40,367 nucleotides of DNA. Source: Diploschistes diacapsis. Taxonomy: Eukaryota. The translations under genes and the position numbers were made by a program. The stretch is from assembly GCA_023645945.1 (NCBI GenBank), contig JALAIB010000050.1:1-40367 (forward strand). Direction: 5' to 3'. Numbering within the stretch: position 1 is the stretch's first letter; the number at the start of each line of letters is the position of its first letter. Below are positions 1 through 40,367 of the stretch, in pieces. The notes under the pieces were generated by a model. That model saw nothing but the letters and a program-made list of their open reading frames with translations. It was not told the DNA's origin and ran no database searches.

Positions 1-900
1 CTCCCAACTCCTGCAACACAGCACCGGACACCCACAACACTAGTAGGCACACATACACGAAACCAATAGCAGAGAATATCTAGAGCCCTAGGATATTATT
101 CCTTCATTCTTTCGTACTTTTGGCATTGATACAGATGAATAGGAGCGTAGGCCTTGCGGTTGCGGAGCTTGGACCTGGAGGAGAGACCGGATACGAACGA
201 GAAGAAGTGGTAGGTGGAAACAGAACAATAGAAGATTTGGAACAAGATGAAGGGAGAAGGGAGAGGGGTGCGAGGTTAATGGACTACAGAGACATCCTAA
301 TAATGGGGGAAACGGGAAGAGGGCTTCCGAGAAACATAATACAGGAAAGCTGCTGAGAGCCTTGCGAAGGTAAGAAAAAAGGATAGAGCTAAGTTTTTAA
401 AATAAAAAATAAAAATCTGGGATTGAGGTTATGATGGCAACGGAAGAGCTTCCGCGATTGTTGTGTAGAAGGGAAAGATATTAGCAGCTGTAAGGATTGC
501 GGGGATGATGAGGAGCTTCTGTGAAGCCCCACAGGTTTCAGAATAGAGGCGTAACATGGAGGAGGCTGGAATGCTTATGGAATAGGAAGGGCGGTGAGGA
601 TATGGGAGAACTGCTGAGAACTATCAGGAAGGGAAGATACAACGCAATAAAAAGTGTTAGTAGAGCTCGTATAGAAAGAAGATTATATTATAGAGCTGGG
701 GAGAGGCTAAATATAAATATGTGGAAAATTAGAAGAGCTGCGGGGAGATAGTAGCGCTCCAGAGACTCTAATAAAGGGAAAAAGCGGAGAAATTTGAAAT
801 TTAGAGAGCTATAAGGGATACATTGTGGGTAGAAAAGGGTCTGAAGATATATTCGAGCTTATGAAGCTTTGCTAAACACAAAGCATGTCTAAAGACGTCG
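1..900. repeat. Possible RIP-degraded repeat or gene relic at the left edge
   Basis: Strong purine skew on the + strand, many TAG/TAA/TATA words and stop-interrupted frames. No family recognised. Confidence 0.35.
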
Positions 901-1536
901 GAGATCCCCAGGGGTCCTTTAGAAGGCAAGTAATAATGCAATGTAAGAATGCTGGAGTGCTTCCCAGACACTCATGAATTTAATTGACGGAGCAATGAGG
1001 GGAAGATTTGGTCAAGGGAAGTTGTCAATTGCCGGGGCTAGATGATAGACGAAGTCCCCAGGAAAGTCTCGGGGTTTGACACTGCATTGCAAGCATATCA
1101 TTGTGACTGTCAATCAAACTACTGAGCAGTATTTCAAGCGCCAGTTCGTCAGCTCAGCTACACATGCCAGGCGGTGTCAGGGTCCACGGCAAATCCCGTT
1201 CCCGTGGAAGCTGTTTCTACCAGCAAAGTGCTCTTCAAACCCCCAATTCAAGCCCATTGGCCCCATCACAGAACCGTCCCATAAGTTCCTACCAGACGCT
1301 CCCAAACATACCTCGGAGCTCTTCATGCGTACCGCCCAAATCTCAACTGTAGTAGCTACAAACAAAAGGTAATCCGAAGCAACCCAGACCTCCAACGCTG
1401 TAAGTAGTCCAAGGCAGACGGGCGGTAAGAAGTATCAAGAGGCTAGTCGAAGCATTCAGTGAAAAGCGAACTATAAAGAGGGCAAATGCTGGTTCCAAGT
1501 GGCCATATTGGGGAGGATGAAGTTGCAAGTAGAGAA

Positions 1537-3377
1537 TTAGCCTCCACCGCTGCTACCCTTGCGGGCAGCAGCGGCGGTAACTTTGGAGTCATCGGAGTGA
1601 GCTTTGTCATCTTCGGCATATTTGAAGACGTCGTCGGTAGGATCCGGAGTACCGAAGAGTTCGCGGTCTAGGTCAGCGGCTTCTTTCTGCTTCTGGCTGA
1701 AGGGGGAGGAAGAAGTAGCGACAGCCTTAGCAGCTTTAGCTTTAGCTTTGGCTTCCTTGACCTTGGCTTGGACATTGACAGGGGGTAAGCTAAAGCTTTT
1801 AAAAGTCGCGTCCTCCTTTCCAGTGGTTCTGTACACAGCACCCATGACTTCATCATCTTCATCATCGTCTTTGTCGTTGTCCGCAACTTCGTTCTTCAGT
1901 GAAGGAATCTTGCCACGATCCTTCTTGGTCTTCTTTGCCGGAGACTCCTGCGGAATATCGTCAGATGGAGACGGCTCGTTAGTACCGCGCTTGCGTTTAT
2001 CCTTCTTCTCTTGGGCCTCGCCGGTTTTCCCGCGACGCAACGGAGTACTCTGAATGACCGCAGACCCATGGCTGCCCTCAGAGTCCGACTGGCTAGCGTC
2101 GGGAAGATACCCAATATTCTTAGGTTTTTTGGGAGAAGGCGTAATCGAACGAGCTAAGCCCACACGACGAGGAGGCTGCCATTTCTGTTTGCGAGGCATG
2201 TCGAGCGTGATACTGACTTGTGAGGAAGCTGCTGTGTGAGTAAGAGGAGAAGCTCAAAGAATAGTCTGGAACTCTACCTGTGATAAATTTAGGATCTCGC
2301 CTTCTTCCTCGTATCTCACCGTCAGAGTCGGATGCTTGTTGTTCTGCGTCGACTATCTCACTGTCTTCGTTGAATTTGGGTGATGATCGATCTTGCTCGA
2401 GACGAAGTTGGAGTGAAGGTGTTTGGTTTAGCTCGTTTGCGAAGTAATTTGCAGAGTAATCTCTACGGGGAGAAATGTGCTCTTCATCGGCTGAAACATG
2501 ACACGCATCGTGTTCGCCATCGTGTTCGCTATGTTCGCTTGGAGTCCGCTTTTGCAACTGTGTAATCTTGCGTGGTCTTCCACGGCCCCGCTTGGTCTGG
2601 TGAATAGCAGAAGTTATAGGCGCCGAGTCCGTAGTGACAGTGGGGAATGTCGAGCGTTGTTCAGCAATGATCCCCTTGTGTGCTGTGGAAGTCTCTGTCT
2701 GAGGCATATGCGTGGTGGCAGAAACAGTCCTCTTTCTTGGACGCCCCCGACCCTTTTTCACGCCAGTGGGGTAACATGACTGACTATCCATAGGAACAAC
2801 CGAAAGCTTTCTAGATTTTTCATTCTTTCTAGGTCTTCCCCGTCCCAGTTTCACGGCTGAAAGAGATGGAGCGATAGGGATCATACCGGGCCCTGAGGTT
2901 TCTTCTTTTCTATCTGAACATTAGAACCGCTACTGAAGCAATAAGCAGCTGGTAAATAACATACCTTGGACGGCCTCTCCCACGTTTTTGAGCTATATCA
3001 GCTTCAGAGCTTCCTTGGACGTCTTGAGAAACAACTTCCTTCCTGGGTCTTCCTCTACCCCGACGTGGTGCTCTATTGGTGGGGTTGCTAACCTTGACAA
3101 CTTCAAGGGGATTATCATTTGGATTCCCTTGTTGCTGCGTTATCATCTTCCTTGGTCTGCCCCTCCCGCGAGTTGGAGTATCTTGATGCTGATGTGATTT
3201 ACTTGGCCTGCCAAATCCTTGACTTACTACGCTTTTTCTTTGAGTCTGTGTTCCCGCAGGCTTCGGCGCTTTCCCTGGCTTCCGATTTCCATAGTATATG
3301 TCTTGCCTTGGACGCAGCTTGCGGACTGCTATTCTTGCTGTTGGCGCAGGTTTTTTTTGGGTCTTTCGTCTACCCAT
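1537..3377 (-). CDS. Multi-AT-hook (6x GRGRPRK) low-complexity nuclear/chromatin protein, ~579 aa; exons 3377-2965, 2909-2278, 2231-1537
   Basis: Three ORF-track fragments (2910-3398, 2120-2884, 1537-2199) join in frame through introns 2964-2910 (GTATGT..CTAAT..TAG) and 2277-2232 (GTAGAG..CTCAC..CAG). Spliced length is 1740 nt = 580 codons. There are six GRGRPRK AT-hook cores, one split by intron 1, and a K-rich and acidic C-terminal part. The second intron is weaker, so exon 3 could be a separate gene. Confidence 0.7.
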
Positions 3378-4532
3378 TTCGACGAAATGCTTAATCAATT
3401 AGGCGAAGACTATCGGAAAAGATCAATGTCAGATCACTCCTTTCTCACTGAGCTAAAGTTAGCATTCCATATATACAATATGTTGGAAATCTGCACTTCG
3501 TCTTGTTTGCGCTAAACAGAGACTTGCCGTTGCTTCTCTTGAAGTATCTACCTACCTGCATTTGTCTGTTATTCTGCCTGGCAATTGAGTCCAGGATGTA
3601 TGGGCTCTTGGTAAACCGAGGTCTTTTTTCTGGTCCTAGGGTGGGAGTTAGTATCGAAGTATAACAAAGGTGAGCCTCTGATCACTTACCTGAGAATCAC
3701 TACTCTTTGGAGATATCAAAATAAGATAAGACCATCACTCGACCGAGCCAGAGAACGGAAAGTGTTGCTGTATTGGCAGCGGTGTATAAAGGTGATGTGC
3801 CTGGACGCTAACAAAGTTCCAGGGAAGCTTCCTCAGTAACTGAAGTACTTGAAGACGATATTCGAAGGGGTTTCCGAATCATCTAATTTCATAAGCCAAG
3901 ACAATCAAGTTCGAAGCTGCAAGAGCAACGCCCTGGATAGGATTAATCAAGTGCTGACCATAATATCAAAATAAGCGTATGGGAGCGTAGATGAGATAAA
4001 TGGTATGAGGTTGGACCACTCCGCTACCATACTGGTGAATATCTGGCTTCGAATACTGACATTCGTGGGTGGCCTTAGAGCACTTGCTCTCTACTCTTGT
4101 TTTCGTTTTAGGGTCACATTCGGCAATGAAAAGTAACTTACTTTTTCTACTGAGCAGGGGGGCTTGATGGTCACAAAAGAGCAAGTAAGAGCCAAAGCAT
4201 AATGAGAAGAGGACTTTGTGAACGTGAGTTTTTCAAGTTTTCGAGTGTGCAGCGAACACTGATGTGCTGGACGTGCCATTTGCATGAGCACGCAATAATA
4301 GACATACCACCTTAACTGCTCCCTTGTATCGCGCAAATGTTGAACCCATCCCTTATCAGCATACCGGACATGTCTCCATGCAGCCGAAGAGAAATACGAA
4401 GAAACCGTGACTGAAATTGAGCCAGCTGAAGAAGAGAGCAAATCGTCTGAGCGTCTTCGCTACCTGCCGAACCGCTTTTGTAAAGTTCCTCTAATCTCAA
4501 TCCGGCATTACTAGCTAGAACGAAATGGCTGT

Positions 4533-5526
<994 letters not shown>

Positions 5527-5537
5527 CTTGATCAAGT

Positions 5538-5803
5538 CTATACGCCTAGGCGTCAGCACGTGAGCGTTATGAAGATGTTGCTTTTCCTCATCATGGAATG
5601 AGTAGCAGCATCTGGATAACAACCATGTTATAACCATATACGTCCTAAGATCCGGAGCTCGGCCACGTGCTCTGGGACAAAGGCATGACAAGCTACCTAT
5701 TGGCACTGCTAATCTGACCAGGCTAAAGAGGCCGGGTCTCAATGGCTTGCAGCAGACTTGCAGTTTGCTACCAGGCGCTGCCTGTGGAGATAGGATTTCT
5801 TAC
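5538..5803 (-). other. 5'-UTR intron (266 nt) of the 14-3-3 gene
   Basis: Donor AAG|GTAAGA at 5803, branch GCTGAC at 5557-5552, acceptor TAG at 5540-5538, 11 nt upstream of the ATG. Confidence 0.7.
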
Positions 5804-6632
5804 CTTCTGATAGGAATTTAGGGTCAGTGTGTGTGAAAAGCTCGGCGAAAATCTGTTGTGTGAGAAGATGAGTTGGAATTCAATGATAGAAGGCCAATTC
5901 AAGGAGGACTATATACCTATCAAGAGCTTTAATCTGAGGTTTCGCAAGTTGTTGAGGAGAGGTTAGCGCTACAACCAAAAGTTGATAGAAATTGGGACGG
6001 CCAGCGTTGATAGAGCGTGAAGTTCCCGGGGTATGCGCTAAGTCCAACGGGGGGTTAAGTTACTGCGAGACAAAATTCAGCCTTGGGCTGTAGAGGAGGA
6101 CAAATCTGAAGACAAGAACCGAAAGAACGATCCTTTCTTATGATATGATGTTTTGCTACTTGCATTTATCAGGCCTTTTACGAGTCTTTGATTCGTGCTC
6201 TCGGAGGCTCCCAATCATTCCATTAATGCAATGCCGCTACATAAGAAACAAGGACAACGCACTACTACGGGTTGTCAATCACAACATCTGGCCCAAGACC
6301 AGCCCAGCATCTAGGCAGCCGTTTGAAGCCTTTCTCGATCCTCAAACAGGGAATGCAAAAATATGCAAACTAAAGTCGCCCTGTTACGGGAAGATTGGTA
6401 CTTGTCTATAGGATATAGGGAAATGGCCCAGACAAATGTCCCAGACAATCTTTTCTGGCATGAGCCACTCACGTGACTCAGCCCTCCCGTAGCATGACGT
6501 TGAGCCAAAGGCGGAAGCTGCTCTAGTCTAGTTACCTTTGGAGGCACCTCTGCAACTAGAGACAATCAAACATCAGCAATCCCATTTCTACAAGACTTCT
6601 CTCACCAATTAAACCCCATTCCAAGGCCGAAC

Positions 6633-7128
6633 ATGATGCGCCAAGCTGTTAAGAGACACGCTCTGCCAGCTCTACGCAGCTCCGTCAACTCCCAAAAGCG
6701 AGGGTTTGCCATCTCAGCTTGCAGAATGGCAGAGGGTGCCACAGGCGCCACTCGTGCGGGAGGAGCAGCATCAAGGTAAACCTATATACACAATCCTGCC
6801 ATCACTCAAGAAGCTCCACTGAAACATTCGTAATTAGTGACTCCTTCAGCAAACGTGAAAAGGCAAATGAGGATATGGCAATCAAGAACAGGGAAAGGGA
6901 AAAGTAGGCGCTCAATAGCCGGCCGACTTGGTGGTGCAAGGCAAGCTATTGTTGACACTATACAGGCTCATGGCGTTGAAGGCGAAGGTCGAGGCTCAGC
7001 AGAAGCATCTGAAGGATCTCAGCGACCACATGTGCGTATCCCAACTTTGCGTCCATCAACTAGTGGCTCGCCTAATAATTCACAGCGATCAAATGTCTGT
7101 GGAGCAAGAAGGAAGCGAGAAGAAATAA
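6633..7128 (+). CDS. INH1: Mitochondrial F1Fo-ATPase inhibitor (IF1/Inh1 family), 105 aa; exons 6633-6775, 6838-6903, 6966-7031, 7086-7128
   Basis: An R/S-rich presequence is followed by EGATGATRAGGAASSDSFSKREKANEDMAIKNREREKLMALKAKVEAQQKHL, matching the IATP motif F.KRE.A.E. Three GT-AG introns; spliced length 318 nt. The ORF track does not show it as a whole. Confidence 0.93.
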
Positions 7129-7399
7129 GAAACCCAGGCATTGTTACGTGCAGTCGGTCACCATATGGGAATTTGTAATATAGAAAGGCTGGATTTTTCA
7201 CTTCCCGATGCCGTTGTCACTACGGATCATTTCGATATCATTTCAATGCTAGCGTTGTGTAGGCTCTCTACTTCAACCATCTTACAATACAAACTGATTC
7301 ATGGTATGTAATAATGTACATTGTTGCTGTGACATGACCACATGCAGAACCAAGCTGTAATTAAAACCAAACCGAGCCTATCCTAGATCTCCAGTAGTC

Positions 7400-9644
7400 C
7401 TAACGCCTGCCCATGTACGATTTGTAGAAGTCATCCACGGCGTCGCTTCCGGGACCAGTGAGGCCAGTTATGCCACGGATACCGCGACCTTCCTGCTGTG
7501 CTGCGTCAATCCTTGCCTGCAGTGCTGCAGTTCCCTGATCAATCAGCTGCAGCTGTGTCAAGTGGCCATTGAGCACCCGGACGATGTGTGACAACTTTAA
7601 AGAGTAAGCATCAGTGCTCATTGAACCGGATTTGGCTTGAGAGAAGGAGCTTACCGGATCGTCAGCCTTATGGGTCTTGTTCAGCGCTTCAGTAGACGCA
7701 TTGATCTCATCAATCATCCCTATCAGATCCTTGCCCATCTCCTCGAGACGATCGGAGAGTTTTTCAGCAAGTTTGTAACTAAGAAAAGTTAGCTCAGAAC
7801 AGTCATTTAGAGCATGTCAGTGACACCCACGTCCTTTCTCGTTCCTGGTCTGGCCCCTGGAACGAGTCACTTTGTCCTACTTGGTTAATCATCAATTCGT
7901 CAACCTGTTTCTCGTATTGGTTCAGCCAAAATTCTAACTCTTCTTGATCATTCTCAACCGACGATAACTGCCTCTCGACCTCGATTGCAGCCCGTTCTGA
8001 CTCCAAAGTGCTACCGTACAGTTTCTGGATCTTGTCGGAATTATCAACCAGCATTCTGTCCCACTCAGCAACCTTCTCGGCCTGCTTCTGAAACTCTTTC
8101 TGGAATTTAGAAAGGTCAGAAGCCCAGCGGGTGATGATCTCGTCCATCGACTTGTTTTTGAGTCGTGACTGGGGTGTCGGTTTCGGCCCAGCCGTTGACG
8201 CCCCTAGACTAGCGGGCTTAGAGCCATCGGTGGCGCATGTGGGGGCTGAATCTTGCCTCGTACCCTCTGTAGTTGAAGCCAACATACTTGGTGGGGGGCC
8301 CATACCAAATAGAGCAGCTGATGGCGTAGGGGCTCCTGTAGAAGCTATTGTTGCAGAACTGGTCGTGGCACTGGACGAGCTGTGTGTTGCTTTACCCTTG
8401 TCTGCTTGACCACTCATTGAGAATAGCCCGGTTCCAGGTGCGGCTGAGGGTGCAAGTGCTGCAGAAGGCGTCACTGAGGTAGAACCTGTTCCTAGAGTAA
8501 ATGGGCTTGTGGCTGGCGCACTTGGTCCTGAAGCGGGCGTTGGCTTCTGACCTGTGGCGGGAGGAAATATCGAGCTTTGACTAGCTGGCGCTGAGGCTTT
8601 GGTAGCACTAGTGGAAAAAAGAGAAGATGCAGCAGGTTGAGCTGCAGGGCTTGAAGATGGCTTCTGTCCTCCAAGACTAGAGAATAAATTCCCTGTTGCA
8701 TTTGGCTGTGCAGATTGCCCGGCTTCTGCTTTAGGTTTTTGGGCATCCTGCGAAGCGGTAACGAGTGAACTCGAGGGCGCAGTACCCGTGGAGGCGCCAA
8801 AATTTCCTCCAAAGACATTGGACGGCGCGCTGGATTGTGCTGTGCGGAATAGACCTGAAGCCGGAGCAGCAGATGAAGCTTGCGGCTTTTGACCAAACAG
8901 ATCATTTGTGTTTGAGAAGCTAGCGTTGCCAAAGAGACTCGAAGTGCTCGCAGTGGTGGCCGGTGCAGCCGAACCTTGGGAGGCGCCTTGATTTGACGTT
9001 CCTCCACCAAACATGCTATGTGACGGCTGTGGTTTGGCTGGACCGAACATTGAGGGTGCAGAATTTCCAGTGGTAGCTGGAGGAGGGCCTGCCGGTGTGG
9101 TCGAGGGATTGTTTCCAACCGAGAAAAGGCCACCCGGTTTATTTGATGCAGGCGTGGTTGTGCCTGCTGCCGTAGCACTTGTTGACCCTAAACCGCCAAA
9201 GGGATTTCCCGGCAAACTGTTACCTGAACCATCGGTGTTTGCTCCCATATTGAACATTAGCTTTGGGGTGTTGCTGCTTGCATTTGACTCCAAGGCTTTG
9301 TTGGGAGTCGAATAAGCTGAAAAGGGTGACGGGTTATTGATTCCACCTCCTGTCCCGGCTTCATTCGAAGCTCCTACAGTTCCAAAAAAAAATGGCGAGG
9401 CGGTTGAAGTGCTAGTGGTAGTTGTAGAATTACCTGCACCACCAAAAAGGCTCCCGCTAGAGCTAGGTGTTGAAGTTGTCGCTGCGTCGGAGCCGAAAAG
9501 ATTACCCCCCACAGAAGGCTTTCCTCCTCCAAAACTCGCTCTCCCGCCGGAGGTATTGGTGTTACCAAAAAAGCTACCTCCGCCGGTTGTTGAAGGAGAA
9601 GGAAATGAAAAAGTAGGGGCCGATGTCTTGGGTGGATCTGCCAT
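7400..9644 (-). CDS. NSP1: Nucleoporin Nsp1 (Nup62 family), 710 aa; exons 9644-7831, 7778-7655, 7594-7400
   Basis: FG-rich S/T/A/G low-complexity N-terminus plus the Nsp1_C coiled coil (SRLKNKSMDEIITRWASDL..QAEKVAEWDRMLVDN, DQERERTYKLAEKL, LSHIVRVLNGHLTQLQLID). Introns 7830-7779 and 7654-7595. Confidence 0.96.
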
Positions 9645-10032
9645 TGTGGAATGCTTGTGCTTTCAAACAAGGTATCAGCTGATCACGAAAGCAGCGCAAT
9701 AGATACCCCTAGCCGTATGTACAAACCTCAACACGAATTGACCATTACCGACTTGTCGACCCCCTTGCAGTTTGCTCGGTTGTCGTTCGACAAATTATTT
9801 TGAAGTTCGTCGTCGCGCATTACAGATTACAGGCGCGTCGCGACCACCTTTAGAACAACGGGCCGACACGGTCCGTGCTCTGCTCTACCTTCACCCGAGC
9901 CGAACGCCCGCAGCATTGCCGTGTGCTTTCACTACTACGTTGTACATTACACTTTTAGACAGGAAGATTATCGACTTCCTGCTCATCCTTCAAACTACCC
10001 CCTTCGTTGCAAGCATTGCAGGCCAAAGTATT

Positions 10033-11822
10033 ATGGCAGGACCACAGCCGCCAAAGAGTCCCACGCTCATTGTTCCAAGGAAGAGCGTTGAATTAGAGGA
10101 TCCTGGAGCTCATGAGCTAGGTAAATCTGAGAACAGGACTGCATGATGGCTCAGCATGATTCTGACCATCTCAACAGAATCTTCGAACGACGAAGAAGAT
10201 GTCTATGCCGATGCTCAGGAGGGTGATGGATCTCCGGCTTCACCTATTCCTGTGACACGAGTTGAGAAGGTTGACGATGATCCTCGTCATGGGGATGTAC
10301 CGGGAACCGAGGCTTATAATAAGAGGACCCAAGACGCAAGACCAGACGAAATTGCGGTCATACCAGAGGGCACGAAAAATCGACCGCCACCAATTGCGAT
10401 AGGATCATCACCTGTTGCTTCGGCCCAACATTCACCAATTCCAATGACCCGGGTAGAGAAGGTTGATCCCTCGTCGCCTAGTCATGGAGAAATACCTGGT
10501 ACACCGGCTCATGCAAAGCGGAGGGCGGACGCTGTACCAGACGTTATTGTGAAAGCGCCGGAACCAGGCAGCCCTTCTTTCATGGAGGAGGTTCCCAAGG
10601 AGCCAAGTCACCAGGAGATTCCCAAGACCGTCATAACAAGAGTTGACTCGGAACCAAGTCACGGGGAGGTGCCAGGTACGGAAGCCTACAATCTACGTGC
10701 ACGCGATGCAGAACCTGACATCCTTGAGAAGAAGGAGGACGTTCCGAGTAAGCACCCATTCTGAGTTCATAGGGACAAGATATGAACGCTGTATCACAGA
10801 TCCGAATCCCCACCAATGACAGCGATGTACCAAAGCTTCTTCTCACCAATCGCCGAAGATGGGGGCTTCGGCCCGATGTACTCGGAAGAGGATAACAGCG
10901 ATCACCACGATGATGACGAAGAAGCTGAGAACGACTTTGAAGAGTTCAAAGAAGGTGCCGATGTTGATGATGATTTTGGAGATTTTGACGATGGGTTCCA
11001 GGAGACAAATGAGTCGGAGGGGTCATCCCCTGTTCAGCCTGTTTCTTCCCATTTGCCACCGTTTGTTAGTCAAACAACCAATACTCACCCCCCTTTTGAG
11101 TTCACCTATAAAACTAACCGTCCTTTACGAAGCCTGTCCTAGAATTCGCATCTTTAGATTCCCTAGACTCGATAATCGAAGCCATCACTTCTCACTGCGC
11201 AGCCTTGTTCCCTTCCACCAACGACCTTCCCGATCCCCCAGAACCTCTCCCGGAAACCAACTCCGCCTTCCTCAGCGAACGTTCCCATTCTTTATGGTCA
11301 CAGCTCGTTGCTCCGCCTCCTCTTCAACCTCCGAACTGGGTTCGCTCTCGAATACGTAGGCTATTTCTCGTATCCCTTGGCGTTCCAGTAGATCTTGACG
11401 AAATCCTCCCCAAATCAAAGCAAAAGAAATTAGTACTACCCTACACCTCTGCCGAATCAAAACACGACCGAAAATCATCATCCACGCGCCTAAAGGCCGA
11501 TGCAGGCAACGGCGCAGATTCTCACCCCTCGACCCCTGGCGCTGTCAAATCTACCTCCAAAAAACGCAAAGGGCCTCCGCCTCCACCGGATTTTGACATG
11601 GCGGAGGTTCGGGCCCTATGCTCCAAGACAGAGGCCGATCTAGAGAATCTGGACGATAGGGAGCTGAAGGCTCATGTCAAGCAGCTAGAGGAGCTGGTGG
11701 AGCGGGGAAAAGAGGTCTTGCAGTATTGGATCCGGAGGAAGGAGGCGGCAGTAGGGGATAAGGAAGCATTTGATGGGGTGATTGAAAATTTGGTCAGGCA
11801 TGCCAGGAAGGTTAGGAAGTAG
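10033..11822 (+). CDS. LAA2: Laa2/YBL010C (DUF5102)-like AP-1 accessory protein, ~529 aa; exons 10033-10120, 10178-10747, ~10823-11064, 11133-11822
   Basis: C-terminal block FLSERSHSLWSQLVAPPPLQPPNWVRSRIRRLFLVSLGVPVDLDEILP, as I recall it from DUF5102. Acidic region with FGDF and FGPM gamma-adaptin-ear-type motifs. Introns 1 and 3 are clear; the intron-2 acceptor is uncertain. Confidence 0.8.
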
Positions 11823-12617
11823 GGTGCAGTTAATTTGCCTTTTTATATTCATCCTAGGGCTCTTGCTTCATTGGCCTGAGCCTGGCTCCTACAGTTCTGG
11901 TCGAGAATGGCATTGCTCCAATACCTTTTGTGATACTCAGCTTTGGTAAAGTAGTGTATCATATTAGAAGGTACCAAGATCATTATGAGGTATGGAGTAA
12001 ACAACGCTTCGGTTCAAAACCATTTCATTCATCCCCAGTACTCAATGACCATATCGCCATAAATTAGCGATGCTAACCTGTATCGAAATATCGCGTAAGA
12101 TTCAAGCTCTTAATGATTTCTTTTTATAAGAAAATATCAAGCGTTGATTATACGGTGCGAATGTGTCGTTTAGAAGCGTTAGGATATTTACAGGCACCGA
12201 AGTGCCCGCAACCTGCTGATGTACAAGGTAAAATCCCATTATCTGTATCTATACTTTTTCGCTCACACAGATGCTTAAGATAAATATCAGCTGACGAAAA
12301 TTTTCTGGTAGCTGTGAGAAACATATGCGCGAGGGACACCACCAATGTACATAGATGGTTTTCTTAACGCTGACAGAGATTCGACGCTTGAGACCTTGTA
12401 CCATTTCCCCCGACTCAAATAGTGTGATATCTAGTTCCTGCAAGTAATAACATATTCTCAATGCCGAAATGGTGACCTAATGACGGCATTACGGAACTTT
12501 TATTGACTTTCCCGACTATCTCCTGCAGTATCGATACTTTTCATTGCCCTCATTTCAAACCACTACCTTCCAAACTCCATCTCTCTCGAACCCCACCGCC
12601 ACTCAAGAACCCGCACA

Positions 12618-13448
12618 ATGCGACCTCCAAGCCTCCCCCTCCTCCGCACTCTCCGCACCTCTACCTTCTCGACCATCCCTTCAACCTCTTCCTCCACCTC
12701 CCGCCCCCTCTACCACCTCCATTATCTCTCTCCTCGCTCCTACAAACCAACTCATTCTTGCACTCTTTCCCGCCGGCACCTCTCCACCTTCCCCCCACGA
12801 ACTTCATCCTCCCCCAACACCCACGACCGCGGGCCCCCCTCATCCGAATCCACGCAAACCGACTTCTCCGCCCTGGATGTCCTCGGCAACAGCGCACCCC
12901 CTACATCCGCAATCGACGCGTGCTTGAGCAACGGCTTTCACTTCGACAATGGGCTTAAGATCGCGGACGGAAGCGGCGCGCTGCTGGTCGGGGGCGAGGT
13001 TTTCGCTTGGAGGCCGTGGATTGGGATATCTCCCGGAGGAGGAAGCAAAGGGGCCGGGAGGGATAGAATGCTAGACAAAGCAGGCCGCTGGGGCAACGGC
13101 ATGCTTCAGGGAAGCTGGGGGGTGCTGGAGCTTTGCTGGCCGAAGCCTGGTAAGCGCCACCATACCAATCATGATGATCTTACAATACATATTCTGTCGG
13201 AGAGCTGGTAGCTAATGGCTGGTTTTTGTGGGGGGTTTTTTTTGCTAGATATGTTGATCCTCGGCATGGGCGCCTCCATATACCCGCTCGCGCCGGAAAC
13301 GAGGCGGTACATCAATAGCCTGGGGATACGGGTGGACGTGCAGGACACGCGCAATGCGGCGGCGCAGTTCAACCTGCTCGCGACGGAGAGGGGAGTGGGG
13401 AATATTGCGGCGGCATTGATTCCGATTGGGTGGAAGGGTGGGGCGTGA
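12618..13448 (+). CDS. NDUFAF3: Complex I assembly factor NDUFAF3 (Mth938-like/DUF498), 243 aa; exons 12618-13149, 13249-13448
   Basis: Mitochondrial-type S/R-rich N-terminus. Motifs TDFSALDVLG, IDACLSNGF, VGGEVFAWRPW, PKPDMLILGMG and LGIRVDVQDTRNAAAQFNLLATERG. Intron 13150-13248 (GTAAGC..GCTAAT..TAG). Confidence 0.93.
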
Positions 13449-13924
13449 GGGATCTCTGTGGGAAGGTGAGGGGGGGAAAGAGTTTATGGGGATTGAAGAG
13501 GGATTAGGAGAGCGAACTCGGATAGGGTATTTGGAGACTTGTGCTGTGGTGGATAAGCGCTAGGCGATTGGAGAGGATGGCCGTCAGGGCGAATCTGGGT
13601 TGTATGGATATTAGCTGTGACGATCAAAGGTGCAATTTGCTTGGGAGACCATTCGCAGGTTTAGAGCCAGATAATCGTGGTCGGCTGAGCGCTATGAACT
13701 CATACTTGGGCCGCAAAGCCTGGGATGGGGGGGGTTTCTACTTTGCATGGAAGCGGGCTACTTTAAATGGTTAATAGAGACCAGAAGTGGCAATAAACTC
13801 GGCATATTAAAGACTGGAAAAGGTATTCAATGGTGATCAATAACAAATTGCTGAAATGCTTGCGGAACCTTCCCGTTGCACTAGTATGGAAGGTCTCGTG
13901 ATAGAACCACAACTAGCTCCTGCA

Positions 13925-15440
13925 TCATGCCTCACTCTTGTTCTCCTTATCTGAACCATCCAGCGACATGGCATCTGCATCGCCTTCAGCGTCCGCTTCC
14001 GCATTATTATTGACCTCTTGATTTGCCTCCTCCGCGGAACCCTCCGTGGCTTCGGCCTTTTCCTCGTGCCCTCCTACGACCTCCCCTTCTCCTGGCCTTC
14101 CCATGGCCTTCTCCGCATCTATAAGGCTGCCTGCTGGGCCCGCCGCGAGACCTCTGGCACCACCATCCCGAAAGTGTCCTTGCGGACCCATATCCTCCAT
14201 TCCAATCTCCTCTGGCCCTCGCGCACGCGGCCGTTCATCTTCATCGTCGTCATTGCTTCGCGGCGACCGCGGTAACGCGCCGCTGGAGGATTCTTGGGGC
14301 TGCGGCGCTTCCGTGACAGCAGACGTCGCGGCATTAGAAGGTCGTAACGACGAGCCTGTAACGCCACCCGTAAGTCCTGCGGATAGATGCTGCTGAGCGG
14401 TGTTGACGCCTGCGCTTACACTCGGCACACCATTGACCGCGACTGTGACGGTCTCTATGGAGCCAGTACCATTTGGGCCGTCAATCACAGACGTGGACTC
14501 GGTGCGGAGATCGGCGATGGGTCCTACTCCCATTCCTCCTCTAGGCTCAAGTGGTCGTTCCGGGCTGTCGAGCATGTCTGCCGAATCCCGTAACCACGGT
14601 ATAGGTGTCAGAGCAGCGCCATTGAAATCGTCCGCGAGACCTGACCCCGCTGTGGCAGCAAGGAGGTTGACACCTACCGGTGTTCCATTGATGGAGGCGC
14701 TGACAGCATTGAGACCACTCGATGGGATTGGGAAGACATTGGAGGGGCTGGAGACGGAGATGGTACGGTCTAGGGCGCGGAGGTAGGTAGGAAGCGTGCG
14801 ATAGTGGGCAGTTGGGTGAAGGACGAGCTCGGCGAATCGCTGGACTGTGTACGGGGGGGCTTCAGGAAAAGAATTCGTAAGGTTTGATTTGAGGTTCGTG
14901 TAGAAGGAGAGAAGCTGGGGGGGAAGAGTTCCCTCCGATGCTGCATTCGCTGAGTTTTGTGAGTCCGGGATGACCGGTATAGATGTATTGTTCGGGAGTT
15001 CCGGCGGACTGCTTCCTTGTATAGTAGCTTTCTCTGTCTGTTGAGAGGATATTATTGCGTTCGGAGATCGTGATGCCGCATCGGTGGAGTTCTCTGTCGC
15101 TAGTCCCCTTTGCGGAAGTGGCTCTGGGAAGACCACTGTTGGGATTGGGAAATCATTGTACACTATCTTAACTCAGTTATTAGCAACAAAACTTTAGGGT
15201 AGGTAATTGGACTGTACATGGTCCAATCTTGGGATAATGCTCTCCAGCAGCTTGGGCCACTTCGAGCTGTTGTTCGGTCAGCTTGTGCTTGTGCTTGGAT
15301 TGGGTGCGGGTGTTGGTTACATGTCCAAGGTGCCATCTTTGGCAGCAGTCTCAAGTGTATCTTCGTCTAAAGCCTGTCATTAATAGCGCGAACCAATTAC
15401 TTTACTTGGGTCAAAGGAAGAGTAACATACCCAAAGACAT
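13925..15440 (-). CDS. PSY4: Protein phosphatase 4 regulatory subunit R2 (Psy4/PPP4R2-like), 448 aa; exons 15440-15431, 15366-15321, 15266-15218, 15166-13925
   Basis: PPP4R2 motif FPEAPPYTVQRFAELVLHPTAHYRTLPTYLRALDRTISVSS and an acidic tail. The N-terminus MSLDEDTLETAAKDGTLDISKWPKLLE is assembled from three small exons with GT-AG introns. Spliced length is 1347 nt. Confidence 0.88.
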
Positions 15441-15641
15441 TTTCGCCTGCTTTCAGTCCTTTGGGCCAGAAAATGGGTTATTCTGTCAAGCTGGGTTTGA
15501 CGTCACACGCACACAGCATTGAACCTTTGCATGTCCAGGAAAAACTCGGGGGTTGGTTGGGGGGCCCCCCGCAGTCTGTGGGAATTTTTCGTTTTGATCG
15601 AGACCAAAGATTCTCAGCCTTACAAGGCTGGACCGCCCAAG

Positions 15642-15676
15642 TCTGCCACACGATCTGCCACAAGATCTGCCTCAGA
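15642..15676 (+). repeat. Imperfect 12-bp tandem repeat x3 (TCTGCCACA(C/A)GA) in a divergent promoter
   Basis: TCTGCCACACGA TCTGCCACAAGA TCTGCCTCAGA read directly from the sequence. Confidence 0.8.
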
Positions 15677-16581
15677 TTCTTTCTTATTACGTATGCATTC
15701 CGATAGAAAAGTCTACAGCACCCATCCTGCATGCTTTCCTGAGTCTGTTCCTGCTTGCTACGTAGTCACATCACGTATTGCTGGTTGCGTCTTGCTTATC
15801 CGAATGTTGAGCATTGCCTGTAGCATCACAATGACTGATATCTGGCTTGCTTCCATTCCTTGTAGTTCTGAATTTTGAAGTTACTACTTGCGGAACACCA
15901 ATACGAGCCACTAGTACAATCGTACAGTAATGTGCTAGTACTTTGTACCTGTTTACGGGGCATTGTCCAGCTGTTAGCTCGCCCCAACTACCTTCCTGGG
16001 GAGATAAAAAGCAAAAAGCAGGGATTCCCCCAAGGGACATGCCAATCGGGGACCTTGACTGGTAAACTTACCCGATTGGCTGCAAGCCAGACCACCAGCT
16101 GAAATAATTCCAAGGGGCTAGTAATCATGAAGATGAGAATAGAATTCCCCTTGGGCCACGCCGATAGAGTCCTGATATTAGAAACGATGTCCAACGTGTA
16201 CATTGAGTGTCCACTTCCACCAAATATAATTGAAAGATCCGACAGTTGTCAGTAATGAAGTCTCTATTCTAGGAGGCCGTTGCAGCAGTTGCCCCGTGCA
16301 ATCACAAGGAACAACGTAACAGCAGACAGACAGCCTTGCTGAGCCCAGCCGTTTAGGACGAATCCCGAAACCCAGGCCATTGCAGATCTTTCCCTCTCTC
16401 CTCCTGATCAAGTTTTACGAGATTTCATACCATCACCGTCGACTTCTTTTTTTCCCCTTTGTTCAATCAACAACAATCATTCCTGTGTTGGATTTTCTCC
16501 GAGTCCTCAACTCCCAGCACTCAGTTTTTGGCTCTTTCACGGCTTCGTCACTGGCATGAGCCTTGGCACCTGCTCCTCAAG

Positions 16582-16606
16582 TCCCGACCGATCCCGACCG
16601 ATCCCG
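16582..16606 (+). repeat. 10-bp tandem repeat x2.5 (TCCCGACCGA)
   Basis: TCCCGACCGA TCCCGACCGA TCCCG read directly from the sequence. Confidence 0.8.
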
Positions 16607-16931
16607 CAACCCCTCGGACTCGACAGCGCAATCACGACTTCCATCTGGTCTCTTCTACAACATCGACTCATTGAATAAAAGTGCCTACTTTCAAACCGCC
16701 TTACGGGCTATTCTTAGCAGCTCTCGGGGGTCGAGCGAGAATCAACTCGTAAGACTCTATTACTGAAGCTCCCTTGAGGAGCACCCAACCGCCAAAATTC
16801 AGCACCACGCGTCCAAAGCATCCCTTCTGGGAAGTCAGCCTTTCGACGGTTCATATCAGAGGGCACCAGTCGGCTTCAGAGAGCGGCAAGGTTATGAGTC
16901 GGTGACACCGAGAGCACCGCAGAAAATCAGC

Positions 16932-18094
16932 ATGATGTACAAGCCAGATTCTCGCTGGACTTGGTCCTTTTTAGGCGTTGCGCTCGTGCAGGCTGTCATC
17001 GTTCTAGCCCTAGAAGCGTGAGCTCGTCTACTAATCTTTGTGATAATGACTGATGAATTTCTCCAGCTACGCATTAGCGATCTTCCAGATGGATGTCGAC
17101 AAAGGAGACTTGGATCAAGGCTATGATATCGCCAGTCAGCCATATACAAGGACCGTTCCGGTGATGGCGACTGTGTACCTGTTTGGCATGCTATACTTTT
17201 CTATACTGGTGTGGGACGCTCTTCGAATGAGGAACACAATTCAAATTATCGGCCTTTGCATAGCCAATCTCTGTCTGATGATATTCGGCGCCGCAGAACC
17301 GAAACAGGTTAATGATGCCATCACTCGATTGAAACTTGACAATGTCGACACCCTTTTGCCTGTCGAAACAGCAATCCCTTGCATCCTGTCCGTGGGCACA
17401 TTGATCATGTCGTTCATTGCGCGAAAGCTGTACAACGAATTCGCCTGGTCTATTTATAAGCACATTAGCGCGGATCTTCGCATGAAGAAGCGTTACATGA
17501 CCTATCAGGTATATACACGGTTTTTCTATTCCGGAACCCAGCTAACAGACATTAGATTTACATTGCTCTTATGAAGTTCGATTTCTACTTTTTCCTTGGA
17601 TTTGCCGTGCAACTCTTGATCGTGCTCAATCCTTCGCAGGATGTTGAGTTCTGGCTCACAGTCGCGGCTGTTCCAGTAGTCGTATTGATTCTCTTGATGT
17701 CAGGGTTCTGGGTCCGAAGAGAGAATCTAGTCGGCATGATAATTGTTATTGTAAGTCAAGTTATTGCTTCTTATAGCTCTCACTAATCATCACCCAGATC
17801 ATCTACGTTGCTGGTCTGGTTTATTACTTCTACAAGCTTGTTCGCATTTGGACTGGTGACAAGTTTACTCTATACCAGCCGATCAACAAGGAGTTGACCA
17901 TTTTTGCCATCTTTACCCTTCTCCTTATCCTAGGTACGATAGCCAACGCGATACAGTGTACCTTGAACTTTGGCAAGGGGTTAAGGCCCTATTTGATATC
18001 GAGAAGGGATGTCGGTGGCGATGAAAAGGCATACAATACCGAGCTGCCAAAACTTCCGCATAGTCAAGCTCCGATCCGCATGACGATCGATTAG
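16932..18094 (+). CDS. UPF0658-like multi-pass (Golgi) membrane protein, 339 aa from the first AUG; exons 16932-17017, 17067-17508, 17556-17750, 17798-18094
   Basis: Motifs DALRMRNTIQIIGLC, KLYNEFAWSIYKHISADLRMKKRYMTYQIYIALMKFDFYFFLGF, NFGKGLRPYL and C-terminal RMTID. Several hydrophobic segments. Three GT-AG introns; spliced length 1020 nt. Confidence 0.88.
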
Positions 18095-18555
18095 GAGGTT
18101 TGGGGACTGATGGAGATTATCCTACTATTAATGCATAGGACCGATTGCGCTTTGGCCGCTGGAATGGCATTTTTTCTTAGCTGTGAGAATTATGCTACGG
18201 CCTGTATCGTTTGATTTTTAGGAGCATTCAATGAATGAAGTTATGAGCACGGCTAGATAAATTGACTTTACAATATGTTATGACAGATCAGCATGCTCCG
18301 TGACCTACTTCGCTTCGCTCATTAGCACGTAGGATGCATTCTTATGTCAGTAATTACTCCTAGTCGTCAAAATCGCAGAGCACAAATATCAGGGCAGCGA
18401 GTGGAAATGATGTCCTCTCCTCAAGCGTTCTTATGATTCTGTGTCTTGTTTAAAGCCTCGAATGATGCTACTGTAAGGGTGGTTACGGGAAAGTGGCTCG
18501 TTACCGCTGTTATTGCAGTTCCATCCATTCCTGAAGATTATCTTTGCTGCCGGAG

Positions 18556-19974
18556 ATGATTAAGGCAATCTTCTATAGTAAATTTGACGTCCATGAAGGT
18601 TCATCATCCAAACTCAGTGGGCTTCTGGTCAAATGCAAAAGCTAACGTCGCTCAGGTCCCAAAGTGATCCATCAAGTCCCTAAGAACAGCATCACACCCG
18701 ATCTCACAGTTCCCACCACAAAACCTCTAGTTCACTTTCCATCCATCTCTCCCTTCATAATTCCCCGCCAAACCTTCTGTTTCCATTCTCTCACTCTTCT
18801 GTCCTCTTCCTACCGCATCCTCTCCCACCCAATCTGCATCTCCTCCCCTCGATACCCCCGAAACGAGTTTATCTTTTCCTTCTCTATAGTCCTCCATCAC
18901 CGCACCCCTTTCGGTCCCTATGCCTCTGTCTGTACGAAGCTGGCCACACTCTTTCAGCACCTCGAAGTCTCTTCCAGCTTTTTGTCCCGGGATGTCGCCA
19001 CCCCAGATACAGGCAAGATCTTTGCCTTGTGTGAGATACTGCTCGAAGACTTGAACAATTACTCAGAGGCAATGATCCCGATTGACGATGCGAATACGCT
19101 GAACATCAAGCTCTTCCCTTCGTACCCGCCGCCGCCACCATTGAGCCCGCAACAAGTGCCCCTTGCAACGGTCAACCTCGATGCACTCAAGGACGAGAGC
19201 TGGGACCTGACGATGCTAAGGATACTGCCGCATATTGACGGCATCAACTCATTGAAGCAGATCGCATACCGCGCAGATGCAGACTACAAGCTTGTGCGTA
19301 AGGCCGTGGAGCATCTGGTATACTACGGCTGCGTAATGCTGATGGACGTATGGAGCTTCGGGGCTTGCTATGCGCCGACGGAGGGAATAGGGCAGTTTGT
19401 GCAGAACCCGGAGATGCAGGAGGAGGGAAGAAGGTACCTGCTATTACCGGAGGCGCAGAAGGCGCTAAATGCTGTTGCTACGGGCAATAGCTCCAGCACG
19501 GGACAAAGTGGGGACGAGACTGTTGCAACAGACAAAGTCGAGAAGATTAGGGAGTATTTGGATGGAAGCGGCTTGGTTGAGCTCTACATGAGTCTACGAC
19601 AGGGACAGAGCCTGAGAAGCTGGTGCCTTGAGCATGCAGATGTTGTGACATCTTGCGTATTGGACGTCCGTCGATTCATTCATTTCGGCGTAGTCAAGGG
19701 CTTCCTGTACAGAGTTCACAAGTACGCTATTGCTATGGGAAAGCACGGTGGCACTACTGTCGATGAGCAGGATGAGAGCAATACCCTGGATGGAAGCGCA
19801 CTGGAAAACAGTCTGAAAAGGGGAAGGAGAGACACAAAGGGCAAGCCAGAGCTTGCAAAATACCTCGATGGCATGCATTGCTTTGATGAGATATGTACAG
19901 AGCTGGCGATCAGCGAAAAGGAGTTGTTAGCAAGGCTGAAGAGTTGGGGCGATGTCCAAGTCATTTATCGCTGA
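18556..19974 (+). CDS. NPR2: Nitrogen permease regulator 2 (SEACIT/GATOR1 subunit), 453 aa; exons 18556-18598, 18656-19974
   Basis: Motifs MIKAIFYSKFDVHEGPKVIHQVP, YPRNEFIFSF, ILLEDLNNYSEAMIPIDDANTLNIKLFP, WDLTMLRILPHIDGINS, DVRRFIHFGVVKGFLYRVHKY and LDGMHCFDEICTEL. Intron 18599-18655 with GCTAAC branch. Confidence 0.96.
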
Positions 19975-20356
19975 CAGGAAAAAATTCTAATGACAAATTT
20001 TAAAGATTAAAGAACAAGGAATAGTATGCGGGATGCTTGTCTCTTCATCTCCAATAGCTATCTGAAGCAGAGAAAGCTTCTGATTTGGCACCCAACTAAT
20101 ACAGGAAAAACCCTCTAGCACGCTCATTTGAGGCCGATCCAAGTTGAACCCAAGTAGCGACATGGCCACTTACGAAGCCCATGTGTAATGGCACTATATG
20201 ATTTCGCTAGGTGCACGGGAAAACGCAATCGGTGAGTCCTTGAACCTAGAGAGACTAGGTGTAATACACTGCCGTCATACAATGTTTGACGCTTGAGTGT
20301 TGATTGTTCATATTTGCGCGTGACATCGTGACATCAACTCAGTTTGCTCTCGATCC

Positions 20357-22536
20357 ATGGCCAAGCAAACATTGTCTCCCGAGCAAGCAAGTGCTCTGCT
20401 TGGTGTTCTCATTCACTATGAAACGTATACGGAAATCGAGGACTATAAGTACGATAGAGCTATCCACGAATATGGTCCTCCTTTCCAAGCAGACCCCAAT
20501 ATTAAGCCGGCGACACCAGTCCTTCAAACCTTGGTGACGCGCTTCTTGATACATCTACCCGGACTCAAAGATGTACCAAAGGACTTTTGGCCTTCTAGAG
20601 TGCAGCCTCTTGTGTCTGCCCTTTCCAATGCTAACCTCAGCGAAAGCTACGACAAAGGCGTGCTCGGGCAACGTAAGACGCTAGCAACCGCTATTTCTGC
20701 ATTGCTAGAGTATCCTGCTCGAGGTTACTTCGGAGGCTTCCCCAAGCAAGAGCTCCAGAAGAAGGATAAGGACTATGACCCATCTAACCCGGATGACATC
20801 TCGAAGGCATGGGTCGACTTCCGGCAAGAGCTGGTCTATGGGGACTTGATCGACGAGCTGTTCAAGCGAGCGGGAGAGACTGACCGGCTTGAGGAACATT
20901 CTTCGCTTGTGCAGGGCGCTCATCGATTCGTGATCCTGAAGTAACTTGATCTGTGCGGCATGCCGCTGCTTTGTTTGCCCCCATTCCTGATTCATATTTC
21001 CTGACAATCAATAGTCTCGCTTCTATAATGCATTATACCCTCATTGCTTCCTCCAAAGGGCCTTCACTTCTCGCGCTTCTAGAAAATGCCCACAAGCTTG
21101 TGCCCTATATGCTTATCCGGCAAACACTCCGCGTGGGCAACGCTGCTACTATGATCAACGGCATGGTGAGGATTGTTCTAGCAAAAGCTAGTGTAGGCAC
21201 TGTCACCAACTGGATAGGCTTAAGCGAAGGGGCAGATGAGGGAATGAACTTGATGCAAACGTAGGTCCGCCCAGCATTTCCAGCGCATTGCTATCGGACA
21301 CAGCAATCTCCCTTCAAGCATGTTGGCGTACAAGTTGGCGTACAAGGGTCCCTTTAGATCATGTCATGCCAAAATGTCTGCTTACTACGGTTCAGAATCA
21401 TATCAACTGTCTTGGGGTGGGACATCAACAAGCTCAAAAAGCGTGCATCGCAGATAGAGTCTAACAAGCAAGGCCCAACGAAAGAACAGCTCAAAACGCT
21501 GAGAGAGTATGTTGGCTTGAGCCAAGTAGAGCAAGAGCAGCGGAGGTCTCAAAGCAGTTTGTCCACCTACTTCCCAGCCTTCTTATTCAGAAGTTGGGCG
21601 CTGCTAATCGATCCAGGATCAAAGAACGAGTCGATCGTGGCTACCATCCTCTCATCGACGTCGCTTCCCAGTACAGCTCACTCCCTTGCTTTAGAGTATC
21701 TCTCGTTGAAGTTGTCCGTTCGGGATCGTGAGCAGCTCATTGAAGTTCTTTGCCGGCGTAATCCGGACTTGGTCACGCCGACCGCGCGAGACCTGATCTC
21801 AGCATATGATCCTATCATACGCGCTGTTCATAATGCCGTTGACCTTGCTGGTACAGTGGCTGACGCTCAAGCGTTTATTGACGATTTGATCAAACTTTCA
21901 AAGACTCAATCCAATAAAAGCAGCCAAATTACAGTGGAAGACTATGTTAAATTACTTGAGAAGCATCAAAACTCGTCACACCAATTTCTGCACCAGGTTT
22001 GCAAGAACGGTAAAGAGCTTGCGGCATGGTATAAAGATTTCGTTCACATGGTGGCATCGAAGTTTCGAGTATTGGATGAGGGAGTACCTAAGCTTTCCGA
22101 CTCTGCTGAAGCCAAGCTCAAGGCCCTGGTTGCCGATCTATCGACCTCTGACCGCGATAACGTTCTGGAAGAAGTTCACCGCCACGCTGAATATCTCAAG
22201 CAACTCTCGGACTCGTCATCAGCTCGTATCAAAGCAACATTGGAAAAGAAATCAACGACCACCTATGGTCCTGGAGTCTATCTGGCTCGCTGGCAAGCGC
22301 TATTAGACAACACCGTAATTACGCCTTCACAGCCCAAAGGCCAAGTAAGGAAAGCTGGGAGCAAAGAGGCCAAGGAGGCCTCGAGAACGGACGTCGACGG
22401 CGAGAAGGAAGGCAATGCGAATGCAGAGAAACAAGTCGAAGAAGAAGCGGTCAAAGCGCCATATGTAGGCACAATAGTCAAACTGCTTATGAGCAAGTTC
22501 TGGGAGATGCTGAGAGAATGGGGAGACAAGACTTAG
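20357..22536 (+). CDS. PX-associated (PXB) + DUF3818 domain protein (Lec1/YPR097W-related), 636 aa; exons 20357-20940, 21015-21260, 21396-21556, 21617-22536
   Basis: Motifs LSPEQASALLGVLIHYETYTEIEDYK, YGPPF, NLSESYDKG, HKLVPYMLIRQTLRVGNAATMINGMVRIVLA, GMNLMQ and YDPIIRAVHNAVDL. Three GT-AG introns; spliced length 1911 nt. Confidence 0.85.
21322..21345 (+). repeat. Perfect 12-bp tandem duplication (GTTGGCGTACAA x2) inside intron 2 of the PXB/DUF3818 gene
   Basis: Read directly from the sequence. Confidence 0.85.
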
Positions 22537-24328
22537 CTGCTATTATGGTTTCGAGATCTGTGTTCTTTACTCTACTATTTCGCTCGAAATATGCACTTGT
22601 CATTCTTTCTATGAGTCATGAATGATTACCCTTGCCCGGTTGTCTTCAGATCCTGTTTCCTGTTCCTTTCCTTTATCACTTCCCTTTCTCTTACTGCTTC
22701 TTCTCCAATGCCCTTAGCGTTGCCGATTGTCTACTGTTGTAGTACAGACGCTTTTCTTCCCCCATTTTCTCCTCGCGCCGTTTTTATCTATAGGGTATGC
22801 TAAGCGTCATATGATTTATCAGACAAACATATCATCTTCTCGGTGTTGAGTGTTAATAGGCTTCACTTCTACGGACTATGGAATGCACAACTCGGCGAGA
22901 TAATCAGCGTCTTCCTCTGGTCCTTTGATACCGAGCTGACACTGCACCTTATATCAAAACTTGTGATTTGTCTTTCCTTCTGGCGTTTAGGCTTATACAA
23001 GCAGATATTTACAAGTCTAGACCTCAGCATAACGAGGAACTGACGTCAATGAAACTCAGAGTACCGTATTGTCCACAGTCTTTGGTTATGAATGTCAAGG
23101 ATCAAGCAAGGAAGGGAGGACACCATCAGGCGGCACTTATGACGCCGGGTCTCTTTCGGGAAGCAGTGGCGCTTACCAACGGTATCCGGATGCATGACGA
23201 GACCGATCTTATCGGTGAAAGTATTTCGAAGAACCCTTTAGATACCGAGACGCAGTAAGGGCGGCTTGACGTGTTGGACAGTGAAGGCATCCTCATATCC
23301 CGGGAGGCATATCATGAACACACGATTCGAACAGACGAAAGGAGGAAGCATTCGAGTATGTCTTGGTTTTCCAAATATAACAAGGTTGGCCAAAACCGCA
23401 ATCTAGATTGAGGGAAACGCGATTGAACAAGGGTCACTGCGGCCATCCTGGATTTGACATTCACCGAACAAAACTCGCGACGAACTGTGAGCGAACACAC
23501 TTGTTATGCAAGGTTTCATTTCACACAGGTGGGAAGCTGATTGTATAGTGGAATTATAGTTGGACAGCCTGAAAGCCGCCTGTTACCTGGGTCTGATTGG
23601 TTCCGAAGACGTCAAAATACTCTACTTATGCCACTTAGAATCTGCTCAATATCGTGAAAACACAACAACAGAAAGAAAAAGAAGTAGCAAGAGGGGAAAC
23701 ACCGACCACGAAACCCTTGCTACTTTATCTAACAAGCACAAAATACAACATATAACTTGAAAGGAGCGCCTGTGATTCCTCCAACATGAATTACTGGGCA
23801 GATGCTCGCGGAGGCGATATCAGGGGAACGTGATTTTCAGACCGTTGCCTGAGCTTCAAAGTGAGGCCAGCTAGCGGTATGAAATCCGCAAGGTCTTTGG
23901 TTTAACACGAAGCCCGTTAATTCTTAAGAGCCTGCTAAAGGTAGCATGGGTGACGGTGAATTTCCGTGGCATGGAGTGGAGGCCACATACCCACGCGCCT
24001 AAGATATTCCTTGGCTGTTTCTCTCTATGTTCACGATGTCGAAGCCTGTGGCACGACTTTGCATTGAATAGGCAACAGCTCTCATGCTCCTATGCCCCTT
24101 GATGTGCGAGGTCAGGGATACTAGTTGTTGTGCTTACCAGGTGTACTTATATTACCATTGCTAAGTATCGTGGCATAGAAGTTAGCATCCTCAGAAGCGT
24201 TTCCACCGTTTCCCAGGCTTTGTTCTTCTAGGAACGACTCTTAACATGCCGGCTCAACACCCACGAGAATCACCGTGGGAGCCTGGGAATCGTTCCAAGC
24301 GGGAATCCTGACGCAGAAAATATATATG

Positions 24329-25419
24329 AAAACTCGATGACGAATTTCGATAGGCTAGCTAGGGCTCTTTCTCGCATCTCAGGATGCTTATAAGGAATCG
24401 GCCTAGCGTTTTTCAATCCAAGCTGAAAGATCTGCCTCGAGAATCCCAACAACTGGAGGCTTACGGAACCGATCTGGATTCCATGTTATGAGTGTACGTA
24501 TCAGCCTTCTTCGCCGTTACCAAATCCAGACTCAAACTACTGTCTTTGTTTCGAGTACGCACTAGAGTAGGAAACTTGAATACGCTCTTCTTTAACTAGC
24601 CAAAGCTGTCCTTTCGCAGTCTTGAACCAATGCTGTTGAAGCTAACAGATCTGGATTCCCCAGCGGATGGGCGATACGATCGACTCGTTGAAGAACCAAG
24701 GAACGATGCGAGGCCATCAGACTCGATCACGATCGGAGTGCATTAATAAATAGGCGCACCCAGAGCTTGTTGGGGGTCGAGCACAGAGTCTACCAAGGCG
24801 GACTTGGTGGATTGTTCATTGTACAAAAAGCTTGGATAAAAGAAAGGAACCAAAATCCTTGTCGAAAGGCCAACAGGACCATTAGGCATGTGGTTTTACG
24901 GTGATTATCGGAATATCCGGCGCTCTCCTAGAAAGAGAGTCTGCGCAGATTTGAAAAGAAAGACGAGCTGCATATTGCACGCCTTCTCTCCTGTAAAGTG
25001 AAACAATATTCGCGAGGGTTGACTCGAGATATCTGCGTCGATGTAAGATGTATATTAAAGCTACTTGCCAGTCTGCGGATTATAGTTTGTATCACTCGTC
25101 GGGGAAGAGCTTCTTTGGTATGATGCGTGACAAGAAGGTGGGTTACTGGGAAGTTGAAAAGTTTGCGCCCCCTCCGGACGAAGATGAAGAGAACGACGAG
25201 GAGGATGACGATGAGGAGGTCAATCCTGCCAACGACCTAGACCTGAGCACCGAGGAGGTACGCGCTATGCGTCTCGAGCGGGAGGAGAACGAGGAGATGT
25301 TTGCGGACGTGAGTGGGGCCAGCTTTTTAGGCAAGGAAGCGAATCGCCTGAAGAGGAGCGAGGCTGTACCAGTGGAAGGGTACATGACAGGGAGCAGGGC
25401 TAGAGCTCTGGGATCTTAG
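24329..25419 (+). pseudogene. Probable decayed protein-coding gene of unknown family; the 3' part (25048-25419) is still open
   Basis: Protein-like frames are interrupted by scattered TAG/TGA stops. There is a putative intron (GTACGT ~24493 .. GCTAAC .. CAG ~24663) and an intact acidic C-terminal ORF (PPPDEDEENDEEDDDEEVNP..RAMRLEREENEEMF). Confidence 0.4.
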
Positions 25420-27943
25420 CACCTCAGGGTCCTGTGATGTTTGGAAAAGTTTTGGATTGGTATTTATTTATGGGTTTACCGGTCTGCTTGCTTGCTTGCG
25501 TGTTTGCCTGATTGCTTGCTTATTGATGGAAAACACGGGAAAAACACGGGGGGTAGGAGAATCAAAGGAGCCGCTACCGATGTAGTTGAGCAATTAGAGG
25601 CGTCCAAAATTTTTTTCGAGCGGCAGAGGAACGGGTTGAAAAAGAGCATTGATGGATAGGATGGCCATGAAGGCTGGATCAAGAAGGCACGAACAGGAGA
25701 AGAGGTTCAAATACCAGGAGCTGACTGGTTGAGAGCGCTATAGCGGGAAGAAACGACGACAAAGGACGGCGATCCCTGGCCATCCTAGCCTATAAATTGG
25801 CGGGACATCTCAACGTTAACCTTGCATCCAGGGCACATGCGGAGAATCGAAGGAGAATAACATATGAGAGGGACTGAGAGTAATGCGACCAATACCGCTT
25901 CTTCTCTAGCTCTCTAGCTCCAAAACAGTTTTGGAAAGCACATTATATCACAAGACCTCGACAACTACTTACCAAGGCAAGTATCTGAGAGATGAGGTGT
26001 TCTTAGTGGAGACAGCGGATATAGGGTTATCAACTGATAACTTAGATGACTCGCCTGTTCAGAAACAATGAATCTTCTTCTTCTTCTCCACGAAAAAAGA
26101 CGTTCCAACCGTCCTCTCGAGAAAGTTGAGAAGCAACTGAAGCGCGGTGCTGACGCAAGCGAATCGTTGGAGATTGCGGCCAAGAGGCTAAAGACCCCTT
26201 TAGAGGAGATGGCGTTTTATCTTGGGACGATTGCTAGCCGCAGAATGTTCGCCGACGAGCTGACGGCGGCTGACAGCAATGATGGCAGTGGTGGTGGTGG
26301 TCTCTCGACCCCTTCGGGACATGGTCGGGTCGGATCGTGGTGGAACCGGTAGACCGCACGGTCGGCCTCCGAAGCCACGGGGAGGCTAGACGGGGTAGGA
26401 TCAGCATTCTACGAAGGCGAGAATGAAGCAGAAGCTCTTTTTTGTGATGGCCCGTTTGATTAAGAGGCTGGTCTTTATCGAATACTGTGAGTTTTGAAAT
26501 ATTGTCCCTCTGGAAATTGACGACACTATGTCAAGTCGATTAAGGAAAGTTGGAGCTCTTCAGAAGAACTGCTCTACAAGCACGACTAGTGATGGCGGAG
26601 CTATCGACCACTTTCTTTCATACCGCATTGTCCTGGGTAGAAGCTCGTTGCCGCTCCAATAGAGGCTTGTCGTTGTCGAATGCTTCGGACGCCCGTATTA
26701 AACCCCTTGGAGAGAAACTGAGGTGCTGTCGAAACCGGTTGGCCGCCATGCTAGACCAGGCGATAACGGAGTCTTTGATCATCATCTTCTTCTTGAGTTA
26801 GATGATGTATTCTAAGATGGTCGAGTATAAGCGTGTGGCTGTTGAAAAAGAATAGAGAAAGGGGCACTAAGAAGAGACACATCTTCGTAATTAGGATTCA
26901 GAATGACTGAATGCCTAGAGACTAGAACTACACTGGAACACTCTCAGCTCAATCCCTTAAGTTCATTATTTGAGTATTGCTAGGAGATTTGGTTTTTGCA
27001 CAACAACTGGCAACTCTTCCCCGAGAAGTTTGCGTTCTGCCTACGTTGTATACGAAGTTGCCGGAAGTTGACCAGTTGCCATCAGATATATAAATTTAAA
27101 AGCTTTGGTATCTGGAGATGGTAACATGATACCTATAGCATGAGGACGGTGCTTGCATAATACAAAGTCACCGTCACGTAAAGGCTACATATAAACCGGA
27201 GAAAAGGCCGATGACGCCTGTGACGCCTTGTGTGCTGATTATTCACATGTCTCACATTCCCGGTCGGGAGAGCTGTCTGGAACCTCCTACATTCTCCTAA
27301 AGGTGTGGCACGCAACAAATTATCAATGGTTGTGCGAGGGAATCATGGACTACTCGGTTTTTGTTAAACAGCAACGTTTCAAACCCTATGAAGGGAAGTG
27401 GATGCAACAATACCATAGAGGATCAAGTATTAGAAATATCACAGAGTCTCTCTAGGTTAACCGGGATCACTTCATGGAAATGGATAGGACCCTTCTGAAT
27501 AATTGGCTGTGGGTTGCTGGATATTGATATGCGGCCAGGACTTCGCTGTTGGGACTACTACCGTATCTCTCTAGCTGCTGTTGGTTAGGGTCTGTTCCCA
27601 CATACTGTCATAAGCGGCATGACTACAAGAGACGGAAACAGTTTCAGCGCCATCTGTTATTAGTGTGGGAAACCAAGTACTACTATGAAGTATAGTCCGA
27701 GGTCCCTCACCTGAAACAGAGTCGAAAATTTTAAGCAAAGAAATTCGAAATAGGGCAGAGATACGGGAGGTGTTCTCCTTAATAGAATACCTTCAATACT
27801 CTCAGCCCAAACCACCCTCAAGAGTACCTGATCCCTTTATCACTTACGAAAACATTCACTTTATCACTTTTAAGAACTTGAATCGATTCACCAAGTTCAT
27901 TATTTAGGAAGAGAATCCTTTGGGTTTAACCCACATCTTTCCA

Positions 27944-28622
27944 ATGGATCCTTTAAAGATGTCGGGTCAAAATCCACCCCTACTCCAGAGGGTAGAAGGA
28001 GGTCTGTATTTCAAGGCCTCCCGCAAGACATACAGTACCCGCAGACAGCCACGAGACATTCGAGTAATTGGCTTAGAGATGATGCTAGAATCAGGAAAGC
28101 TAACAAAACTACCTGAAAGCTTGGCTAATACAGAAATGTATGCCACTCGCATTATTATAGAGAATGGGCAAAGTTTCAATTCCATGAGCAATTTCATGAA
28201 TTTCGTTCGCCAACAACCAGCGGAAGAGAGGTATGCTCTGTTCTGCGAGGCCAAAAGAAAGATCATGACGGCAGTAACGTGTTTCACCACGTAACGGATC
28301 ATACCACAAAGCGGCTCACAATCCCTGCACCTTCGTATAATGTAGTTGAAAATAGATTTAGTTTCGTACAAATAATTTTATGTGTGGTTGTGGGGCTCAA
28401 AAGCTCGCTTAAAACTATCTAGCGCATCTACATTATAATGTGGTGAGCCGCTTTGTGGTGTGATCCGTTAAGTGGTGAAACACGTTAGCTCTGGCGGCGG
28501 ATTACCTAAGCATAATGGTAACTCCTTTAGGCAAAATCTTCGGTAACAAGAAATACCCTTTCAAATCAACTTATAGTATCAATAACCCCAAGAGGCGTTG
28601 TCAGGTTCTATTGTGTCTATGA
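27944..28622 (+). pseudogene. ORF of unknown family disrupted by a MITE insertion
   Basis: The ORF starting MDPLKMSGQNPP stops inside the MITE left TIR. Removing the element and one TA continues the frame for 44 more codons (..RKIMTAV|ALAADYLSIMVTPLGKIFGNKKYPF..). Confidence 0.5.
28277..28485. mobile_element. 209-bp MITE of the Tc1/mariner superfamily (pogo/Fot1-like), 43-bp TIRs, TA target-site duplication
   Basis: TIRs at 28277-28319 and 28443-28485 match at 41/43. TA flanks both ends (28275-76, 28486-87). Termini are ACGTG..CACGT. Each TIR contains two imperfect 16-bp subrepeats. No coding capacity. Confidence 0.92.
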
Positions 28623-30459
28623 CTCTCTTGGTCAAGGAAATTATAGACTTCTGCCCTGCGTGGGGCTCCGAACCCTGACGAGGAGGACACATATTCCTCA
28701 ATCCCATTCTGGCTTAGATGAAGAAGCTTGACCATTGTATTAGAGCAGGCCCTTTGGCGAGCCATGCCTTGGAGGAGTAAATGTATCTTAGTTTTGTCTA
28801 TACATCCAGGTGGCAATAACTTTTTTCGGACCTCGAGCTTGCTGGGACCAGGCATGTCGTATATTCAAGTAGCCACAGGAACTCTTAGTGTCATATGCTC
28901 CCAAGGATGGTCAAGTTAGGGAGTCGTGTTTTTCTGACGCTGTGTACCAATACGGCATAGACTCGCACAGCAAAACCTCGCTAGGAGGGGGCATGGGGGC
29001 GCCTTGCCTCGGAAGGCTTGTGGCTTTCCACCCAGTGTATCTCAACCCGCATATAGCATATCGCTTAACCTCATAGATTATAGCCTGGAGATCCTCTTCC
29101 TAAGTCAGGTAGACTTAGAACCGGCCTCTCAGAACTACAAAGACACAGAAGGCAACCTTAGAGGCGAGTTGCGTGACAAGCATGAAACAAATAGAGATAT
29201 AGAGCGCTAGAAAGGAACAATATCAAAGCGGACAGATGGTCTACAACTGAAAATTAACAACTGTATGTCGGGTTACTGTATCAAACTCAACCCAAGTCAG
29301 AAATAGCGACAGAAAGCTGTCAATTCTTTGGACTAGGATTGGTCGCCTACTTTGCTATTAATCCATCATCTCATGTCGAGGTCAAGGACAAGTTAGAATA
29401 TATATCATAATCCTTAGGACCTCACACAGTTTTCACAAGGACTCTCGGGAGATTCCGTGCTTTGGGAAAGGTATCAAAGGAATCTCTTCATGCTTGTCAG
29501 TGAAAACGAGGACTCGGTTGACCTGGTTCTGCTCAGAAGGAGGCACAGAGGAAGCATTTGTATCTACAAATCTCCCTAGAAAATCGGTTTCCTTGAGAAA
29601 TAAATCTAGCTAGGATCATTAGAGAGTCTAGCATGCTTTGAGAACATACTAAGAGAGGCAAGTAAAAGGAACTCTGTGTTATGAGATCAAGCACAGCAGG
29701 AGGGTTCGGTAGGGACACAGCAATAGTTACAGGAATCGAAGTCAATTTCAGCAGTTGTCACACCCAAATTTAGAGTCTACATGCTAGCTGTGGGGAAAAT
29801 CTTACGTTCAGTCATCCTCAAAATTATGAGGGGCTTTTCGAATATACAGAGCAGTAAGGAGACTGCATAAGGATTAGCAAAGGAGATTTTCCACTAACTT
29901 ATGCTCACTGTTACTGATATAACGAGAGACACCCCAGGCAAAGTAGAACCAGAAAAAAAAGAAGAGAAATGCTATCGCTTCTACTTCCTCTCAACTTAGA
30001 CTTACTAATAAAGAAGAGTCGGAACAACAGCAAGATCCGAAGCTTAGATTAATTTCGATAAGGGTGAATTTGGACCTTACTAACAAGAACACGGAGCCAT
30101 AGGTTACAGCGACTGACAGTCAACTAGTTACATCAGGGGGCGGAAGCTGCTGATCTTTATCTGAAGAGAAAATTGCTCATACCTAAGCTACCGAGCAGTA
30201 TATCGAACCCTGAACCTGGTTAAAGTCCACTTCATGCTTCAAATGGAATATATACGTGGTAGGAAGGGCATCTGCCCAAAGCCTAAATATTCAAATGAAC
30301 AAAGACATCACCATCACTATCACCATCTCCTTTTTTAAGATGGCTCTCCCTTTAGTAACTGCATCGCTCCTGATTGGTTAGAGCCGGATAAACAAGCTAG
30401 CACCTCCCATCCTTGCTATAGCTTCAAGCATCGAAGGCTGCGGGACTTGATGAAGGGAA

Positions 30460-33200
30460 GCACCACCTCTGGAAGGACAAAATATCCAAAGGGTGGATGC
30501 CACCCGATCCTTGGCAAAGTGGCTATTAAGAAATTCGACCAAGCATCGCCGTGGACAGGTCAATGAGCCCCTAGCTCCTCTGTTCCCTTTGGAGGGGCCA
30601 GATTATCTCGGTCTAACAGTTTCCACTACATCCGTCATGCCAGGATTCACCCCTCTCAATTCATACGTTCTCGAAAAGAATAATATAAGTTTTTACGAAT
30701 ATGCGGTCTCGCCGCAGAGACTAATAGACTCTAATAAGACAAATTTGGAACGGAAAATGCGAGGAGGAGTAATAGAGTGCTGACCTTTGGCCAGATAAAG
30801 ATGAAGGATAAGCTCAAGGCTATGTCGGATATCTATTATAATAAGTTAAAATTTTAAACGGCGCACTCTCGAATCTGACAATATCTATTAAATAGAAGCA
30901 TAAACCATATCCGGCCGGTAATAACGTCAAAAGGGTATCTTCACGAGGGATTTAATCATATTTAACAGCGTCCGCCCGTTCATAGGAGAGAAAGGCGATT
31001 CAAAGGCTAATATCGTATAATAACGACTTAGGACCGATCAATAACTTTGGCCAAGCCTCAAAGGCCAACCAGTACCTCGAAATAGACTTTCCACTTTGGA
31101 AGAGAGCTCTGGAATACCGTTTGCTGGGGAAATGATAGGCTGTGGGTATACAAACCGGACTACCTTTGATCTGTGAGACTTTTCAGGTCCCAGTCAGGAG
31201 CTACATGAACACGCCAGCGTATGTCCAGAGGCAGATGGGCAATCTGTCAAGGGACTTGAGAAGCCTTTGCAGTGTTTATCAAGATGATATCGTCATCTAT
31301 TCTGTGATACTGAAGGATCATCTAGCCCACCTCTACAATTACTAGGAAAGTTGGATTCCATTAACACAACGCTTTTCCCGAAGCAAAGATTCTTCGGCTT
31401 TCCTTCATTCCAGCTCTCTTACCAAAATGTTGACGGACGATAATTGTCGAGGAAAGTTTTACTGATGAGACATGCCGTGTTCAAACAGACGTTGTGAATC
31501 TCTCCATTTAGACTCAATATAAGAAGAATAGCTGTGTATCTGTAACCTTTGAATCTGAAGCTCAAGCTATTTTTACGCAGAGCTGTCGACTCGGTAATTG
31601 AAGCGGCATGGAACAGAGTAATGATTGTTTTCCTGCACCTTTGAGAAGAATGAGGAGAGCTCACCTAACACTTCAGTTAGCGCGAGATTTGAAAGGATTC
31701 GATTCCTCATTTTTCTTCAAGCCGCTTAAGAAAATAAGCAAACCCAGTAAATTTATTTATGGCGACCGGATCAAATCCTAAGGAACGGCCATCTGGAGCT
31801 AATTTCGATTGGAACAGGCCCTAAGAGTTTATATAAAAGACCCTCAAGCATTTTGTTCTGGAAGCTGATCTTCTTCGGCTGGTACAGTACACCGGGTTAA
31901 ACGTCCTTCTACGTGCGGTTATCTGTCTTTCCAATCTGATGTTTGGAACATATATCGTGACTGGGTATCCAAGCTGTACCAACGGGCTAATAATGGACAC
32001 GTGAATTTTGACCAGGGATTTGTGGTGCCGTCGATATGTTCTATTACTCGATGTTACAGACTCTGCGGTTTCACAAACTTCGACTGTGGCCTTTGCAGCT
32101 CCTGAAGGTATTATGACATGAACTCGGATCAGATGTCGCCTTATTGTGGAACTTGTGTGTGGTGAGAAGTAGTGGCAGACTCCCTAGTACAGATTAGGTC
32201 TTGTGCTGAGAAATCCGGGTCACATTGATAGACGCAACAACAGTCATAAGCTCTGCTGTTTTGGAGACTTGACTATGACCTTTGGAGCTCTCGAAGGTAT
32301 CAGATCATAAAAGGAATGCTATCACTTGCCTTGAAAACTAATCAGCTAGAGATCATGAGGATCTCGTTGAACCTCAACGGCACTTTGCTTTGAAGAAGGT
32401 TGACTATACGTGAGAAATAAGCTCTCCAACGCTGCGAATAATATAGGCTTCAGCAAGATCAACAGTGAACGAGGACCGCTGAGGCTTTTGGGCAGAAAGA
32501 GTTGGTGTTCCAAGAAAGCTGTCCCCCAAAGAGTCTTGAAAGCAGATGTCGCTAGCCCTAGACATTATTCGCGGAGACATTCCTTTGAGACATTCATCAT
32601 CGGGAGCCGGGTCTCTTTCATGTATACAGCGACTGCGTCCTTTGTGAATATTGAAAACATTGAGCAGCTCGAGCACTCAGGGAGGAAATTCTGGTAGGAG
32701 TAGGGTAAGGATCTAATTGCAGAATTTAGACGGGAGGTTCCTTGAGCATAATAATCCTTGGGACCGAAGCCGTGGCACCGTTTGCCGGTCTGATGCCGTG
32801 TGTCTGCTCGATTGTGGAGATGTCAGGCTTGACAGATAGGTACTCGTGAGATTCCATTGTCATATAGATAATCACCCAGCAGGCTAAGTACAGAAATGGT
32901 GTGCCTGATATATCAATGGTTGGTTGTCGACCCATGGTGAACCGCCTTACAAAAGGTACGGAGACTGTAAGCTAAAAACCGTATGTACAGGACAGAACGG
33001 CGAATATGTTCGAGAAGAAGAGACATTATCAGACGATAGTAACGCAAAAACCCTCGAGTTATTAAAGGAAACCAATAGACTTTCGGACTAAAACCACCAC
33101 GCCCAATCAATAAGAATGGATGAACGAGAAGTAACCACAAAGACCCAGAATCAGCAGATTGAGATACAGAGGCATGCATCCATCCCAAGGCAGAGTACAT
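30460..33200 (+). mobile_element. Highly degenerate Ty3/Gypsy LTR-retrotransposon pol relic (RT clear; RNase H and integrase traces weak)
   Basis: The RT core FQVPVRSYMNTPAYVQRQM..LRSLCSVYQDDIVIYS..LKDHLAHL (31142-31345) is followed by LDSINTTLFPKQRFFGFPSFQLSYQNVDG. Upstream are LWKDK..GWMP, LFPL and KMRGGVI traces. RNase-H-like fragments lie at ~31720-32240. There are many stops and frameshifts, and the boundaries are uncertain. Confidence 0.75.
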
Positions 33201-36200
33201 GATTATTCTAATGCGGGTCTTATCGGAATGCTGGACCATCTAGGCGGAAAGATAGTCGTGAAAAGGTGTACGGTCGGTAGATCATTCAACAGACGCCCCT
33301 TCGTACTAATATAGGCTTGTCATGGTCATTATGAAATACAGACAGAAGATTTATAAGGATAGCCTATATGGTATCGTCTTCATCAGATTTATGACTTGAC
33401 AAGGGAGGTGAGGAACTCCTGGGAGCTCCTTCAGATAACCTCCGAGCCATGTCACAGAAATCACGATCGAAGGCTTCATGAAGTTGTTTTTAGAGAAATC
33501 ATGGCAAAAAGGTACTGCTGGGTGCACTTACTCTTAGCCCATTCATAGATATGCGAAGTCAAGAGCCAGACATGGATGGTGGGAAATCTTCAGCATTATA
33601 ATCGAAGATACCTCCGATAAGATCTATCAGGAAGCTGAGATCGAGCATCCAGTACGGCTTCTGAGACAAGTTATGATACAAATGGATTGGGCAGATCAAA
33701 GCAGAACCTGCGGTTATAGAAAGGCTCATCTTAATAGGTGCAGAGGTCGACTTTGAGGATTGTTACAAGAATCTGCACGCAAGTCAGACGAGGATCTATT
33801 AGATGGTCTGGATTATTTTTGGTATCTTCTTAACGAAACTACCCGAGCTGACGATTTCTAACTCGTCGAGTGACGGCCCGGTAAGTCGTACTCCATGACT
33901 AGAGTAAGTCTCCAGGAATGCTTTGAACTGAAACAGCATATCTAGGATATCCGTAACATTTTACCAGGATATCGTTACTGTATATGTAACTTAGACGCGT
34001 TATCTAATGGAGTAAGTAAACATGGCACACTCTTTAGGCGTCTCATCCCTAGGCTAAGCACACACTACTCTGTTTGAAGACAGCAGCGGGCCAAAATAGT
34101 ACACACCTCGAGCCTCTTGTTGCACTCCTCCCGAGCGAACAGATCAAACTTGCAGGCAAGCCATTAGACGAAACTGAAGGGGGCTTCTGTCAAATAAAGC
34201 TTCGGCTCAACCAAGGAAATTAGCGGAGCAGAAAATAGGCTCCTAATTAATTAACGGCTACAGAGAGACTTCCTTAGAACGAAACTCTCTCAAAAATGCG
34301 AGTATTGAGTGCATTGTTTGCTTAGCCTATAAAGTTCTTCCACAAAACCAGTACAGCCATACCGCACTTTAGGGACGATCATGCGAAGGATTAATGTATG
34401 TGCGTGCCTGTCAGCTTTGGCTATATAGAGATTCCCTATGGGAACAGCAGTGGATGCATATCTGCGAGGCAAGAAGGCTTCAAGAAGGTCCAACGGCAGA
34501 GGATATCCCAGCGTTAAGGACAAGAGATACTGACAGTACTATGCGGCGGAAACACAGCTCAATCAGGTCAAGTTGCGTGGATTTGGTAAGAAAGAAAAAG
34601 ATCGCTCAGACTTGTTTGCATGGTCAATGTGATAGTTCCCATCAACATTTAATTTAACGCGTCTCAGGGGCCAACCTCGAACAAGTGAAAAGAAAGAGAT
34701 CCTGCTATTCTTGCCAGTTTTAAACAACACCAAGCCAATTCAAAAGGCTCCTTGCTAGTTCTTGACTCAGCGCGGCATGATATACTCGACTATACTGCAA
34801 ATGTGTCCTTCCTAGATGGTTCCTCTAACAATGCCTACTACTGAGGAATAGAAATTGATTATTATTCAAAATATGTATCTTTCACGACCGTTCTATCGAG
34901 GCTATCCTACCAGTGCTTGGATATGAGAACGAAGGGAGACCGTGCAGTTGCTGTTCTAACAATGCTTGATGGAAAGAAATACTTGCTCTAACCGATCAGG
35001 AGAGCTCCCTCGCCTATTGCACGCCTGTTGCAGTAACCTTTTGTACTAGGCTACTGGAACCTCGAAAGCCGGCAAGCATTTGCCACTACTGTGAGGCTCT
35101 GTATAATGAGGAACTGTTTCTCAACTTGCGAAAGTCTATAGAAGGGATGATGACAGCGACCTTTATAGGCACAAAGGAATATGCCAAAGTGCGTCGTACC
35201 TGGAGTAGGAGGACCCGTCACAGCATTTATCCGGTCGACTATGAGAGATACAGAGTTTGTGCGTCAGAATTGGATCACGCACGCTCACGCTTGACACAGT
35301 GACCAGATGCACTCATGTACGAAGACCGTTCGATTGAGTAGCCTTATGGCTTTGTGAATGGCTTTGTTTGCGAGGTCTGGTGAATGTGAGTACGTTGTTC
35401 AGCATGATTCCCGTTGGGAGAGTTTGCTCCTGGTAGAGGACTTCATAAATATAAGCGAAGCTCCCTATACTCCGCCTGAATCTAACCAACATCTAGGAGT
35501 GGCAACACCAGAAATAGCGCATATACTATATTATCATGAAATCTGCGCAGATTTCGACATGCATTTAAGGCTCGGCAAGCTAATATAACATTACTTCAGT
35601 ATTACAGAGTCTCTGAAACGATATTCTCACTAAAGTACTAGCGCACATATGAACGCAGCGCCTATGTCATAGACATAGCTTTGGTCAGGGAGTACTTATC
35701 TTAATACTCACTCTCGCAATCAGGAGGTGTGCAAGACACTCTTCAGGAAGATGAACAAAATGAACTGTCTGCCTTGCAAAAATGATGACGTTAAATGACC
35801 AATTAAAGGATACCATGCTAGGTGTGGCGCCAGTAAGTACCGCGCCTTTACCCTTTTCCCTTATCTATTTACTTGCCCAATACCGCTCAGAGAAGCGCAT
35901 GCATAGCAAACACTGGGCTTGGGCTGGGGCGGTCTTGTCATCCGTCCGGCATTCGAAGGTTCGCACATTAGAAGAGCGAGATATCCTGCAGTTACAGATC
36001 AATCTAGCACTGCAGGAAATCTCTGCTTCATGCCCTGAGTTGCTCGGTTCTTGAAGCACATTCGTGTCTCTACAAGGTTTGACACACGATGAAAGAGGAA
36101 ATAAACATTCGACTGGTATATTCTGTCTTTGGACATCGAATCGGCCAACTTTGATCCATCACCAAGGCATATTCTTTAGGCTGCAAGAGCTGGTTTGTTC

Positions 36201-39200
36201 ATTAACAATACAGACATGATATGTTGCTCTCTAAGCGATCGAGGCGTAGGTATATAGACGATCTCTATGGACAATGCCAGATCAAGGAACAAATTGCTTC
36301 TATCATAGCCTAGCCATGGAGCGGAGCTTCTTGGTACATGAGTATGTCACGCATATTTTAGTGGAATAACCAAACGCGCTGGGCGTCTCCCTAAGCTCGG
36401 TACCATTAGGACTGAACTAACGGGGCCCTCCAGTTAGAACTATTAAGGCACCAATCCGCTTCGAAGAAGCTGGAGGACATGAATTTTAGGAGAGACCTTC
36501 TGGAGCAGTCTCTACTATATACAGTGGTGTCCAGCCTCCTTTAGTACCGCGAAACAAACCATTAAAACACTGAAGCCTTCAACTTCAGCTGTCTAGGCCA
36601 TGCTTTATTACCTCAGTTCCATATCTACAGCCTAAAATAGGAAACAAGCGATAATATCCTTTCCTACTCCGGCAAGGTTCAGCGCCTGTTTCTGTTGCCT
36701 AAGTCAGGCTGAGAGCCATGAAGTGATGGATTTAACATCTGCAAACGCTCCTCGAAGGATCTGCGTGATGGCCTCAGACATGAGCTTACTCTACGGCTTG
36801 TGCCCAGCTTTGATTAGTATTGGGTTAAGTACCGCTCTCTAATGAGTCTGCAAGCCAGCCATGTATGGCAGACACATTGGTCGAGTCTCTATTTTTACGA
36901 TGATCAGCGAAGCTATAATAGCGGCAATTGCAAAAAGCGTAAATTCAGTGGCACGTGATTCTGGACTGTGACAGGCAGTCGCTTCGAATACGTCTGGCTA
37001 CCTGCAGCATCTCCCGACAGATTCCATTAAGAAGCCGGCCCGTGTATTGGAACATGCTCTTAACAGCTGGAGACGCCTATGGTTAGTCTACAGGCTTATC
37101 TCTAGCGTCTCTAACGTCTTTGAATGCTTAATGTCCCAGTAGGCTGCAGAGTAACACCTTCATGAACAATAAGCCCTTGCTGTTGAGAACCGTATGGAGT
37201 TAGTTTTTTATCAATAATGCATCAACACCTGATTACCGGGCCTAAGTAAGTGGCCGAAGGCCCAGAAGAACTAGGCTCCGTAGTCAAGGTACTGAAACCT
37301 TTGATGGATCTTGATATTGCAATCGCCACCCGCCGAGATACGAGCCGACAGAGATCAGGTGCTGTTTACCACGTTGCAGAACATGCATTTTAGAAATCAG
37401 TGGGATACCGGTCACGGACGTCGATTGAATTGGGCCGGGATCTGACTTTGGCCTCAAACCAAAGCTAAAAGCAATGTTGCACTTCTTTTGTGCTCTTTAC
37501 ATGCTTTCATTAGGAGAAGTTCAAGCTATTCCAGAAGCCAACCAGACTTCTTCTAGTTGAAACTGATCATGACAAGCAGAGACGAGATACAAACCTACCT
37601 CGATATCGAACTTCATGCCAGTGCCGGGGTGGAGGACTAAAACAGCACTTTGATCATGCTAACGACTTCAATCTTGGCCGACTAGATATAGCAATCGAAG
37701 AGCCTAGACTTATATATGATCACATGCTTAGGCTGGCTCTTCCTACTACTCAAAGCAGTGTGTGTTGGCATAGTAAACACCGAGGAACTTAATGAGGCAT
37801 GGCATCAGAATCTTTCAGGCTTCTCTAGAAGCTCTAACGCCTTATCTTATACCGGAAATGATACAGGCGCTCGGTTTGCTTGAGTTTTCTGTAATGACTC
37901 ATCTCTTACCGAAATCACCAATAGATATCGATGCAGTAAGAACACACATTAGCTGCATCTAAAAAATGTCAGGATGTCTAAGTAATGAGAATTATATGTA
38001 CCAACCCTCCGGCTATGAAGTTGGGACTCAGACTTCCTTTATTCCTCATCTTTCTCGACTCTAAAGACGAGCAAAGGTTCGAACATCGCCTCCGATGCGG
38101 TTTCAAGTCCGATTTGTTGCCCAGTTTTCTACATGAAACGTGAACCTGCGGTAACATCTGTCTCTTATGGTAAGTTTCTCAGTACTAGCTTTGTGCTAGG
38201 CGATATCTTATAACCTCTGGAGGTTTTGGAAAAGTGTTGACAGGAAGCTACCCTGAATTCCCAAAACACGTTTGTCTGCTCGCATGTTTACAAGGGGCCT
38301 ATGCTTGTTTCACTCTTTTGTGATTTTAATTGGCGTCGTGGTCCTGAAGAGTGCCATCAAGGTTCGATACCCGCAGGTACCCGTCATGAGGAGGGTGGGA
38401 AGACCCCTAAGGATTTTGAGATATGCTGCAGTCATGAGAATATATCACCGGACCGTTTCTCGGAGATCAGTCCGTTCACCATAGCAGTTGAAACGTTTCT
38501 ATCAGGAATTGGATCCTGCAAACAAAGTTCATCATTTTGTCGACTGGCGTAGACGGAGACAAGAGACTATGATGGCGATCCTTGGAGGAGAAGCCTATGG
38601 ACAATAGACTCAGGCTTGGGCCATCTTGTTAATTTCGAGAAACTGTAGGAAAGCACCTGAGGTTGGATGATACTGCACCATCCCCGGGCTCACCAGGTGA
38701 TACTGACGTAGGAAAAAGAAAGCAACAACACGTGCAGGAGTGAAATCATTTCCAGGCGTTGGATAGGGCGATAAGAAGAGGTTATATGCAGCTTTGAAAG
38801 AATTTGCTGTGACGATAGATTGGAACCTCGGTCCGGCCTTAACATTGTTTCAAGAGATAGTTATAACTTGGTTCTATATAAGGGATCATTATCCTGGAGT
38901 AGCGTGAGAGGCAGGACTCTCCCAGGATTGAATGAGCCCTCTGAAGTGATTTCAACCATCTTCGAACAATTCACAGAACTCCATGTTTACTACTAATGCC
39001 GCTCGAGTTGTCGCCGTTGCTAGGAGATGCTTTCAATGAGAACGGGTATGTGGATGTAGAAATTTGAAAATGATGCCTGCCGCAACCACGAAGCTGCAAA
39101 GCCATTTCCCAGGAATGCAACAAGAGGGCATCGCTTAAATGGCAAAGTTCTCCACAAGAAAGGAACGCTATCTCCCAATGCATGGACTTAGGAAATATTC

Positions 39201-39249
39201 CCCCTTTTGGCTGCAGCGCTTCTAACTCTGTTAGAATCGGGTAGATTGA

Positions 39250-40367
39250 GTAGCACCTCTTCCATTTACACTGAACTCAACTTTCTAGGAATTTGATTCC
39301 GAATCAGCGTTAAGATAGAGTAATAAACCCTAATTTCTCTGTTCTTTTTGTGAGGACAGGTAATCTGAGTTTAATAACCTCTACAATCCACCGTATCCGC
39401 GTTCATACTTCTGAAATTTCGACGTTTTTAAAGGCGAGGATACAAATTCCTTAAGAATATAGGGTCTTATAATATACATTAATAAACTCTAACAAAAACC
39501 ACGAGGGCACGAAAAACGTTAATGAACAACTGGCCGTCGGTGTAGTAGCTATAGTGCTACTAGGGAGAGTCGCTTGTTCTTGCTGGGCTCGCTTGTCCCT
39601 GCCCTCGCTGGCGTCGCCTGTGACGCCATGGGACATGATGCTATTGGGCATCTACCCGCTTAGTAGCTACAATGGTAGCTATAAAGAGCTCGATGATAGC
39701 CATAACTTTTAGAATATATCTTTATTTCATAAATTAATTTAAATTAATATTAATAAATGATAGCAACGATTGGACGACTAATCCTAGAACAATTTGAGCT
39801 CCAGTAGCAAGTTTCTGTCTGTATCTAGTTCATGTATTGAACCAGAGTTCGAAGGAATTTCCCTTTTACCCCCTATCTACAGCTATCAGAGCCTGGCTCT
39901 GTACACTGCTTTGTCCTCCTTTCCTCTTTTTAACTAGGTTATAATCAAGTTCTAGTTATATGTGTCGACCCCGTCCTCGGTTAATTTACGGCTAATTTAA
40001 ATCTAATTTAAAGCTATTAACTATCATCTAATATCTCGGAAGGCACCTTTAATTAGGATTTCCTAGATCTATTATACCTGGAAGTATTAGATATCGAGAG
40101 TAAACTAGTTCATTAACCTAGCTTAAACCGGACCAGAGGACAGCTTTCTAGATTAACTATCTTAGAAAGAAGTATCCATATTAGAATTACTAACTAAAAA
40201 ACAACGAAATAACTTCATTCTAAGAACCTTACAACTACTGTATTATATATAAGCTGGAAACCAGTTCCGGGGTTCGAAAAATTATCTACCTATCTTTCAA
40301 TAAATCGTCCGTAATTACGAACATCCTTTATTAATAATTAAAAAACAATAAAAGTTTAATCGAAAAC
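39250..40367. repeat. AT-rich, TpA-enriched, stop-riddled sequence typical of RIP-mutated repeat DNA; continues beyond the window
   Basis: Visibly high AT content (e.g. ATAAATTAATTTAAATTAATATTAATAAAT), abundant TAG/TAA/CTA and no credible ORF. RIP indices were not computed. Confidence 0.6.

Follow-up and report, generated by a model that had tools for sequence, protein, structure and literature searches.

A candidate near-cognate start for an N-terminal extension conserved in UPF0658-family membrane proteins of Pezizomycotina

The gene described here lies in a window of 40,367 nucleotides from Diploschistes diacapsis and its product, a UPF0658-family protein that spans the membrane several times, probably has its true N-terminus 45 codons before the conventional ATG, set by a near-cognate start at ATT 16797; on the strength of sequence comparisons we give this reading a probability of about 0.78. 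Alignment with orthologues shows protein-level selection on the extension. As far as alignment can place it, the 5' edge of the extension also proves to have been held as a near-cognate or cognate start across Pezizomycotina while the identity of the codon changed repeatedly. We infer use of the ATT as a start codon in this organism, as we do the ratio of long to short isoforms and the role of the tail.

Gene structure and protein family

Reinspection of the window bore out the reading of the sequence on which an earlier note had built: the TGA, the open frame, the ATT with its context and the peptide are all as quoted there. Frame 0 is open from 16767 to 17021 (read from sequence) and is closed on its upstream side by the TGA (Table 1). 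The ATT, a weak start codon, is flanked by ACCGCCAAA on its 5' side and by C on its 3' side, so that +4 is C rather than G. The peptide is (I)QHHASKASLLGSQPFDGSYQRAPVGFRERQGYESVTPRAPQKIS-MMYKPDSRWTWSF, and 45 codons, ATT counted, lead to the ATG of the ATG ATG pair at 16932-16937. None of the 10 codons between TGA and ATT is near-cognate, which makes the ATT the first near-cognate of the open frame; the start codon likewise comes first in 12 of 54 rows of the orthologue alignment. A frame of 55 codons has a chance of about 7% of being open, (61/64)^55, and by itself is weak evidence; the extension is judged to be above chance because of the comparison with orthologues, not because of the open frame alone. 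Only two ATGs occur in 16256-16931, one of them opening the uORF at 16556, which could intercept ribosomes if it is transcribed; the stretch from the ATT to the main ATG has a single out-of-frame ATG, at 16894.

Table 1. Features of the UPF0658-family locus (positions in the window)
Feature	Position	Strand	Basis or remark
Upstream ORF, 40 codons, ATG..TAA, other frame	16556..16678	+	candidate; may lie inside or outside the transcript
Candidate 54-nt intron, GTAAGA..CAG	16749..16802	+	judged unlikely
In-frame TGA	16764..16766	+	limits an unspliced extension start to at least 16767
Initiation context ACC GCC AAA before ATT (A at -3, C at -4)	16788..16796	+	53 distinct orthologous contexts
ATT, proposed near-cognate initiation codon of the extended protein	16797..16799	+	homologous column in 58 rows
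45-codon extension, ATT to last codon ahead of ATG 16932	16797..16931	+	frame, orthologue alignment, pN<pS
Motif 1, K-A-S-L-L-G-S (family consensus R-x-S-L-L-G-G)	16815..16835	+	column frequencies
Motif 2, G-F-R-E-R-Q-G-Y (family consensus G-G-[YF]-H-x-R-E-G)	16872..16895	+	30-sequence alignment
Out-of-frame mini-ORF ATG AGT CGG TGA inside the extension	16894..16905	+	ends 27 nt before ATG 16932
Exon 1 from conventional start ATG ATG, then first transmembrane helix	16932..17017	+	likely short-isoform start
Intron 1, GTGAGC..CTAAT..CAG	17018-17066	+	
Exon 2	17067..17508	+	read from sequence; spliced product aligned to P0001
Intron 2, GTATAT..CTAAC..TAG	17509-17555	+	
Exon 3	17556..17750	+	sequence and P0001 alignment
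Intron 3, GTAAGT..CTAAT..CAG	17751-17797	+	
Exon 4, ends ..RMTID then TAG	17798..18094	+	sequence and P0001 alignment

The spliced product aligns end to end with its nearest relative, P0001, at 64% identity; identity to the named orthologues is about 50%, and alignments of the product with homologues cover 338-394 residues at 46-64% identity. This full-length homology to named members confirms the proposed identity as a UPF0658-like membrane protein. P0001 has 959 homologues at E<=1e-10, among which P0085 is named 'UPF0658 Golgi apparatus membrane protein' and P0013 'Golgi apparatus membrane, partial'; the presumed Golgi location is taken from such source-given names. The C-terminal R-M-x-I-D is kept across the family in a 30-sequence alignment. 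A Pfam search with the window's exon pieces gave no family match above the cut-off, and P0061 reaches that of DUF7789 (PF25044) marginally (25.6 bits vs 25). In the AlphaFold2 model of P0001 there are eight long helices (residues 53-344); residues 1-36 have pLDDT below 50 and no ten-residue block up to residue 50 has a mean above 55, a pattern suggestive of a disordered N-terminal tail. A Foldseek search of the protein body against the PDB library only returned nothing at E<=0.001 (best E 0.09). To our knowledge the UPF0658/DUF7789 family has no known molecular function; the body of the window protein is a full-length homologue of it, whereas the family descriptions and most entries are without the tail. 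The adjoining gene, NPR2, has best named matches that are only 36-58% identical and are spread over several classes.

Codons and context at the start column

The earlier note had proposed comparing orthologous leaders across Pezizomycotina for an intact frame, a dN/dS below 1 and AUU or AUG at the equivalent position, and the comparison came out for the note's reading. Eighty orthologous DNA loci were fetched, and tblastn located the first helix in 73 of them (74 with the window); those dropped for want of a plus-strand match to this helix were L029, L035, L041, L043, L065, L075 and L076. The 74 loci gave 66 distinct upstream peptides, of which 58, that of the window among them, cover the column of the window's ATT with a residue. 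Eight distinct rows do not: contig ends account for the cuts in L002, L025, L034, L063 and L080, and L031, also among the eight, is without a recognisable extension. The other two of the eight, L015/17 and L026/27, are interrupted by an intron; they were recovered as ATG rows and add two further cases of ATG at this position.

The codons at the column are ATT (29 rows), CTG (10), GTG (5), ATA (4), ACG (3), ATG (3), AAG (2), TTG (1) and TAC (1), so that 57 of 58 rows have ATG or a codon one base away from it. Some calls within this count are soft, since L062 (the TTG) is without the S-L-L motif, L039 (the TAC) is poorly aligned, and in the AAG rows, L024 and L032, a better ACG stands four codons upstream in CCACC context; the rows are also related by descent, and simple probabilities computed from them overstate significance. 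Codon choice at the column is restricted: all 11 leucines (CTG/TTG), all five valines (GTG) and all three threonines (ACG) are near-cognate, and ATC serves none of the 33 isoleucines, against backgrounds in the same ORFs of 38.7% of Leu for CTG plus TTG, 23.4% of Val for GTG, 21.7% of Thr for ACG and 58% of Ile for ATC. Conserved isoleucine columns elsewhere in the protein mostly have ATC. The start column ranks top of 68 for near-cognate content, and no other among 375 CDS columns combines several amino acids with near-cognate codons only. On a tree of 24 rows the start codon changed state at least eight times, GTG arising at least three times.

Nucleotide conservation has an edge at the same place. 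Among 53 distinct contexts, information is at background from -9 upstream, and -8 to -1 reads CCGCCAAA; position -4 is C in 46 of the contexts and position -3 a purine in 48. The third-codon positions -4 and -7 rank among the best conserved, as would be expected of a nucleotide signal rather than of coding sequence. At the amino-acid level, conservation does not exceed 0.3 ahead of the start column and then climbs to 0.86-0.95 in R-x-S-L-L.

The extension could instead be translated from elsewhere, either from an unseen upstream ATG exon spliced to frame 0 or from another near-cognate such as CTG 16827. Several features are compatible with this: frame 0 is also open at 16560-16763, the 54-nt GTAAGA..CAG segment (Table 1) would preserve the frame if spliced out, CTG as a near-cognate is usually a stronger start than ATT, and some relatives have an upstream ATG (five codons before the column in the Lecanoromycete proteins P0002 and P0020, farther in P0066 and P0051). 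P0002 and P0020 keep an isoleucine at the start column and begin at the upstream Met, which means that an ATT at this column need not by itself be a start. Against an upstream exon, however, 16560-16763 contains no ATG, and 24 of the 58 rows run without an intron from the start column through to ..RM.ID and are hence mRNA-like; 22 of these 24 have a non-AUG codon at the column and no in-frame ATG upstream of it, and a stop and no ATG upstream leave no place in them for a spliced ATG exon. Over all rows an in-frame ATG between the upstream stop and the column is absent in 56 of 58 (the exceptions are L039 and L074); that stop lies 4-151 codons before the column (median 21.5), and only four codons before it in six rows, L055, L028 and L022 among them. 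The CTG 16827 column behaves as an ordinary leucine (CTC 18, CTG 17, CTA 7, TTG 6, TTA 4, CTT 3), and a start there would lose the conserved R/K-x-S. An origin of the extension at any of these other starts is in our estimate very unlikely.

The 54-nt intron is itself unlikely. A CTAAY branch site, which each of the gene's three real introns has, is missing from it; its removal would take away the conserved context and the start codon and leave an upstream frame without an ATG; and the homologous segment is retained in the 24 intronless, mRNA-like orthologous contigs.

Protein-level selection on the extension

The tail is found well beyond the window. P0001 and the window's upstream frame are 68% identical over PFDGSY..GFRERQGYESV..MYKPDS.WTWSF, and the same tail is carried by a further 28 sequences from several classes. 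The extension, which the earlier note treated as belonging to this gene, is ancestral to the whole family in Pezizomycotina. The initial Met of P0001 was set aside as evidence for an ATG start, because P0118, from the same kind of source, begins with MDPSY where its own contig, L013, has LDPSY; this mismatch indicates that such Mets can be CTG, TTG or GTG starts called by a prokaryote-style gene caller.

In pairwise comparisons of orthologous extensions pN is below pS in 1361 of 1370 pairs, the protein-guided alignment used being one that favours low pN; comparisons that include the window give a pS of 0.61-0.97, close to saturation, and a pN of 0.36-0.67. The frame is intact in all 58 aligned rows, though the extension varies from 22 to 83 codons; stops occur in frame +1 in 40 of 57 rows and in frame +2 in 35 of 57. 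Two motifs stand out. Column frequencies in motif 1 are R 0.86, S 0.95, L 0.91, L 0.95, G 0.65 and G 0.70, and at its two leucine columns CTC, CTT, CTA, TTG, CTG and TTA interchange freely, which fits selection on the amino acid. In motif 2, R40 and G42 of the window fragment are near-invariant in 30 sequences, and the invariant arginine uses all six codons (CGC 17, CGT 10, CGA 10, AGA 8, CGG 7, AGG 2). Neither tail motif matched a signal that could be named. A motif scan of 150 cluster representatives gave six matches, about four of them real, and was uninformative because most models begin at the downstream Met. The YESV (YxxV) sorting motif suggested earlier did not hold up: of the 58 rows, 14 have Tyr at the column of its Tyr, 24 have Leu and three have Phe, and the residues that follow are not conserved.

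Could the extension nevertheless be untranslated in this lineage, with a start only at ATG 16932 and 16767-16931 serving as a leader, a relic or an element with an RNA-level or regulatory role? The window has no in-frame ATG there and its ATT is weak, a 55-codon open frame is no great rarity, and L031 indicates that a tail-less protein can be viable. Moreover, of the best 120 database homologues 86 begin at the downstream Met. Nine others have been extended but contain no initial Met, and for the same lack several models from Penicillium carry a partial flag; these figures also confirm that standard annotation misses the extension, as had been anticipated. A leader free of coding constraint, however, would be expected to have lost the motifs, the frame, the ATT and the context at a distance where synonymous sites are near saturation, yet all are kept, including the full ACCGCCAAA context. 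RNA structure does not stand out either: when a downstream hairpin that might aid the weak start was looked for, 16797-16880 folded no better than shuffles (z = +0.82; 161 of 200 as good). As a rule, besides, the ATG is also lacking in orthologues where protein selection on the extension is clear. We consider an untranslated leader unlikely.

A further alternative is that the ATT is an in-frame decoy that tunes the flow of ribosomes to ATG 16932, the tail being functionless. A weak start in strong context with a conserved ATG downstream is the layout of known translational control elements, and the ATG-free leaders and ATG-poor extensions described below show selection on scanning. But a decoy needs no frame, and the frame is kept through indels in every row; the motifs are conserved as amino acids with free synonymous change; and ATG has replaced the near-cognate codon in L006, L008, L074, L015/17, L026/27 and Leotiomycete proteins, which would make the tail constitutive. 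A functionless tail seems to us highly improbable.

Proposed isoforms and mechanism, and known systems

The earlier note had also proposed two isoforms made by leaky scanning. The column of ATG 16932 is ATG in 44 of 58 rows, an in-frame ATG precedes the first helix in 57 of 57, and the last such ATG has A at -3 in 45 of these 57. Among 23 mRNA-like contig leaders (105-710 nt) 18 are without any ATG, and out-of-frame ATGs are depleted about five-fold in the extensions (0.25 per 100 nt vs 1.22 in control CDS). The conserved downstream ATG and the depletion of out-of-frame ATGs support leaky scanning indirectly; the isoforms themselves we infer, and a short second one that begins at ATG 16932 is plausible. 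Against them, the window has its out-of-frame ATG, 16894, on the way to ATG 16932, and conservation of the Met in MY.PN could reflect its role as a residue rather than as an initiator.

In the mechanism that we propose, scanning 40S subunits would reach ATT 16797 in its strong context (ACCGCCAAA-AUU), where a fraction of them would initiate with initiator Met-tRNA. The product would be a protein with a disordered, probably cytosolic tail bearing R/K-x-S-L-L-G-G and G-[FY]-x-x-R-[EQ]-G. Those subunits that do not initiate at the weak ATT would scan a nearly ATG-free stretch and start at ATG 16932, giving the tail-less isoform. For the tail we favour a regulatory or trafficking module built on short linear motifs. 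More tentatively, and with the balance of probability against it, the tail may be the family's ancestral N-terminus with a start that has purposely been kept weak over hundreds of millions of years. The codon would shift among ATT, ATA, CTG, GTG, ACG and now and then ATG, all within one step of ATG, since selection would act on the ratio between protein with the tail and protein without it, in effect a translational rheostat. Were this so, looser start-codon stringency (through the eIF1/eIF5 balance or stress signalling) would raise the share of tailed protein, and R-x-S-L-L-G-G and G-G-Y-H-x-R-E-G would govern the trafficking or turnover of a Golgi membrane protein.

The main reading would revise the gene model at this locus and, beyond it, those of most annotated genomes in Pezizomycotina; most database entries for the family would lack the true N-terminal tail. 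It would also place a membrane protein among the very few fungal genes whose non-AUG start is deeply conserved, and as an unusually clean case, with a single start position, ATG-free leaders and at least eight codon switches all within one base of ATG. The family could then serve as a natural test bed for the evolution of start-codon strength and for start-site predictors, and the two conserved short motifs in the disordered tail offer experimental handles on a family of no known function.

Ivanov et al. reportedly described, in 2011, evolutionarily conserved non-AUG N-terminal extensions of human genes. That set shares the detection signature used here, protein conservation upstream of the AUG ending at a near-cognate in favourable context, and differs in kingdom and genes. 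A report of a non-AUG start in the UPF0658 family was not found in the literature searched, where the passages on UPF0658 that came up did not concern translation.

Among fungi, isoforms of peroxisomal 6-phosphogluconate dehydrogenase arise by non-AUG initiation (PMC7214817). Both systems have a peptide hidden in the annotated 5' UTR and a non-AUG start, with two isoforms there and two presumed here; the dehydrogenase extension is a recognised PTS2 targeting signal (PMC7214817), whereas the UPF0658 motifs match no nameable one.

The other fungal parallel is cpc-1, the CPC1/GCN4 homologue. According to Ivanov et al. 2017 (PMC5487733), the extension in Pezizomycotina has a conserved AUU in 64 of 100 species, and Agaricomycetes retain a near-cognate at the same place that may be AUU, UUG, AUA or CUG; the extension is conserved as protein (dN/dS 0.35), and AUU is preferred over AUC and AUA. 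Shared with the gene described here are an open frame upstream of the annotated AUG, no in-frame AUG, a near-optimal context and conserved near-cognate codons (AUU, CUG or ACG in cpc-1) (PMC5487733). On the same account cpc-1 has several conserved near-cognates and a soluble bZIP factor as its product, and its leader, over 700 nt long, contains two regulatory uORFs, which the extension bypasses (PMC5487733). The UPF0658 gene, in contrast, has one start position, orthologue leaders that are largely ATG-free and a multi-pass membrane product, and unlike that of cpc-1 its start codon has visited at least seven kinds, ATG included.

The open frame and the annotation of its homologs

Frame 0 upstream of the conventional ATG is open back to a TGA and contains an ATT 45 codons before that ATG, with ACCGCCAAA directly 5' and C directly 3'; none of the ten codons between the TGA and the ATT is near-cognate. 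This arrangement of stop, open frame, ATT, context and ATG, described in the earlier note, was confirmed by direct reading of the window. The gene model was read from the sequence and checked by alignment; its three introns measure 47–49 nt, all with a CTAAY branch site. The encoded protein is homologous to proteins that their sources name 'UPF0658 Golgi apparatus membrane protein', aligning with 64% identity to its nearest database relative (P0001) and about 50% to proteins from named species. The downstream neighbor is an NPR2 (GATOR1 subunit) homolog (Pfam PF06218, E 5e-83) whose best named relatives, from several ascomycete classes, are only 36–58% identical over partial alignments, placing the window in a sparsely sampled lineage of Pezizomycotina.

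Features of the window around the UPF0658-like gene
Feature	Coordinates	Remarks
Region upstream of main ATG	16256-16931	676 nt
Pyrimidine-rich tracts	~16390-16470
Upstream ORF	16556-16678	40 codons, ATG..TAA
Open stretch of frame 0, 5' of TGA	16560-16763	68 codons, no ATG
Candidate intron	16749-16802	54 nt
In-frame stop (TGA)	16764-16766	open from 16767 past ATG ATG
Proposed ATT start	16797-16799
Out-of-frame ATG	16894	MSR-stop
Conventional start (ATG ATG)	16932-16937
Exon 1	16932-17017
Exon 2	17067-17508
Exon 3	17556-17750
Exon 4	17798-18094
C-terminal R-M-T-I-D	18077-18094
NPR2 homolog	18646-19974

P0001 was retrieved by a search that combined the upstream frame with exon 1; its N-terminus is 68% identical to the window's upstream frame. 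Among the best 120 homologs of P0001, annotation begins at the Met of the MY.PN motif in 86; 18 are extended with M first, nine are extended without Met (including four Penicillium models flagged 'partial' by their sources), two are intermediate and five truncated. The extended homologs and the window share ..H-E-S-R-A-S-L-L-G-G...G-G-Y-H-x-R-E-G.. in alignment. Initial Mets in assembly-derived proteins may be non-ATG starts assigned by the gene caller: protein P0118 opens with MDPSY, whereas its contig, L013, encodes LDPSY. The Met of P0001 was therefore not counted as ATG. The partial Penicillium models (P0043, P0061, P0101 and P0105, from four species) start about 30 codons 5' of the conserved K-I; their annotators evidently noticed the open frame but had no ATG available. 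At a Penicillium-like genomic locus (L056), ATT occupies the alignment column of the window's ATT, here termed the start column.

Codons at the start column

Eighty fungal loci were retrieved from metagenomes and metatranscriptomes. The first helix was found on the + strand by tblastn in 73, and these together with the window (74 sequences) gave 66 distinct upstream peptides, 58 of which have a residue at the start column in a MAFFT alignment and are the rows referred to below. Five of the remaining eight are truncated where their contigs stop. Two others (L015/L017 and L026/L027) are divided by an intron that directly follows the M-Y-K codons, separating the extension from the first helix; the extension is present, with an ATG start further upstream, and annotation could easily miss this exon 1 entirely. 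The last, the mRNA-like locus L031, has a stop 25 codons 5' of MYIPK, and its 200 nt of available upstream sequence show no recognizable extension in any frame; it may represent a lineage that has lost the tail.

The 58 rows have ATT (29, including the window), CTG (10), GTG (5), ATA (4), ACG (3), ATG (3), AAG (2), TTG (1) or TAC (1) at this column, the calls being soft for TTG (L062, on a long branch and without the S-L-L motif), AAG (L024 and L032, which have a better candidate, ACG in a CCACC context, four codons upstream) and TAC (L039, divergent, with a Met upstream). The earlier note had looked to orthologs for AUU or AUG at the equivalent position: although Ile, Leu, Val, Thr, Lys and Met all occur there, 57 of the 58 codons differ from ATG by at most one base. 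At this column all 11 Leu codons, all five Val codons and all three Thr codons are near-cognate, whereas CTG and TTG make up 38.7% of Leu codons in the ORFs of these loci, GTG 23.4% of Val and ACG 21.7% of Thr. The three Ile codons are all near-cognate, yet ATC, 58% of Ile codons in the ORFs and the usual one at conserved Ile columns within the protein body, occurs at the start column in 0 of 33 cases. No other column among 375 CDS columns mixes several amino acids through near-cognate codons only.

A tree of the 24 full-length rows, for which the first 12 residues were left out, requires at least eight changes of codon state at the start column, with GTG gained at least three times. Single steps through ATG connect all the codon types, in agreement with the occasional ATG lineages (L006, L008, L074, L015/L017, L026/L027, and Leotiomycete and Sarea proteins). 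In 12 of 54 rows, one of them the window, no near-cognate codon precedes the start-column codon within its open frame.

Coding constraint and the leader

Across 53 distinct contexts, nucleotide information stays at background between -30 and -9. A consensus C C G C C A A A then occupies -8 to -1; position -4 is C in 46 of the contexts, and position -3 is a purine in 48. The best-conserved positions, -4 and -7, would fall on the third bases of codons were the stretch coding, which points to conservation of the nucleotides themselves, as an initiation context. Amino-acid conservation does not exceed 0.30 upstream, climbs at the T/A/K before the start and, ten residues into the extension, reaches 0.86, 0.95, 0.91 and 0.95 for R, S, L and L.

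The earlier note's expectations of a conserved frame and of purifying selection were both borne out. The frame is kept in every aligned row despite extension lengths of 22–83 codons, with stops in frame +1 in 40 of 57 rows and in frame +2 in 35 of 57. All six Arg codons occur at the near-invariant Arg of the G-G-[YF]-H-x-R-E-G motif, and five to six Leu codons at the two conserved Leu. By Nei-Gojobori counts pN is below pS in 1361 of 1370 pairs, on a protein-guided alignment of related rows. In pairs with the window pS is near saturation (0.61–0.97) against a pN of 0.36–0.67, and the frame has thus been under protein constraint for most of the window's separate history.

Of the 58 rows, 24 are uninterrupted between the start column and the C-terminal ..RM.ID. 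Because an intron directly follows the first helix in the window and in other genomic loci, these 24 are best read as spliced mRNA; 22 of them show a non-AUG codon at the start column. Between its upstream stop and that column, no row other than L039 and L074 contains an ATG in frame, and in six rows the stop lies just four codons away (direct translation confirmed its position in L055 and L022, and in L013 the stop-bounded frame). Taken together, the conserved start column, the coding signal and the annotation of most surveyed homologs from the MY.PN Met give strong comparative support to the earlier proposal of an ATT-initiated 45-residue extension overlooked by annotation.

The candidate intron would remove the ATT and its conserved context. 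It is unlikely to be real, judging from the sequences: it is without a CTAAY branch site, it would splice to a frame without ATG, and the homologous segment is retained in mRNA-like orthologs. With only two ATGs, the region upstream of the main ATG has the look of a long leader poor in ATGs, similar to those of the orthologous mRNA-like contigs. The first ATG opens an upstream ORF in a frame other than that of the main ORF; if transcribed, it would lie 119 nt 5' of the ATT and could modulate ribosome supply to it. Most orthologous leaders are altogether free of upstream ATGs. Frame 0 is also open 5' of the TGA; no conservation was found in that stretch, and it is treated as chance.

The proposed second start, the tail and known parallels

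Leaders 5' of the start column (105–710 nt) are ATG-free in 18 of 23 mRNA-like contigs, with eight ATGs in approximately 10,000 nt of summed leader. Out-of-frame ATGs are about five-fold rarer in extensions (19 in 7749 nt) than in control CDS (38 in 3105 nt). At the MY.PN Met, 44 of 58 rows carry ATG; an in-frame ATG somewhere 5' of the first helix is common to all rows, and its -3 position is A in 45 of 57. ATG-poor leaders and extensions with a retained downstream ATG are the pattern expected from selection for scanning to a second start. The conserved Met could instead be kept as a residue rather than as a start, and the one out-of-frame ATG within the window's extension counts against a short isoform; such an isoform, which would begin at the downstream ATG, is proposed as likely. 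One clade (L022, L038, L044, L045, L050, L051, L053, L072 and L073) has no MY.PN Met before the first helix, reading ..KFEFLSSKW.. or ..KLFSSEFLASKW.. at that position, and has CTG or GTG at the start column and in-frame linker Mets at variable sites. Stronger near-cognate codons may perhaps be coupled to loss of the conserved second start.

An AlphaFold2 model of P0001 (32 aligned sequences) has pLDDT below 50 for residues 1–36, and its block means do not exceed 55 before residue 51. Eight long helices lie within residues 53–344, and the C-terminus is again of low confidence. The tail is predicted to be probably disordered, with two short conserved motifs, and may act in trafficking or regulation. 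The sorting-like YESV (YxxV) motif that the earlier note saw in it is not conserved, Tyr occupying that column in 14 of 58 rows. A Foldseek search of the PDB found no solved relative for the protein body. The C-terminal R-M-T-I-D, which ends the model's low-confidence C-terminal tail, is nearly invariant in the family alignment (R, I and D at least 90%) and may be a sorting or binding motif.

In the literature searched, the passages found on UPF0658 concern other matters and no report of a non-AUG start in the family was found. The family's signature matches that of cpc-1 which, in the relevant passages of PMC5487733, has a near-cognate-initiated extension in Pezizomycotina, with AUU conserved in 64 of 100 species, and in Agaricomycetes retains the position while the codon varies. 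A further parallel is a fungal dehydrogenase with peroxisomal isoforms that arise from non-AUG initiation, as reported in PMC7214817.
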